Origin: Nitrosopumilus sp.
Lineage (GTDB): Archaea; Thermoproteota; Nitrososphaeria; Nitrososphaerales; Nitrosopumilaceae
Assembly: GCA_965205215.1 (NCBI GenBank)
Contig: OZ242041.1
Span: 2,034,240 to 2,098,239 of the forward strand
DNA: 64,000 bases
Direction of reading: 5' to 3'
Below are positions 1-64,000 of this stretch, one piece after another; the first letter of the stretch is position 1, and every line of letters begins with the position of its first letter. A program made the position numbers and the translations under genes. Below the pieces are notes generated by a model, which was given only the letters and a program-made list of their open reading frames with translations, was not told the origin of the DNA and did no database searches.

Positions 1-1331
1 TGGAGCCCCACATCGTGGGGCCGCACACGCCGGACCTGGCAAGGCCCATCTCGGGGCTTGCCAAGGACGTGGAGTCGAACTCGTACACGGACGAGATCTC
101 CGTGGCGCTGATCGGCAGCTGCACCAACTCGTCCTACGAGGACATGTCGCGCGCAGCCAGCCTGGCAGAGCAGGCAAGCAGGCTCGGCATCACGTCAAAG
201 GCGCCGCTGCTTGTAACTCCGGGCTCCGAGCAGATACGGGCCACGATCGAGCGCGACGGGCAGATGGAATCGCTGCGTGGCATAGGCGCGACCGTCCTTG
301 CAAACGCCTGCGGGCCCTGCATAGGGCAGTGGAACAGGCCCGAGCTCGAGCCCGGCGCCGAGAACACCATCGTAACGACGTTCAACCGCAACTTTCCGGG
401 CCGCAACGACGGCAGGCGCTCGACTTTGAACTTTATCGGCAGCCCCGAGATGATCATAGCGCTGGCGCTCGGGGGCCGGCTCTCGTTTGACCCCACGAGG
501 GACGAGCTCGTGTCGGCCGACGGCACGAGGCACGTGCTCGAGCCGCCCCCGCCGGCGCCCGAGGTGCCGCCCCGGGGGTTCGCGGGCACCGACTCGGTGT
601 ACGTGGAGCCGCCCGCGGCAGGGGATGCTGAGAGCATAAGGGTCGCGATAGACCCGGACAGCGGCAGGCTGCAGAAACTGGAGCCATTCGAGCCGTGGGA
701 CGGGCAGGACTACGAGGAGATGTCCGTAATGGCAAAGGCCCGCGGCAAGTGCACCACCGACCACATCTCGCCTGCCGGCGCGTGGCTGTCACTGAGGGGC
801 CACCTTGACAGGCTGAGCGACAACCTGCTGCTTGGCGCCGTAAACGCGTTCACGGGGGACGTGGGCTCCGGAAAGAACGCGCTGACCGGCAAGACGGAGC
901 AGTTCGCGGCCATCGCAAGGCAGTACAAGGAGCAGCGCATGAAGTGGGTCATAGTGGGAGACCACAACTACGGCGAGGGCAGCAGCAGGGAGCACGCCGC
1001 AATGACGCCGCGCTACCTGGGGTGCGCGGCGGTCATTGCAAGGAGCCTTGCACGCATACACGAGACCAACCTCAAAAAGCAGGGGGTGCTGGCCCTGACC
1101 TTTGCGGACCACGCGGACTACGACCGCATACGGGAGGACGACCGCATAAGCCTGCACGGGCTGTCGCACATGGAGCCCGGCAGGCCCGTAGCATGCACGA
1201 TAACGCACGCGGACGGCGAGTCGGAGGACATACAACTGGCGCACTCGTACAACGAGCTCCAGATAGAATGGTTCAAGGCGGGCTCCGCCCTGAACGTGCT
1301 CAAGCGCGGGCGGGACGGGCAGGACGCGTGA
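1..1331 (+). CDS. Aconitate hydratase (5'-truncated by window edge)
   Basis: IGSCTNSSYED, ANACGPCIGQW, CTTDHISPAG and NYGEGSSREHAA motifs. Confidence 0.95.
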   Translation, partial: EPHIVGPHTPDLARPISGLAKDVESNSYTDEISVALIGSCTNSSYEDMSRAASLAEQASRLGITSKAPLLVTPGSEQIRATIERDGQMESLRGIGATVLANACGPCIGQWNRPELEPGAENTIVTTFNRNFPGRNDGRRSTLNFIGSPEMIIALALGGRLSFDPTRDELVSADGTRHVLEPPPPAPEVPPRGFAGTDSVYVEPPAAGDAESIRVAIDPDSGRLQKLEPFEPWDGQDYEEMSVMAKARGKCTTDHISPAGAWLSLRGHLDRLSDNLLLGAVNAFTGDVGSGKNALTGKTEQFAAIARQYKEQRMKWVIVGDHNYGEGSSREHAAMTPRYLGCAAVIARSLARIHETNLKKQGVLALTFADHADYDRIREDDRISLHGLSHMEPGRPVACTITHADGESEDIQLAHSYNELQIEWFKAGSALNVLKRGRDGQDA

Positions 1332-1429
1332 TCTTGGTTCCATGCGGTTACGAACCGTACGGACTACTAGGGGGCGCCATCACGGTGCATGCCGCGCGCA
1401 GTCAGTGTGACCGCGCTGTTAAGGGGACG

Positions 1430-1579
1430 TGGGGCCGACCGGAATCGAACCGGCGACCTACGGGTCACTACAGCTCCAAACTTACATCATCCGTGAGTCA
1501 GTTTGCTTAGTTTACCTCTGGAGCCCTTAGCGGTGATCTGTGTAGATACTGTCGCCCTACCAGGCTAGGCTACGACCCC
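1430..1579 (-). tRNA. tRNA-Trp(CCA) with two introns (~1527-1550 in the anticodon stem; ~1466-1517 at canonical 37/38)
   Basis: Removing both inserts gives GGGGTCG-TA-GCCT..GGGC-G-ACGGG-CT-CCA-GA-CCCGT-AGGTC-GCCGG-TTCGATT-CCGGT-CGGCCCC; AT-rich TATA-like element at ~1603-1612. Confidence 0.9.
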
Positions 1580-1750
1580 ACAATACTGCGTCTGCATGCT
1601 TGAATTTTAAGCTATATGAGGCAGCAGTATGATCCAGGCCCATTGAAGGTTCATGCCCGTCGTCCTGCGTCCTAAGGCATCACAGGAGACCGTGCCATGC
1701 CCCAAAGCGCTTGGAATCAAACTTATTTGACGACACGGCGTACATACCGC

Positions 1751-2293
1751 ATGGTAAGGCCGTTCTATCTGGCTCTGGGCGCCATTCCAGTCGTCATGGC
1801 GCTCCTCATCTCGGTGCCCCTCCTGACCAAAAACGAGATACCCGTGTCAGCAGCACACTCCTTTGACACGATAGACATCGAGTATACAAAGCACCAGCTC
1901 AAAAAGGTCTCGCACGGCATAACGGAGCGGGTGGGCTCGCAGTACACGGAGATTCTGGTCATAAAGAACGACGGCGAGGTGAGGTATACAGTCTCCGACC
2001 AGGGGTACCTCAGGCCCGACATAAAGTCCGAGCTTGACGACGCAAAGCTTGCAAAGATCAGGGCCCTCATAAAGGAGACGGGGTTCATCTCCATCCCGTC
2101 GGAGTCGTTTCCGGTGTTTGAGAACGCGACCGAATACCAAAAGTCAAACGTAAAGGTGACGCTCAACGGCAGGACCAACCAGCTCCACTGGCCGGAGCAG
2201 AACGTCACGTCCGGATTCATACCGCCCATAATCACGATGGTGGAGTCGGAGCTCGACGGGATCATAGAGGACCTGCAGAAGCGGCAGCCGTGA
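1751..2293 (+). CDS. Hypothetical membrane-anchored protein
   Basis: N-terminal hydrophobic helix; coding-like ORF; ATG 1751 chosen over 1697. Confidence 0.7.
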   Translation: MVRPFYLALGAIPVVMALLISVPLLTKNEIPVSAAHSFDTIDIEYTKHQLKKVSHGITERVGSQYTEILVIKNDGEVRYTVSDQGYLRPDIKSELDDAKLAKIRALIKETGFISIPSESFPVFENATEYQKSNVKVTLNGRTNQLHWPEQNVTSGFIPPIITMVESELDGIIEDLQKRQP

Positions 2294-2397
2294 CGACGAT
2301 TGCGACAACTGGGGGGAGGGCCGCGTTGGAACTCGCATCCTTACACCATAACCCGGGCCTGCTGGCTGCGGGCGCCTGTGGATTCTAGTGATGCCAG

Positions 2398-2580
2398 TCC
2401 GGTTTGGACGCAGACGCCGCACGAGGCGGACTCCCGCCGTGTCGTGACTGCACGCCCTGCCCTTGGGCACAAATCACAATCACCTGAATTCACGCGCTGG
2501 CAAGAAACGAACCGGATCTCAGAGATGGTAGGGGAGTCGGGCCATCACCCGACAATACACAGAAACCTGAGAGCGAGTAG
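2398..2580 (+). repeat. Degenerate copy 1 of a ~180-200-bp non-coding repeat
   Basis: Aligns by eye with 3422-3600 (roughly 75-80% identity over the core, mostly transitions). Confidence 0.85.
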
Positions 2581-2610
2581 CTTGGAAACACACTCTCAAC
2601 TACTAATCTT

Positions 2611-3243
2611 TCAGGAATCGCCTCGATTGCGCATGTTGTCTATAGCTTTGGCGCTGTCAGTGAGGGTGCGTGCCAGAAACTGGGCGATGTCTGTAATTTC
2701 TGCTTCATAGTCAGGATGAAAATCTACGGCAAACCAGTCATCAAGGGCGCGTTTGGCATGGACCTCCCCAAGATTCTCTAAATCATGCACAGGCTTGATA
2801 ACGTATTCTTCCATTTTTTCTATGTATGATTCCTTGTCGGTCGCAGTACGCTCCTCCAACCAGATGGCGACTCGATCAATCAGCGCGTCGACTTCGCCCT
2901 CCGTGCCTCCTTCCTCCCTTGCAACATCCACAAGAAACCTTACCGTGTCAAGTGGAAGCACCAGATAATGCCCATTTTTCTGCAAAAAAAACGCGACAAG
3001 TATGGCAGTCCGTTTGTTGCCGTCCGGAAACGGGTGTAGGCGCGTTATGCCCTCCAGATAGCACGCCGCCTTCCTGTAGATGGTGTCATATTTCACGCGT
3101 CCGTACAGTTGCATGTGTGGCTTTTCCGCTATCGCCTTGATCTTGCCCTCGTCAATCTTTCCTTCCGTTATGCCGTGCGGAAACTGCTATCGAACCACTT
3201 CGTGCAACGCCACAAGGCCCTGCTCTGTTATTTCCCTGTACAT
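2611..3243 (-). pseudogene. doc: Doc/Fic-family toxin with in-frame TAG at codon 19 (3187-3189)
   Basis: HPFPDGNKRTA Fic/Doc motif; ATG 3243 overlaps the upstream ORF stop (TGATG) and reads MYREITEQGLVALHEVVR*QFPHG in frame with ORF 2611-3114. Confidence 0.75.
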
Positions 3244-3350
3244 CAGATTTCGGACAGTCGCTGAAAGACAGCCCTGTTTTCGTTTATCACCTTTTCTGCG
3301 ATGGACTTTAGTTCCTTTATCTCTTCATCCTCACTCTGCTCGGTGGCCAT
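3243..3350 (-). CDS. Putative 35-aa antitoxin for the Doc toxin (MATEQSEDEEIKELKSIAEKVINENRAVFQRLSEI)
   Basis: Translationally coupled to doc; TATA-like AT tract ~25 nt upstream; C-terminal amphipathic helix resembles Doc-neutralising antitoxin tails; below ORF-track length cutoff. Confidence 0.65.
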   Translation of the reverse strand: MATEQSEDEEIKELKSIAEKVINENRAVFQRLSEI

Positions 3351-3390
3351 TGTTTTGGATAAGACATCTTCGTTATTAAAATTAACTAAG

Positions 3391-3600
3391 GTCGGTTCCT
3401 GTGCGTTGCCGGATAAGAAGGATCCGGCTTGGACGCAGGCGCCTCAGGAGGCAGATTTCCGCCGCGCCGTGACTGCACGCCCTGTCTTTGGGCACGGATT
3501 ATAGCCACTTGGATTCGCGTGCTGGCAAGAGGCGGATCGGATCTCATAGACAGGGTTGGAGCCACCGCCGGATAACGCACGGGAACCGGCGGGCAAATAG
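3391..3600 (+). repeat. Copy 2 of the non-coding repeat, closed by a 17-bp terminal stem (MITE-like or structured RNA)
   Basis: GTCGGTTCCTGTGCGTT (3391-3407) pairs with AACGCACGGGAACCGGC (3574-3590): 15 Watson-Crick plus 2 G-U pairs. Confidence 0.75.
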
Positions 3601-3630
3601 ATAAAATAGCCCGAGGCGTCGATCCCACGT

Positions 3631-4599
3631 ATGATATCACTATCGGGGCAGCGCGGTGACGCGGCCGGGGTCGTGCGCGACAAGTCCGGCTCTACGGACT
3701 CCATGCGGGGCACCGCCAGGCTGAAGCGCGGGTTCGCGCACATGCTCAAAAACGGGGTCGTCATGGACGTGACCAATGCGGAGCAGGCCAGAATAGCGGA
3801 GGAGGCGGGCGCCGTGTCGGTCATGGTGCTTGACAAGCTGCCCTCCGACGTCAGGCGCGCAGGCGGGGTCGCCCGCACGGCGAGCATCAAGGTCATAGAG
3901 GAGATCATGGACTCTGTTACGATACCCGTAATGGCAAAGTGCCGGATAGGGCACGTGGCCGAGGCCCGGGTGCTGGCATCCTGCAACGTCGACATGGTCG
4001 ACGAGTCCGAGGTGCTCACGCCCGCCGACGAGTCACACCACATATGGAAGTGGGACTTTACCACGCCGTTTGTAAACGGGGCGCGATCGCTTGCCGAGGC
4101 CCTCAGGCGCATAGAGGAGGGCGCTGCCATGATACGCACAAAGGGCGAGCCGGGAACCGGCAACGTGGCCGAGGCCGTCACGCACATCAAAAAGCTCAAC
4201 GACGAGATGCGCGTCATAAGGGCGGTCAGGGACTCCGGGGATAAACAGGACATGATAAGGCTGGCCAGGGAGTTCCGCGTCTCGTACGACATGCTGGACC
4301 AGACTGCAAAGCTGGGAAGGCTGCCGGTCGTAAACTTTGCGGCCGGCGGCATCGCCACACCCGCGGACACGGCATACCTGATGTCGCTTGGATGCGACGG
4401 GATATTCGTCGGGTCCGGCATATTCAGTTCCGATGACGCGGCCGAGCGGGCGCGGTCCATAGTCATGGCGACCACGTACTGGGACGATCCCGACGTGGTG
4501 TGCGAGGCGCAGAAGATGATCGACGAGAGGCAGTCCATGCTGGGACTGGACGTAAAGACGCTTGACTTGCGCATGCAGGAGAGGGGGGCGTCGGCATGA
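3631..4599 (+). CDS. pdxS: Pyridoxal 5'-phosphate synthase lyase subunit
   Basis: [41 protein letters not shown]. Confidence 0.97.
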
Positions 4600-5357
4600 G
4601 CGACGGCGGCGGCGGCAGTAGCAGTGGTAGCGGCAACAGAAAAGGCGTCCGCATAGGGGTGCTTTCTATACAGGGCGACGTGGCAGAGAACGTGGCCGCC
4701 ATATCAAGCGCGCTAAAGGCGCCGCGCGGCTTTGAGGACGACGCCGTGCTGCAGGTAAAGACCGCCGGCGAGATAGCAGGGCTGGACGGACTCGTGATTC
4801 CGGGAGGCGAGAGCACCACAATCGGCAGGCTCTCCGCTGCAGGCGGCGTGCTTGACGCCATACGGGAAAGGGTCAACGGCGACGGCATGCCGGTCCTGGG
4901 CATATGCGCGGGACTGATCCTGCTTGCAAGATCAGCCGACGACCGGACGGTCGGAAGGCTCGACGGGCAGCCGCTCCTGGGGGTGCTCGACGTCGAGGTG
5001 CAGCGCAACGCCTTCGGGCGCCAGCGCCAGTCCTTTGAGGCCAAGCTGGACATCAGGCCGCTTGCGATATCAAACTTCAAGGGCGTCTTTATCCGGGCCC
5101 CCGTCGTGTGCGGGACGGGGCCTGACGTGGAGGCGCTCTGCGAGCTGCCGCCTAGCGCGGGCGACGGCGGTGGGGATGGCGAGAATAATGATAGTGGCGA
5201 TACGGCCCCCGATGCCGGCGGCAACAGCCCGCGGCGCAGGATAGTAGCGGTCCGCAAGGGCGACATAATCGGCACGGCGTTCCACCCCGAGCTGTCCGGC
5301 GACCTTGCCGTGCACAAGTACTTTGTGGACGCGGTGCGGCGCAAAAGGCGCGGTTAA
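4596..5357 (+). CDS. pdxT: PLP synthase glutaminase subunit
   Basis: [25 protein letters not shown]; overlaps pdxS. Confidence 0.96.
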
Positions 5358-7834
5358 CCACTGTTTGTTATGTTGTGCATCGCCCTCAGGTCCCTCTCAA
5401 ACGGCTTTAGGGCGTCCGGAATCTCCAATGCAATCCCGTCCTTTAGCGACAGGCTCTCGGACTTTTTCCTGTTCCACACCATGGAGTTGAACTCTGTTAT
5501 CGCCCTGGTGGTGGCGTCGTCACCGCCGTCGGGGCCGCCCGGTGCGGGCGCGCGGCCGGGCAGCGCCTCGAGGTGTATGCTCCTGCCGTCCGGCGCGGCG
5601 TACATCCTCTGCCACAAATACTCCGTGATGAACGGCGTGATGGGGGCAAGCAGCCTCAGTATGGCCTGCAGCACGGCGTGGAGCGTCCGCACGGCCGCCC
5701 GCCGCTCCTCCTCGGAGAAGCCCATCCCGTACGCCCTCCCCTTCACCATCTCGATATAGTGCGCGGCAAACACGTTCCACGTAAACTCCCTGACCGCGAT
5801 GGCGGGGGTGAAAAAGTTGTACTCCGAATACCCCCTGCGGCACCGCTCTACCAGCGCGTCAAGCTCCCCGAGTATCCACCGGTCCGTGTCCTGCAGGCTG
5901 TCGCGCGCCGGCTTGTCCTGCACCAGCAGGTCCGCGCCCTCGTCCCCCACGTCCGGGACCTCGAATGAGGACAGGAACCTGGAGACGTTCCACAGCTTGC
6001 TGAGGAACTTTTTTGCCGACTCTATCTTCTGCTCGCTGCACCTAAAGTCGTACCCGTGGTTCACCTCACTTGCGTTCCAGAACCGGAACGTGTCGGCCCC
6101 TAGCCTCTCTATCACAGGTAGAGGGTCTATCGCGTTGCCCTTGCTCTTGCTCATCTTCAGCCCATGCTCGTCAAGCCCGTACCCCATTATCCACGCCTCC
6201 GACCAGGGCGCCGTGCCGGTCATCTTGTCGCACCGCAGCAGCGTATAGTACAGCCAGGTCCTGACGATATCCTTTGCCTGGGGCCTGATGGAGGCCGGAT
6301 ACAGCCTCTCGAACCTGTCGTCCGCCCCGTCGCCGTCGTCGGCGGCGGCGCCCGCGTACCCGCATATGAACAGCGGCGATATGCTCGAGTCCATCCACGT
6401 GTCAAACGTGCGCTCCTCGCCGGCAAAGTCCGACGCCCCGCACTTGGGGCACTCCCGGGCGGGGCACTCCTCAGTCCAGGGCCTGTAGTACCTTCCGGGT
6501 TCCGGCACGTACGTGTCGCCGCACTTTTGGCAGCGCCATGCAGGAATCTCGGTGCCGTAGTAGCGGCGCCTCGATATGGGCCAGTCCATGCTTATGGACT
6601 CGAGCCAGTTGAACAGGACCTGCTTGTGCATGGGGGGATGGAAGGTTATCTTCTCTGCCATCTCCCTGATCCTGTCCGTGTAGTCCATCTGCTTCATGTA
6701 GTACTCCTCCATCGGGATTATCTCTATGGGGTTCCTGCTCCTCTCCGCCACCGGGGTACGGTGCGTGATCTCCTCCACCCTGCTGATGATGTCTCCGGAC
6801 CCTTGCATGTCCTCGATGATCTTGGCCCTCGCCTGTTTTGGCCTGAGGCCCGCGTAGGGGCCCGCGGCGTCGGCCATGCGGCCGTCGAGGCCGATGGCGG
6901 CCACCTCCTCGAGCCCCAGCTCCCGGAACAGCGCCACGTCGTTCTGGTCGCCATAGCTGCACACCATCACGGCGCCCGACCCGAACTCGGCCCTTGCCGA
7001 GTGGTGCTCCAGTATGGGCACCTTCTGGTTCGTAACGGGCACCGTAACGGTCCGGCCCGCGCATCCCGAGTACCTCTCGTCGTCGGCGTTCACTATCACG
7101 GCCCTGCAGGCGCACAGCAGCTCGGGCCTGGTGCTCGCGACTATGATGTGGTCTTCTCCGTCCTCCCGCGGGGCCTCGAGTTTGAACCTCATGTGCACGA
7201 GCTTTGCGGGCATCTCGACGTACGCGATCTCCGCGTCCGCTATGGTGGTGCCGGACACCCAGTCGTAGTTGTTGGGCCTGTTTGCCAGGTAGACGTCCCC
7301 GTTGCGCCACATTTTGATGAACGTGGCCTGCGTGAGCGCCCTGTACTGGGGCGTGTCGGTGCGGTACCTGTTGGACGTGTCGCCGCTGAGCCCCAGCCCG
7401 TCCATTATCTGGACCATCTCGGCCTCCAGCTCGTCAAGCGAGTCGCTGCACATCTCCAGGAACTTGGTGCGGCCAGTCTCCCGCATCCGGATGTTGTGCT
7501 TTTTCTCCGTGTATATCTCGACTGGCAGCCCGTTTCGGTCTATCCCTATTGGAAAGTAGACGTTCTTGCCGGACATGCGGGCGGTGCGGGCTATCATGTC
7601 TATCTGCGAATAGTGGGCCGCGGCCCCGATGTGCCAGGGCCTGCCCGACGGGTACGGGGGCGGCGTGTCGATAGTATAGTTGCGGCCCTTCTCCTGCAGG
7701 GTGAACCTGTAGGTGTCCTCTTGCTGCCACTTTCTTCGTATCTCCGACTCGAGCCCCGGGTTCCAGGCCTTTTCTGTTATTGCGGGGGCCCTCCTGCCGT
7801 TGTCGCCCCCGTCGCCGTCACTGCCTCCGCTCAT
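5354..7834 (-). CDS. valS: Valine--tRNA ligase
   Basis: DTPPPYPSG..HIG, DWPISRRR, DTWMDSS, KMSKSKGN. Confidence 0.93.
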   Translation of the reverse strand: MSGGSDGDGGDNGRRAPAITEKAWNPGLESEIRRKWQQEDTYRFTLQEKGRNYTIDTPPPYPSGRPWHIGAAAHYSQIDMIARTARMSGKNVYFPIGIDRNGLPVEIYTEKKHNIRMRETGRTKFLEMCSDSLDELEAEMVQIMDGLGLSGDTSNRYRTDTPQYRALTQATFIKMWRNGDVYLANRPNNYDWVSGTTIADAEIAYVEMPAKLVHMRFKLEAPREDGEDHIIVASTRPELLCACRAVIVNADDERYSGCAGRTVTVPVTNQKVPILEHHSARAEFGSGAVMVCSYGDQNDVALFRELGLEEVAAIGLDGRMADAAGPYAGLRPKQARAKIIEDMQGSGDIISRVEEITHRTPVAERSRNPIEIIPMEEYYMKQMDYTDRIREMAEKITFHPPMHKQVLFNWLESISMDWPISRRRYYGTEIPAWRCQKCGDTYVPEPGRYYRPWTEECPARECPKCGASDFAGEERTFDTWMDSSISPLFICGYAGAAADDGDGADDRFERLYPASIRPQAKDIVRTWLYYTLLRCDKMTGTAPWSEAWIMGYGLDEHGLKMSKSKGNAIDPLPVIERLGADTFRFWNASEVNHGYDFRCSEQKIESAKKFLSKLWNVSRFLSSFEVPDVGDEGADLLVQDKPARDSLQDTDRWILGELDALVERCRRGYSEYNFFTPAIAVREFTWNVFAAHYIEMVKGRAYGMGFSEEERRAAVRTLHAVLQAILRLLAPITPFITEYLWQRMYAAPDGRSIHLEALPGRAPAPGGPDGGDDATTRAITEFNSMVWNRKKSESLSLKDGIALEIPDALKPFERDLRAMHNITNSG

Positions 7835-8760
7835 TGCGCAATGTCCCTGATCTTTGTTATGATGTGGGAGCCCTTGTTGTATCCCTCGTATATGTAGACG
7901 CCGACTGCCTCCACGTTTGGCGGCATCTTTGGCGCAAGCAGCCTGATCAGCTCCGTCGCCAGGTTCTCCACGGTCGCCTCGCCCTGTAACAGGTACGTCG
8001 TGTCCTTTGGCACCTGCAGGTCGAACCTGCCCCGCGGGCCGTCGAACCTTATCGTATAGTGTGCGTCGTCCCGCCCCGCCACGTACCTCTCGTTTATGAA
8101 GAACTTGTGGTCAAACACGGACACCGCCTCCCTTATGATCTCCTTTGCCACCCCAAAGTCAACCAGCAGGTTGTCCTTCATCTGCCCGACCAGCTCGACC
8201 ATCACAGACGACGTGTGGCCGTGCAGTATTGAGCACTTTTCGACGAGTGGCAGTATGTGGGCATAGTCAAACGAGAACGAGGGATCCTCCAGGAATATGG
8301 AGCCCGTCTGGGGCGCCTTGTTGTCATAGCATATGATGTCGCCAATCTCGCTTATGCGCGCCACGTTCCTGGCCCCCCCTATTGCCATGATCCGCGTGCC
8401 GGACGACGCAGTCGAGGGGTGGGATCTCACCATCTCATACTTGGCAAGATCGTCCTCGCCGTCTACCACCTCTATGAGGCCTTTGTCGGTCTTAAAGTCG
8501 ATACGTACCGTCCGGCCCTTGCCGTCGCCCAAGTCCATGGCGTGCCCGTACTCGTACGCGATGCCGAGAAAGTCCAGCATCTGGGACACGGCAAGCTCCG
8601 TCCTGCTCTTCATCATGTTCCCCTTCCCGTCCACGTACACAAAGTCCGAGTCGAGTATCTGGGACTGGTCGGCGGGGGGCGGCCGCGACGGGCGCGTTGA
8701 CGGCGGAGATGCCGGCGATGGTGCGGCAGACGGCGTCGAGTCCATAATACCGTGCCCCAC
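7831..8760 (-). CDS. 6-pyruvoyl-tetrahydropterin synthase/QueD-like domain fused to an N-terminal PD-(D/E)xK-like domain
   Basis: C-terminal F.YAH..C..LHGH..DHK..T.ENLA motifs; N-terminal KSRTE..L..LGIAYEY..IDF..IEV pattern. Confidence 0.75.
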   Translation of the reverse strand: MGHGIMDSTPSAAPSPASPPSTRPSRPPPADQSQILDSDFVYVDGKGNMMKSRTELAVSQMLDFLGIAYEYGHAMDLGDGKGRTVRIDFKTDKGLIEVVDGEDDLAKYEMVRSHPSTASSGTRIMAIGGARNVARISEIGDIICYDNKAPQTGSIFLEDPSFSFDYAHILPLVEKCSILHGHTSSVMVELVGQMKDNLLVDFGVAKEIIREAVSVFDHKFFINERYVAGRDDAHYTIRFDGPRGRFDLQVPKDTTYLLQGEATVENLATELIRLLAPKMPPNVEAVGVYIYEGYNKGSHIITKIRDIAQ

Positions 8761-8945
8761 ACGAGTTCGTTATAAATTCTATAAACGGGCGGCTCTCAAA
8801 GCCGCGGCGCAACAGGTCGTCCCCTCCCCAAACCGGACTGCCTAGATCCGTCTTACCGGCATCAGGATTCCAGAGTCCATGCGTGGGGTGCAAGAGAGTG
8901 TGAGGGTGGAGCAAACAGCTACATGGAGCTGGAGAGCAGTCCGGC

Positions 8946-9230
8946 CTATGCAATCAGCGAGTCAAGCACCCTTGCCAGGTTGATGTCGTTTGACGTGATG
9001 CCCCCCGCGTCGTGGGTGGTCAGGTCTATGGTCAGCCTGTTGTACACGTTGAGCCATTCGGGATGGTGGTTTGCCTTTTCGATCTCCATTGCGGCCCTCG
9101 TCATGAATCCGAACGCGGCGTTGAACGTGTCAAACAGGTATTCCTTGTGGAGTTTGCCGTTGACGACCTCCCATCCGGCCATGCCGCTTGTCGCATTCAT
9201 TATCTCTTCTTCGGACAGCACGGCAGGCAT
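8946..9230 (-). CDS. Pterin-4-alpha-carbinolamine dehydratase
   Basis: NHHPEW.NVYN..LTTHDAGGIT.NDI. Confidence 0.95.
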   Translation of the reverse strand: MPAVLSEEEIMNATSGMAGWEVVNGKLHKEYLFDTFNAAFGFMTRAAMEIEKANHHPEWLNVYNRLTIDLTTHDAGGITSNDINLARVLDSLIA

Positions 9231-9403
9231 GACATCCAGTGCCGCATGACAGTTAAATGGATTGCGGATGCACGTTTCTATGCGGATTCATAATCTCGAA
9301 CCCTCAAACCAATCCCGCAAATAGTATGACGCCAATCGACCGTGTTTTCCAGAGGCTGCTCCGCTCAATCTTATATACTGCCATATACAAGGATATGCAC
9401 AAC

Positions 9404-9634
9404 ATGACTGCAACCACTGTGAGGATCGACGCCGAGACAAAAGCGCTAATCTCAGATAGAAAGAACCACCCCCGGGAGTCATTGGAGGATGTCATAAAAA
9501 GAATGATAGCAGTCTATGACATGGATCGCCACTTGAGTGACGACGAGCTTAAAGCGGTCGAACTGGGAATGCGAGACGTTCGGACGGGGAGAACCATATC
9601 CGGTGCGGATCTGAGGAAAAAATTAGGGCTGTGA
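9404..9634 (+). CDS. Putative type II antitoxin (RHH-like)
   Basis: TTVRID..K..HPRES.EDVI pattern; lies directly upstream of a RelE-like toxin; TTATATA box at 9371; lower GC. Confidence 0.7.
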   Translation: MTATTVRIDAETKALISDRKNHPRESLEDVIKRMIAVYDMDRHLSDDELKAVELGMRDVRTGRTISGADLRKKLGL

Positions 9635-9638
9635 CGCA

Positions 9639-9911
9639 TTGGCATGGGATGTCGTTTATACCAAACAAGCTGCAAACAGTCTGGGAAGAATAGCCAAAAG
9701 TGACAAAAAAATGGCAGCCCGCATAATGGACCGCATCGACGAGGTTGCAAAACAGGATCCATACGCGTCTACGATGCGCCTATCCGGGGTGCCATTACAC
9801 AGGCTGCGCGTGGGGGATTACAGAGCAATACTGGATTTACAAAATGGATTGATGAGAGTTTATGTGATAATGGTCGACAAGCGAGCACGATCCTATAGAG
9901 AACTCCGATGA
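9639..9911 (+). CDS. relE: RelE/ParE-family toxin
   Basis: 90 aa with RLRVGDYRAI and C-terminal R..Y. Confidence 0.85.
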   Translation: MAWDVVYTKQAANSLGRIAKSDKKMAARIMDRIDEVAKQDPYASTMRLSGVPLHRLRVGDYRAILDLQNGLMRVYVIMVDKRARSYRELR

Positions 9912-9917
9912 CGGGCG

Positions 9918-10850
9918 ATGATCAAGGCGATGGACGAGGCATGCCGTACGATACTTGACACCATGCAGCTCTCAATACGCGACGCCCTGGGCGAACCAAG
10001 CGCGGGCGGCCGCATAGGCGTCGCCTTTTCAGGCGGGGTCGACAGCACGCTACTTGCAACCGTGTGCGACGCGATGGGATACGACATCGCGCTCCTGACC
10101 GTCGGGTTTGAAGGGTCACATGACATGGAGTTTGCCCGCGTCGTCGCGTCGGAGATGCCGCACATGAGGGAGCGCCACCGCACGCTGACTATCGGAGACA
10201 CGCCAGACTTTGCCGACGCATACGAGTCGGTGCGAGACGTGATACGCACGGACGACCTCTCATGGATAGAGAACTCTGTGGCCTTTTACCACATATTCCG
10301 CCTAGCGCGCACCATACCGGTTGACGTCGTGCTGACGGCAAACGGGATCGACGAGCTGTTCTGCGGGTATGACGCGTACAGGCGCGCGCTGCACGAACGT
10401 AGCAATGGCGGTGACAATGCTGCAGGTGACGCTGCTGCAGGTGACGGCCGCAGCCCTCCTGCAGATACCAATACGGATTACGCCGTCACGGCTACATACA
10501 GCCCCGCCCAAACCGGCAGCAACGTCGAGGACGTCATTTATGAAATAATGCGCCAAAAGCTGGACAACGAGCTGCGCATGATGCGCGCGATCGACAAGGT
10601 GGCGTCCCTGTGCGGCGTGTCCGTGCTCCAGCCGCTCCTAAGCAAAGGGTTCTGCAGGGCCGCATACGGCATACCGCTCCCCGAGAAGATACGTGGGCCC
10701 TTCGACATGTACCGCAAGCACGTGATAAGGCGTCTTGCCGGCGCAGTGGGTGTGCCCCGCACGTCATACCAAAAGAGGAAAAAGGCCATGCAGTACGGAT
10801 CCGGGATCCACAAGGCCGTCCTCAGGATCAGAAAGAGGCCCGCCGCCTGA
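9918..10850 (+). CDS. Asparagine synthase C-terminal-domain protein
   Basis: AFSGGVDS PP-loop, NGIDELFCGY, KKAMQYGSG. Confidence 0.85.
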   Translation: MIKAMDEACRTILDTMQLSIRDALGEPSAGGRIGVAFSGGVDSTLLATVCDAMGYDIALLTVGFEGSHDMEFARVVASEMPHMRERHRTLTIGDTPDFADAYESVRDVIRTDDLSWIENSVAFYHIFRLARTIPVDVVLTANGIDELFCGYDAYRRALHERSNGGDNAAGDAAAGDGRSPPADTNTDYAVTATYSPAQTGSNVEDVIYEIMRQKLDNELRMMRAIDKVASLCGVSVLQPLLSKGFCRAAYGIPLPEKIRGPFDMYRKHVIRRLAGAVGVPRTSYQKRKKAMQYGSGIHKAVLRIRKRPAA

Positions 10851-12195
10851 CCCTGCCCCGCACCATCCTGCCCACGCCGGATATTATCCGGGAAGACGCG
10901 CCCAGGTGCCTTGCGGGGTCGAATATGCGGTCCACCTCCCGCGGATCCAGTATGGCTGAAGTCGTTTTGTCCATCTTTATGGCCTCGTCGTACGGCGTGC
11001 CGGTCCGGCTTGCCTCAAACGCGACCCTCTGCACGGCCTCGTACGCCGTGATCCGCGGCACTCCCTTCCTAATCATGGCCTCCAGCACAAACTCTGCAAA
11101 TATCTGGCCCCCCGTGGCGCCAAGGTTGCCGCGTATACGGCCGGTGTCGACGCTCAGGTTCTGCACCACCCGCAGCATCGTGCGCAGCATCTCGTCGGCG
11201 AGGATGGATACGGTAGGTATGACAAACCGCTCGTTTGCCGAGTTTGACAGGTCGCGCTCGTGCCACAGCGGTATGTTGTCCATGGATATGCCGATCTGCC
11301 CCTTGAGGATCCGGGCAAGGGACGTTATGCGCTCGCTCTTTATCGGGTTGCGCTTGACTGGGACGGCGCTGCTTCCCATCTGGCCCTTCCTGAAGGACTC
11401 GGCCACTTCGCCTATCTCCGTCCTCTGGAGGTTTCTGATCTCGACTGCAATCTTCTCAAGCGTCGCGCCGATCAGCGCCGCGCCGAACACGTACTCGGCG
11501 TACCTCTCCCTCGGCACGATCTGGGTCGCCACCATAATCGGGTGCAGTCCGAGCGTGCGGGCCACCCTCCTCTGCACGTCGGGCGCCCTCCTTCCCATCA
11601 GGGAGCCGGTTCCAACCACCCCCAGCGTCTTGCATACCAGTATCCTTTCTTTCATCTCGTTCATCCTGTCCATGTGGGCCGCCATCTCGGCCGCCCAGTT
11701 TGCAAACTTTAGCCCGAACGACACTATGCTTGCATGCTGCCCGTGGGTCCTGCCGACTGCCGGGACATCGGCGTACCTTGCCGCCATGTCCGCCAGCACG
11801 GATGCCAGCTTGGCGGCCTTGGGATACATGATGTTCATGGCATCGCGCATCAGCATCGAGTTGCTGGTGTCGACCAGATCGTTGCTTGTAAGCCCGTAGT
11901 GAATCCAGGGCCTGGCGTGCTCGGGGCATATCCGGCCCAGCGCCTCCACCAGCGCGGCCGTGTCGTGGTCGCGCTTTGCCTCCAGCGCGGCCACGCGCCT
12001 TGCGGGTACGGCCCCGGGCCTGGCGGCCCTCCTGATTGCCGAGGCCGCCCTCCTCGGTATCATGCCGATCTCGCCCTGCGCCGAGGCGACCGCGGCCTCT
12101 ATCAGCACCTGGCAGTCTATCTTGTTCTGGCCCCCAAACACGGCCTTCATCTCGTCGGTGCCGTACCGTCCGTCGTCGATCGGGAGGATGGCCAT
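10828..12195 (-). CDS. purB: Adenylosuccinate lyase
   Basis: HYGLTSND, GRTHGQHA, GSSAVPVKRNP, HERDLSNS. Confidence 0.96.
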   Translation of the reverse strand: MAILPIDDGRYGTDEMKAVFGGQNKIDCQVLIEAAVASAQGEIGMIPRRAASAIRRAARPGAVPARRVAALEAKRDHDTAALVEALGRICPEHARPWIHYGLTSNDLVDTSNSMLMRDAMNIMYPKAAKLASVLADMAARYADVPAVGRTHGQHASIVSFGLKFANWAAEMAAHMDRMNEMKERILVCKTLGVVGTGSLMGRRAPDVQRRVARTLGLHPIMVATQIVPRERYAEYVFGAALIGATLEKIAVEIRNLQRTEIGEVAESFRKGQMGSSAVPVKRNPIKSERITSLARILKGQIGISMDNIPLWHERDLSNSANERFVIPTVSILADEMLRTMLRVVQNLSVDTGRIRGNLGATGGQIFAEFVLEAMIRKGVPRITAYEAVQRVAFEASRTGTPYDEAIKMDKTTSAILDPREVDRIFDPARHLGASSRIISGVGRMVRGRVRRRASF

Positions 12196-12431
12196 CGCGT
12201 CGCGTATCATGCGTTTCAAAATAAATCCTTTCTTGGCGACATTTTGTGACATGCGGGGCCCGGGATGACCGGCAGTCCTCCCGAATGGGCGCGCATAGCC
12301 GTGCCGGTAGCGCGCCGAGCGGCCCTGCGGTGGATGGAAGGGGAGAAGTTGGAAGCAGGAACGAGGCGCCTGCAGGGCCGGCCGGATGCCGACCTTAGGA
12401 TTTAAAATGCCATTGCCCGTTTTGCAGGTAA

Positions 12432-13886
12432 ATGCCAGACCACACAGTACGGCCGGTACGGGCCGGAAAGAACCAGTACGTCATAGAGCCCGACGAGTCG
12501 TCCGGCCGTATCGCGCCCGTCCGCATATACGCCGACGACGCGCTGCTTGACAAAATGATGACCGACCGCACCATAAGGCAGGCCTGCAACGTGGCGTCCA
12601 TACCAGGCATAGTGGGGCACGGGGTGGTACTGCCCGACGGGCACGAGGGGTACGGGTTCCCGGTCGGCGGCGTGGCGGCCATGGACGCCGACGAGGGCAT
12701 GATCAGCCCCGGCGGCGTCGGATACGACATCAACTGCGGCGTCAGGCTGCTGAGGACGGACCTTGACGAGGCGCAGATGCGCCCGCGCATAAAGGACGTA
12801 ATATCGGACCTGTTTGGCGCCATCCCCTCCGGCGTCGGCTCAAAGGGCGCCGTCCGGCTCAGAAGGTCGGAGCTTGACGAGGTGATGGTAAGGGGGGTGG
12901 ACTGGGCAGTGGAGAACGGGTACGGCTCCGCGGACGACGCGGACTCCTGCGAGGAGTCCGGGCGCATCGGCGGCGCCGATCCCGGCGCGGTCTCCGAGAA
13001 GGCAAAGAGCAGGGGCGCCCCCCAGCTTGGCAGCCTGGGCTCCGGAAACCACTTTCTGGAGATCCAGAAGGTGGCGGAGATACACGACGAGGTTGCGGCC
13101 GAGCGGATGGGGATCAGGCTGGGCGCCATAACCATACTGATCCACTGCGGGTCCCGCGGGTTCGGGCACCAGATATGCAGCGACTACCTGAGGGTGTCGG
13201 AGCGGTGCATGCCAAAGTACGGCATCACCCTGCCGGACAGGGAGCTTGCGTGCGTCCCCAACTCGTCGGAGGAGGGCGAGTCGTATCGCAGGGCGATGTT
13301 TGCCGCGCTCAACTTTGCGTGGAGCAACAGGCAGATGATAACCCACTGGACGCGCAAGTCGTTTGAGCGCGTCTTTTCGCGGTCCGAGACCGACCTGGGC
13401 ATGCGGCTGGTGTACGACGTGGCCCACAACATCGCAAAGGTGGAGGAGCACGAGGTGGACGGCGAGAGGCGCAGGCTGGTGGTGCACCGCAAGGGGGCCA
13501 CCAGGTCGTTCCCGGCCGACCGCAGCGAGGTTCCCTCCAGGTACAGGGACATCGGGCAGCCGGTGCTGGTGCCCGGCTCGATGGGCACCGCAAGCTGGAT
13601 TCTCCTGGGGCAGCCAAACGCAATGAGCCTGAGCTTTGGATCCACGGCGCACGGCGCGGGGCGCATGATGTCTAGGTCCAAGGCGCGCCGCAACTATACG
13701 GAACAGCAGGTCAGGGCGTCGCTCAACAGCAGGGGCATATTCATAAAGTCACTCACGCGGGACGGGGTGGTCGAGGAGACGCCGGAGGCATACAAGGACG
13801 TGGACGCCGTGGTGGAGGTGTCGCACGCGCTCGGCATCGGCACAAAGGTCGCAAAGCTCGTCCCCATGGGCGTCATGAAGGGGTGA
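12432..13886 (+). CDS. rtcB: RNA-splicing ligase RtcB
   Basis: PDGHEGYGFPVG, GYDINCG, GSGNHF, HRKGAT, HGAGR. Confidence 0.97.
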   Translation: MPDHTVRPVRAGKNQYVIEPDESSGRIAPVRIYADDALLDKMMTDRTIRQACNVASIPGIVGHGVVLPDGHEGYGFPVGGVAAMDADEGMISPGGVGYDINCGVRLLRTDLDEAQMRPRIKDVISDLFGAIPSGVGSKGAVRLRRSELDEVMVRGVDWAVENGYGSADDADSCEESGRIGGADPGAVSEKAKSRGAPQLGSLGSGNHFLEIQKVAEIHDEVAAERMGIRLGAITILIHCGSRGFGHQICSDYLRVSERCMPKYGITLPDRELACVPNSSEEGESYRRAMFAALNFAWSNRQMITHWTRKSFERVFSRSETDLGMRLVYDVAHNIAKVEEHEVDGERRRLVVHRKGATRSFPADRSEVPSRYRDIGQPVLVPGSMGTASWILLGQPNAMSLSFGSTAHGAGRMMSRSKARRNYTEQQVRASLNSRGIFIKSLTRDGVVEETPEAYKDVDAVVEVSHALGIGTKVAKLVPMGVMKG

Positions 13887-13890
13887 TTGC

Positions 13891-14355
13891 TTGGCAGAGG
13901 GCGGCGACGCGGAGCTCGAGAGGCTAAAGGCCAGGAGGCTGGCGGAGATGCAGAGGAACATCTCCGCAAAAAAGGGGCGCGAGGAGGCGGGCAAGGACGC
14001 CGGTTCGGAGAAGGGGAGTGGCGGGCCGGCAGCCGCGCGCGACGTGGTGGTGGCGTCGCTCGGGTTCAGGGGGCTCGAGGTGCTCGAGAGCGCAGAGGCC
14101 CAGTATCCGGCAGAGGCCAAGGTGATAGTGGGCAGGCTTGCAGAGATAATACGCTCAGAGAACATCCCAGACAAGATTGACGGGGGACAGCTGCTAGCCG
14201 TATTCCGCATGGTGGGGCTTCCAGTAAAGATCAGGACGTCGATCAAGATAGAGAAGGACGGAAAGTTTGTCTCCATTTCAGACAGGCTGAAGAATGTAAG
14301 AAACGGCAGCGCCGTTGCTGCTGCTGCGGCGGCGGGGGAGGATGACGCCAACTGA
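13891..14355 (+). CDS. PDCD5/TFAR19-like DNA-binding protein
   Basis: ELERLKARRLAEMQ N-terminus; KID..LL..FR. Confidence 0.65.
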   Translation: MAEGGDAELERLKARRLAEMQRNISAKKGREEAGKDAGSEKGSGGPAAARDVVVASLGFRGLEVLESAEAQYPAEAKVIVGRLAEIIRSENIPDKIDGGQLLAVFRMVGLPVKIRTSIKIEKDGKFVSISDRLKNVRNGSAVAAAAAAGEDDAN

Positions 14356-14407
14356 CGCCTCGCCGTATGCGTCGCGGCGCATGCAGTGTCGCGGTACGCT
14401 GTTGTAG

Positions 14408-14842
14408 TTGTTGCAGCGGCGATGGCAGCAGTCGCGCTCATCCCAATCTTGGACTACGTGCGGGCGCAGCTACCGCCGCCGCTGTCGCCGCTGTCGCCGG
14501 GAGGCCACGTGCACATTGAGCGCGCACGACGCGGGAGTCTCGCTTGAGATTGCCGGGCACGACTATACCGGCGACAAGCTTGCAATCAAGATGGCCCTCT
14601 CCCACATGGAGAGCCTGGTAGGCGCGTACAACGGGTATGAGACGGGGCCGCCGTCGGAGCGCTTTGGATGGACGTTCTTTGGCCTGTCGATAAAGCCAGA
14701 CCTCCAGGCCGGAATCGAGTCCGAGTTCTCCGACATGCTTGCCAAATACCAGAAGGAGAAGGACCGCTCAAGGCGCTTTGCCATGTTTCTCTCGGACTAT
14801 TTCGCGTCAAGAAACTGCAGCGTAAAGGTGAGGGTGGCATAA
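14408..14842 (+). CDS. Hypothetical protein (start uncertain)
   Basis: Globular-looking 3' part (DKLAIKMAL...FGWTFF). Confidence 0.55.
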   Translation: MLQRRWQQSRSSQSWTTCGRSYRRRCRRCRREATCTLSAHDAGVSLEIAGHDYTGDKLAIKMALSHMESLVGAYNGYETGPPSERFGWTFFGLSIKPDLQAGIESEFSDMLAKYQKEKDRSRRFAMFLSDYFASRNCSVKVRVA

Positions 14843-14974
14843 CAAGCCACTGATGCCGCACGGTTGCTCCATGTAGCCATGTCCGTCACGCGGGAGGATG
14901 CTATGCCGCGCACGGCGCGACGCCTGCAGTCTTGATGAAAATCGGCTCTCGAGGGCTGCCGTGCTCTGGAACGC

Positions 14975-15895
14975 TCAGACTCTTCTGCCGCGCTTGCCAC
15001 CCTTCTTTCTGGTGGTGTCGTGTGGGATCGGCGTCACGTCGTCAATCCTGCCTATCTTGAACCCGCCTCTTGCCAATGCCCTGATTGCAGACTGGGCCCC
15101 GGGTCCCGGCACCCTTGATCCCACGCCGCCTACCGCGCGCACCCTGATGTGAAATCCTACAAACCCCTTTGCCCTTGCAGACTCGATTACCGCATTTGCG
15201 GCCTTCATCGCGGCAAACGGCGACGACTCGTACCTGTCGGCGTTGACGTGTATGCCGCCCGAGCTGATCGCAACGGTCTCCCCGCCGGTCAAGTCCGTCA
15301 TGTGGATTATCGTATTGTTGTAGCTGCTAAAGATGTGGGCTATCCCCCACTTTTCATTCTCGTGTCTTACGGACTCTTGCGCCGCGTCCGGATCCTGCTG
15401 CTGCTTGCGGCGGGCCTGGGACATGTCTTCGGCCTTTATCGCGTCCACCATGCTCTCTGAGGACTCGGCGTCGGCCTGTATGGCCTTGGCGCGCGTCTCG
15501 GTTGCAGTACGCAGCTTTGCAAGCTGGGCCTGCGCGTCGGACGCAGAGATCTCTACTGTCTGCGTCTCATTGCCATCATCATCATCACCATCATCATCAT
15601 CACCATCGCCGTCCCCGCCCGAGTCTGCCTTATCAGGAGAGCCTTCTGCCGCGGCCCCGTCAGGGTCGGACTGACCGCCGGCGTCATTAGCCTGATCACC
15701 CTTGTCATTGTCATCACTCTTGCCATCTTTCACATCATCATTCCTGCCACCGTCGCCGTCTGCCGCAACGTCCTTGTCCCCTCCGGCGCCCTCCGCCTGC
15801 GGTACGTCCTGTTCAGCCTCCGCGGCACTCTCTTCGGGGGCCTTGTCGGTGGCCTCCTTGTACTCTTCTTCCCCATCTGGCAATAACCCATCCAT
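14975..15895 (-). CDS. rps11: 30S ribosomal protein uS11 with long acidic N-terminal extension
   Basis: [42 protein letters not shown]. Confidence 0.95.
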
Positions 15896-16000
15896 CCATG
15901 GGGGTTTAAAATACACTACGCATCGGGCTGTACGGTGCGTACGCCGCATGCAGGCGGCATACGCCGATGCTTCAAATACGCGCCGCCGCCATATGTTGTG

Positions 16001-16327
16001 ATGGCATACGGCATGATGCTTGCAGTGGCCGGGACTGCCGTTGCGGCCGCCATATTCGGCTCCATAGCGCTACAGTATGTGGTGCCGACAGGGGACAACA
16101 TCGTGACGCCCCTAGAGCAGAGGTGCACGGACGTGGCGCGGCAGGGCTATGCAATACATTCCGCCTACCCGGACATGACTCTTGACGAGATACCCGTCGA
16201 TGACGCGAGGCTCCTGATCAAGCTTGACGAGATATGGATGAACGAGTGCGTTCCAAGGCTTCCGGCAAGTGTCATTATTGAGATTGCAGACGGCGTGGAG
16301 CGCGGCTCGCCCACGAGGGGCGAGTAG
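16001..16327 (+). CDS. Hypothetical membrane-anchored protein
   Basis: N-terminal TM helix; two Cys. Confidence 0.55.
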
Positions 16328-16386
16328 CCCCCGACCGCAGGCCCGTATGCAATTCGTGCAGCTGCACTCATTGTGGGTTGCACCCG

Positions 16387-17442
16387 TCAGGATGCAAGGT
16401 GATCCCACCCGGAATCCTCTATCCTGATGCGGGTGTCGTCGTCGCCTCCACCGCGCCGCACATACACGGGGTACCTCCAACCCCTCCCCGTGGCCTTTAC
16501 GGTACCGATCCTCATCAGAGGAACCCCGAGCCTGCCCGCAACCTTGGCCATTCTCCTGCCACCGGACTCCGTTGCCGTGAACACTATCTCGTACTCTTCC
16601 CCGCCATAAAACACCAGATTATCCAGACTCATCCTGTTCTGGCGCGCGTATCTCTCAAGCTGTACCGTGGCGGGGATGTCGTGCACCTCAAATGCGCGGC
16701 CGCTCTGCCTTGCCATCTCGTTGAGCGTGAACCCGAGCCCGTCACTTGAGTCCATCGCGGACGTGAAATACTTGGCGCACCTTGCCCCGAACTCGGCCCT
16801 GGCCACAGGATGCAGCACCGAGCGCACGGCCCTTCTGGCCGCGCCTCCGCTCCCGGCATGCCCCTCCAGAAGCACCTTGAACCCGAGCGCCGTGTACCCG
16901 AACGGGCCCGTCACGAATATCCCGTCCCCCGGCCCTGCTCCCCCCCGGGCCACCTTTCGTTCCAGGGCGTGCTCCCCGACCATGCACACGTTGAAGACAA
17001 ACTCCCTCCCGGCGTTGGTGTCCCCCGCCACTATCCTGACGTTGTATTCGCCCGCGGCGTCTGCAAACCCGTGTGCCATGCCCCTGATGTCGCCGCGGGT
17101 CGCGCCCTTTGGTATGTTGACCGATATGGTCCCGAACCGGGGCCTGGCCCCCTTGGCGGCCAAGTCGCTTATGCAGGATACGACGCTCTTCCTTGCGGCC
17201 TGCCTCAGGGTCATGCGCGGCGGCATGTCCGTGCTCTGGACCCAGGTGTCGGTGTTGATGACAAGGGTCTTTTTGCCGACCCGCGCATATCCGATGTCGT
17301 CGGGCTCCGGCGTGCCGCCTCCCAGCATCCGGCGCATCGTCGCAGCCACGTCACGCTCGCTTACTGCTGCCGCTGCCGCTGCCGCTGTCGCTGCCGTCGC
17401 GCCGCCCCTGCGTGGCGATGCCGTCTTCCTCCCTTTGCCCAT
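16387..17442 (-). CDS. thiL: Thiamine-monophosphate kinase
   Basis: DD, SDLAAKGA, GDTN, MDSSDGL, GGEEYE, GWDHL. Confidence 0.92.
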   Translation of the reverse strand: MGKGRKTASPRRGGATAATAAAAAAAVSERDVAATMRRMLGGGTPEPDDIGYARVGKKTLVINTDTWVQSTDMPPRMTLRQAARKSVVSCISDLAAKGARPRFGTISVNIPKGATRGDIRGMAHGFADAAGEYNVRIVAGDTNAGREFVFNVCMVGEHALERKVARGGAGPGDGIFVTGPFGYTALGFKVLLEGHAGSGGAARRAVRSVLHPVARAEFGARCAKYFTSAMDSSDGLGFTLNEMARQSGRAFEVHDIPATVQLERYARQNRMSLDNLVFYGGEEYEIVFTATESGGRRMAKVAGRLGVPLMRIGTVKATGRGWRYPVYVRRGGGDDDTRIRIEDSGWDHLAS

Positions 17443-17459
17443 TGCGCTCGCCTGCCGGC

Positions 17460-18803
17460 TTATCCCCCCGCCATGGCGCGCCTCACGCTCCCGATCACGG
17501 CCTCGCACCTCGCCGCGTCATCGGACTCTGCGGACAGCCTGACTGCGTTCTCGGTGTTCGATTCCCGCACCAGCACCCAGCTGTCATCGTCTATCACCCC
17601 CCTGACGCCGTCAAGCCTCTGGACCTCGGAGCACTCCGATTCCAGCCACTTGAGGGCGCGCTCCATCATGTCGTGCTGCCGCAGGCCTGCCCCCGCAGGC
17701 ATCTTGGTCCGGATTATGTGGTATCTGCCCAGCATGCCAAGCACCTCCCTGAACCGCGCCCCGCCACCGTCCTCCCGAAGCATTCTTGCTATCACGCCCC
17801 CGGCCAGGATGCCGTCCCTGCAGTGGTTGAACTCGGGCAGGATAAAGCCCCCGCTGCTCCCCTCGCCCCCGGCCTGGGCCCCGACCTTTGTCATCTCCTC
17901 TACTACATTTGCCTCCCCGACCTTTGCCCTCGTGTGGATTCCGCCGTGCGACTCTATGAGCCTCTCCACTCCACGGCTGGTGTCCGCGCTCAGGACAAAC
18001 CTTTCGTATCCCATGTCGAGCGCGCCCGCAATGCCAAGCCCCAGGGTTGTATCGGGCGTCTGCTTTGTTCCGTCAGCGACGATGACAAGCCTGTCGCCGT
18101 CAAGATCAAATGCAAACCCTATGCTGCCCTTTGCTCTTGACAGCGACACGAGGCCGTCGAGGCCGTCCGTGGTGGGGTCGGGCCCCCTGGAGCGCGGTTC
18201 GGAGTTTATCACGCTGACGCTGCAGCCGATCTTTTCGTACAGGCGGGGCGCCACGTGCGCGGCTGCGCCCCCGCCCACGTCCACTGCAATCCGCGGACTG
18301 CCCCCTATCTCCCCGATTACCTCTGCTGCCTCCTCCACGTACGTCGACGCGTGGCTGCGCCTTACCCCGGGCTCTGTTGCCGTTGCCAGGGCCGCGGCAT
18401 CCCTGCCGCCGTCCTCCTGTGCGCCGTTCCCGCGACCGCGCGCCCCCGTTATGAGTGGGAGCTCCGACTCGTTTATCCCCCTGCCGCCCGTGACGAACTT
18501 TAACCCGTTCCATTCTAGCGGATTGTGCGACGACGTTATCACCACGCCGGCGCCGATCCTTCTTGCCTCCCGGAACACCACGGGCGTGGGCGCCACGCCC
18601 ATATCGTACACGTCCACGCCTCCCTCCATCAGCCCCGCGTGGGCGGCGCGCTCCATCATGGGCCCCGACGGCCTAGTGTCCCTGCCGGTCACGCACCTGC
18701 CGCCGGACAGGCTTGCAAAATTGCCGCAGAATCTGATTACGTCCCTGATGCCAATGTCGTCCCCGACAATCCCCCTGATCCCCGAGATCGTCTTCTTCAC
18801 CAC
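17460..18803 (-). CDS. Phosphoglucomutase/phosphomannomutase family protein
   Basis: GRDTRPSG, TSSHNP, FDLDGDR, GGEGSSG. Confidence 0.92.
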   Translation of the reverse strand: MVKKTISGIRGIVGDDIGIRDVIRFCGNFASLSGGRCVTGRDTRPSGPMMERAAHAGLMEGGVDVYDMGVAPTPVVFREARRIGAGVVITSSHNPLEWNGLKFVTGGRGINESELPLITGARGRGNGAQEDGGRDAAALATATEPGVRRSHASTYVEEAAEVIGEIGGSPRIAVDVGGGAAAHVAPRLYEKIGCSVSVINSEPRSRGPDPTTDGLDGLVSLSRAKGSIGFAFDLDGDRLVIVADGTKQTPDTTLGLGIAGALDMGYERFVLSADTSRGVERLIESHGGIHTRAKVGEANVVEEMTKVGAQAGGEGSSGGFILPEFNHCRDGILAGGVIARMLREDGGGARFREVLGMLGRYHIIRTKMPAGAGLRQHDMMERALKWLESECSEVQRLDGVRGVIDDDSWVLVRESNTENAVRLSAESDDAARCEAVIGSVRRAMAGG

Positions 18804-18851
18804 AGCGCTTTGGGATACTTTTTATTAACTCTGATGATGACCGCCACACAT

Positions 18852-18925
18852 GCCTTGGTAGCTCAGCCCGGTAGAGCGAACGCCTCGTAAGCGTTAGGTC
18901 GCGGGTTCAGATCCCGTCCGAGGCT
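18852..18925 (+). tRNA. tRNA-Thr(CGT)
   Basis: GCCTTGG/CCGAGGC acceptor stem; AACGC-CT-CGT-AA-GCGTT anticodon arm; GGTTCAGATCC T-arm. Confidence 0.95.
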
Positions 18926-19364
18926 TCATACTAATCCCGATAAAACTCCCAGAGGGTTGGAAACCCGAGCGTGCGGCGCCTCACCGCGCCTGAGACTCGT
19001 GCTCGTCAAGGGACTCTAGGTCGACTTGGAGTTCCTCGCCGAGGCCCTCCCACCATCTCTCCTCACCGGATGTCCCCATGACTACTCTTGGAGTCTGATC
19101 CTTCCTTATAGATCTGTCGGTATTTCCCAGCGGATCAGGAGCCGCCGCCACTGCCACCATGATCATCAGCGCCGTTGTGACTGAGTTTCCGGTACTGCGG
19201 GGCAATGCCGGCGGTGCGGCCATGTCTGGGAATGGACGTGAACATGCGCGGCGTCGCTGTCACCACCGTGCTCACCGTGATGATCATAATAAATATGATC
19301 AATGACGCGCCTGCCCGTCACGCCACAAGATGTTACGCGGTCAGCGGAATCGGCATGGCGCCCG

Positions 19365-19571
19365 TCAGGCGCCGGCCCCGCTGTCGTGGGACTCTGCGCC
19401 TTCCTTCTTGTTCTTCATCTTTCTGTATACGATTATGCCAAGCGCCCCGGCGGCGCAGCCCCAGAACACGTACGACGTGCCGGCGTCGACTGCGGGGCGG
19501 AACGCCCCGACGTAGCTCAGTATCATTATGGCCACCAGTCCGAGCCCCGCGACTTCCAGTCCCCTTGCCAT
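19365..19571 (-). CDS. Small two-TM membrane protein
   Basis: Two hydrophobic segments and a basic tail. Confidence 0.5.
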   Translation of the reverse strand: MARGLEVAGLGLVAIMILSYVGAFRPAVDAGTSYVFWGCAAGALGIIVYRKMKNKKEGAESHDSGAGA

Positions 19572-19599
19572 CTGAATGTGGGGCGGATCAAAAAGATAT

Positions 19600-19833
19600 A
19601 TGGTTTTCCCGCGTGCGCGTATCGTGGACAAGTATCTTACCGTGATTCTGATATTCATGTTTGTCGGGATTCCAATCTCCTTTGTGAGCCCGACCACCGG
19701 CGAGCTCAGGTTCCTTCCGGTTCTCTTTTACACCTCGATTGGCGGAATAGTCGCAATATTCCTGTATGACTCATACAAGACTCGAAAGCAGCGGCAGCTT
19801 ACAAGGGACAAGCGCAAGAGGTCTAAAAAGTAG
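19600..19833 (+). CDS. Small two-TM membrane protein
   Basis: Two hydrophobic segments and an R/K-rich tail. Confidence 0.6.
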   Translation: MVFPRARIVDKYLTVILIFMFVGIPISFVSPTTGELRFLPVLFYTSIGGIVAIFLYDSYKTRKQRQLTRDKRKRSKK

Positions 19834-19951
19834 GCGGCTTGGCCGTGCGCCATGGGCATGCCTGGCGCCTGCCGTAACGGCGCCATGCACCGCAGACGCG
19901 CGCAGGCCGCACCGGGATCTTGCAAAAAATGAAAAAAAGACGGCTAGCCGC

Positions 19952-20233
19952 CTACAGGTCCAGTCCGAAGGACTCTGCAATGCTGGAGAACTTTACGTAC
20001 GACTCCAGATACTGCCTGCCCTTGGGGGTTATTACGAAAGTGTTCCTGCCGTCATATTCGATACGGTTTACGAGTCCGGCACCGGTCAGGTTGTCCATGA
20101 ACTTTGATAATCGCGAGTGTGAGATGTTGGCCTTTGTCAGCAGGGACGTGGTCTTGATGCCGTCCCGTCCAGATTCCTGTGTTACGGTCAGTAGATCCGC
20201 TACAATCTGCATGCTTGTTCTGTATGCTACCAT
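19952..20233 (-). CDS. Winged-helix transcriptional regulator (HTH_45-like)
   Basis: YRT.MQIVADLL..KANISH.RL..L...GL..ITPKG. Confidence 0.85.
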   Translation of the reverse strand: MVAYRTSMQIVADLLTVTQESGRDGIKTTSLLTKANISHSRLSKFMDNLTGAGLVNRIEYDGRNTFVITPKGRQYLESYVKFSSIAESFGLDL

Positions 20234-20240
20234 GTTTCAC

Positions 20241-20337
20241 CATTACATACCTCCGTTATAACTATATCTTATCCAACTATTACATTCTCGGACATAACTA
20301 CAACTTACCTAACCATTACATAACTATGATAACCTTA
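20241..20337. promoter_or_regulatory. Degenerate 36-37-bp tandem array upstream of the wHTH gene (candidate operators)
   Basis: YATTACAT-n8-9-ATAACTA-n3-CTTAYCYAAC twice plus a compressed third unit. Confidence 0.55.
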
Positions 20338-20528
20338 TTGTCCTCCGGCGGCACCCGGACCTTTCCCGCCAAAGCCGCGAAGGGCTCAAAGATCGCGATG
20401 CCCCGGGGCGGCAAGGCTCATGGATCATATGATAGCCGCCACGCCTAACTGGCAGGAGGTGTCGGCTCAAGGCAGGTGCTGCACGCGAGCTGCAGGTGCC
20501 GCAGTCACATAGGCGGCGGCAGGAGCGG

Positions 20529-23500
20529 CTACTGGACCGGCGCGCTCCGGACTGTTACGACTACCGTGTCGGTGGCAGTGTCAGTGCCGTCAGAGACTGT
20601 AAGGGTGAGGGTGTAGTTGGTGTCGGCCGAGATGTCCGGCGCCGTGAAGGACGGGGCGGGGGCGTCGGCATTCTTGAGTGGGATGGGCGGCGAGATCGTC
20701 CAGCCGTACGTGATCGAGTCGCCGTCCGGGTCGGAGGATGCGAAGCCGTTGAGGTAGACGATGGCGCCCTCAGAGACGGTCAAGTCTGCCCCCGCGTCGG
20801 CTGTGGGCGGCAGGTTGTTCTCGACTGTTACGACTACCGTGTCGGTGGCAGTGTCAGTGCCGTCAGAGACTGTAAGGGTGAGGGTGTAGTTGGTGTCGGC
20901 CGAGATGTCCGGCGCCGTGAAGGACGGGGCGGGGGCGTCGGCATTCTTGAGGGTGACGGATGGCGAGATCGTCCAGCCGTACGTGATCGAGTCGCCGTCC
21001 GGATCGGAGGATGCGAAGCCGCTGAGGTAGACGGTGGCGCCCTCGCGCACGGTCAGGTCGGCTCCCGCGTCGGCTGTGGGCGCCCGGTTCGTCGGCTGCT
21101 GCTGCTGCTGGGCCGACACGCTCCGGACCGTTACTACCATGGTGTCGGTGTCGGTGTCGGTGCCGTCGGAGACCGTAAGGGTGATGGTGTAGGGGGTGTC
21201 TGACGTGACGGAGGGCGCCGCGAACGACGGGGCCGCGGTGTTGGCGTTCTGGAGGGTTATGCCCTGCGGAGCAGTCCAGCTGTACGACAGGGAATCGCCG
21301 TCGGGGTCGGAGGACGACGAGCCGTTCAGATTCACGGTGGCGCCCTCAGAGACGGTCTGGTCTGCTCCCGCGTCGGCTGTGGGCGGCAGGTTGACGTTCC
21401 GGACCGTTACTATCACCGTGTCGGTGTCGGTGTCGGTGCCGTCGGAGACTGCAAGGGTGATGGTGTAGGGGGTGTCTGACGTGACGGAGGGCGCCGCGAA
21501 CGACGGGGCCGCGGTGTTGGCGTTCTGGAGGGTTATGCCCTGCGGGGCAGTCCAGCTGTACGACAGGGAATCGCCGTCGGGGTCGGAGGACGACGAGCCG
21601 TTCAGATTCACGGTGGCGCCCTCAGAGACGGTCTGGTCTGCTCCCGCGTCGGCTGTGGGCGGCAGGTTGACGTTCCGGACCGTTACTATCATGGTATCGG
21701 TGTCGGTGTCGGTGCCGTCGGAGACTGCAAGGGTGATGGTGTAGGGGGTGTCTGACGCGACTGGGGGCGCCGCGAACGACGGGGCCGCGGTGTTGGCGTT
21801 CTGGAGGGTTATGCCCTGCGGGGCAACCCAGAGGTATGACAGGGTATCGCCGTCCGGGTCGGAGGACGACGAGCCGTCCAAGCTGACGGCGGAACCCTCA
21901 GAGACGGTCTGGTCTGTTCCCGCGTCGGCCGCGGGCGGCCGGTTCAGGTGCGAGGAGGCGTAAATTTCAAGCTGCCGCGTGTTGCCGGTGCCGAACGAAT
22001 CTGCGGACTCGGCCCCGATGTTTATGAGATACTTGTCTTTCGGGGGGGCGTTTGGCTTTATCATCAGGACGTTGTCAGAAGATATGGTAAAGTTTGCGTT
22101 GTCCGGATATGCACCGGTGTCCACAAGCGAGTAGGACGGATTATGGCGGTGCAGTACGGCGTTCTGTGCGGCAATCTCCGCCGCGTACGTGCCGTCCCCG
22201 CCAATGCGCGTGCTGTTGAGCGTAATGTACCAGGGCCCCAGATTTTGACTAAAGGCGCTGGCGTAGTAGAACATGTAGTACATGTCGGCCACGTTTGAGA
22301 CGTCCCAGCCGGAGATGTCGGAGTTGAACTCGTAGGTTATATAGAACATTTCGCTCATGTCGGTTACACTGGAGGTGTCCCAGCCGGAGAGGTCGGCGGC
22401 AATGTTGTAGGCGTGGGAGAACATGCCCCTCATGTCGGTTACGCTGGAGGTGTCCCAGCCGGAGATGTCTCCGTTGAAATCCATGGCGTCCTGGAACATG
22501 CGGCTCATGTCGGTTACGCTGGAGGTGTTCCAGCCGGAGAGGTCGGCGTTGAAATACATGGCGCCGTAGAACATGCCGCTCATGTCGGTTACGCTGGAGG
22601 TGTTCCAGCCGGAGAGGTCGGGGGTGGCACCGGATTCAAAAAACATGTAGCTCATGTCGGTTACGCGCGAGGTGTCCCAGCCGGAGAGGTCGGCGTCGAA
22701 GTAGTAGGCATTGTAGAACATGCCGCTCATGTCGGTTACGCTGGAGGTGTTCCAGCCGGAGAGGTCGCCGTTGAAGTGACTGGAGCGGAACATTTCGCTC
22801 ATGTTGGTCACGCGCGAGGTGTCCCAGCCGGAGAGACAAGGGGACGTGTTCCAGTCACCGCAGAAGCCGCTGATTTCGGAGAACATTCTGTTCATGTCGG
22901 TTACGCTGGAGGTGTCCCAGTCGGAGATGTTTGCACTGAAGCTGTAAGCGCGGAAGAATGTTTCGCCCATGTCGGTTACGCTGGAGGTGTCCCAGTCGGA
23001 GAGGTCGGCGTCGAAGTAAGCGGCACCGCGGAACATGCGGTTCATGTCGGTTACGCTGGAGGTGTCCCAGTCGGAGAGGTCGGCGTCGAAGTTGTGGGCA
23101 TTGTAGAACATGCGGTTCATGTCGGTTACGCTGGAGATGTCCCAGCCGGAGAGGTCGGCGTCGAAGTTGTGGGCGCCGTCGAACATGCCGCTCATGTCGG
23201 TTACGCTGGAGGTGTTCCAGCCGGAGAGGTCGCCGTTGAAATAGTAGGCAGAGCTGAACATCCTCGACAGACTGGACACGCCCGAGAGGTTCGGGCTGTC
23301 GTCCGCGGCGTATCTCACGTTTCTTGCGTCCGCGAATGCAGACTCCATGGACGACCACCGCATGGAGCCCCACTGGTCGATGCTCTTCAGCTTTTCGGCG
23401 TTTGTGACATCCCCGCCCAGAAGTATTCTCGTAAAGTCGCCCGAGATTCGCACGGTATAGGTGCCTGCCCACGCGTACGTGTGCTCCTGGTCGCCGCTCA

Positions 23501-23747
23501 CGCCCAAGCTGGTGTTGCCGTCACCCCAGTCTATGGCGTAGGTACCGGTGGCGCCGCCCACCGGAATTTTTATCGTCCTGTCATCCCAGGTGACGCTCCA
23601 TACGGTGACAAAGTCGTCAGAAGGGGCGGCCGCGGCCGGCACGGCGGCCGGCAGCAACGCAAACGCGGCGCATGCCCCGCCCACCACCAAGACAGCAACT
23701 GACACAATCAATACACGAGCCGCACTCGAGAGTAACGCGCGTGTCAA
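20529..23747 (-). CDS. Large secreted/surface protein: BspA-like DUF285 repeats plus five PKD-like Ig repeats
   Basis: Signal peptide; tandem F(N/D)ADLSGWDTSSVTDMSxMF repeats; PPTADAG.D..V.EG..SSDPDGD repeats. Confidence 0.9.
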   Translation of the reverse strand: MTRALLSSAARVLIVSVAVLVVGGACAAFALLPAAVPAAAAPSDDFVTVWSVTWDDRTIKIPVGGATGTYAIDWGDGNTSLGVSGDQEHTYAWAGTYTVRISGDFTRILLGGDVTNAEKLKSIDQWGSMRWSSMESAFADARNVRYAADDSPNLSGVSSLSRMFSSAYYFNGDLSGWNTSSVTDMSGMFDGAHNFDADLSGWDISSVTDMNRMFYNAHNFDADLSDWDTSSVTDMNRMFRGAAYFDADLSDWDTSSVTDMGETFFRAYSFSANISDWDTSSVTDMNRMFSEISGFCGDWNTSPCLSGWDTSRVTNMSEMFRSSHFNGDLSGWNTSSVTDMSGMFYNAYYFDADLSGWDTSRVTDMSYMFFESGATPDLSGWNTSSVTDMSGMFYGAMYFNADLSGWNTSSVTDMSRMFQDAMDFNGDISGWDTSSVTDMRGMFSHAYNIAADLSGWDTSSVTDMSEMFYITYEFNSDISGWDVSNVADMYYMFYYASAFSQNLGPWYITLNSTRIGGDGTYAAEIAAQNAVLHRHNPSYSLVDTGAYPDNANFTISSDNVLMIKPNAPPKDKYLINIGAESADSFGTGNTRQLEIYASSHLNRPPAADAGTDQTVSEGSAVSLDGSSSSDPDGDTLSYLWVAPQGITLQNANTAAPSFAAPPVASDTPYTITLAVSDGTDTDTDTMIVTVRNVNLPPTADAGADQTVSEGATVNLNGSSSSDPDGDSLSYSWTAPQGITLQNANTAAPSFAAPSVTSDTPYTITLAVSDGTDTDTDTVIVTVRNVNLPPTADAGADQTVSEGATVNLNGSSSSDPDGDSLSYSWTAPQGITLQNANTAAPSFAAPSVTSDTPYTITLTVSDGTDTDTDTMVVTVRSVSAQQQQQPTNRAPTADAGADLTVREGATVYLSGFASSDPDGDSITYGWTISPSVTLKNADAPAPSFTAPDISADTNYTLTLTVSDGTDTATDTVVVTVENNLPPTADAGADLTVSEGAIVYLNGFASSDPDGDSITYGWTISPPIPLKNADAPAPSFTAPDISADTNYTLTLTVSDGTDTATDTVVVTVRSAPVQ
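20550..21940 (-). repeat. Intragenic PKD-domain repeats (three 276-bp and two ~270-bp units)
   Basis: Near-identical DNA units (shadow ORFs recur at 21196, 21472, 21748). Confidence 0.9.
22250..23300 (-). repeat. Intragenic ~75-bp (25-aa) DUF285 repeats
   Basis: Recurring CATGTCGGTTACGCTGGAGGTGTCCCAG, more than 10 copies. Confidence 0.9.
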
Positions 23748-24009
23748 TACTGCCCATCATGACATCAGTATATAACGTAACGGTAAATGTAACTATATGT
23801 TTCCTAATTGTACCAGTAGACGCGTCATACCGTCGTCGACAGGGACACGGCAGGTGTGCATGGGGCGGATTAGGGAACAAAGTTACGGCCTGCGATCAGA
23901 TAAATATCGCACGTGCCGCTTTTTCCTCGTGTCTTCGTCCTCCCCCCTCTCGCCCATACCGTGGTTTGACGACATACAGGGCGTTGCGTACCGGTACTAT
24001 GACCTGCGG

Positions 24010-24537
24010 ATGAACGTGGCCCCGCTGATTGCGGACCAAAAGCAGTCACTGTACATATGGCAAGAGACCATACACTGGTGGCTCGACCACACCATCAAGA
24101 TCAGGTTCGTCGAGTCCGACGGCGACGGCACCTACTGGTTCATCATGGGCGCCCAGACCCAGAGGCCCTCCTCGAACCTCTCGTTTTACAAGAATCTCCC
24201 GATATCAGACAATTATGAGCGCTTCAAAAAGGGGCACGACGGCGAGGCATATCTGCGGCTTGGCGTGTACAAGAAAAAGGCGCTCGAGGAGGCCAAGGGA
24301 GGCGAGATCTGCAAGTGTGGCCACGAGGCAAGTGATCACGACGAGAACGACAATGACGCGTGCCTCTACAAGGTATGCGACTGCAAGGAGTTTGTCACGT
24401 TCCAGGTTACGCTGTCCCGCAGAAAAAAGACGGTGACCGACATTGAATTCATCAGCGAATCCGACGAGGAGGCGGTCCGGGGCGACCCGCTCGTATGGAA
24501 CTGCATGTACACGCACAAGTACTCCAAGGAATCATGA
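24010..24537 (+). CDS. Hypothetical protein with a Cys/His-rich metal-binding motif
   Basis: CKCGH...H...C...C.C. Confidence 0.7.
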   Translation: MNVAPLIADQKQSLYIWQETIHWWLDHTIKIRFVESDGDGTYWFIMGAQTQRPSSNLSFYKNLPISDNYERFKKGHDGEAYLRLGVYKKKALEEAKGGEICKCGHEASDHDENDNDACLYKVCDCKEFVTFQVTLSRRKKTVTDIEFISESDEEAVRGDPLVWNCMYTHKYSKES

Positions 24538-24583
24538 TGATAATGACTATAGGTAGCAGTGGCGGCGACAGACGCAGACGCGG

Positions 24584-24751
24584 CTAGTCAAGATCCCTGT
24601 TGACCCTGACGTGCTCTCCGGGATAATGATCGTGTATCCTCTTTGAATAGCAGTTGCCGCATAGCGGGCCCTCCACGTCCCACTCCTTCATAGGGTAGAA
24701 TTCACGCTGGGTCGATGCCTTGCACACGGTGCACGTCTTCTCCCTTGCCAT
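24584..24751 (-). CDS. Small zinc-finger protein
   Basis: CxxC...CxxC in 55 aa; TATA-like element upstream. Confidence 0.7.
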   Translation of the reverse strand: MAREKTCTVCKASTQREFYPMKEWDVEGPLCGNCYSKRIHDHYPGEHVRVNRDLD

Positions 24752-24912
24752 CGGCCGCGCTATCTTGCATCTGTATAAAAACGATCTTTCAGGCGGGTTC
24801 CACATGGTGACGCGTGCCCGTACATGGATCGGACGGGGCATGCGCGGCCCTTGGACTCAACTATTTAGCACCCTGCGGGCCGCGCCAATGCGTGGAGGGC
24901 AACATCCGGCTG

Positions 24913-25377
24913 ATGGTTGTGGCCGCGATAGCGGCATCCGTACTTGCGGTTTCGGTGGTGGCGGTGGTGGCGGTAATCGCGATTGACGAGTCTGATCCCT
25001 CCGGCAACGGCTCGGGGGCCGGCGATAACGGCGCGACCAATATGGACGGCACCGTGCAGACACTGGACCCGGATGGCCGCGACACAGACGTCTCAATGCC
25101 GACAAAGGTGTCGCGGCCAGGCTGCGAGGAGACCGACGGCTGCTACATGCCGTCCGTATACGAGGCGCCTGCCGGGGAGCCCATAACGTGGACAAACGAG
25201 GACTCTGCATTCCACACCGTGACGGCCGGCACGTACGACAGCCCGGCAGGTACCTTTGATAGCGGGTACATGGACCCGTACGACTCCTACACGCTCTCCT
25301 TCAAGGCCCCAGGCACGTACAAGTACTACTGCACGCTGCATCCCTGGATGGAGGGTACGGTAATCATAACCCCCTGA
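24913..25377 (+). CDS. Plastocyanin/azurin-family blue copper protein
   Basis: N-terminal TM; WTNEDSAFHTVT; YYCTLHPWM type-1 Cu ligands. Confidence 0.93.
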   Translation: MVVAAIAASVLAVSVVAVVAVIAIDESDPSGNGSGAGDNGATNMDGTVQTLDPDGRDTDVSMPTKVSRPGCEETDGCYMPSVYEAPAGEPITWTNEDSAFHTVTAGTYDSPAGTFDSGYMDPYDSYTLSFKAPGTYKYYCTLHPWMEGTVIITP

Positions 25378-25385
25378 TAATTACG

Positions 25386-25457
25386 AGGTAAGAGAGGGAG
25401 TCGAACCCCCTTGTATAGGCTTTGCAGGCCCACGCATAACCGTTCTGCCACCTTACC
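25386..25457 (-). tRNA. tRNA-Cys(GCA)
   Basis: GGTAAGG/TCTTACC acceptor stem; TGGGC-CT-GCA-AA-GCCTA; GGTTCGACTCC. Confidence 0.93.
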
Positions 25458-25491
25458 GGCGTGCGTGAGGCGCGCAAGCAATTAATCCTTG

Positions 25492-25710
25492 CTATATCCG
25501 GTAGTGGCGCGTCGCCATCCTGACGTCCTCGCCCTTGACGGTCCGGCGGTTTGCATGCCCCGCCATCTCTACGGCGCCCTTTGCTATGCCGTCTGCTACC
25601 TCCTCTACGGTTCTTCTAAGCTCCTCGGCCGACTCGTCGCTGACCCGGGCGGCCCCCGCTTTTTTGAGGATCCTGTACATGACGGTGATGCCAAACTCTG
25701 ATTTTGCCAT
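25492..25710 (-). CDS. Archaeal histone (HMf-like)
   Basis: RILKKAGAARVS..A..A.HANRRTVK.EDV. Confidence 0.92.
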   Translation of the reverse strand: MAKSEFGITVMYRILKKAGAARVSDESAEELRRTVEEVADGIAKGAVEMAGHANRRTVKGEDVRMATRHYRI

Positions 25711-25802
25711 GCGCGCGTATGCGCGTCCCGCTCAAAAAGACACTAGGCAAAAAAAATGCAACCATTGAATCGATTTATACAAACCAACTTTGCTGTGCCA
25801 GC

Positions 25803-26576
25803 ATGGCGCGATACGTGGACTCCCATGTCCACCTGTCAGACGCCGAATATGCCGGCGAGTTGGATTACACGGTCTCGTACATGGAGCGCTTGGACATAGC
25901 CGCATGCGCCGTGTCCATGGACTACGCAGACTCGGTCAGGACGCTGGAGATATCCGACATGGGCGCCTGCATTCTGCCCTTTGTCGGGATACACCCCGAG
26001 CGCGTCGCGGGTCCCGACACGGAGGATGCGCTGCGCGATACCTCGGTTCTTGCCGAACAGAACGCCGACCGCATAGCCGGGATAGGCGAGATCGGGCTCG
26101 ACCCCACCTATGCCAGTGACGGCAGGATACCCTCGGGCCAAGTGCGCGTCTTTGAGCACATGCTGGAACTGGCGTCGCGACTCGGAAAGCCCGTCTCCAT
26201 ACACTCGAGAAAGAGCCTCGAGCGCGTGTTTGACGTCATGACATCTTTTGATGCGGAACGCGCGTCGCTGCACTGGTTTGACGGCAGCAAGAGGCAGCTT
26301 GCGCGGGCGCGCGACATGGGCTTTTACGTGTCATTTGGGCCAGTCGCCACATATGCAAACGACAAGCAGAGGCTGATTGAGCTGTCCGACATGGACAGGA
26401 TTCTGGTGGAGACAGACGGGCCCGTGCGGTTCTCAAGGTGCTTTGAGCTCAAGGCGGGACACCCCTGTTTTGTTGCAAGCGTGCTCCATGCCGTGGCAGA
26501 GGTGCGCCGCATGCCATTTGACTCCGCGGTGGACGCGGTTGCAGAAAACTCTGCAAACTATCTCGGGATGAGATGA
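25803..26576 (+). CDS. tatD: TatD-family DNase
   Basis: DSHVH, GIHP, IGEIGLD, IHSR, ETDGP. Confidence 0.92.
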   Translation: MARYVDSHVHLSDAEYAGELDYTVSYMERLDIAACAVSMDYADSVRTLEISDMGACILPFVGIHPERVAGPDTEDALRDTSVLAEQNADRIAGIGEIGLDPTYASDGRIPSGQVRVFEHMLELASRLGKPVSIHSRKSLERVFDVMTSFDAERASLHWFDGSKRQLARARDMGFYVSFGPVATYANDKQRLIELSDMDRILVETDGPVRFSRCFELKAGHPCFVASVLHAVAEVRRMPFDSAVDAVAENSANYLGMR

Positions 26577-26782
26577 TCCCTCGGAGGCCGGTGCGACACG
26601 CATGCGCCGGCCGCAGCGTGCCGGGCCGCATGCGGTGGTGGCAAGGGTCGGCAATGATAACGATATGGCGGTAGAGACGGCAACGGCGAGAGCGGCGCGG
26701 CCAGCCTGCTCGGCCCCCGCGCCAGCCTGCGACGGCACGGCGAGACTCATAGGTATAAAATACCCCCGCAGCATGTGGCGTT

Positions 26783-27268
26783 GTGGACAGGGTAAGACGC
26801 CTCTCACTTGAGGTACTGGAGAAACACCGGTCGGAGTTCGGCGAAGATTTTGCCCACAACAAAAAGACGCTCGACTGCATCTCCGTCGTACGCTCAAAGG
26901 GACTCAAGAACGAGATTGCAGGCTACATCACAAAGACGGTCAAAAACGAGATGCGCGCAGCAAGGGCGCGGGAGGCGCAGGAACGGGCAAGGGCCGAGGA
27001 GGAAGAGGCGCAGAGAGTCGCCGAGGAGGAGGCTGCCGCTGCCGCTGCAAAGGCGGCCGCGGCCAAGGACGAGCAGGGTGACGACGCGTCCGGCGGCGAT
27101 GTTGAACGCGCAAATGACAATAATGACGACGGTACTATAGACGACGGCAAGGAACCTGGCATGGTTGCCACTGCCGATGCCACTGCAGAAGGCGTCGAAA
27201 CCACGCTAGACGCGGCTTCCACCGCGCCACCTGCAAGCGACAGCGACAGTGCCGGAAGCAGTGCCTGA
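26783..27268 (+). CDS. rps17e: 30S ribosomal protein eS17 with low-complexity C-terminal tail
   Basis: F..DF..NK..SKGLKNEIAGYIT. Confidence 0.88.
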   Translation: MDRVRRLSLEVLEKHRSEFGEDFAHNKKTLDCISVVRSKGLKNEIAGYITKTVKNEMRAARAREAQERARAEEEEAQRVAEEEAAAAAAKAAAAKDEQGDDASGGDVERANDNNDDGTIDDGKEPGMVATADATAEGVETTLDAASTAPPASDSDSAGSSA

Positions 27269-27306
27269 TCTGATACAGTCTTAAGGCCTGCACGGGCGGG
27301 CCACGG

Positions 27307-28107
27307 ATGATGATTACAGTAGAGCTTGTCGGCGGCGCAAAAAAGTCGTTTGGGACCGACAGGGTGCACATAGAGAGATCCGAGATCACGATAACCGGGA
27401 TCTTTGAGGTGCTGCAGGGCATGCGCGTGGAGGGAGCCCCCGCACTGGATCCGCGCAACACGCTTGTCGCAATAAACGGCATCGACACATCTGCCGCCGA
27501 CGGCATGGACTCTGTTGCCAAAAGCGGCGACACGGTCAGCGTCATACCTGTGATACACGGGGGCGCCCGCGGCCGGGAGCGCGTCAGGTTTGAGATCGGG
27601 GGCAGGCGCCTAGAGGTTCTGGCGGTGCGGCCGGAGGGGCCGCCGGGTTCCGCGTTCCTCGATGATCTGCGCGGACGCCACCCAAGGCTGAGCATACAGG
27701 CGCTGTCCGCCAGGTTCGTACTGAACAGGTCCCACGCGCAAAAGATACTGGCCCTGTCAGTAGAGTCCGACAAGAGGGGCATCCTGATTGCAAACCGCGT
27801 CGAGACGGACATCCTGATGCGGTTTGCCCTCACCACGCAGATATCTGCCGCCATAAGGACTGCAGGCATCAGGCCCTCCTCATCGGACGCCTTTCTGGTC
27901 GTGTCCATGGGGCCCACAAGGGCGCTCGACTCGCTGTACAGGGAACTGGAGCCCCTTCTGACCGAGCCGTTCACGGCAGACAATGCGGGATTCCTGCGCA
28001 AAGAGTTCCGCATCACCAAGAGGACTATAAACTCGGCCCCGTCTGAGACGCCGCTCGAGGACGTCCTGGCAGAGCGCGCCGCGGTGCTAAACGCCTCTGC
28101 CGCGTGA
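27307..28107 (+). CDS. MoaD/ThiS ubiquitin-like domain fused to KEOPS subunit Cgi121
   Basis: LVAING..GD.V.VIPVIHGG followed by a Cgi121-like DIL.RFA.TTQIS.AI..G domain. Confidence 0.8.
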   Translation: MMITVELVGGAKKSFGTDRVHIERSEITITGIFEVLQGMRVEGAPALDPRNTLVAINGIDTSAADGMDSVAKSGDTVSVIPVIHGGARGRERVRFEIGGRRLEVLAVRPEGPPGSAFLDDLRGRHPRLSIQALSARFVLNRSHAQKILALSVESDKRGILIANRVETDILMRFALTTQISAAIRTAGIRPSSSDAFLVVSMGPTRALDSLYRELEPLLTEPFTADNAGFLRKEFRITKRTINSAPSETPLEDVLAERAAVLNASAA

Positions 28108-28108
28108 G

Positions 28109-28633
28109 TCACGCGTTCATGCCGCGGCGTACCTTTTCTGCACTAAAGATCTCCGAGTCGCGCAGTACGGAGATGCCGGTGGTCCCACCAAGTACCTCTA
28201 TCAGCACGGTCGCGTCGGCATGCTCAAGTGAGACGGGGTTGCTGATGCCGCGGGCGATTCCGGATATTATCTCGCTTCCGGAGACGCCCGTGTTGCGCTT
28301 TTCGACCGTGATCCTGTACGTCGCATCCCCGGGTATCTCTTGCAGGGCCATCGCAGTCGCCGCGTCAACAATCTCCCCGACGTCTGTCTTGACGGTCTCG
28401 AATACCGGGATGACCCTCAGGCAGTACCTTATCGACCACGGCTCGTCTTCGAGCGTCTCCCTGAACTTGGCCGGGACTGACGCCGGCTCGACCCCCGTGC
28501 TGGCAGTCAGGATTCCCGACATGGGGGTGACCGTAATGTCGGGGCTGTCGTCGCCCATCGATCCCAGCACTCTGGCAAGCTCGCCTGCCGCGTCCTCCTC
28601 AGTGTGCCTCGCGCACGTTATGATCAGGTTCAT
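28109..28633 (-). CDS. THUMP-domain RNA-binding protein
   Basis: TYRITVEKR..V.LE..D..V.IEV. Confidence 0.85.
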   Translation of the reverse strand: MNLIITCARHTEEDAAGELARVLGSMGDDSPDITVTPMSGILTASTGVEPASVPAKFRETLEDEPWSIRYCLRVIPVFETVKTDVGEIVDAATAMALQEIPGDATYRITVEKRNTGVSGSEIISGIARGISNPVSLEHADATVLIEVLGGTTGISVLRDSEIFSAEKVRRGMNA

Positions 28634-29274
28634 GCCCCTAGCAGCTCCTGCATGCTCAGCCGGCCGCCCTCCCTTATCATGGTGACGCGCCCGCCCCTGG
28701 CGTCCACGACGGTGGACTCCGCGGGGTCGCGTATGACTCCGCCGTCGAGGATCATGTCGTATCCCTTCATTGCGCCGGCGCACGCATCAGGATCGCCTGT
28801 CGACCCCGCGCCGGACACGTTGGCGCTGGTGCCTGCAATCATGCGGCAGGAGCCAAGCAGCATCTGGGCGCACCTGTGGGCGGGGACCCGGAGGGCGATC
28901 CCGCCCCCGTGCCCACCAAGGTGCAGGGACTCGGCAAGCCGCCTGTCGCGCACGTCGAGGATCATCGTAAGGGGGCCCGGCCAGAACCTGCTTGCCATGC
29001 GCCGAACCGCCTCGTCGTCCATTACGGATATCCTGCCGGCGGTCCTGGCGGAGTCGACTAGTACTGGCAGCGGCTTTGTCCGCTCCCTCGACTTTATGTC
29101 GTATACCCTCTGGACCGCCCTGGCGTTGTAGGGGTCGCATCCTATGCCGTATACCGTATCGGTCGGGAATATTATGACCCCCCCGCTTCTGACCAGCCGT
29201 GCGGCAGCAGCAATCCCGTCGCTGTCGCAGGCCACCCTGGTCATGGCCCCCTCGCCGCCGGTGTCCTCTGTCAT
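28630..29274 (-). CDS. L-threonylcarbamoyladenylate synthase (Sua5/TsaC)
   Basis: FPTDTVYGIG, KSR..KP, FWPGPLT, TSANVSG, REG. Confidence 0.93.
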   Translation of the reverse strand: MTEDTGGEGAMTRVACDSDGIAAAARLVRSGGVIIFPTDTVYGIGCDPYNARAVQRVYDIKSRERTKPLPVLVDSARTAGRISVMDDEAVRRMASRFWPGPLTMILDVRDRRLAESLHLGGHGGGIALRVPAHRCAQMLLGSCRMIAGTSANVSGAGSTGDPDACAGAMKGYDMILDGGVIRDPAESTVVDARGGRVTMIREGGRLSMQELLGA

Positions 29275-29383
29275 GGATGTGCTGCGCCGGCGCATCTAAT
29301 ATTTTGTACAGGGCCGCGTTCCGGCGGCCGTGCCTTGCAGGGGCGCGTCAAAGCTTTAATTCGGCCGCCGCGACGGGGCGCGC

Positions 29384-29584
29384 ATGTCCGACCCGACCGA
29401 CTACGGCGACACCGAGTTCGAGGACGACTTTGACGACGAGTTCGAGGACGACTTTGACGACGAGTTCGAGGCGGGGTTGCCGCCCTTGTCGTACAGCCGG
29501 GCATCATCGCCACCCTTGCCGCCACAACTGCCACCACAATCACCGACGGCGTCTCCCCCTGTATGTGACTCGGCATGGTCATGA
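29384..29584 (+). CDS. Putative small acidic peptide with 24-bp tandem repeats
   Basis: MSDPTDYGDT(EFEDDFDD)2EFE; TTTAAT box ~25 nt upstream. Confidence 0.4.
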   Translation: MSDPTDYGDTEFEDDFDDEFEDDFDDEFEAGLPPLSYSRASSPPLPPQLPPQSPTASPPVCDSAWS

Positions 29585-29625
29585 CGGAGGAGCCCGCTTC
29601 TGGCCGGGCGGCCTCGTGCCTGCCG

Positions 29626-29913
29626 TCATATGTTCAGGCCGTAGTCGCTTGAAAACTCCGTGAACGTGTTGTATGCCAGGAGGAACTCTCTTCCGTTCTC
29701 GCTTATCCTGTACTTGCTGGAGTTCTTTGTCCTGTCCACTTCCAAGAGTCCCTGCTTGACTAGCATGCTCAGTATCTCGGACAGCCGGGGGTACGAGACG
29801 TTGGCTTTCTTAATCAGGTATGTTACGGTGGCCCCCTGCTCGTCCTGGCAGTCGTCCCTGGTCGTGGATAGTATGTCTCCGATTATTTCCATGCGGGTGC
29901 GGTATCCTGCCAT
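29626..29913 (-). CDS. Winged-helix transcriptional regulator (paralog of 19952-20233)
   Basis: YRTRMEIIGDIL..KANVSYPRL..GLL..Y.ISENG. Confidence 0.85.
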   Translation of the reverse strand: MAGYRTRMEIIGDILSTTRDDCQDEQGATVTYLIKKANVSYPRLSEILSMLVKQGLLEVDRTKNSSKYRISENGREFLLAYNTFTEFSSDYGLNI

Positions 29914-30025
29914 GCATATGATACGCGCATCTTGTATGATAAAGTACTGATTTTGACTGGTAAACCAAAGAGCAAAAAGATCTTGACTAACTCTGCATGC
30001 GGCGTGCTCTCGGCCTGCGATCGCG

Positions 30026-30871
30026 TCATCTGCCGTCCTTCGGCTCCCCGCGTCCGGGGCTTCCGCCGCCTAGCGCCGGTGCGGACCGCGCCCCCTCTGC
30101 TGCCGCCGGCCCCTGCCCGCGCCCGTGCGCATAGGCGCCTCCGTCACCCTTGCCTTCCTCGCGGCGCGCGCCGTCATCTTCTCTCCCCTCCTCCTCCTCC
30201 TCCCCTTCCTCTTCCCACTCGTCCCCCTCGCCATCCAGGCCGTCGTCGACCCTTATGCGCGTGAGCGGCAGCCTGCTTACGGGTATGAAGAGGGCGACAA
30301 GCCCGGCGATCTTTATCGATATGGACGTCGTGTACAGTATGGACTCTGGGAATACAAACGAGTACCATCCGAGAAACTCGCCGAGCGCCAAGAGCGCCAG
30401 CCCCGACGCCACCGATATGGCCCCGCGGTTGCGGGTGTCCAGATACGACAGTATGGTCTCGATGGCCCCGTATGCCAAGAGTATGAACGAGATGGACCTG
30501 AATATGTGCTCTATCTGTACGGACGATATCAGGAACAGCGGCACCACGCCCACCGACCTAAAGTAGCTTGACTTTGGCAGAAAGGCCTTGATGCTGTGTG
30601 AAAAGGCGATGAAGAAATACCCGACCGTCTGGACTATGATGCCGGTGGTCTGCACCCACCTCTCTATGTCGCCGGACTTTGTCACAAAATCCGCGGCCAG
30701 GTAGCCGACCCATATGATCAGGAACCCGGCGCTTATGGCAAAGAATGCGATTGTGAGTCTAAAGAGTGTCGGACTGCCGGTATTGCGGAATCCGATCAGC
30801 GACATCAGGCCTATGGCCAGCCCCACGATAAACCCTATCATGTTGAGTATGTTCTCTAGCAGAAACTCCAC
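30026..30871 (-). CDS. Multi-pass (about 7-TM) membrane protein
   Basis: Series of hydrophobic helices and an acidic low-complexity tail. Confidence 0.75.
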   Translation of the reverse strand: MEFLLENILNMIGFIVGLAIGLMSLIGFRNTGSPTLFRLTIAFFAISAGFLIIWVGYLAADFVTKSGDIERWVQTTGIIVQTVGYFFIAFSHSIKAFLPKSSYFRSVGVVPLFLISSVQIEHIFRSISFILLAYGAIETILSYLDTRNRGAISVASGLALLALGEFLGWYSFVFPESILYTTSISIKIAGLVALFIPVSRLPLTRIRVDDGLDGEGDEWEEEGEEEEEGREDDGARREEGKGDGGAYAHGRGQGPAAAEGARSAPALGGGSPGRGEPKDGR

Positions 30872-30918
30872 GGTGTCTGATTGTCGTTGCAGTATTTAGT
30901 CTCTAGGCCCACTACTGC

Positions 30919-31131
30919 CTAGTCCCACTCGTCGAGGGTACCGGACGACTGCCCCTTGCTGGCGGCCCCGGCATAGTCGCTCAGTATGTCCGAGTATGTG
31001 GGATCGTTGTGCGCGACGTACTCTACATAGTCCCCATAACTCATGTCAAACTCGCACGTGCCGCACTTTACCTTGGCAAAGTCCGGTGAGAGTACCGCAT
31101 CCTCCCTGCACTTGGGGCACTTTATCTTCAC
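30919..31131 (-). CDS. Small zinc-ribbon protein
   Basis: KCPKC...KCGTC; GTG start at 31131. Confidence 0.7.
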   Translation of the reverse strand: MKIKCPKCREDAVLSPDFAKVKCGTCEFDMSYGDYVEYVAHNDPTYSDILSDYAGAASKGQSSGTLDEWD

Positions 31132-31180
31132 GCGCGGCCGTAGGTGTCGGCCACTATTATGACTTGTGAGAACCGGTTCC

Positions 31181-32689
31181 GCTTCCAATCCGTGATATGT
31201 CCTGACTGATGCTCCGGCCAATGGACAGGATGCAGCCGGCAGCCACATGGCGGCGCGCCCGTCACATTGGAAACAAGGCATAATAACATGATCACCTTGC
31301 GTGTTACGTGTTGCATGCATACCGCAAGTACCGGGTCGCCATATCGCTGGCGGCCGACCAGGTGCGCCTCATCGACTCGTACCGCGCTGCCCAGCGCCAC
31401 GCGTACAACTGGTCCGTCGGGAGGATCATGTCGGGCGGTGCCGTAAGCGAGTACGGGCTGTACAAGGAGCTGACGGCCAGGCGCCTGGAACAGGAGTGGA
31501 TGCGCGCCGTTCCCGCGTGGATACAGCGTGCGGGCATCCAAGACGCATGCACCGCGCACAAACTGGCAGCGAGGTCCGGCGGCGGCCTCAGGCACCGCAC
31601 GAGGAAACGGCACTCCGCAATCTCCGTGAGGTGCGCGCTCGCGCCGCGCACAGTCGACAGGTACGGCATCATGCTGCCGTCGTTTGGAACTGTCCGCGCG
31701 GCCGTACCCAACGAGGTCATGGAGCACGAACCAAGATCGTACGAGTTCACCAGGACGCGGAGCGGCCGGTACGTGCTGTACGTGTCGTGCCGCGTCGGGA
31801 TGCCGCCGCAGCGGAGCGTGCCCGCGGACGCGACGGTCAAGGGGGTTGACCGCGGCGTCGCGGAGCCCACGGTGGTCGTGACCATGGACCGCGGGGGAAG
31901 TGCAGTCGCAAAGGACTCCTACGACACGGCCGCGCCGTTCAGGGACGGCCGCGCGGAATACCAAGAAATGCAGTCAAGGATGTCCAAGATGAACAGGCAC
32001 TCCAACAGGTTCAGGAGGCTGCACGCGCGGCTCCGCAGGCGCCTGCAGAAGACCGGAAGCCGCCGCCAGTACGCGGAGTGCATCGCGGCCAAGCACGTGT
32101 GCGACGACCATGCACCCGGCGTGATCGTGCTCGAGGACCTCAAGGTATCAAGCATGACCCGCAGGGGGCGCGGCTCCCACAAGAGGGGGCTCAACCGCGA
32201 GATGCGCTTCGTGCGGCACCGCGCCGTCGAGCAGCGCATACGAAACCGCGCCGAGCTCGCGGGCATACAGATCATCACGGTCGACCCCAGGTACACGTCG
32301 CAGGAGTGCGCGAGGTGCGGGCACGTCGACAAGTCCTCGAGGGTGACGAGGGACATGTTCAGGTGCACCAAGTGCAGTTACGTTCAACAGGCCGACGTCA
32401 ACGCGGCCATGGTAATCGGGGGATACGGCCTGCCGCCCACAGACCCCGGTGACACGACGAGAAAATGGCAGGCCACGGGGGCAGGAACGGCCCTCGTAAG
32501 ACGCGAACTGGACGCGCGCCTCAACTGCTTCTCAGAGGCGGTCGGGGGCCCCGCGAGGGGGCACGAGAGCCAAGTGCCGGCGCGTTCCCTTTCCCGCAGC
32601 GGAATGGAGAAAGAACGTCAGAGTGCAGGCGTGGTGTTTGGCCGGGCTGCCGATTACGGCATGCCCAACTAATATCACGGACTGGAAGC
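31181..32689 (+). mobile_element. Non-autonomous TnpB-only element with 18-bp terminal inverted repeats and probable 6-bp TSD
   Basis: GCTTCCAATCCGTGATAT (31181-31198) vs ATATCACGGACTGGAAGC (32672-32689), 17/18 reverse-complement; flanks GGTTCC (31175-31180) and AGTTCC (32690-32695). Confidence 0.75.
31308..32672 (+). CDS. tnpB: TnpB-family RNA-guided endonuclease
   Basis: RuvC-I GVDRG, RuvC-II VLEDL, VDPRYTSQECARCG..FRCTKC zinc finger, RuvC-III QADVNAA. Confidence 0.93.
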   Translation: MLHAYRKYRVAISLAADQVRLIDSYRAAQRHAYNWSVGRIMSGGAVSEYGLYKELTARRLEQEWMRAVPAWIQRAGIQDACTAHKLAARSGGGLRHRTRKRHSAISVRCALAPRTVDRYGIMLPSFGTVRAAVPNEVMEHEPRSYEFTRTRSGRYVLYVSCRVGMPPQRSVPADATVKGVDRGVAEPTVVVTMDRGGSAVAKDSYDTAAPFRDGRAEYQEMQSRMSKMNRHSNRFRRLHARLRRRLQKTGSRRQYAECIAAKHVCDDHAPGVIVLEDLKVSSMTRRGRGSHKRGLNREMRFVRHRAVEQRIRNRAELAGIQIITVDPRYTSQECARCGHVDKSSRVTRDMFRCTKCSYVQQADVNAAMVIGGYGLPPTDPGDTTRKWQATGAGTALVRRELDARLNCFSEAVGGPARGHESQVPARSLSRSGMEKERQSAGVVFGRAADYGMPN

Positions 32690-32734
32690 AGTTCCTCAAC
32701 AAGAGATAAAAGAGACGTCCGGAGACGGTGCGCC

Positions 32735-33025
32735 ATGGGGCGGCAGTGCACCAAGTGCAAGCTACAGATACAGGACTCCGAGGTTCTGGATATGGGGGCC
32801 GAGAAGTATCCCACGTGCAACAAGTGCTGGGCCGAGTGGAAAGAGTACCGCGTCATGGTCATGAACGAGATGCGGCTTGACATGTCCATGCCGGATCACC
32901 GCAAGATGCTCCGCAAGAACGAAAAGATATTCGTCGGCGTCATGTCTCCTGACGGCGATGTCATAGATTTCACAAACGAGGACAACCGGCGCCCAGACGA
33001 TCCCCCTCCCGGTTCTCAGGCCTAG
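32735..33025 (+). CDS. YggX-like Fe(II)-trafficking/Fe-S protection protein
   Basis: C..W.EW......MNE.RLDM....RK.L pattern. Confidence 0.7.
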   Translation: MGRQCTKCKLQIQDSEVLDMGAEKYPTCNKCWAEWKEYRVMVMNEMRLDMSMPDHRKMLRKNEKIFVGVMSPDGDVIDFTNEDNRRPDDPPPGSQA

Positions 33026-33038
33026 GGTACCCCGCCGG

Positions 33039-33503
33039 TCATGCGATGCCGACGCGCGCCTGCGCCGCATCGGGCACAATCATCCTGATCGTTCTTTGAT
33101 CCCGCGCGCCGAGCGCCGATACCGCGTCCCTTACGGACGAGGCGACTGATTCCTGCTGGTCGGGGCTCAGCGTCAGGAATATGCCATATATGGCATCCAT
33201 GTTAAAGGCGACCAGTCTTTCGGGGCTCTGCGAGATCTCCGCGGCGTACGCACCCACGAGCTCCGCCCGCCGGTCCTGCGGCAGGCCCGCCAGCACCTCA
33301 AGCCACGTCCTGAAGAGCTTCTCAAACCTGCCAAAATCCACGGTGGGTCCCGCCTCCAGTGCATTGCGTATGATCTCCTGCTTTTCAGGTTCCGACAGCG
33401 CAAAGAATTCGTTCATCCGCTTTGTCAATATGGGCTTTCTCAGAAAGTCCGGCAGGCTTGCCAAACTGACTATGATGTTGCCGGCAAAGTTCTCAGTCGC
33501 CAT
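33039..33503 (-). CDS. Hypothetical helical protein
   Basis: Coding-like ORF starting MATENFAGNII. Confidence 0.7.
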   Translation of the reverse strand: MATENFAGNIIVSLASLPDFLRKPILTKRMNEFFALSEPEKQEIIRNALEAGPTVDFGRFEKLFRTWLEVLAGLPQDRRAELVGAYAAEISQSPERLVAFNMDAIYGIFLTLSPDQQESVASSVRDAVSALGARDQRTIRMIVPDAAQARVGIA

Positions 33504-33683
33504 CACATGGCGGCGCCGCGGCGAGAATATAACGACTCCGCCGCGGCGGTTTCGAGGTCGGTGGCGACGGCGGTGGCAGTAGCGGCATCCAGCGCGGCCG
33601 GGCGCCTCCATGCGCGGCGCCGCGGGCACCCGGCCGGGTTGCCCCATACTACATTAATTAAGATGCAATGCGCCCGCCGTACC

Positions 33684-34688
33684 GTGGCAGCGACCGTAGT
33701 GGTTGGCGGATTCTTTGGGGACGAGGGCAAGGGCAAGATCATCTCGTACCTTGCAACCAAGGACTCGCCGGGAATCGTGGTGAGGGGCGGCGCGGGCCCC
33801 AACGCGGGGCACACCATACGGGACGGGGAAAGGACGTACAAGGTGCGCATGCTGCCAAGCGGATTCCTCAACCGCAATGCAAGGGTGATGATAGGCCCCG
33901 GCGTGGTGGTGGATCCCGACGTACTGCTAAGGGAGGTCGAGGACTTTGGCGCGCAAAAGCAGGCGTACCTGGACGCCAACTGCGGCATAATAGACCCCAC
34001 TCACCGCGAGAGGGACGCGGGCGGCCGGCTCAAGGAAACGATAGGAAGCACGGGATCCGGAACAGGCCCTGCAAACTCGGACCGCGCGATGCGCACGCTG
34101 AGGCTTGCACGCGACGTCGAGTCCCTGTCAGATATGATCGCCGACGTGCCCCACGAGATAAACTCGGCACTTGCGGCGGGCCGAGACGTGCTGGTGGAGG
34201 GCACCCAGGGCACGTTCCTGTCGCTGTGGCACGGAACGTACCCGTACGTGACATCAAAGGACGTGACCGCGTCAGGCATATGCGCCGACGTCGGACTGGG
34301 CCCCACAAAGGTGGACGAAGTCATGGTGGTTTTCAAGTCGTATGTCACGCGGGTGGGGACAGGGCCCCTGGAAAACGCCCTGTCTGACGAGGAGTCCTCG
34401 CAGAGGGGATGGTCGGAGTTCGGAACAGTAACCGGCAGGCCGCGGCGCGCGGCGGACTTTGACATGAGCCTGGCCGCGCGGGCCGCGATGCTCAACGGGG
34501 CGACGCAGTTTGCCCTGACAAAGCTTGACGTACTGTATCCGGAGTGCGCGGGCGGCAGGTCGTTTGGCGACCTTCCCGCCGAAGCAAAAAAGTTCGTCTC
34601 AAGCATAGAGGACGCGCTGGGGATCCCGGCCGCCGTCATAGGGACGGGTCCCAACGTCAAGGACGTAATCGACAGGCGCGCCGCATGA
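33684..34688 (+). CDS. purA: Adenylosuccinate synthetase (short archaeal type)
   Basis: GDEGKGK, GPNAGH, EGTQG, EFGTVTGRPRR. Confidence 0.96.
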   Translation: MAATVVVGGFFGDEGKGKIISYLATKDSPGIVVRGGAGPNAGHTIRDGERTYKVRMLPSGFLNRNARVMIGPGVVVDPDVLLREVEDFGAQKQAYLDANCGIIDPTHRERDAGGRLKETIGSTGSGTGPANSDRAMRTLRLARDVESLSDMIADVPHEINSALAAGRDVLVEGTQGTFLSLWHGTYPYVTSKDVTASGICADVGLGPTKVDEVMVVFKSYVTRVGTGPLENALSDEESSQRGWSEFGTVTGRPRRAADFDMSLAARAAMLNGATQFALTKLDVLYPECAGGRSFGDLPAEAKKFVSSIEDALGIPAAVIGTGPNVKDVIDRRAA

Positions 34689-34784
34689 CGGGGCCCGTGC
34701 TCGGATGGCTCTAATAGGTTTAATTTGATACTGCGCTCTGGTCTGAGTGTGGTGACGACGGCGACGGCAACAGCAGCGACAATC

Positions 34785-35534
34785 ATGCCTGCAGGCAAGG
34801 AGGACGCAGTAGGATCGGCCTCTGCTGCAGAAAGCAGAGAAGACCACCAGGGCATGCGCCCGTACTATATCCAGCTTGAGTCGCGCCTCGACTTTTCGCG
34901 GTTCGTATGCGCGCTGGAAAACGTGCCTCTTGCATGCATGGCCCACAAGCACGACGGCGTGGACATACTCTGCACCCAGATGAACATGCTGCATGGCAGG
35001 CCCATCATGTACTATGTGCCGTTTGACGGCGACGGCGACGGCGGCCCCGCAATGGGGCGCCACCTGTACTATGGCCTGAGACGCGGGAGGGAGGAGTACG
35101 GGACGTCCTCTGCAATGTCCGACTCGAGCATGGCGTACTCCCCGATAATACGCATAAGATCGCGTCCCGAAGTACTGCTTCCGGACAACGACGCGGCGGA
35201 CAGGTATCATCCCATAATACTGGAAGACCTCTCCAGCCTGGCCGGCATGATGTGGGGGCGCGGGGACTCCTCGTTTCCGCTATTCCTGTTCCGGCGCGGC
35301 CACAAGTGGCTTCTTGGCATAACGCTGGAGCAGGACCACGGCGTCGCGGAGACGCCTGCATTTTTTGCGTACGTCGAGCTTGACTCTGATCCCGCAAAGC
35401 CGTTTCTGATGTTCTCTACGCAAAGCGACGCAGAGCCCGCGTTCGTGGACGCCCCAACCGAGCACGGCTATTCGTACATGAAGATTATTAGGCTCAAAGG
35501 CAGCCACCCACTGATAGACTATGAGGACGTTTAA
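34785..35534 (+). CDS. Hypothetical protein
   Basis: Long coding-like ORF overlapping the pyrF start. Confidence 0.65.
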   Translation: MPAGKEDAVGSASAAESREDHQGMRPYYIQLESRLDFSRFVCALENVPLACMAHKHDGVDILCTQMNMLHGRPIMYYVPFDGDGDGGPAMGRHLYYGLRRGREEYGTSSAMSDSSMAYSPIIRIRSRPEVLLPDNDAADRYHPIILEDLSSLAGMMWGRGDSSFPLFLFRRGHKWLLGITLEQDHGVAETPAFFAYVELDSDPAKPFLMFSTQSDAEPAFVDAPTEHGYSYMKIIRLKGSHPLIDYEDV

Positions 35535-36279
35535 TGCCAAGCTGGCAGGCGCAACGGGACGGCGCGTGATACTTGCCTGCGACTACACGGGCCGCCCCCT
35601 GACCGCCTCCCCCGTAATACGCGACGTCAAGAGACTGTCGGCGTACATCTGCGCCATAAAGATCAACTACCACCTGCTGCTGCCGCTTGGCGCCAGGCAG
35701 GTGTCCCGCATAACCGACGCTGCCCACGGACTCGGGCTGCAGGCCATTGCGGACATAAAACTCAACGACATAGGCAACACCAACGATGTCGCGACTGGGA
35801 TCCTGTGGGACATGGGCTTTGATGCCGTGATCGCAAACCCGATAATGGGGCTTGACGGCCTCAGGAATCTGGTCCGGTCCGCGCACGGGCGCGGCAGGGG
35901 CGTGATCACGCTGTGCCACATGAGCGCGCCGGAGGCCCGCACGTCCTACGAGATGAGGGCCCATCTCACGCCGAGGTCTAGGAACCCCCGGAGGATGCAT
36001 GAGATCTTTCTTGACTGGGCGCTCGACTCGGGCGCGGACGGCGTCATAGTGGGCGCCACGTTTCCAGGTGTCATAAGGGAGTGCTCGAGGCGCATACAAA
36101 AGAGCGGACGGCGCCTGCTCATAATATCCCCCGGGGTGGGGGCGCAGGGGGCCGGCGCCGCGGATACTATACGCGCCGGCGCCGACTATGTAATCGCGGG
36201 GCGCTCCATCATACAGGCCGATGATATGGTACGAGCGGCCATGTCCATGCATCAGAGCATCGCACATGGAAGAACCTGA
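35521..36279 (+). CDS. pyrF: Orotidine 5'-phosphate decarboxylase
   Basis: DIKLNDIGNT, SPGVGAQG, AGRSI. Confidence 0.94.
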   Translation: MRTFNAKLAGATGRRVILACDYTGRPLTASPVIRDVKRLSAYICAIKINYHLLLPLGARQVSRITDAAHGLGLQAIADIKLNDIGNTNDVATGILWDMGFDAVIANPIMGLDGLRNLVRSAHGRGRGVITLCHMSAPEARTSYEMRAHLTPRSRNPRRMHEIFLDWALDSGADGVIVGATFPGVIRECSRRIQKSGRRLLIISPGVGAQGAGAADTIRAGADYVIAGRSIIQADDMVRAAMSMHQSIAHGRT

Positions 36280-36336
36280 TTGTCACCGGGATTGCTTTTC
36301 TAGCTCTGCCCCCGGAAGAGTACGCGCGTCCTGACG

Positions 36337-36774
36337 TTACATGGCTGCCGCGTTGGCGCCGCCGTCAAGCCACGCGTCAGCGGCACCGAGCAGGCCCGCC
36401 GCCGCGGGGTACGTGACGGCGCGCACCGCGTCGCCATACTCATGCCATGCATAGTCCAGGTGCTCGTCGGACAGCGTGACGTCCCTAGCTCGGGTCTCCC
36501 CGAGAAAGAACGTCACGGTCTTGTGCACCTCGTCACTGCCGTCCAGAAACTCGTACTCGATGCGCCTTGCAAAGCCCTCGTGCAGGGACACGTCTGAAAT
36601 CCCGGTCTCCTCCCTGACCTCCCTGAGTGCCGCCTGCACATCCGACTCGCCCGGCTCCCTCTTGCCCTTTGCGAGGTCCCAGTGCCCGGCCGCGTACTGG
36701 AGTACTAGGTACAGGCGCCTCGAGTCCCGCATGCAGTACAGGACAACGCCTGCAGAGATCTCCTCCCGCGCCAT
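36337..36774 (-). CDS. NUDIX hydrolase (Ap4A hydrolase-like)
   Basis: HWDLAKG..E.GE....ALREVREETG; LSDEH. Confidence 0.9.
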   Translation of the reverse strand: MAREEISAGVVLYCMRDSRRLYLVLQYAAGHWDLAKGKREPGESDVQAALREVREETGISDVSLHEGFARRIEYEFLDGSDEVHKTVTFFLGETRARDVTLSDEHLDYAWHEYGDAVRAVTYPAAAGLLGAADAWLDGGANAAAM

Positions 36775-36776
36775 GC

Positions 36777-37580
36777 TCACCGGCCAAGCCTCCTCCTTCT
36801 CTTCTGGAACGTGCGGATCGCCCTCATCAGGTCTATCTTCCTGAACTCGGGCCAGAATATGTCCATGAACACAAGCTCGCTGTACGCGCTCTGCCACATC
36901 AGGAACCCGCTCAGCCGCTTCTCGCCGGACGTGCGGAGTATCATGTCCGGCGAGGGCTGGGGCAGGTGCGACGTGTAAAGGTTAGACTCTATCACGCCCC
37001 TGTCAATCTCTTCCACCTTGAGCCTGCCCTCCCTTATCTTCTCCCCTATCTTTTTCACGGCATCGACCATCTCGTACTGGCCCCCGTATGCGAGCGCGAT
37101 GTTCAGGAACCTGCAGTCATATCCCTTTGTGGCCTCCTCAAGCCGGTGCAGCACGTCGCGTATCGTATCCGGAAGCATCCCTATCCTCCCGATCGCCTTT
37201 ACCCTCATTCGGCTCCGGTGTATGCGCGGGTCGGCCAGCAGCTTTTCAAGCCTGGCCCTTATCAGCTCAAAGAGGTCCCGCAGCTCTTGGTCGTTTCTTG
37301 ACAGGTTCTCCGCCGAGAGCGCGTACAGCGTGACTATCTTGATGTCGAGCTCCTCGCACCAGTCAAGCAGGTTCTCGACCGCGTCGGCGCCCCTGCCGTG
37401 CCCGTCCCTTTCCATTGCAAGATGGCGCCTCGCCCACCTGCGGTTGCCGTCGAGTATCAGCGCCATGTGGTTCGGTATGTCCCCGGCCCTTATCTCGCGC
37501 TCAAGCCTTCCGCTGTACAGTTTGTAAAAGCCAAAGAGGCCGAACGCCGCACTCCTTATGCCTCCTGCCATGCTGTCCAA
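36777..37580 (-). CDS. uppS: cis-prenyltransferase (undecaprenyl/polyprenyl diphosphate synthase)
   Basis: ILDGNRRWA, RTSGEKRLSGFL.WQ.AY.E. Confidence 0.95.
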   Translation of the reverse strand: MDSMAGGIRSAAFGLFGFYKLYSGRLEREIRAGDIPNHMALILDGNRRWARRHLAMERDGHGRGADAVENLLDWCEELDIKIVTLYALSAENLSRNDQELRDLFELIRARLEKLLADPRIHRSRMRVKAIGRIGMLPDTIRDVLHRLEEATKGYDCRFLNIALAYGGQYEMVDAVKKIGEKIREGRLKVEEIDRGVIESNLYTSHLPQPSPDMILRTSGEKRLSGFLMWQSAYSELVFMDIFWPEFRKIDLMRAIRTFQKRRRRLGR

Positions 37581-37595
37581 GCATACCGAATATTG

Positions 37596-38810
37596 TTATA
37601 ACTGCCTTTCCTTGCTCGGTTCCGTTTCAGCATCGCTGCCGCTGCCGCCGCCGTCTTCGTCGGCATCGGCCGCCGCGTCCTTGTCCGTCCTGCGCCTGCG
37701 ATACTTCTTGAACAGGACGGACGCTATGGCCAGCGTGACTGCCAGCCCCACAATAAGCGGCGGGATCAGGGTAAAGGAGCTCTCGTCGTGGATCATGATG
37801 TTCGTAAACTGGTACGCAGTCGGATAGATTGCCACCAGGACGACCGGCCTCAGGATGTCGACCGTATGCCTTGGCGTGCCCCCTATCAGGTTGCTCAGCA
37901 GCGAGCCGGCAAGTATGGCGCCAAGCCCTATCCACAGTATGGGCAGGGCGCCCGAGATGAACTGCCCGATCAGCACCTTGTCCGACACCATGGCGACTAT
38001 GTCCGCGTCCAGCTCCAACAGGCTTTCATCCACGGCCCCGATCCCGGCGGGGATGGACGACATGATGAGGATGATCCCGGTCACCATTGTAAAGATGCGT
38101 ATGAACCCCATCGGCGTCGGCTTTGACAGGCTGGCCCAAGCCCTGTCTATGTCAAAGGCCCTGATCAGAAAGGCCCCTCCCAGTATGCTGATCACTGCGG
38201 CGAATATTATCTCTGTAAAGTTAAAGACCGTGGCGATGCCCGCCATCAGCAGCAGTATTCCGGGGACCCCCAGAAAGAATTTCGAGTACCGGGAGTCGTA
38301 TGCGATTGTCTTCAGGTACTTTCCCAGCACCGCATACGAGTACTCCACGCTCCGGCTCACCTTCATTACGACGCGCTGCACAGACACGACGGGTAGCGCG
38401 TTCTGTATCACGGGTATGACGCTCTCGTCGTCCTCGCCGTCTGACACTATGACGGCGCCGTTTGCGCCAAACTCGCTCTGGATCTTCTTGATCTCCGCGA
38501 GTATCTTTTCGTCGGCCTGCACGCCCCTGTTCTTCACGCCCGCGACCGTGACGACCTCGACGGTATACCCCTTGCTGATGAGATCCTCGTACGTCTTTAT
38601 GGCGGCGAATATAGAGTTGGAGTCCGCGTCCTCGGGATCCTCCAGCGCCAGCCGCTGGGCCGCCTCTATGCAAGAGTCCCTCCCTATCACGGGGGTCTCG
38701 ATGCCGGCCTTCTCCCCCACGTCGTTGTCCCTGTCGACGCACACCACAAGCAGCTTGCTTGCAGAAGAGGAGCTCACGTCCTTCTCGACCTTGCCTGCGC
38801 GCTGCGACAT
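37596..38810 (-). CDS. DUF373-family membrane protein
   Basis: VDRDNDVG..DPEDAD.N..VSDGEDDE..Q plus C-terminal TMs. Confidence 0.88.
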   Translation of the reverse strand: MSQRAGKVEKDVSSSSASKLLVVCVDRDNDVGEKAGIETPVIGRDSCIEAAQRLALEDPEDADSNSIFAAIKTYEDLISKGYTVEVVTVAGVKNRGVQADEKILAEIKKIQSEFGANGAVIVSDGEDDESVIPVIQNALPVVSVQRVVMKVSRSVEYSYAVLGKYLKTIAYDSRYSKFFLGVPGILLLMAGIATVFNFTEIIFAAVISILGGAFLIRAFDIDRAWASLSKPTPMGFIRIFTMVTGIILIMSSIPAGIGAVDESLLELDADIVAMVSDKVLIGQFISGALPILWIGLGAILAGSLLSNLIGGTPRHTVDILRPVVLVAIYPTAYQFTNIMIHDESSFTLIPPLIVGLAVTLAIASVLFKKYRRRRTDKDAAADADEDGGGSGSDAETEPSKERQL

Positions 38811-38976
38811 GTCGTTATATAGTGCAGATTGCTTTTAACGATTTCCGGCATGCGGGCGAACCCGCCATGTATGTGGCCTTATGCGTGAGTCCGGGCCGGC
38901 GAACGGCGGCCCTGCCGTCGATCGTCCCGCGGCCGCAAGCCCCGCGCATCCCAGACGCCCGAGGTGCCGGCGGCAG

Positions 38977-39978
38977 TCACATCCTCATGGTGAACCAGCC
39001 GCCTTGGCCGCTGCCGTCCCCCACGCGCATACTTCTCATGTATGTGAGCGCCCCCTGCTCGCCGCCCTCCCCCTCCGGCAGCAGGTTCCAGCACGAGGAG
39101 GCGGTGGCAGACACGGTGCCCGTGCTCAGCGAGTACCTGTGGGCCAACAGCTCGCAGTCGGCCCCGGGCCATTGGCCCCTGCACCCGATGCACAGTATGT
39201 AGCGATCCCTCGGGATTGCAAGCTTTATGCGCCTGACCACCTCGTACCTCGAGTCGCCGTACGGGACGACGTCTATGTACCCGTCGGACTCGAACACCTT
39301 GACGTTGCGCCGCATTGGCGCGCCGGCGCCCGCCATCGCGCGGATGATCATATCTGCGCTGTATTTTTTGGCGCCGGCGCCGCCGCTGTTTTTGATCGAT
39401 ACCTGGCCTCCGCAATATGTAACGTCGTATTCCGAGATCATGTCGCTTGACTCGATCGCGTTAGTGACAAACTCAACGTGATCGTTATTTGCACGAGTTT
39501 GGCTTGCCTCCGCATCGCTCAGCGCCCTGATGTCGGTCCCGTTGCAATATCCGACACGCGTGTCATCCCAGTATTCGGGCCTTATCATGTGCCGGAGCTC
39601 CGCGGCCATCGATTCGTGGCCGCTCCTTGACGCGATTCCGACTATAATTCCGCCGCGCATAATTCTTTCAAGCTCGGCGCCAATCTCCTTGAGCGGCATG
39701 GTGTGTCCGCCGCCGTAATCGCGCAGCACCCCCTCGTATCCGAATATTATGGCGCCGAACTTTTTGGAGCTTAGATCCCCCACGAACCGGGTCAGGAGCC
39801 TGGCCCGGGTTATGCCCCGCGAGTCGGACATCTCGTCACCGCCAAACTTTCTGCGGAGCGCCGTCATGCCCCTCCCCGTTACGACGGGCATCCCGGCCCT
39901 TGGATTACCCGCGCGCGCGTCACCGCCGTTGGAGCCACGGGTGTCGCCGATGCTGCTGCTGCTGCTGCCGCCGTTCAT
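38977..39978 (-). CDS. HAD-superfamily-like protein with degenerate catalytic motifs
   Basis: IIFGYEGVL (for FDxDGT), ASRSG, IGCRG..PGAD (for GD..ND); TTTATTT box upstream. Confidence 0.6.
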   Translation of the reverse strand: MNGGSSSSSIGDTRGSNGGDARAGNPRAGMPVVTGRGMTALRRKFGGDEMSDSRGITRARLLTRFVGDLSSKKFGAIIFGYEGVLRDYGGGHTMPLKEIGAELERIMRGGIIVGIASRSGHESMAAELRHMIRPEYWDDTRVGYCNGTDIRALSDAEASQTRANNDHVEFVTNAIESSDMISEYDVTYCGGQVSIKNSGGAGAKKYSADMIIRAMAGAGAPMRRNVKVFESDGYIDVVPYGDSRYEVVRRIKLAIPRDRYILCIGCRGQWPGADCELLAHRYSLSTGTVSATASSCWNLLPEGEGGEQGALTYMRSMRVGDGSGQGGWFTMRM

Positions 39979-40045
39979 GCCCTTGGAGCCTGCGGTGCCC
40001 AAATAAAGACTGGTTCGGTGCCGCAAGCCGTGGGCGCTGCCAAGA

Positions 40046-40576
40046 CTACGCGGGAGGCCTTGCGGCATCGGATCTCTTGACGTACTCGTCGGACTCTGAG
40101 AGCAGGGACTCTGTCCTCTGGAGCGACTCGCGCAGGTGCGCGTCGGAGATGCCGTCCGGTCCCCCCTCTTCGATCAGGCTGGCCACCGCCTGGGTCTCTG
40201 CCACGTACGTGTTAAACGACCTGAGCGCCTCGCCGTACAGTATGTAACTTTCCTGCCACTCCTCCGGGGGCTTTGAGGTGATGAACTCGCGTATCTGCAT
40301 GGCAGTCTGCGTCGAGGTGGTCTCCGAGCTTCTTGTGTACTGGGCCGCCGTGATCTCGCCGTCCAGTAACATCTCAAACTCGATCGCGGTGGATTCGACC
40401 AGAACCTCGTGTATGTTCTTGACGCTGTCAAGGTACTCCTTGTGGTCTGATATCACAAAGGTGGCCTGGTTTGACGCGCCGCCGCCACCGCTCCCCGGCA
40501 GCCAGGCCAGAAAACTTGCGCCGGTAATGCCGGCCAGTATAACCGCCGTTATGACAATTCCCCGTTTGGAGGCCAA
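40046..40576 (-). CDS. Hypothetical membrane-anchored helical protein
   Basis: N-terminal TM; coding-like ORF. Confidence 0.7.
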   Translation of the reverse strand: MASKRGIVITAVILAGITGASFLAWLPGSGGGGASNQATFVISDHKEYLDSVKNIHEVLVESTAIEFEMLLDGEITAAQYTRSSETTSTQTAMQIREFITSKPPEEWQESYILYGEALRSFNTYVAETQAVASLIEEGGPDGISDAHLRESLQRTESLLSESDEYVKRSDAARPPA

Positions 40577-40827
40577 TACCGGTTGTCAGTGCACGTAACT
40601 TATAATTCGTGGGCGCGACATCATGCGGCTATTCTGATCAAAAAATCCACGAAATGCCCGCAATACGTGCAATTCTTGTATTATTGCATTATAAAACGCA
40701 CGATTCAGCGATTTCCCCCCTTCTAGAGGAACCCGAAGGGCGGAATTTATACATAAAAAATTAATTATATTGTTAAACAAATTTCACTGACTCTTACTAT
40801 ATACATGCACAGAAAAGCAATTTTGAA

Positions 40828-40971
40828 ATGGTTGAAGCATATTGCGTCAAATGCAGAGCAAAGTGTGAGATCAAGAACCCACAAGAGACCACGCTAAAGA
40901 ACGGAAGGCCAGCCGTCAAGGGCACCTGTCCCGTATGTGGAACCGGCGTCTTTAGGATTGGCAAGCCATAA
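40828..40971 (+). CDS. 47-aa basic zinc-ribbon protein (DUF5679-like)
   Basis: MVEAYCVKC..KNGRPAVKGTCPVCGT.VFRIGK; below ORF-track length cutoff; AT-rich promoter region upstream. Confidence 0.8.
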   Translation: MVEAYCVKCRAKCEIKNPQETTLKNGRPAVKGTCPVCGTGVFRIGKP

Positions 40972-41035
40972 CACCCGGAGTTCCGACTCCATTTTTTCAA
41001 AACCCATATAGCGTGTGCTGTCGAGGGCCCCTGTA

Positions 41036-41467
41036 ATGGCGGCAAAAGACTACGAGGCCCTGCTCAAGAGGATCGAGGGGGAGATCGGCCGGGGGCAGAG
41101 GCGCGACGACGGCCGGTCCGCGCGGTTCGAGCTGCCGGTGGTCGACGTGATGCGGGAGGGGCAGAAGACCTTTCTGCGGAACTTTGCAGAGTTCCCAAAG
41201 GTGCTGAGGCGCGATCCGGACAAGCTGCTCCAGTACCTGTCAAAGGAGTTCGCGGTGCCGGCCGAGCGGATAGGCGACAAGGCCATGTTCATCGGCAGGA
41301 GGGACCCCGACGACTTTACGCGTCTGTTCCAGATATACGTAAAGGACTATCTCGAGTGCCCCACCTGCAAGAGCCCGGACACGAAGACGTCCAGGGAGAA
41401 CCGGATATCGTTTCTGATATGCGAGGCGTGCGGGGCAAAATCCACGCTAAAGGGCAAGTACGCGTGA
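41036..41467 (+). CDS. Translation initiation factor 2 beta subunit
   Basis: RF.LP..T...NF..CPTCKSPDT..CEACGA. Confidence 0.93.
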   Translation: MAAKDYEALLKRIEGEIGRGQRRDDGRSARFELPVVDVMREGQKTFLRNFAEFPKVLRRDPDKLLQYLSKEFAVPAERIGDKAMFIGRRDPDDFTRLFQIYVKDYLECPTCKSPDTKTSRENRISFLICEACGAKSTLKGKYA

Positions 41468-41471
41468 TAGC

Positions 41472-41771
41472 ATGTTTTCGGCGCGCGTCTCCGAATACCA
41501 AGGAAACATGATGCTCAACATGTGCGATGCGGAACTGCTCGGCAGGAGCATAGGACAGGAGGGCGACGATCACACCATGCACATCAGCGAGGAATATTAT
41601 GGCGGGGAAATAATATCCAGAGAAAAGGCGTCGAGGCTGCTCAGGGACTCGTCCATCATCAACATGGCCGGAGAAAAGGCCGTCTCGCTGGCCGCCGAGC
41701 TCGGCGTCGGCTCAAGGGACGGCGCCAGAATAATATCCAACGTTCCGTTTCTCCTGATTTTCAAAATGTAG
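41472..41771 (+). CDS. DUF424-family protein
   Basis: CDAELLG..YYGG..IINM.G..AV. Confidence 0.85.
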   Translation: MFSARVSEYQGNMMLNMCDAELLGRSIGQEGDDHTMHISEEYYGGEIISREKASRLLRDSSIINMAGEKAVSLAAELGVGSRDGARIISNVPFLLIFKM

Positions 41772-42148
41772 GCTATGCGCCCGTGTGACGGGATCGTACG
41801 CGCCAAACATGATCCAAATTTAAAATGACGGCCTGAAATCTGTTGCCGCAGTGCGCGAAGTTGTTATGCGCATGGCGGGTAATTTTGCTGTCGGTGACTA
41901 TATTGGATATGGCAGATACGATCTTTCATGCAATGCGGGGGCCGGCGCGCCGCGCCACACAGCGCCGCGTACGGGCCCGGCGCGCGTCCACGAGCTGATA
42001 ATATGATCAACTCTATGCGCCCGGCCGCCGCATGCGGCTACATGGCATCGCGCCGCACGCCCCGCCTGAAAACCGTAGGGTTCGTCCGGCGGCGGGGCCA
42101 TGCAAGCCGGACGGAAATCAATTTTAGCCGGCGGCGCGATACACTGTC

Positions 42149-43048
42149 ATGAGCAGGGGGACGGGCAGCCATACCGGCGATGATCATAACGGGCATGGTG
42201 ACGGCGATGGCGGCATGCAGGACGGCCCGGCCCCCGGCGAGGCATTTGAGGAGATGCTAGAGCCCAAGCTGCACCACCGCAGGCGGAGGGAGCTGGCAGA
42301 CGGCTTCAAGAAGAACAAGGTGGTAAACGAGGTGCTTGACAAGCGCACCGTGATGACCCTCTACAAGATGATAACTGACGGCATACTCTCAGGCGTCAAC
42401 GGCTCGGTGAGCGCAGGCAAGGAGTCGCTGGTGTTCTGGGGCCTGGGCCCCACGGGGGCGGACGTCGCCCTCAAGATATACCTGGTCAGCACCTCCAACT
42501 TCAAGCGCCGGCAGGCATACATGGAGGGCGACCCGAGGTTTGCCTCAGTCAGGGGGGGCACGCGCAACATGGTGTACCTCTGGGCAAGAAAGGAGTTCCG
42601 CAACCTGACGCAGTGCGCCGAGGCCGGCATTCCCGTTCCGAGGCCCATCCATGTCGCAAACAACGTCCTGGCAATGGAGTTCATAGACGCGGGACACGCC
42701 CCCGATTCTGGCGTCGACGACGACGGCAGCGCCAGAGGCCGCCCTGCCGCGCAGCTGCTGCACTGGCCTGTCGACGACAGCGACTACCGCGGGGCCCTGT
42801 CCATGCTCAGGGACATGTATGCAAAGGCAAACCTCGTACACGGGGACTACTCAGAGTATAACATTTTCAAGGTGCGCGGCAGGGGGCTTGTCGTGTTCGA
42901 CCTGGGGTCTGCAGTGGACCGGCGGCACCCTAACGCGCGCATGTTTCTTCAAAGAGATATTAACAACATTACAAGATTCTTTGAGAAGAAGGGGGTAAGC
43001 GTGGACGATCCAGGCCGTATCATGGAGGAGATGACATCATCATCATGA
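42149..43048 (+). CDS. rio1: RIO1-family serine/threonine kinase
   Basis: GKES.V, W..KEFRNL, VHGDYSEYNI, DLGSAV..HP. Confidence 0.92.
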   Translation: MSRGTGSHTGDDHNGHGDGDGGMQDGPAPGEAFEEMLEPKLHHRRRRELADGFKKNKVVNEVLDKRTVMTLYKMITDGILSGVNGSVSAGKESLVFWGLGPTGADVALKIYLVSTSNFKRRQAYMEGDPRFASVRGGTRNMVYLWARKEFRNLTQCAEAGIPVPRPIHVANNVLAMEFIDAGHAPDSGVDDDGSARGRPAAQLLHWPVDDSDYRGALSMLRDMYAKANLVHGDYSEYNIFKVRGRGLVVFDLGSAVDRRHPNARMFLQRDINNITRFFEKKGVSVDDPGRIMEEMTSSS

Positions 43049-43635
43049 TGTTTGACAAGATGATCCGAATACCGCACGAGCGGGTGGCGGTGCTGATCGG
43101 AAAAAAAGGCTCGGTGAAATCCGAGATAGAGCGCAGGTGCGGGGTCGCTATCTCAGTGGACGGCTCAACCGGCGAGGTGTGGGTGTCCGCGGAGGGTGAC
43201 GCGGCCGGCGAGAAGTACGCCCCCTTCAAGGCAGTAGAGATAGTAATGGCCATCGGCAGGGGTTTTGCGCCCGACATCGCCATGACGCTGCTCGAGGATG
43301 AGAACTCGCTGCACGTGATAAGCCTGGCCGATTTCGGGGGCAAGTCGCGCGCCAACATCGAGAGGATAAGGGGTAGGATTATAGGAGAGCGCGGCAGAGC
43401 AAGGAAAAACATGGAGCAGCTCAGCGGCACCCGGATATCCGTATATGGAAAGACGGTTTCGATTATCGGGGCAGGAAGCAGGCTGAAGCGCGCCGCCGAC
43501 GCGGTCGGCGCAATATCCGGTGGAAGCATGCACGGGGCGGTATACAACCGGCTCGAGGCCGCGAACCGGCGGCAGAGGCAGGAACGAATGATCCTGTGGG
43601 AAGAGAAGACGGGTGTCGTTCATGGTTCAGATTAA
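43045..43635 (+). CDS. KH-domain rRNA-processing protein (Dim2/Pno1-like)
   Basis: LIGKKG, AIGRGF, GRIIGERG, HG.VY. Confidence 0.9.
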   Translation: MMFDKMIRIPHERVAVLIGKKGSVKSEIERRCGVAISVDGSTGEVWVSAEGDAAGEKYAPFKAVEIVMAIGRGFAPDIAMTLLEDENSLHVISLADFGGKSRANIERIRGRIIGERGRARKNMEQLSGTRISVYGKTVSIIGAGSRLKRAADAVGAISGGSMHGAVYNRLEAANRRQRQERMILWEEKTGVVHGSD

Positions 43636-45922
43636 GGAGCGGTTCAACCAGATCTCGCCGAGCGAATTCTTCTACAGCAACAGGGACCTTGCAGGATTCA
43701 GCAACCCTACGCGCTCGCTGTATACTGCCGTCCGCGAACTGGTCGAGAACTCCCTTGACGCATGCGACCAGAAGGGCATACTTCCAAACGTGCACCTCAT
43801 GATAAAGGCAGTGGACCCGTCAAAGCCGGATCCGCGCCACTACATACTGACCGTCAAGGACAACGGTCCCGGGGTCGACGCAGACCACATACCGCTTGCG
43901 TTTGGAACGGTCCTGTACGGCTCAAAGTTCGGGCTCAAGCAGGCGCGCGGCATGTTCGGGCTCGGGGCCACCATGGCGATACTGTACGGGCAGATCACCA
44001 CCAACACGCCGGTCGTGGTGCACAGCTCCGTGGACGGAAAGACGCAGGACAGGTTTGAGATACTGCTCGACATACAGAAGAACAAGCCCGTGATAGTAAG
44101 GCACGAGACGCGCGAGGTGTCCAAGGTGGGGTTGTCGGTAAGCATATGCCTGGAGGGCGACTACTCAAAGGCCGGCTCCAAGATACGCGACTATGTGTAC
44201 GAGACGTCGCTGATTACGCCGTATGCGACCATAAAGTTTGACGATCCGAAGGGGCAGTCCTTTTCGCACCCCAGGTTCGTAAAGGAGATACCGCCCCCGC
44301 CCACCATAATCAGGCCGCACCCGCACGGGGTGGACGTGGAGCGCATACGGCGCATGATCGTCGAGTCGCAGTTTGACATACCCGTGGTGAACAGCGCGAT
44401 GATCTCAAAGATATGCAAGGACATAGGGGTCAAGAAGGACGCCGACTTTGCAAAGATAATGTCGCGCACCGCAAAAAAATGGAAGGGGCTCACGAGGCAC
44501 GTCAGGATCGTACTTGCCATGATGTCGTTTATGAAGATGGGATTCGACGCCATTAGCCGCGTCCGGATAGAGGACATCGACGTGGCAAACGGCCTGATAT
44601 CATACTGGGACTTTGCGACATCCGATACAAAGTCCGTCCCGATGAGCAGCGACAGCCCCTACTACAGGCAGCTTGCAAACACGGTTCAGGGAGAGCAGCT
44701 TGCGGCGTTCCTCACGAAGCGGTTCCAGCGCGTGGGCGCGAGCACGGCCGCCAAGTTTTCCGAGTTCGCGGGGTTCAAGCCGGAGAAGAGGGTGGGCACC
44801 CTGACGAACCAGGAGCTTGTGGGCCTGAGCGACTCGCTTCAAAAGTATGACGCGTTCTTGGCGCCCGACTCCAGCTGCCTTGCGCCCCTCGGAGCCGAGC
44901 CGCTTGAAAAGGGGATTGCAAAGTTCTTTGAGCCGGACTTTTCGGCGGTGGTGCAGCGGCCCGCGTCGGCGTACTCTGGATTCCCGTTCGTCGTGGAGAT
45001 GGGGATCGCGTACGGGGGGCAGATACCGTCCGGAGGTCCGCACGTGTACCGGTTTGCCAACCGCATCCCCCTGCTGTACGACGAGGGGAGCGACGTGGTA
45101 CTGAAGGTGGTAAACGACATCGACTGGGCCCGCTACAAGGTAAAGGGCGACCCGCCGTTTGTCATCGTGTCGCACATATGCTCCACGCGCGTCCCGTACA
45201 AGACGGCCGGAAAGGAGAACGTGGCCGACAGGCCCGAGATAGAGCGCGAACTGCGGCTGGCCCTGCAGTACCTGTCCAGAAAGCTTGCCGGCTACATGTC
45301 CAAGAGGGGGCAGGCCGAGGCTGCAAAGAGGCGCGCAAACCTGTACGCAAAATACGTTCCGATGATCGCCCAGTTCTGCACCGAACTGTCAGGCAGAAGG
45401 AAAGAGCCGGCATACCAGAAGGTTCTCCGAAATACGTCCTTTGGGAATACGCTTGACGCAGAGGTGGCATCGGCCTCATCATCATCATCATCATCATCGC
45501 TACAACAATCCAAGACCGGCGAGCGCGGTGCAAGCAGCGACCATGACGATAACGACGCGTCCGGCAACGGTCAGGATCAAACCGATGATGCAGCACCCGC
45601 CGGCGCGCCCGACATAAAAGGCAGTAGCTCCGACATCTCAGTTGGGGAAATGAAGGCGTTTGACGACACCGGCGGTACTTTGGTCTCCGCCCCCGGCGGC
45701 AGGAAAAAGGCTGCAGTCCGAAGAACCGCTGCATCCTCAAAGAAGGCCCGCTCTTCGAAGAAGGCCGCGCAGCAGCGGCAGCAGCGGCAGCAGCAGTCAC
45801 GCAAGGGAAAAAAGGCACTCGTGGCGGCGACTGTAAAGGTTCGGCGGCAGGGGCGGCGGCAGCAGCAGCAACAGAAAAGCGCCGGCCTCCACGCGGGCGG
45901 CAGTAGGGGGGCGGCGTCATAA
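43613..45922 (+). CDS. top6B: DNA topoisomerase VI subunit B with low-complexity C-terminal tail
   Basis: ELVENSLDA, DNGPG, Q.RG.FGLG, RFANRIPL. Confidence 0.96.
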   Translation: MSFMVQIKERFNQISPSEFFYSNRDLAGFSNPTRSLYTAVRELVENSLDACDQKGILPNVHLMIKAVDPSKPDPRHYILTVKDNGPGVDADHIPLAFGTVLYGSKFGLKQARGMFGLGATMAILYGQITTNTPVVVHSSVDGKTQDRFEILLDIQKNKPVIVRHETREVSKVGLSVSICLEGDYSKAGSKIRDYVYETSLITPYATIKFDDPKGQSFSHPRFVKEIPPPPTIIRPHPHGVDVERIRRMIVESQFDIPVVNSAMISKICKDIGVKKDADFAKIMSRTAKKWKGLTRHVRIVLAMMSFMKMGFDAISRVRIEDIDVANGLISYWDFATSDTKSVPMSSDSPYYRQLANTVQGEQLAAFLTKRFQRVGASTAAKFSEFAGFKPEKRVGTLTNQELVGLSDSLQKYDAFLAPDSSCLAPLGAEPLEKGIAKFFEPDFSAVVQRPASAYSGFPFVVEMGIAYGGQIPSGGPHVYRFANRIPLLYDEGSDVVLKVVNDIDWARYKVKGDPPFVIVSHICSTRVPYKTAGKENVADRPEIERELRLALQYLSRKLAGYMSKRGQAEAAKRRANLYAKYVPMIAQFCTELSGRRKEPAYQKVLRNTSFGNTLDAEVASASSSSSSSSLQQSKTGERGASSDHDDNDASGNGQDQTDDAAPAGAPDIKGSSSDISVGEMKAFDDTGGTLVSAPGGRKKAAVRRTAASSKKARSSKKAAQQRQQRQQQSRKGKKALVAATVKVRRQGRRQQQQQKSAGLHAGGSRGAAS

Positions 45923-47052
45923 TGGCAAGAAGTACAAAGCGCAGGGCCGCAAAAAAGGCAAAGGTCGACGCGGCGACAAAGGCAAAGATAAAGCAGAAGA
46001 ACATACTGGGTGAGCTCAAGGGGCACGGCGCCCGCATATACGACGACCTCAACAGGGGCAGGTTCCCCTCGTTCTCCATACCCAGCAGGTCGGTAAACAA
46101 CATCGTATTTGACGACGCGACCCGGCAGTACATACTGGGCAGCGCGTCTGCCATGCGCAGTTCGCACAACTCCTCGCAGCTCCGGTCGTTTACGCAGCTG
46201 ATGTGGCTTGCGTTCTTTGCAAACAGGCTCACAAAGGAGAAAAAGTCCTCGACCCTCAGGGACGTCTACTATTCGTCCCAGGCCTTTGCAATCGAGTTTG
46301 AGAACCAGTCCGAGTCGGACAACATCATCGTGGACCTGGAGGCCGTTACGTCAAGGCCGCGGGAGGACTTTCACATATTCCCAGAGGAGCGCAGCACCAT
46401 ATTCGGCGACCTCAGCGTAGAGTATACCATCCCGGGGTACGAGGGCAAGACGATGAACCTCTCAAACCATCCGGACGGGTACTCCATAGGCCCGAGCCTC
46501 ACCACCGCGGAGCTTGTCGACACCAGCGCCGAGATCGTAATCGCGATTGAGAAGGGCGGGCTGTTCACTAGGTTCGTGGAGGAGCAGGTGGACAAAAAAT
46601 TCAAGTCGATAATAGTGAACACAGGGGGGCAGGCTCCGCGCTCCACGCGTACGCTTCTCAAGCGGCTGCACGACGAGATGGGGCTGCCCATAATAATCCT
46701 GACTGACGGGGACGTGTACGGGGAGCACATCGCCATGGTGATAAAGTCCGGCTCCGCCAATGCGGCGCACCTGCGCGAGCTGACCGTCCCAGACGCAAAG
46801 TGGGTCGGGGTCTGGGCCACGGACATTGAAAAGTACAAGCTGCCCACCATACCAATGACAGAGTCGGACATCAAGAGGTGCCATGATCTGAAGAGCGATC
46901 CGAGGTATGCCTACGGCATATGGCGCAAGGAACTTGACGTGTTTCTGAGGCTCAAGCGCAAGGCGGAACTAGAGGCGTTCTCAAAATACGGGCTTACCAA
47001 CATCACGGACAAGTACCTTCCGCAGAAGCTCGAGCTTGCAAAGAGCCTGTGA
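45922..47052 (+). CDS. top6A: DNA topoisomerase VI subunit A
   Basis: TLRDVYY, IEK, TDGDVYG, KAELEA. Confidence 0.96.
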   Translation: MARSTKRRAAKKAKVDAATKAKIKQKNILGELKGHGARIYDDLNRGRFPSFSIPSRSVNNIVFDDATRQYILGSASAMRSSHNSSQLRSFTQLMWLAFFANRLTKEKKSSTLRDVYYSSQAFAIEFENQSESDNIIVDLEAVTSRPREDFHIFPEERSTIFGDLSVEYTIPGYEGKTMNLSNHPDGYSIGPSLTTAELVDTSAEIVIAIEKGGLFTRFVEEQVDKKFKSIIVNTGGQAPRSTRTLLKRLHDEMGLPIIILTDGDVYGEHIAMVIKSGSANAAHLRELTVPDAKWVGVWATDIEKYKLPTIPMTESDIKRCHDLKSDPRYAYGIWRKELDVFLRLKRKAELEAFSKYGLTNITDKYLPQKLELAKSL

Positions 47053-47069
47053 CCGTACCTGCATGACGG

Positions 47070-47552
47070 CTACCGGATTCTCAGCGTGAGCACGCCGTTC
47101 CTGTACTTGAAGTCCACTATCTGCATCTGCTCTGCCCCCTCTATGGGAACCTCCTTCCCGAACCCGCCCGAGCCGCGTATGTACAGCACGCCGTCGATCA
47201 GCCTGACGGCTATCTTGTCCTCGGGGCCCGGCACCTCCGCTACGAACACGGACTCGCCCTCGCCCTTCATCAAGTCGTACATCCAGTTCTTGCTCTCCTG
47301 CTCCCTGGCCTTTGTGTATGCGGGCTTGTGGTCCTGCGCAATCCCCTGCAGCATGCGTACCCAGTAGATCATGGTTATGGCCCCCGCCCCCACCAGGATG
47401 AAGCTTGCAAACCCCGCGTCAGTTCTCTGCGACATAAAGTAGACCGCTCCGACAAACATTATAGCTATAACGGGAAGCGCTATTCCAAACGACCGCTCGT
47501 TGCTGTAGGCTCCCTTGTAACTTGCCAAGTACGTTGACTCGGCGTCTGCCAA
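47070..47552 (-). CDS. Membrane protein with C-terminal Hsp20/alpha-crystallin-like domain
   Basis: Two TMs, then VAEVPG..Y.NGVL. Confidence 0.7.
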   Translation of the reverse strand: MADAESTYLASYKGAYSNERSFGIALPVIAIMFVGAVYFMSQRTDAGFASFILVGAGAITMIYWVRMLQGIAQDHKPAYTKAREQESKNWMYDLMKGEGESVFVAEVPGPEDKIAVRLIDGVLYIRGSGGFGKEVPIEGAEQMQIVDFKYRNGVLTLRIR

Positions 47553-47752
47553 ATATAAAAACGATGTTGATCCGGGGGGCGCGGGGCATCGGGGCCGGTC
47601 ACCTCTGCGGGCGCCGTCGCAGGGCGGGATCCAAGGATTGTGCCAATTTCGTATACCAACTGATCAGTTTTTTCTGCCGGGGGGGGTCTCGGCCCGTGCG
47701 TGCGACTGGGGTTTGAGAAGGTTTAGATTGCCAGTACGCCGCGCGCCCTGAC

Positions 47753-48619
47753 ATGTCAAAACTCCGCGTTCCCCCGCACCTAAAGAACTACGACACGCAG
47801 TACGGCAACCTTGCCTCATACAAGCATTACACTCGGCCTGCGGCATACAGGCTGTACGGAAGCTTCTCGGATGCCAAGAGCAAGCACCAAGCGGGAATGC
47901 AGGACATACTTCAGATCATGTTTGCAAACGGGGCGTGTACCACCTGGGACATGGCAAAGCTCATGCTGCGCACCCCCGACGTATCGCTGATCAGGACAAA
48001 GGAGAAGGGGTACAGGAGACTGTTCCTTGGAAGGTACGACACCAAAAAGCAGTCCGGAGGCATGCTCGACCTGGGACTGGTCGTCAGGGAGAAGAAGGGA
48101 CCCTACAGCAGGTACAGGCTATCACTGCACGGAATACTGTACTGCATGGACGTACTGAACCCGTCCCGCGACGATGTGGACCGAATGGCCCGCATGTATG
48201 CAGGCGTCCTTCCCAAGGTGTTTGGCAAGTGGGAGGCCCTCAAGTCGACAGTGGGCACGGACATATACAAGCTGAGAATCCTGGCCAAGGGGATCCTCCT
48301 GGACAACTCCGGGTCTGGCAACGCGCAGCTCTGCGAGATTATGTCGTTTCTGCAAACCAAGTACGCCCGAAGGTTCGAGTCCATCTCCGAGGAAGACCTG
48401 GCCGACCAGATATCATACTGGTTTTACACCTTTATGATGTACTACAAGTCGGCCAGCTCCAACGCGAGAATGTCTCAAGGCAGGATCGGCAGGGCCAGGA
48501 GGATGCTGCTGCGCGATCCCGAGATGTACGAGTGGTACCGGAGATTTTTCGAGGAGGCGGTAGATCGCTACCGGGAGAGGCTGAGATCCCTTACCAAGGA
48601 TAGCAGCTGGATCCTCTGA
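47753..48619 (+). CDS. Hypothetical protein, probable winged-helix regulator
   Basis: TTWDMAK..YRR..GLV..YRLSLHG. Confidence 0.65.
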   Translation: MSKLRVPPHLKNYDTQYGNLASYKHYTRPAAYRLYGSFSDAKSKHQAGMQDILQIMFANGACTTWDMAKLMLRTPDVSLIRTKEKGYRRLFLGRYDTKKQSGGMLDLGLVVREKKGPYSRYRLSLHGILYCMDVLNPSRDDVDRMARMYAGVLPKVFGKWEALKSTVGTDIYKLRILAKGILLDNSGSGNAQLCEIMSFLQTKYARRFESISEEDLADQISYWFYTFMMYYKSASSNARMSQGRIGRARRMLLRDPEMYEWYRRFFEEAVDRYRERLRSLTKDSSWIL

Positions 48620-48630
48620 GGGCGTCCGAG

Positions 48631-49002
48631 CTACTTTGCATGCCTGGCGATTGCCTTGGCCAGGTTTGCAAACTCGATGGGCTTCGGCAGCAGTCCTGAA
48701 AGCGACGTGTCTACCGCCCTTCTGTATTGCTCATCGTCGAGTGCATAGGCCGAGGTGAGGACAACCCTCGCGTCCGGGTCGAGTTTGGCTATGTGCAGCA
48801 GAGTCTCATAGCCGTCGATGCCGGGCATCTTAAAGTCCAGCAGGACGATGTCGGGCCCATACTCGGCATATTTTTCGACGGCCTCCTTGCCGTTTGAGGC
48901 TGGAATCACCTCGTGCCCGTAGTCGAGCAGCAGCAGCTGCATCGACTCAAGAAAGTCATGGTCGTCGTCAACCACAAGGATCTTTTTGGGCTTGACGGGC
49001 AT
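48631..49002 (-). CDS. Single-domain response regulator (CheY-like)
   Basis: ILVVDDD, LLDFKMP, TSA, KP. Confidence 0.92.
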   Translation of the reverse strand: MPVKPKKILVVDDDHDFLESMQLLLLDYGHEVIPASNGKEAVEKYAEYGPDIVLLDFKMPGIDGYETLLHIAKLDPDARVVLTSAYALDDEQYRRAVDTSLSGLLPKPIEFANLAKAIARHAK

Positions 49003-49007
49003 CCCAA

Positions 49008-50291
49008 TCACCTCTTCTCGTGGTCTGTCCCGGCCTTTGGGAGTCGCAGCGTAAACACGACAGGATCGCTGCTGACACTGATGCTTCCCCCGTGCTGTTC
49101 CATGATATTCTTGCAACTGGCAAGTCCCAAACCGGTGCCTAGCGGCTTGGTGGTAAATAGCGGCTCGAAGAGGGACGACATGCGGTCTGCCGGAATCTGG
49201 GGCCCCGAATTCTCAAACTCTATCATCACCGTTCTGCCATCCACCAGCCTGATAATTATGTTCCCGTCGTCGTGGCCTATTGCCTGGATCGCGTTCAGCA
49301 AAAGATTGGCAAAGACCATCTCCATCTTTGACGGATCGCACGTGATGAGCGCGTCGTCTTTGGGCATGCTGATCCTTATGTTATCTGGGATGTCCACATA
49401 GGCGACGGATCTGCCCAGCATCTCCAACACGGATGCCGGAGACATCGCGAGCGGAACGTTGCGGATGCTGTTCATTATACCGTCGATCTGGTGCGACATC
49501 CGCCTTACGGCGCGCTCCATCCTGTCGATGGTAGATTCGATTACATCAGAATCGCCCCCGCGGCGCCTGATCAGGGAAGCCGAGTTCTGTATGATTCCAA
49601 GGGGCGTCTTCATGTCGTGGGCCATCGCGACTGCAAGCTCGCCCACTGCGGCAATCTTTCCTGTCCTGACCATCTCCGCGGTATGCTTGTTGAATATCCT
49701 CCAGATCAGGAAGATCAAGAAGATGTGCGCCACTACGTTGGTGATGCCAAGAAACACCTGGAGCAGTATGAGGTTGGATAAGAGCACATCCACGTCGCGG
49801 CTAAGCTTATCTGTGAGCTCGTCGGAGAGCGCGACAAGCCTGTCACTGGTGTGCTTTATGGTGTCGATGTCGGTGATCGATGCGGCAGTGGCAGTGTTAT
49901 CAGCAGAGAGGCACTCCAGGATCTCGGCCCTGTATTGTCCAAACATGTCCCATATCAGGTTCCAGTCGCCCTCAAAGCGCGGCGAGAGCGGGCTGATCTC
50001 TATCCCGGACGATGTTCCGCCCTCCTTCAGGAAGAGTATGTTTGACTCCAGCGCGTCTAGCGCCGCAAGCGTTTGGTTTCCGTTAAGCACCTGGTCGCCC
50101 TCTTGGAATAGCTTGTCCCTAAGCTCATCGCGTACCAGAATCGTAAGCACCCTGTTCTCTCCGGCTACATTTACTACGTTGCCTGCAAGGTTCAGCTGCG
50201 ACTCGAAATGGATCATGATTAAAAAGCTTGTAACGATCAGAAAGATCTGCGCCGTCACCAGTACCGTGATCCTGTATGTCAGCCTTGCCAT
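49008..50291 (-). CDS. Sensor histidine kinase with NarX/PilJ-like extracellular domain
   Basis: Two TMs; NVAGENRVL after TM1; AHDMKTPL H-box; NLLLNA, FEPLFTTK, GTGLGL. Confidence 0.9.
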   Translation of the reverse strand: MARLTYRITVLVTAQIFLIVTSFLIMIHFESQLNLAGNVVNVAGENRVLTILVRDELRDKLFQEGDQVLNGNQTLAALDALESNILFLKEGGTSSGIEISPLSPRFEGDWNLIWDMFGQYRAEILECLSADNTATAASITDIDTIKHTSDRLVALSDELTDKLSRDVDVLLSNLILLQVFLGITNVVAHIFLIFLIWRIFNKHTAEMVRTGKIAAVGELAVAMAHDMKTPLGIIQNSASLIRRRGGDSDVIESTIDRMERAVRRMSHQIDGIMNSIRNVPLAMSPASVLEMLGRSVAYVDIPDNIRISMPKDDALITCDPSKMEMVFANLLLNAIQAIGHDDGNIIIRLVDGRTVMIEFENSGPQIPADRMSSLFEPLFTTKPLGTGLGLASCKNIMEQHGGSISVSSDPVVFTLRLPKAGTDHEKR

Positions 50292-50388
50292 CTGTACAAT
50301 ACCTCGCGTACATGTAATAAAAGATCATTGGGGTGGTAGGTGATCCTTGCATTTCTGTAGATGCTGCGTGCGGGTTCACCCGCAGATA

Positions 50389-50492
50389 GGCAGCCCGCGC
50401 AGCTTGTGTCGCACCATCCAAATGGTGACAGAGCGGCGCATCCGGACAAGGCTACAATCGGCAGTCCGCGCAGCTTGTGTCGCGTCATCCAA
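50389..50492. repeat. Two 33-bp direct repeats separated by 38 bp
   Basis: GGCAGCCCGCGCAGCTTGTGTCGCACCATCCAA and GGCAGTCCGCGCAGCTTGTGTCGCGTCATCCAA (30/33). Confidence 0.8.
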
Positions 50493-50991
50493 GGCACCTC
50501 TGTCATGCGTCACGCGACGCATACCCAATCTGCAGGCACGGCCTGCAGCACCTCCCGAACCTATCCGGCGTCCGTCCTTGGCGTACGGGAATCTCTCATG
50601 CAGGCATATGCCGCAGGCCGTGCGTGTCCCGCCTGCCTACACTCTGCAAGGCTTTCGTGTCGCGAACCGCAGCCCTTCAGGCAGGGTGCAGCACTGGCGT
50701 GTCAGCATGCGCGGGGGGCTATCAACCCAGACCCCCAAGATGTCACCCACTAAGAAAAAGAGGGCGCCACGTATGTGGAAAGACACTCCAGATACGGATG
50801 TATCTCTTTATATAACGCAGGGTACAAGGGGGTGTAATGACCATAAGAGATGAAGAACAGGGATCTTCTACTGCGGCGTTTGCGTCGGCCTATACGATCG
50901 GGATGATGCCTGCGTTTGCACACCACCACGCGGGTATTGACTGGTGTCGATATGCATTCGGGCAGACAGTAGATTCGGAGAGCAGATACAC

Positions 50992-51603
50992 ATGACTGGC
51001 AAAAGGTTGGCCATGATGACAGCAGTAATAATAATTGCTGCAGCGTCGACGCCATACATACTAGCTGAAATGGATCCGACCGTCGTGGTGTCTAATAAGA
51101 CGCAATGGGCCACCAACCTCACCTTTGCAGAGTCTGTCGACAAGGCTGGCGCGGTAGTTATAGGCGAGATAGCGGGCCTTGATGTCAGGCTCTTCACAGA
51201 GGAGATCGTTGGCGCTGATGAGAACGGTGACGAGTATGTCAGGGTGGACCGCGTGCCTATGAAAGAGATAAAGATTCGCGTACTGGAAAAACTAGCAGAC
51301 GATGTTGGTTTGGACCCCAAGACCGTTACAGTATATGACCGCTTAGTATGGGGGGAAATCGGTACAAGTGACGGCCACAAAGCCGTTTACATGAACGTGT
51401 ATGCGTTCGACTACAATTTGGGAGACAAGGGCGTCTTTCTGATTGAAAACGACAAGCGCTTGTACGTGTCAGGCTTTGCAGACTACTACCCAATAGTCCC
51501 AGGCAAGACCACGATCACCACCAAGTTGGACAAGGTGGTCGGAAACGATCCGATAGACATGGCAGAAGTCAGAGACGCTGTCAGGCTAAAGGTCCAGAGA
51601 TGA
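50992..51603 (+). CDS. Hypothetical secreted protein
   Basis: Signal peptide; lower GC than neighbours. Confidence 0.65.
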   Translation: MTGKRLAMMTAVIIIAAASTPYILAEMDPTVVVSNKTQWATNLTFAESVDKAGAVVIGEIAGLDVRLFTEEIVGADENGDEYVRVDRVPMKEIKIRVLEKLADDVGLDPKTVTVYDRLVWGEIGTSDGHKAVYMNVYAFDYNLGDKGVFLIENDKRLYVSGFADYYPIVPGKTTITTKLDKVVGNDPIDMAEVRDAVRLKVQR

Positions 51604-51956
51604 CAGCCGCCACATTTTTCTTTTTTATTTATACGCGACACGGAGACAGTCCGGTCGAGATCTTGCGCCCAGAATTACAAGATACAGTACATGCCTAGGA
51701 ATGAATCTGGAATTGGCTTGGGAGCACACGGCGTTTTGCGGGCCGCGCATACTGAAAAAAGCGCAAGGGCGAGCTGGCCAACGCCCAGAAACCACGAGAT
51801 GCCAGCCCGGGTCACGGCAGTCCGCGGCTCGCGGTTCTGCGCAGACAAATAGACTGGACGCGGCGGGCATTAACAAGACAGGACCGGCTGATTTCTGGAT
51901 TAACCGCTGGCTTGGTCTGGTTTTTATTGCTGTGTGGGGGAGACTTGGCAGTTCAA

Positions 51957-52211
51957 ATGACGTCTGATGACAGGAAGGCTGCCAGGCCCAAGCTCACCAC
52001 GAAGGAGATTGTAAAAAGGGGCTCCATAATAGGCGCCATAGTCACTGTCCCGTCGCTTGCCGTGTTCTTTGCGGTGTGGGTGGTGCTTGACGACATGATA
52101 ATTGGCGCAGTCAGCGGCGTGGTAACGCACTTTGTCGCAATGGGTTTCTCACTCAAAATATCAAAGAGGCTGCTGCTGGGCGGCGGGGAGCCATCCCCTT
52201 CCGGGTCGTAG
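51957..52211 (+). CDS. Small two-TM membrane protein
   Basis: Two hydrophobic helices. Confidence 0.6.
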   Translation: MTSDDRKAARPKLTTKEIVKRGSIIGAIVTVPSLAVFFAVWVVLDDMIIGAVSGVVTHFVAMGFSLKISKRLLLGGGEPSPSGS

Positions 52212-52334
52212 GCCCCGCCGCGCCTGGCGCGCCATGCCCTGCATCGCGCAAGGTGCCAAGGTGGTACTGCCGCCCCGGTGGCGGCCGCTGCACCGTCGTA
52301 AACGCTTTATTATCATCTGAGCGCCACCTGCGCT

Positions 52335-52688
52335 GTGTCGTTATCAAAGATCGAGAATGACCTGACGTCGGAGCTGGGCATAAGCGCGCTACAGGCAAAG
52401 ACGTACCTGCTTGTCACGTGCGACGGCATGATGAATCCCGATGAGATCGCCTCCCGCCTTGACGTGCCAGCATCCGAGGCGCTCGACTCTGCAAGGTCAC
52501 TCGTGGAGCTGGGCGCCTTTATTGACATGCCCGATACCAAGTTTGAGGCCATGCATCCCCGGTTTACCGCGGTCAACATGCTCAGGCGCATATGCGAACG
52601 GGATGACAGGCCGTTTGGGCGCAACAAGGTGGTGGATGCAGTCGGGGCGGCCCTCGAGGAGCCGTATGACTCTGCAAGGACTAAATAA
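52335..52688 (+). CDS. TrmB-like HTH protein
   Basis: LG.S..QAKTY..L..EIA..L..L...G..FEA.HP. Confidence 0.7.
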   Translation: MSLSKIENDLTSELGISALQAKTYLLVTCDGMMNPDEIASRLDVPASEALDSARSLVELGAFIDMPDTKFEAMHPRFTAVNMLRRICERDDRPFGRNKVVDAVGAALEEPYDSARTK

Positions 52689-52710
52689 AGGACGGGGAGG
52701 CGCGCGTATC

Positions 52711-53115
52711 ATGTCGTCAGATGAGGGCACCGAGTGCCGCAGTCACCAGCCGGTCTACTTTGGCGTCGTGAACATCAACGTCAACGAGCGGACGATCGGC
52801 TCCGTGGACGTGTGGCGCTGCGTCGCATGCAAAAAGCGCTTTTGCGAGGAAAAGCAGCTGGGAATCGAGGAGCTGGCGGATCTGGTCGGGATGCCCCGCA
52901 TAGACGCGGATCAGAAGTGGGCAGTCAGCGTCTGCAAGCTGCAGCAGGGCAGGTACAAGTGGAAGCTTGTAAAGTTCAGGAAGGACGACGAGATAAGCCA
53001 CGAGTGCCTCGACGAGCGCGTGATAAAGCTCCGCGTCTCAAACTTTGAGATCGTCGACGACCAGCACTGGAGCTTTCTTGTGGATGACTATGTCAACAAA
53101 GCCGTGGAGATCTGA
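52711..53115 (+). CDS. Hypothetical Cys-containing protein
   Basis: WRCVACKKRFC; coding-like ORF. Confidence 0.65.
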   Translation: MSSDEGTECRSHQPVYFGVVNINVNERTIGSVDVWRCVACKKRFCEEKQLGIEELADLVGMPRIDADQKWAVSVCKLQQGRYKWKLVKFRKDDEISHECLDERVIKLRVSNFEIVDDQHWSFLVDDYVNKAVEI

Positions 53116-53119
53116 TTAC

Positions 53120-53422
53120 ATGGAGGACGATCCGCCCAACCTTGACGTGCACATAATCGGGATAGGGGGCACGCAGATGGCCGCCAAGATAGACGGCACG
53201 TTCACGCTTGACGGCACACTGAAGTTTCCATTCGAGGCCATAGCCTTTGGCAGGATAGGCGGGCAGAACATAGGGGCCAAGCTGTCAGAGTCGACCGAGC
53301 TGGGCCTGAAAGAGGCAGGATACGATCCGGACGAGGTTGTAATGCAGCTGCAAAGGAGCCTGCTGCAGGGAGACCTGACGCTTCCGGAGGGGCTGTCGCG
53401 GGAGACGTTTGCAGACGACTGA
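53120..53422 (+). CDS. Hypothetical protein
   Basis: Coding-like ORF coupled to the upstream gene. Confidence 0.65.
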   Translation: MEDDPPNLDVHIIGIGGTQMAAKIDGTFTLDGTLKFPFEAIAFGRIGGQNIGAKLSESTELGLKEAGYDPDEVVMQLQRSLLQGDLTLPEGLSRETFADD

Positions 53423-53535
53423 TGGCCGCGGCGGGAATGGCCGCAATCACAATCACGCCGCGCCATAGCCGGACGCTGCGCCGCGACTAGCCGCCGGCCG
53501 CCACAATCATGGCCGCCACCGCGCCTATTCCCTTT

Positions 53536-54348
53536 CTAGAACTCTGCCTCGCCGAGCGCGTCGGCGCACCGGCATCCTCGCTCGGAGGGTATGCGGCCCA
53601 CCAACTCTGCCAGCAGCGCCTTTGTGCGCTCCACGTTTCTTGATAGCGTCTCCATCACCTCCTTTGCCGTCACCGGCTTTTCGGCCCACGCGTCGTAGTC
53701 GGTTATGGTAGACACTGACGCATAGCACATCTGGGCCTCCCTGGCAAGCTGGCACTCGGGCACCAGCGTCATGCCGATTACGTCGGCGCCGAGACTCCTG
53801 TACATCTTGGACTCGGCCTTTGTGGAGAAGCGCGGGCCCTCTATGCACACATAGGTCTTGCCCGTCTGCAGCTCGATGCCCTGCCTGCTGGAGGCCTCCG
53901 AAATGGAATCCTGCAGCTCCGGGCAGAACGGGTCCGCCATGGATATGTGTATGACCCTGCCCTTCTCAGAGAACGAGTACTCCCTTGACTTTGTATAGTC
54001 GACATACTGGGAGGGCATGACAAAGTCGCCAGGCTTTAGCTCCTCCCTCAGGCTTCCTACCGCCGATGGCGCTATTATGCGCGTGACGCCCATCTGCCTG
54101 AACGCCTCTATGTTGGCCCTAAAGTTTATCAGGTGCGGCGGAATCCCGTGCTTTTTTCCGTGCCTTGGAAGGAATGCAACCCTCCTGCCACGGAAGGTGC
54201 CGACCGTAACCGCGTCTGACGGGTCACCGTACCTGGTGCCGACCCTTACCTCGCGCGCATCCTCGAGCATCTCCGAGTCGTACAGCCCGGTTCCTCCGAA
54301 TATCCCAATCTCCGCCGCCGCCGCAGCCCCGTCCATGCTAGTCATCAC
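53536..54348 (-). CDS. mtnP: S-methyl-5'-thioadenosine phosphorylase
   Basis: GGTG, PRHG..H.IPP, EGPRFST.AES, GMT, TDYD. Confidence 0.94.
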
Positions 54349-54372
54349 CAGTCCTCTTCCATACCGGTCAAT

Positions 54373-54966
54373 TTACTCATTATCGTCATCATCATAGCGT
54401 ACAAGTGCGCCATAGTCATACCCGGATATGGCATCGGCGCCCTTCAGGCCCGCCAGCTCTATGAGAAATGCAAAGCCTGCCACCACGCCCCCGGCGTCCT
54501 CCACCAGCTGTCCTGCCGCCTTTGCGGTGCCGCCTGTTGCAAGCAGATCGTCGCATATGAGAACCCTCTGCCCCCTCGATATGGATTCGTCCTGTATCTC
54601 CAGGCTGCTGTGCCCGTACTCCAGCTGGTACGACCTCTTTTTGGTGCTCCCGGGCAGCTTGCCGGGCTTGCGTATCATCATCATGCCCTTGTCGTATCTT
54701 GCCCCCAGGATGGTCGCTATGATAAACCCCCTGGACTCTATGCCGGCCAGTATGTCCACGCCCGCCATGTCAAACTTTTTCCCAAACTCGCCTGCCACGT
54801 GTGCAAGGGCCTGCGGATCTGCCAGTATGGGCCCAAAGTCACGGAACACGACACCCTCCTTTGGAAAGCCGGGATGGTTGCTTATCATGCCCTTGAGGTT
54901 CACGGCCGCAGTCTGAGTGGTATCAATAAATGTCTTGATCATCGGCCCTGCAGCCCTATAGCTCAA
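54373..54966 (-). CDS. apt: Adenine phosphoribosyltransferase
   Basis: ESRGF, RK.GKLPG, Y.LEYG, DDLLATGGT. Confidence 0.95.
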   Translation of the reverse strand: MSYRAAGPMIKTFIDTTQTAAVNLKGMISNHPGFPKEGVVFRDFGPILADPQALAHVAGEFGKKFDMAGVDILAGIESRGFIIATILGARYDKGMMMIRKPGKLPGSTKKRSYQLEYGHSSLEIQDESISRGQRVLICDDLLATGGTAKAAGQLVEDAGGVVAGFAFLIELAGLKGADAISGYDYGALVRYDDDDNE

Positions 54967-57343
54967 TCTCGGTCTCGGCCGTATTGTCGTGAGTGTCCCT
55001 GGCCTTGAGCACGTACGTGCCGGGCGGCACGTCGTCCGGAATGGCCCACTTTGCAGACGCCACCTTTTCGCCTGTTATGGATATCTTCTGCTCCGAGCCG
55101 ATCGGGGTGCCGTCCTGCGCCGACACCTGGATCCACACGCTCTGCTCTGCCCCTACCACCATTATGTCTATGTACCTGCCTATCGAGTGCTCGCTCTTTA
55201 TGCCGAGCACCTGTATCGACATGCTTTCGGGTATCACCTCGACCTGGACCGAGTGGCTGCTTCCCCCGCTGCTCGCAGTTATGGTCCACGTTCCGAACGT
55301 GCCGTGCGAGGGTATCATAAGCTGCTCGAGCGCCTTGCTGCTGTCCACGTCCTTGTCGACCCTGATCGTAGTAGAGAACGTCTCCTTGGTCGTGACGACC
55401 TCCCCGTCCGGATCCGTCATTGTGATGGTAAGCGGCACCTTTGCGTCGCCCGTGTCGACTGAGACGAGGAACTGCTCGCCGCGGTAGTACGGCGGCTTTA
55501 TGGGCACCACCTCTATGCTGGAGATGCTCGACTGCAGCCCTATGGTGAACTCCTTGGACGTCTTCTCGGTGCCCTTTTCAAGCTCCGCCGTGTATATGCC
55601 GTCATCAAAACCATCCAGGTCCAGCACAACCACGCCCCTTCCGTCGGACTGCACGGTGAGGGACTCGGTATACTTTATGTTGTCGGAGCTGTCCAGTATG
55701 TTGAGCCTGATCGTATCCGACGGCTTTGCAGCTATGCTGATTATGGCGACGTCGGAGAACTTGTAGTTCACCTTGTCTAGATCGAACCTTATCTTGACCT
55801 TTGGCAGCTCGTTGATCCCTACAAACAAGAACTGCTTGTAGTCGCCCTGCGTTGCAATCAGCGTGTACGTGCCCTCCGCGTCGCTAAAGCTCGTCTCGTA
55901 GTCAAACGCAACCGAGTCCGAGCCGTTTGTGCGTATTATGTCTGAATATATTACAATGTTGTTCGGGTTTTCAAGATGCACCTTTAGCGGCTCGCTGTTT
56001 ATGGTGGTTATGTTGAACTGCATGACGTCACTGCGGTCGTACTTTAGCTTGCTAGACGCTATCTTGATTCCCTCCTCGATCACGACTGACCAGGACCTGC
56101 TCTCTGACGCAAAGCCGTCCGTAATGACGGTGTTGTAGCTGCCTATCTCCATGTCGGCGCCCACCAGGAACGCCTCCGATACGGACCAGCTGCCCGAGCC
56201 GTCCACCTTTACTATGTTGGATTTTATCTGATCTCCGTCAGGGCCGGTCACGTACAACACCAGCGCGCTGCCCGGACGCCCGGATCCCTCCATTACGATC
56301 CGGTCACCTATCTTTACAGTCTCCGCTATGCCGGATATGCCGAGTGCGGACTGCTGTCCCCCTAGGCCCTGCCCGCCTCCGAGCTGCGGCCTCTGCTCTG
56401 CGGGGCCCAGCCTCAGGCTGCGCACCACCTCGTCACCCTCTATACTCCTTGCGGCAAAGTTGACCCTGTCGGCCTGCAGGTTGGAGGGCAACTTTACTGT
56501 AGTTACAAACGCCCCGTCGGCTCCCGTCATAAACCCCCCAAGTATGCGGTTGTTTATGTAAAAGTCATAGTGCGTGTTGGGCCCGAACTCCTCGCCTGCG
56601 ACCCTGATCGTGGCCCCGACGCTTGGCTTGAGGGGGATTATCCTAAAGTCGGATTCCGAGGTGATGCCCTGTGTCGGAGGTGGCGTCTGCGTCGGAGGTG
56701 GCTGTATTGGCGGCGGTGGCGGCGGCGGCGGTACGCCAGTCCCCGGATCTCCCGCGCCGTCCGGGGGCTGCGCGTCGTCAATCTCGGGCATCTCGCCGGG
56801 TGTCACCCTGCCGGTTGCAACCTCGGCGCCGTCCTGGCCGACTGCCTTCCAGTTGATTCCCGAGACTGCCGCGTCGGTCTCGACCCCGAACTTGACAGAC
56901 CCGCCAGGCTTTAGCGGGACCTCGGTTGTAAACACAACGACTCCCTGCGGCGTCTTTTGGCCCGTCCATCCGATCTCAGTCTTGAACGACTTGAAGACGG
57001 CGCCGCTGTCAGAGTTAAGCCACAGCCTTAGCATGGATACGTCGGGGGCGTTTTCAGAGCTGGTTAGCGTGATGAGATTGGTCCCCCCTACGGATATGCT
57101 CGATACTGTGACGTCCTGCTGCTGCTGCTGCTGCTGTGCGTACGCGTGGTTTGCAGCGTGGTACGCGGCCTCGCCGGTCGCGGGCCACGCCGACGTATCC
57201 GAGGCGGCTGCAATTACGATTATCGCCATCACCGCAGCGGCCGGTATCACTGCAATGACGCGACGGCTTCTTGATGAGGCCGCCATTATCGTCGCCGCCT
57301 GCATTCCAAGGTTCCGCGCAAGGCGCGTCGGTCCGTCACTCAT
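54956..57343 (-). CDS. Large secreted/surface protein with Ig-like beta domains
   Basis: Signal-like N-terminus, poly-Q and Pro-rich linkers, repeated G.Y motifs. Confidence 0.75.
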   Translation of the reverse strand: MSDGPTRLARNLGMQAATIMAASSRSRRVIAVIPAAAVMAIIVIAAASDTSAWPATGEAAYHAANHAYAQQQQQQQDVTVSSISVGGTNLITLTSSENAPDVSMLRLWLNSDSGAVFKSFKTEIGWTGQKTPQGVVVFTTEVPLKPGGSVKFGVETDAAVSGINWKAVGQDGAEVATGRVTPGEMPEIDDAQPPDGAGDPGTGVPPPPPPPPIQPPPTQTPPPTQGITSESDFRIIPLKPSVGATIRVAGEEFGPNTHYDFYINNRILGGFMTGADGAFVTTVKLPSNLQADRVNFAARSIEGDEVVRSLRLGPAEQRPQLGGGQGLGGQQSALGISGIAETVKIGDRIVMEGSGRPGSALVLYVTGPDGDQIKSNIVKVDGSGSWSVSEAFLVGADMEIGSYNTVITDGFASESRSWSVVIEEGIKIASSKLKYDRSDVMQFNITTINSEPLKVHLENPNNIVIYSDIIRTNGSDSVAFDYETSFSDAEGTYTLIATQGDYKQFLFVGINELPKVKIRFDLDKVNYKFSDVAIISIAAKPSDTIRLNILDSSDNIKYTESLTVQSDGRGVVVLDLDGFDDGIYTAELEKGTEKTSKEFTIGLQSSISSIEVVPIKPPYYRGEQFLVSVDTGDAKVPLTITMTDPDGEVVTTKETFSTTIRVDKDVDSSKALEQLMIPSHGTFGTWTITASSGGSSHSVQVEVIPESMSIQVLGIKSEHSIGRYIDIMVVGAEQSVWIQVSAQDGTPIGSEQKISITGEKVASAKWAIPDDVPPGTYVLKARDTHDNTAETEIEL

Positions 57344-57494
57344 ACGCCCAGATCATCCCCGCTGATCCGGCACCGGGATCTACGTATGCAAGACGCGTGC
57401 CTGCCAAATGCCACACTCCCATTTGGTGTCCGCTGTATATAACCCACGCATGCGGCATCCACGTTTGGCCAGATAGTCCGCACGCCTCTTAAGG

Positions 57495-59594
57495 TTACGC
57501 TTTTGCCCGCTGGTATCTGTCCAAATCCGCCTTTGCCACCACGTTCTGGTATTGCCTGATGCGCTCGGCCATGAGCCTGTAGAGCGACCTGAACCTGTCC
57601 CGGGTCTTGTCGGACAGAAAGCTCGCCTCATCAAGAGTGATCTTTTCGCAGATGTACCTTGTGATCTCCTCGTTGCTGAACTCCCCCCATTCGTCATCGG
57701 CATGATCCTGCCATATGGCGGCAAGCTTGGCAAGTATGCCCTTGTGGTCCTGCTTCTCGTCCAGATCCCCCAGCCCTATGCTGGTGTATCCCTCGCGCCT
57801 GAGCTTTATCTCGTAGGTCTGGTTTACCGGGTGCAGATAGTCCTCCGGCAAGATGTAATCCTCTATGGACTCTAGCTTTTTGCCTTCAAGCTCGTAGGAT
57901 ATGGTCTGCACCGGCAGAAAGCCGTTTGCCGTGAGCTGGGCCGATATCTGCCTTGATTCGTCCGTATTGTCAAGCAGTATGAACGTCTTGTACCCGTGGT
58001 TCCTGTAGAATATGGCAAGCGGCAGGACCGAGTTCTTGCTGTATGCGGCCACCACGTTGAGCGGGTTCATCGATATGTTGGGATCCTGCAGAAACTTGTC
58101 AAAGGCGTTGAGGTACATGGAGTCGGACATGGTCTCTACGATTATGATGGGCCTCGAGTTTGTCCCGATCTCCCTGTCGACCACCGACTCCACCTGGCCC
58201 CGGGACAGCCCGTACAGGATTGGCGTCAGGGTCTTGTCGTCGGCGTTCCAATAGTCGTAGAATATGCGGCTTAGGTGCCTCCGTTTGTCAAGCTCGACTA
58301 CCAGCAGGTTCCCCGGGGTATAGTCAAATATCATAAACGGCGAGTGCGTGGCGTAGAGCACCTGGTTTGATCCGGCGAGGCTCCTTAGCAGGTCCGATAT
58401 GCCCATCTGCTGCGTCGGGTGCAGGTTCCTTGCAGGCTCGTCGAGCAGCAGTATGGCCTCCTTTAGTTCCGCCCTCTGGGTCTCGGCCGCAAAGTTTACG
58501 ATGAACGAGAACGTCCACTTGAAGCCCTCCGCCCGGCGACTCAGCAGCCCCGTGTTTGTCACGTTCCCGTCCCTGTGCACGTCGGATATCACCACGCTCA
58601 TGATGTTGCCCGGGTTGTACCTCAGCTCTATCCGTATGGGATCGCCCTTCCAGGCCGGGTTGAGCCTGGACGTGAGCTTGTTTGACGCGGCGTTGAGCAG
58701 CTTGATGCACTTTGAGGGGCTGTTCTTCACCTCCTCCAGCTCGTCCATGTCGAGCTCTGCCAGATAGAAGAGGTTTCTCACGGTCTCGGCCTTGTCGAAC
58801 TCCTCCACGTACTCTATCGACCGGCCAGGTGTAGTGCCCCTCTCCTCCCTGACGTATTCGCTGAGGTTTATGTTGCCAAAGATCTTTTTGTAGTCCGAAA
58901 AGTAGACGAACCTCGGGTGCAGGTTGGAGCCTACAAAGTTGTCGAGCGCGACCCTCTCGCTCTCCCCGCTCAGCAGGTTGTCGAACCTGTTCTCAGGGCT
59001 CTCGTAGATCTTCTCCCACTCGGCCACGACCTCCGGCTCCTGTATGGCTATGACGTGGAACCTGTTGCTGAACTCGGCCATCTGGCTGTCAAAGGACTCC
59101 TGCGTCTCCGGAATGGGGCCCTCAAAGAACGACGTGTCCACCTGTATCCGGAGGTGGTTTGGAATGGTGTCTGTGAACGAGATTACCCTCTTTGCAAAGT
59201 TCTCCCAGGAGTTGAGGTCCCTGCTGCGCCCCTCGTCGACGGGCATGTTGTCAAACTCGTACTGGACTCCCGGGCTCCGGTTTGTCCTGTACAGCGTCAT
59301 GCGCCTGATCTCCGGCAGCCCCGGAAAGCGCTCCCTTATCATCTCAATCTCGTTGGGGTTGAGCTCGAACTGCCCCTCCGCAAGCCTTATCTCGCTCTTG
59401 AGCTCCTCGTCCATCTCGTCGCACAAGTCGAGCTCCGAGACCTGCTCGTCCCGGTTCAGGAGGGTGAGGGCCTGGAGTATGGTCGTCTTGCCGCTCTCGT
59501 TCCTGCCCACGAACGCGGCCAGGTCGCCTACCGTAATCTCCCCCGAATCGTGTATGCAACGGTATGCCCTGACTCTAAACTTTCTAAGCCTCAT
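57495..59594 (-). CDS. OLD-like ABC ATPase with probable C-terminal TOPRIM-like domain
   Basis: GRNESGKT Walker A, LLLDEP, THSPF, IIVETMSD..IEDY. Confidence 0.8.
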   Translation of the reverse strand: MRLRKFRVRAYRCIHDSGEITVGDLAAFVGRNESGKTTILQALTLLNRDEQVSELDLCDEMDEELKSEIRLAEGQFELNPNEIEMIRERFPGLPEIRRMTLYRTNRSPGVQYEFDNMPVDEGRSRDLNSWENFAKRVISFTDTIPNHLRIQVDTSFFEGPIPETQESFDSQMAEFSNRFHVIAIQEPEVVAEWEKIYESPENRFDNLLSGESERVALDNFVGSNLHPRFVYFSDYKKIFGNINLSEYVREERGTTPGRSIEYVEEFDKAETVRNLFYLAELDMDELEEVKNSPSKCIKLLNAASNKLTSRLNPAWKGDPIRIELRYNPGNIMSVVISDVHRDGNVTNTGLLSRRAEGFKWTFSFIVNFAAETQRAELKEAILLLDEPARNLHPTQQMGISDLLRSLAGSNQVLYATHSPFMIFDYTPGNLLVVELDKRRHLSRIFYDYWNADDKTLTPILYGLSRGQVESVVDREIGTNSRPIIIVETMSDSMYLNAFDKFLQDPNISMNPLNVVAAYSKNSVLPLAIFYRNHGYKTFILLDNTDESRQISAQLTANGFLPVQTISYELEGKKLESIEDYILPEDYLHPVNQTYEIKLRREGYTSIGLGDLDEKQDHKGILAKLAAIWQDHADDEWGEFSNEEITRYICEKITLDEASFLSDKTRDRFRSLYRLMAERIRQYQNVVAKADLDRYQRAKA

Positions 59595-60157
59595 CGCGCC
59601 ATTGTTTCGCGCCTACGATTTAACCTATTCGTACATTTCCCGTTCCTGACGCCGAGGTGGCGGGGACGGTGGCGCGCCAAGCCGCGTTGTGATGACGGTG
59701 CCACAACGACAATCGCCCCGATGTCGGCCCCCGGCGCGGCTTCAAGTGTCGTAGTGGTGGCGGCAGTGTCGGCAACGAGGCCTGCAATGGCGCCAGACAC
59801 GGGTGTCAGGAGTCGGACATGCCGGGGTAGGAAGAGAGAGGATCTTTCGGGCGCCTGCATCCGGTCCTGCAAGGGGGTGGCGCCCATATGCGGGACGCCC
59901 GTCATTACGGCAAGCTGCATTGCCGGCACCGTGGGCAGGCATCGTGGACAGGATAACGACGGCAAGCGCCTGACAGCGGCCGCGGCCGGAACCCCGAGGA
60001 CATGGCCCCCTTGCCACGCGCCGCGACGACTATGCGCCTGCGCCCGTATGTGTAAGTTGCGCAACAAGTACTCATGCCCGCCGCATGCTGTCGCGCGCAA
60101 GCGAATCCTCGCCCGTGCGATTGTCAGATAGATATATGGGCGTCCCTGCTGCACTGC

Positions 60158-60640
60158 ATGGCATCTAGGAGGACATTCGTGGTCTTTGTGCTCCCAATCA
60201 TACTGTCCCTGTCACTTGCAACCGCCGTAATGGCCGACGTGCTCGACAAGCCGGGCCGCGAGATGCAGATGTGGCCCCCACAGTCGTCGGGCGGACACGG
60301 GACTACATACGTACCCGGCCCGCATTCCTCAGACGATGGCATCCTCATAGTGGGCCTCTCCGAATCGTACAAGGCAGGCGGCCAGATTGCCGTCGGCGTC
60401 TCCGTAAGTGACGCGGCGTTTGACTGCGGCGATCTCTACATTACAATATACGACCGTGACGATGCGGTCTTGGCCCAAGGGGCATTCTTTGAGCAGTGCT
60501 TTGCAGATGCCGGCATCGATCTCCCTGTGGAGGGCGACTTTGAGACCGCGGTGGACTCTCCGGGCTCGTACGTGGTTGTGGCGGAGATGCGTCACGACGG
60601 GGAGACGATATCTGCCCCGGGAGAGTTTGTCGTTGAGTAG
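60158..60640 (+). CDS. Hypothetical secreted protein
   Basis: Signal peptide; beta-rich sequence. Confidence 0.65.
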   Translation: MASRRTFVVFVLPIILSLSLATAVMADVLDKPGREMQMWPPQSSGGHGTTYVPGPHSSDDGILIVGLSESYKAGGQIAVGVSVSDAAFDCGDLYITIYDRDDAVLAQGAFFEQCFADAGIDLPVEGDFETAVDSPGSYVVVAEMRHDGETISAPGEFVVE

Positions 60641-60790
60641 ACCTTGTTGCAGTCAGGAACGTGACAGCAACTGCGGCCTCCGTGTCTGCACAGGGTGCGG
60701 CGCATATAGCCCCTTTAGCAACAATAATAGCACTGCTGACAGTCAGGGTGCTTGGATGCCTGCCACGGGATGCAGAGAGTTGGTGCTGTA

Positions 60791-61996
60791 ATGGACGAGA
60801 AGAAGCGAGAGATGGAACTCGAGGAGATTGAGAGGATAAAGGCCGAGCTGGCAGAGTTAAAGCGCCGCAAGGACATTCTAGATGCCATTCCTCCAAAAAA
60901 GAGGCGTCCGACAAGGGCCAAAAAGCAGGCAGGTTCTGGAGCATCGCCCCCGCCGTCTGACGCCCCCGCGGCCGCAAGAGGCAGGAAGCCGCGCCCCAAA
61001 AAGTCAGGTCATGCCGACAGAGGTAGCTCCGGCCCTGATGCGTCACCCGACTCTACAGACACTAGTGACGCATTCGCGCGGAGCACCAAAGAGCCAGAAC
61101 ACGGGCCTTCTGGCGGCGGCGGCATCAAGAAGCCCGCCCGCAAGAGCGCGCGCAAATCATCCTCTGCTGCTGCTGCCACAGTAACAAAGTCTGCAGAAGA
61201 GCCCGCTGCAAAGAAGCCGACCGGCGCGGCTGCTGCAAAGAAGGGCGCGGCCAAGGCCGCTGCAAAGAAGGGCGCGGCCAAGGCCGCTGCAAAGAAGGGC
61301 GCGGCCAAGGCCGCTGCAAAGAAGGGCGCGGCCAAGGCCGCTGCAAAGAAGCCGACCGGCGCGGCTGCTGCAAAGAAGGGCGCGGCCAAGGCCGCTGCAG
61401 GAAAGAAGAAGAAGCCTTCGGCGTCCTCCAAATCCCCCGATGATCATGCCGCCGCCGACACCGCCAAGAAGAAGAAGGGGAAAGGTTCCGCCAAGCAGGC
61501 AAAGCCCGGCTCCGCGTCAAAAAAACCCGCATCCGACAAGGCGGAGGAAAAGAAGGTGCCGGAACTCACGCTTGAGGAAAAGCTCGAAAGCGAGCTTACC
61601 GAAGAGGAGATTGAGAGGTTTCAGATCGAAAAGGTGAACATGGAGCAGCTCATCAGGAAGGTGTGCGACATACTGGCCGAGCACGAGTCGGCCGGCATGC
61701 TGCAAAACAACCTGTGGAAGAAGCTAAAGCTGTCCGACATGACCGGATCCCGCCTCGCGCTCAAGCTTGAACGCATGGGCACGATTACCAGAGAAAAGCT
61801 GCTCGAGAACGGCAGGTGGACATACAAGCTGATACTCAAAAAGACCCCCATAAGCACGCAGTCGATAGAGGACGCCCCGTGCCTTGTCTGCAAGGTGGAG
61901 CAAAAGTGCACGCTTGACGGCGATATAAGCCCCCGCACATGCCAGTACCTGGAGGACTGGGTGGTCTCCATGATAAAGAAGCCCAGATTCAAATGA
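60791..61996 (+). CDS. RPC34/TFE-beta homolog with long Lys/Ala-rich N-terminal extension
   Basis: wHTH (G.LQ..LWK.L....GSR....LE..G.I.R) plus PCLVC-x5-C-x10-C..L..W [4Fe-4S]-type motif. Confidence 0.8.
   Translation: MDEKKREMELEEIERIKAELAELKRRKDILDAIPPKKRRPTRAKKQAGSGASPPPSDAPAAARGRKPRPKKSGHADRGSSGPDASPDSTDTSDAFARSTKEPEHGPSGGGGIKKPARKSARKSSSAAAATVTKSAEEPAAKKPTGAAAAKKGAAKAAAKKGAAKAAAKKGAAKAAAKKGAAKAAAKKPTGAAAAKKGAAKAAAGKKKKPSASSKSPDDHAAADTAKKKKGKGSAKQAKPGSASKKPASDKAEEKKVPELTLEEKLESELTEEEIERFQIEKVNMEQLIRKVCDILAEHESAGMLQNNLWKKLKLSDMTGSRLALKLERMGTITREKLLENGRWTYKLILKKTPISTQSIEDAPCLVCKVEQKCTLDGDISPRTCQYLEDWVVSMIKKPRFK
61205..61393 (+). repeat. Seven tandem 27-bp in-frame units (AAKKGAAKA / AAKKPTGAA)
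   Basis: GCTGCAAAGAAGGGCGCGGCCAAGGCC x5 and GCTGCAAAGAAGCCGACCGGCGCGGCT x2. Confidence 0.92.
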
Positions 61997-62592
61997 AGCT
62001 GCAAGACGCCCGCAGGGACCAGTACAGACGGCTTGCCCACGAGCAGGGCTACAGGAGCAGGGCCGCGTACAAGCTAAAGGAGCTCAACAGGTCGTACCGC
62101 ATCATAGGGCCCGGGTTCTACGTCCTTGACCTGGGATGCGCCCCGGGCGGCTGGACGCAGATGGCCGTCAGGCTTGCCGGAAACCGGGGCAAGGTGATGG
62201 GGGTCGACACGTCCTACGTGGAGGAGGTGCCGGGCGCCCACATAGTGCGGCGCGACATTGCAGAGGAGGGGCTTGCAGATCTTGTCATATCGTACTTTGG
62301 GCGCAAGGCAAACGCGGTCGTATGCGACCTGTCGCCAAAGGTAAGCGGAAACTGGTCGGTGGACCATGCAAGGCAGATATCGCTCAACTATGACTGCGCC
62401 AAGATAATGGGCGAGGTCCTGGCGCGCAGGGGAAACGCCGTGTTCAAGGTGTTTGACGGGCAGTACTCTGCCGAGTTTCGGGACTATGTGAGGGAGCAGT
62501 TTGCAAAGTTCCACAGCACAAAGCCAAAGGCAAGCCGCAAGCAGAGCAGCGAGCTGTACTACGTGTGCCTGGGGTATGTGGGCGCGGGCTAG
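61993..62592 (+). CDS. rlmE: 23S rRNA 2'-O-methyltransferase (RlmE/FtsJ)
   Basis: YRSRAAYKL, DLGCAPGGW, KP.ASR..SSE.Y. Confidence 0.94.
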   Translation: MKLQDARRDQYRRLAHEQGYRSRAAYKLKELNRSYRIIGPGFYVLDLGCAPGGWTQMAVRLAGNRGKVMGVDTSYVEEVPGAHIVRRDIAEEGLADLVISYFGRKANAVVCDLSPKVSGNWSVDHARQISLNYDCAKIMGEVLARRGNAVFKVFDGQYSAEFRDYVREQFAKFHSTKPKASRKQSSELYYVCLGYVGAG

Positions 62593-63791
62593 CGGACTGC
62601 CGCCTGCCTGAAGACGTCCCTCGCCGCGTCAGGCGGCGCGTCGGTCCTGAATCCGGTGGGCGCAAGCGACGTCCGGGACGCAGAGTACCCGGCTTCGCGC
62701 AAGCTTTGCAGCACGTGCGCCATGCTCGGGGGCGACACCTCCGTCCGGGACGCCATCTCGTCTAACGTATAGAACAGGCCCGTCCCCTGCACGGCCGACT
62801 CCTCGCGCGCCCTCTCAAGTCGGGCGCGCAGCGCCCCGTCGCGGGCGGGTCCCACGTGCGGCGCCTTTTGCACCATGCGGTTTACGAACTCTTCGTCAAA
62901 GAGGGGCCCGCGCCACAGGGGGCCCGCGCGCCGGGTCCCCGAGCCGCACGTGCGGCACTCCTGTTCCGCGTGTGGTCCCAGCCAGCGGCCCCCGCACGCG
63001 TCGCAGTGCGTCGCATACCCAACCTCCTCGCGGGCGGCCCCCACATGCCCCACCTTTATGCGCGCATACATCCTGTAGTAGTGCATGTCTGACGATACGA
63101 ATGCCGGGGATATCGACACCCCAAGCCTGGCCGCGACCGCCCTGAGGCATCCCAGCACTATCCTGATTGCAGTCTCGCTGCCGTACGTGGTGCCCCTGGT
63201 GGGCATGCCGCCGTACCTGTTCTGGCACGCCTCGTCAAACAGCCCGTTGAGCACCTGCAGGTCAGTCGCCGTGCAGGACAGCAGTCCCCCGTGCATGAGA
63301 GACCTTACCGCGCAGTCAAAGAACGGGGCCGGGGATCCGAACGGGTCGATGTCCACTATGGCGCCCCTGCTTCCCCTTGTGGCGTAATTCGAGAGGAACC
63401 TGCAGGCCTCGAGGTTCGAGAATGATATCTCCGCGTCGAGCCCGTTTAGGGCGGCCGCCTCCCCTGCGAGCGATACTGCCTTCGGGTTGATGTCGTTGAT
63501 GCGCATATGCCGTATCGCGCCAGTCTCGTTTGCCGCCCTCAGGCCCCTTGCCCCCACGCCGGCAAGCGGCTCGAGCATGGTAGGCGGCCCGTCAAACCCG
63601 TCAAGGTGCGCGGCGTATGCGGCCGTCGAGGCGTCGCGGTTTGCCGCGGACCTCGGGTTGAAAAACGCCGTGTCCCTCGGGGGCGCCTCGCTTTCAAGCG
63701 CCCCGGACGGCACGAGCAGCCGGGTACGGCCCTCCGTAATCTCCCTTATCGCGCCGTCCGCCCCGCCGTGATCCTGCTGCATCTGCACCAC
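62589..63791 (-). CDS. trm1: tRNA (guanine-26 N2) dimethyltransferase
   Basis: FFNP....NRD, G.GARG.R, NDIN, DIDPFGSP, TATD. Confidence 0.94.
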   Translation of the reverse strand: MVQMQQDHGGADGAIREITEGRTRLLVPSGALESEAPPRDTAFFNPRSAANRDASTAAYAAHLDGFDGPPTMLEPLAGVGARGLRAANETGAIRHMRINDINPKAVSLAGEAAALNGLDAEISFSNLEACRFLSNYATRGSRGAIVDIDPFGSPAPFFDCAVRSLMHGGLLSCTATDLQVLNGLFDEACQNRYGGMPTRGTTYGSETAIRIVLGCLRAVAARLGVSISPAFVSSDMHYYRMYARIKVGHVGAAREEVGYATHCDACGGRWLGPHAEQECRTCGSGTRRAGPLWRGPLFDEEFVNRMVQKAPHVGPARDGALRARLERAREESAVQGTGLFYTLDEMASRTEVSPPSMAHVLQSLREAGYSASRTSLAPTGFRTDAPPDAARDVFRQAAVR

Positions 63792-63850
63792 TTACGTGCG
63801 GCGGCTGCAGTATATGATTTATTACTAGCGGCCGGGGACGGCGCGTATTG

Positions 63851-64000
63851 ATGGTCTGCGGGGTCGACGATGCGGGGCGGGGCTCCATGCTGGGGCCGCT
63901 CGTCATAGCAGGCGTCTGCCTCCGGGACGACCAGGTGTCGCTCCTCAGGAAGATGGGGGTGCGTGACTCCAAAAAGCACACCCCTGCCGCGCGCAAGAGG
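63851..64000 (+). CDS. rnhB: Ribonuclease HII (3'-truncated by window edge)
   Basis: MVCGVDDAGRGSMLGPLVIAG..GVRDSKK read directly from the sequence. Confidence 0.92.
   Translation, partial: MVCGVDDAGRGSMLGPLVIAGVCLRDDQVSLLRKMGVRDSKKHTPAARKR

Follow-up and report, generated by a model that had tools for sequence, protein, structure and literature searches.

A probable IS1595-type inverted-repeat transposon carrying TnpB and an omega-RNA-like scaffold in a Nitrosopumilus genome

The usual account of TnpB rests on a partnership with scarless transposases of the single-strand (Y1) or the serine type. Elements of the IS200/IS605 type (IS1341 group) are moved by the Y1 HUH transposase TnpA, have subterminal hairpins in place of terminal inverted repeats (TIRs), insert 3′ of a fixed 4–5-nt motif and leave no target site duplication (TSD), and IS607 elements, with a serine recombinase TnpA, likewise have neither TIR nor duplication. 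A TIR combined with a TSD is the signature of DDE transposases, the setting of eukaryotic Fanzors, and reviews argue that a cut-and-paste DDE element has little to gain from TnpB. A tnpB gene lying between inverted repeats in Nitrosopumilus sp. (contig OZ242041.1; the window, meaning the whole stretch analyzed, comprises 64,000 nt) raises the question of what kind of element carries it. Our analysis indicates that positions 31175–32695 are probably a 1,521-bp non-autonomous IS1595-type transposon (DDE, TIR, 8-bp target duplication), the sole gene of which encodes an intact TnpB with a 3′ omega-RNA-like scaffold.

The tnpB gene is intact, as the initial annotation had stated. Its ORF (31308–32672; all features described here are on the + strand) encodes 454 aa, and the RuvC residues D181 (GVDRG), E276 (VLEDL), and D363 (QADVNAA), as well as C334, C337, C353, and C356 of the CxxC..CxxC zinc finger, were invariant in an alignment of eight sequences. 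The protein matched the Pfam family Cas12f1-like_TNB (3.9e-19), and its best matches in the PDB were Cas12f/TnpB chains (E 2e-14). The 18-bp inverted repeats with one mismatch were recovered at 31181–31198 and 32672–32689 (17/18 matches), and the last nucleotide of the stop codon TAA (32670–32672) is also the first of the right repeat. Searched genome-wide with up to three mismatches, the 18-mer formed only three inverted pairs, belonging to the window copy (copy A), a second copy (copy B), and a 169-bp MITE. The repeat is not a product of chance. Between the left TIR and the start of tnpB lies a leader of 109 nt (31199–31307), which is conserved in copy B and presumably contains the promoter.

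The repeats are bordered by GGTTCC (31175–31180) and AGTTCC (32690–32695), which had been read as a 5/6 direct repeat of the target. The hexamers are indeed present, but they are not a TSD. Copy B is 98.6% identical to copy A, with homology running from exactly 31175 to approximately 32703; it has the same hexamers and is flanked on both sides by TCGCCAAG. In the sister genome G201, the empty B site reads ..AAAATTG TCGCCAAG CAAGG.., with a single TCGCCAAG and no hexamers, and the matches of the left and right flanks overlap by 8 bp. Since the hexamers occur in copy B and are absent from the empty site, they are the element's own, forming the outermost 6 bp of TIRs of about 24 bp at 31175–31198 (GGTTCC plus the 18-mer) and 32672–32695. 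The left boundary follows from the start of homology with copy B, the empty site, and the alignment of the TIRs, and right ends reading AGTTCC or AATTCC are kept in divergent copies. These inverted repeats delimit the element as a separate mobile unit. A 5-bp duplication GTWCC, prompted by the MITE, was also considered and was rejected because these bases belong to the outer, palindromic stretch of the TIR.

The sister copies insert precisely, duplicating 8 bp. G201 has a 568-bp deletion derivative of the element with the duplication TGCAATGA, and among 32 TnpB-only elements of the Nitrosopumilaceae, the 8-bp duplication was perfect in 24, had one mismatch in four, and was missing in four, with TIRs of 20–25 bp throughout. 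Further copies with the same ends had been anticipated, and copy B and the MITE are such copies, although the duplication is 8 bp instead of the anticipated 6. Copy A itself has no recognizable 8-bp duplication, as its octamers TGAGAACC (left, 31167–31174) and TCAACAAG (right) match at 3/8 positions; the left octamer is possibly a decayed copy of the right one, the match being 5/8 in G243. The insertion of copy A is common to G201 at the same site, while in the distant species G214 the intergenic site is empty and the right-flank sequence is present once. In metagenome contigs, occupancy of both the A and the B sites was polymorphic, and the alleles at the A site included one of about 170–178 nt, which may be the 169-bp MITE. 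Copy B in the window's genome (G000; one contig, 95% complete) and the 568-bp derivative in G201 (also a single contig) are lineage-specific insertions. At the window's chromosomal site, different strains carry different family members with identical boundaries.

In agreement with the initial annotation, no transposase was found in the window among the 41 of 56 ORFs scanned (at least 230 aa). A DDE transposase sharing the TIRs had been expected, and in a sister genus, transposase elements were found that share the tips of the TnpB elements of that genus. In the sister-genus genome G100, the tip GGGAATTATAT occurred 30 times in forward and 30 times in reverse orientation, compared with 0 for the control. 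At two loci (L038 and L039), the 13-nt tips of the TnpB elements enclose a gene for a DDE_Tnp_IS1595 protein (1e-40), with perfect 8-bp duplications and MTase-HNH passenger genes; the transposase of these autonomous relatives comprises a zinc ribbon and an ISXO2-like DDE domain. Two composites, L037 (duplication CCGGTATC) and L030 (duplication GGGTCTAG), each combine an IS1595 transposase with a TnpB inside one outer duplication, and their outer ends are one TIR of the TnpB element and one IS1595 TIR. In these composites, transposase and TnpB move jointly. The MITEs and the deletion derivative, which are without TnpB, have the same ends as the TnpB elements. All eight other genomes with the TnpB clade matched PF12762, G110 weakly (1.7e-9). 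L040, an interval of 6.3 kb flanked by two tips in G100, was dropped, since it did not appear to be one element.

Because IS1595 elements and TnpB elements of the sister genus have tips and the 8-bp duplication in common, and the two kinds occur joined in composites, the window element is best read as a non-autonomous IS1595-type element with TnpB; the tip identity itself was seen in the sister-genus clade, which has 36–39% protein identity to the window TnpB, and not in the window subfamily. The tip consensus of the IS1595 subgroup of ISNwi1 is ggnnatTAT. Within the window's own lineage, no partner was detected: the G000 genome gave no match to PF01797 (Y1), PF00239 (serine), or PF12762 (IS1595), and the best tblastn hit of the IS1595 transposase had an E value of 0.28; G201 likewise yielded none of these three types of transposase, and the search in G243 returned only a 187-aa truncated DDE fragment adjoining a methylase fragment, with no clear TIR. 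Thus, no cognate partner with GGTTCC-type tips was found in these three genomes.

The 3′ part of the element, about 225 nt (32470–32695), has a covarying, omega-RNA-like fold that reaches from within the 3′ end of the ORF to the element tip. RNAalifold, applied to 16 elements, gave 24 pairs, with compensatory changes in 12. The proportion of paired cells was 95.8%, compared with 86.8 ± 0.9 in shuffled alignments (0/500), and 12 pairs had changed on both sides compared with 6.4 in the shuffles, while slid controls gave 28–50% pairing. In a long-range pseudoknot-like helix (helix 2), GGAAC at 32484–32488 pairs with the last 5 nt of the right TIR, GTTCC (32691–32695), so that the guide-adjacent helix uses the right TIR tip. 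This helix covaries, with C-G in four sequences and U-A in 11, and L048 has GGTTGG..CCAACC. Two adjacent covarying hairpins, helices 6 and 7, lie at 32549–32577 (CCC..GGG at 32549–32560 and GCAC-GAGAGCCAA-GTGC at 32561–32577). The helices are intact in the window copy. An Rfam scan of window positions 31000–32900 gave 0 matches at E ≤ 1. Given a scaffold end at 32695, the putative guide-template flank would be TCAACAAGAGATAAAAGAGA (32696–32715, for an assumed length). In one metatranscriptome, in which DNA carry-over is possible, tnpB and the right junction are represented in contigs, one of them spanning 32382–32729, while other parts of the element had no cover.

Could the locus instead be an ordinary solo-TnpB element of the IS200/IS605 type (IS1341 group), with the repeat arising by chance or as a remnant of a subterminal hairpin, GTTCC serving as the TnpA target and TAM, and AGTTCC as the right-end cleavage site? 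A fixed target motif combined with a fixed right end would account for the left GGTTCC and the right AGTTCC of both near-identical copies, and for the conservation of AGTTCC/AATTCC ends in divergent copies. It is refuted by the G201 empty site, which is without GGTTCC and places the 8-bp duplication outside the hexamer, and the perfect duplications in 24/32 relatives, the 20–25-bp TIRs throughout the clade, and the absence of a detectable Y1 transposase from the genome also speak against it; we regard it as highly improbable. A TnpB-only element might alternatively move without an IS1595 transposase, being excised and inserted by TnpB itself, with its RNase-H-like RuvC fold, or by an unrecognized host or viral protein. 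Lineage-specific insertions are present in both G000 and G201, two genomes, each on a single contig, in which none of the three transposase types (IS1595, Y1, serine) was detectable, and occupancy differs between metagenome populations, as this explanation would predict. However, the duplications and tips match those of IS1595 elements, the composites mix both TIR types as outer ends, and MITEs and a deletion derivative without TnpB carry the same ends. TnpB is moreover dispensable for IS200/IS605 transposition according to the text of PMC13565253, and the variation in occupancy may reflect an old polymorphism sorted through recombination, or loss of the transposase. Independent movement of this kind is therefore very unlikely. 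The DDE-type transposon with TIRs and TSD, moved in trans, that the initial annotation had proposed is borne out by the empty site, the relatives' 8-bp duplications, the IS1595 tips, the composites, and the lack of a Y1 or serine TnpA match in the genome.

A further explanation bears on present activity and not on the identity of the element: copy A could be a decaying, immobile relic, with a TnpB and an RNA that no longer function in this lineage and an ORF that is intact only for lack of time. Consistent with this, no partner transposase was found, the window copy is without a duplication, and its insertion is common to G201 at the same site. The synonymous/non-synonymous changes in tnpB also appear about neutral, at 2/8 between copies A and B and 6/19 between copy A and its G201 ortholog, compared with 13/9 and 6/2 in two flanking genes; purA was left out as a substitution control because of its gapped alignment. 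From these small numbers, tnpB appears to be without a sign of current purifying selection. Against decay stand the 454-aa frame with all catalytic residues kept in three copies, the intact RNA helices of the window copy, and the metatranscriptome contigs. We consider a non-functional relic possible but somewhat doubtful, while the window copy is probably stranded, because no cognate transposase was detected in the genome, the duplication is missing, and the TnpB changes look neutral.

Since the 8-bp duplication is variable in sequence, it should belong to the guide and not to the scaffold. The nucleotides directly 5′ of it were compared among elements. G was found at position −1 in 20/28 elements, compared with C at the mirror position in 5/28 (Fisher p = 1.2e-4), and with G at the same position on 3/18 flank sides of IS1595-only elements (p = 6.6e-4). 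For this IS1595 control, 20 loci were fetched, of which seven had a clean TIR and a perfect duplication, and 13 were unused (three with no TIR call and 10 with at least three mismatches). In one G100 subfamily, ATNG preceded 6/7 insertions. This orientation-specific motif, about NTG/ATNG, is a candidate TAM, and it could instead come from an orientation bias of the transposase. At the window copy, CTTG (31163–31166), the 4 nt 5′ of the would-be, decayed left duplication, fits the NNTG/ATNG motif and would be the candidate TAM.

The uniqueness implied by the initial annotation was overstated. Altae-Tran et al. (2023, PNAS; PMC10691335) describe in their text prokaryotic DDE-associated TnpB branches (DDE-1 to DDE-6) with inverted terminal repeats, TnpB 3′ ends within 250 bp of the transposon end, and solo TnpBs whose ends are those of elements with a transposase, for which mobilization in trans is proposed. 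The window element resembles these in having TnpB in an inverted-repeat element, a 3′ end near the tip, and a solo TnpB that would be moved in trans. That text names only IS630 (DDE-6) as a family, and the DDE partners given in the text of Kojima (2026; PMC13565253) are ISL2, IS630, and IS1031. Neither mentions IS1595 or Nitrosopumilaceae in the passages covered, and overlap is possible with Figure 4 and the supplements of PMC10691335; DDE-associated TnpB with inverted repeats is thus known from the 2023 survey and is not described for the IS1595 family in the passages covered. Literature searches found no paper on TnpB with IS1595, on RNA-guided passengers of IS1595 elements, or on TnpB in Nitrosopumilaceae, and a search combining TnpB, DDE transposase, TAM, and inverted repeats found nothing beyond the papers cited here.

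As described in the text of PMC12561309, IS1595-family elements make 8-bp direct repeats, and some members of the family carry passenger genes (Siguier et al., 2009, cited therein). The TIRs starting with GG, the 8-bp direct repeats, and the passenger genes of L038 and L039 agree with this, whereas the window element has no transposase, carries only TnpB and its RNA as cargo, and has a right tip that is also under RNA-pairing constraint. With IS1341-group elements (e.g., OMEGA systems of the ISDra2 type) it shares the D-E-D RuvC site, the zinc finger, and a scaffold overlapping the 3′ end of the gene up to the element boundary, and the pairing of five guide-adjacent nucleotides with an upstream segment recalls the pseudoknot of ISDra2 and ISXfa1 reported in the text of PMC10711439. 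It differs from IS200/IS605 in its inverted-repeat ends, its relatives' 8-bp duplications, and the lack of a detectable Y1 transposase in the genome, and its TAM cannot be a fixed target motif of the transposase; from IS607 it differs in its TIR, the duplication in its relatives, and the lack of a PF00239 match in the genome. The host is a sponge-associated ammonia-oxidising archaeon, in which TnpB would be carried by a small cut-and-paste-type transposon and not by the usual IS200/IS605 element. Fanzor1 and Fanzor2* (Bao & Jurka, 2013; text of PMC10711439) are likewise found in non-autonomous cut-and-paste elements with TIRs, target duplications, and a TIR within the RNA scaffold. In contrast to Fanzors, the host here is an archaeon, the protein is TnpB-sized, the duplication should be guide, and the pseudoknot-like helix, reported there as lost in Fanzor1, is kept.

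We propose that an IS1595-family transposase supplied in trans would bind the TIRs and move the element, while RNA reading through the right tip would load TnpB with a guide made up of the adjacent 8-bp duplication and flank. TnpB would then recognize a TAM of about NTG/ATNG directly 5′ of the duplication in the unoccupied allele. It could thereby cleave unoccupied alleles and favor renewed copying of the element. That such TnpB-guided homing operates within a DDE transposon with TIRs and TSD, shaping where copies persist, is put forward tentatively, as a possibility short of a probability. With a guide that begins at the variable duplication and a TAM required immediately 5′ of it in the empty allele, the surviving insertions would be those in the right orientation next to ATNG/NTG, and the right TIR tip would have two roles, as transposase site and as guide-adjacent RNA helix. 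This reasoning may also account for the different family members at the window's site across strains, which could reflect element replacement after a break at the guided site.

Dozens of natural insertions are available in this archaeal family, together with empty sites, MITEs, deletion derivatives, and transposase–TnpB composites, all belonging to one DDE family. Consequently, the rules of such a system can be read from sequence, namely where the guide starts, how there can be a TAM when the transposase is not sequence-specific, and how the RNA scaffold and a tip bound by the transposase can share one end. The system is a prokaryotic counterpart of the Fanzor situation, and it leads to the predictions of a TAM close to ATNG/NTG and of a guide consisting of the duplication and flank.

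The ORF at 31308-32672 (+), read from the window sequence, encodes 454 aa that matched Cas12f1-like_TNB in Pfam (3.9e-19) and OrfB_IS605 weakly, and phmmer against the PDB returned Cas12f and TnpB chains at 2e-14. D181, E276, D363, and four zinc-finger cysteines were invariant in an alignment with seven relatives, and the product is, judged from its sequence, a TnpB. The other genes of the window were archaeal housekeeping genes, among them topoisomerase VI, RtcB, and RIO1, the metagenome runs with the element were sponge and marine, and the host is a Nitrosopumilaceae archaeon. Its genome (G000; one contig, 2,098,239 bp) contained four TnpB genes of this clade, designated copies A (the window) to D. 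Also present were a likely large surface protein (window 20532-23747, -; 1,072 aa, five DUF285 repeats plus PKD/Ig domains), a possibly defence-related AAA_15/AAA_21 ATPase with AbiEii/OLD-like family names (57498-59594, -; 699 aa), and blastn 16-nt matches 276 or 552 bp apart at G000:C1:1936628-1942517, suggesting a long tandem repeat array.

The sequence features of the initial annotation were all present, namely the ORF, inverted 18-mers (31181-31198 and 32672-32689) that agree at 17/18 positions, a tnpB TAA stop sharing one base with the right 18-mer, and the hexamers GGTTCC (31175-31180) and AGTTCC (32690-32695). Its reading of these hexamers as a 6-bp target-site duplication was wrong. 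Homology between copy A and copy B (G000:C1:1592654-1594174; 98.6% identity) begins exactly at 31175 and extends through 32695, and since both copies carry identical hexamers, these are not a random duplication. Outside the hexamers, copy B is flanked on either side by TCGCCAAG, and at the empty B site in the sister genome G201 the flanks are contiguous, the two matches have 8 bp in common, and the sequence reads ..AAAATTG TCGCCAAG CAAGG.. once. Therefore, the element runs from GGTTCC to AGTTCC, each hexamer forms the outer end of a ~24-bp terminal inverted repeat (TIR), and insertion duplicated 8 bp. The proposed searches for further copies with the same ends and for an empty locus in a sister genome thus both succeeded at the B site, with a duplication of 8 bp, not 6.

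Copy C (55% protein identity) was bounded by a TIR of its own, with TAAAAAGA perfectly duplicated; copy D also had a TIR, and its repeat matched at 7/9 positions in a shifted register; and a 568-bp internal-deletion derivative in G201 was flanked by TGCAATGA. No duplication was found at copy A (TGAGAACC vs TCAACAAG) or at the G201 ortholog that occupies the same site. MITE derivatives with the same TIRs, which had been anticipated, were represented in G000 by a 169-bp MITE (G000:C1:752825-752993; about 4826-4994 of the fetched locus L007, minus orientation) similar to the window element in its ~24-bp TIRs alone, with tips GGTACC/AGTACC and no 8-bp duplication in its flanks. The sequence hosting it is a truncated IS3-type HTH OrfA remnant (L007 4579-5208). 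Among 32 TnpB-only elements oriented by TnpB (from G000, G201, one further MAG, and three sister-genus genomes), the TIRs measured 20-25 bp; 24 elements had perfect 8-bp duplications, four had duplications with one mismatch, and four (L086, L019, D, and the A ortholog) had none.

In the sister-genus genome G100, the tip GGGAATTATAT occurred 30 times forward and 30 times in reverse (reversed control, 0), mostly as pairs 1.42-1.48 kb apart holding TnpB alone. Two longer pairs, L038 (579-3415) and L039 (548-3237), encoded a 319-aa protein in which Zn_ribbon_IS1595 and DDE_Tnp_IS1595 (1e-40) were recognised, shared their first 13 nt with the TnpB-only elements, and had perfect 8-bp duplications; IS1595-family elements produce 8-bp repeats (PMC12561309). 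Both also carried an N6/N4 DNA methylase-HNH nuclease fusion as a passenger, frameshifted in L039. In the composite L030 (G065), a complete TnpB element, a 6-nt spacer, and a complete IS1595 element were flanked as a unit by GGGTCTAG, and in the composite L037 (G145) TnpB and transposase lay inside a single pair of outer TIRs with CCGGTATC on either side. These composites show direct use of a TnpB-element end. The core proposal of the initial annotation, a non-autonomous TIR transposon that carries TnpB and would be moved in trans, was right, and a DDE transposase of the kind it expected, sharing its tips with the TnpB elements of G100, was located in that genome and not in G000. The G000 profile search gave no match to PF12762 (IS1595-type DDE transposase), PF01797 (Y1 TnpA), or PF00239 (serine recombinase), and tblastn with five IS1595 transposases gave a best E of 0.28. 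Because G201 likewise had no PF12762 match and the IS1595-type transposase of G243 was a truncated fragment, a cognate partner for elements with GGTTCC tips was not found in these three genomes. In the family sample, TnpB of this clade was present in 9/201 genomes and PF12762 in 26/201, a count that takes in the unpublished genome G092; PF12762 also occurred in 8/8 TnpB genomes other than the window's own (G110 only at 1.7e-9), which are kin and not independent. A second IS1595 subgroup (L097, L098, L103, and L104 in G135 and G065) had CGCTCAT.. tips, perfect 8-bp duplications, and no TnpB cargo seen, and a 318-bp MITE in G065 (L041 244-561) had GGGAATTATATAC tips and flanks CATCGTAC / CACAGTAC matching at 6/8 positions.

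In the standard view, IS200/IS605 and IS607 elements lack TIRs and duplications (PMC13565253, PMC3119063), unlike the window element with its ~24-bp TIR and copy B with its 8-bp duplication. The novelty implied initially was nevertheless overstated: this kind of element counts as already known because Altae-Tran et al. (2023; PMC10691335) reported inverted terminal repeats in six TnpB branches associated with DDE transposases, as well as solo TnpBs with matching ends. The DDE partners named by Kojima (2026; PMC13565253) are ISL2, IS630, and IS1031; IS1595 does not appear in the accessible text of either paper, supplements aside, and our literature search returned no publication that links TnpB to IS1595 or treats it in Nitrosopumilaceae. 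Consequently, we class the present elements as a variant, probably of IS1595 type, of known DDE-associated TnpB elements.

The RNAalifold consensus for the final 210-230 nt in 16 elements contained 24 pairs, 12 with compensatory changes, and 95.8% of its cells paired vs 86.8 +/- 0.9 in shuffles (0/500); when the partners were shifted by 1-3 columns, pairing fell to 28-50% and compensatory pairs to 1-4. Its key helix joins GGAAC at 32484-32488 to 32691-32695, the element's final five bases, and covaries, with GTTCC ends facing an upstream GGAAC in 4 sequences, ATTCC ends facing GGAAT in 11, and a CCAACC end facing GGTTGG in one element. It resembles the five-nucleotide guide-adjacent pseudoknot of the ISDra2 and ISXfa1 RNAs (PMC10711439). 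Because this helix pairs with the TIR tip, the predicted scaffold would end there, and the putative guide would then be the duplication plus flank. A-clade left tips have drifted (GGTTCC, GGCTTT, GGTGCT) and the right tip remains complementary to the internal motif, a pattern consistent with the right tip being doubly constrained. Rfam gave no match in the element region, and a metatranscriptome contig covers 32382-32729, across the right tip, as contig-level evidence only. A stand-alone fragment of ~70 nt (L005, G000:C1:1751757-1751809), also a separate contig piece in run X2, matched the covarying hairpin region (window 32560-32619) at 90-92% identity, with neither TIRs nor tnpB nearby.

Among the 28 elements having a duplication, read in TnpB orientation, the base immediately 5' of the left duplication was G in 20/28, vs C in 5/28 at the mirror position past the right duplication (Fisher p = 1.2e-4); in IS1595-only elements (n=9, 18 flank sides), G stood there in 3/18 (p = 6.6e-4). 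One G100 subfamily had ATNG in 6/7 independent insertions, although its two TIRs match over 24 nt. The A-clade flank tetramers were ATTG, GCTG, CATG, GGTG, GAGG, and ATGA, and copy A had CTTG 8 nt from the tip. With the motif 5' of the duplication, an empty allele would thus read candidate TAM, then duplication and right flank as the guide target, and ..TTCC(C) stands before the right junction when the site is occupied. TnpB may cut empty alleles, and re-copying would then retain insertions adjoining the TAM. The motif could instead reflect an orientation bias of the transposase.

TnpB differences were 2 synonymous and 8 non-synonymous between A and B, and 6 and 19 between A and its G201 ortholog, compared with 13/9 and 6/2 in two flanking genes. 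Substitutions in tnpB (31308-32669) were spread evenly over codon positions (3/4/3 vs copy B, 8/11/7 vs L043), whereas those of the flanking genes concentrated at third positions. These small numbers give no sign of current purifying selection on TnpB, and the pattern matches that of elements stranded without a transposase. Whether the A and B sites are occupied differs among G000, G201, and metagenome populations. G243 (C89) has, at exactly the same boundaries as the window site, a different family member (core ~69% identical, TIR start GGTACTGCTGCG), contigs of metagenome runs X7 and X5 bridge the site (31170-32701) with 170-178 other letters replacing the element, a length close to the 169-bp MITE, and in the distant species G214 the intergenic region is empty, matches in length, and contains the right-flank sequence in single copy. 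We hypothesize that such exact-site turnover might arise by replacement after a break, with another family member as template.
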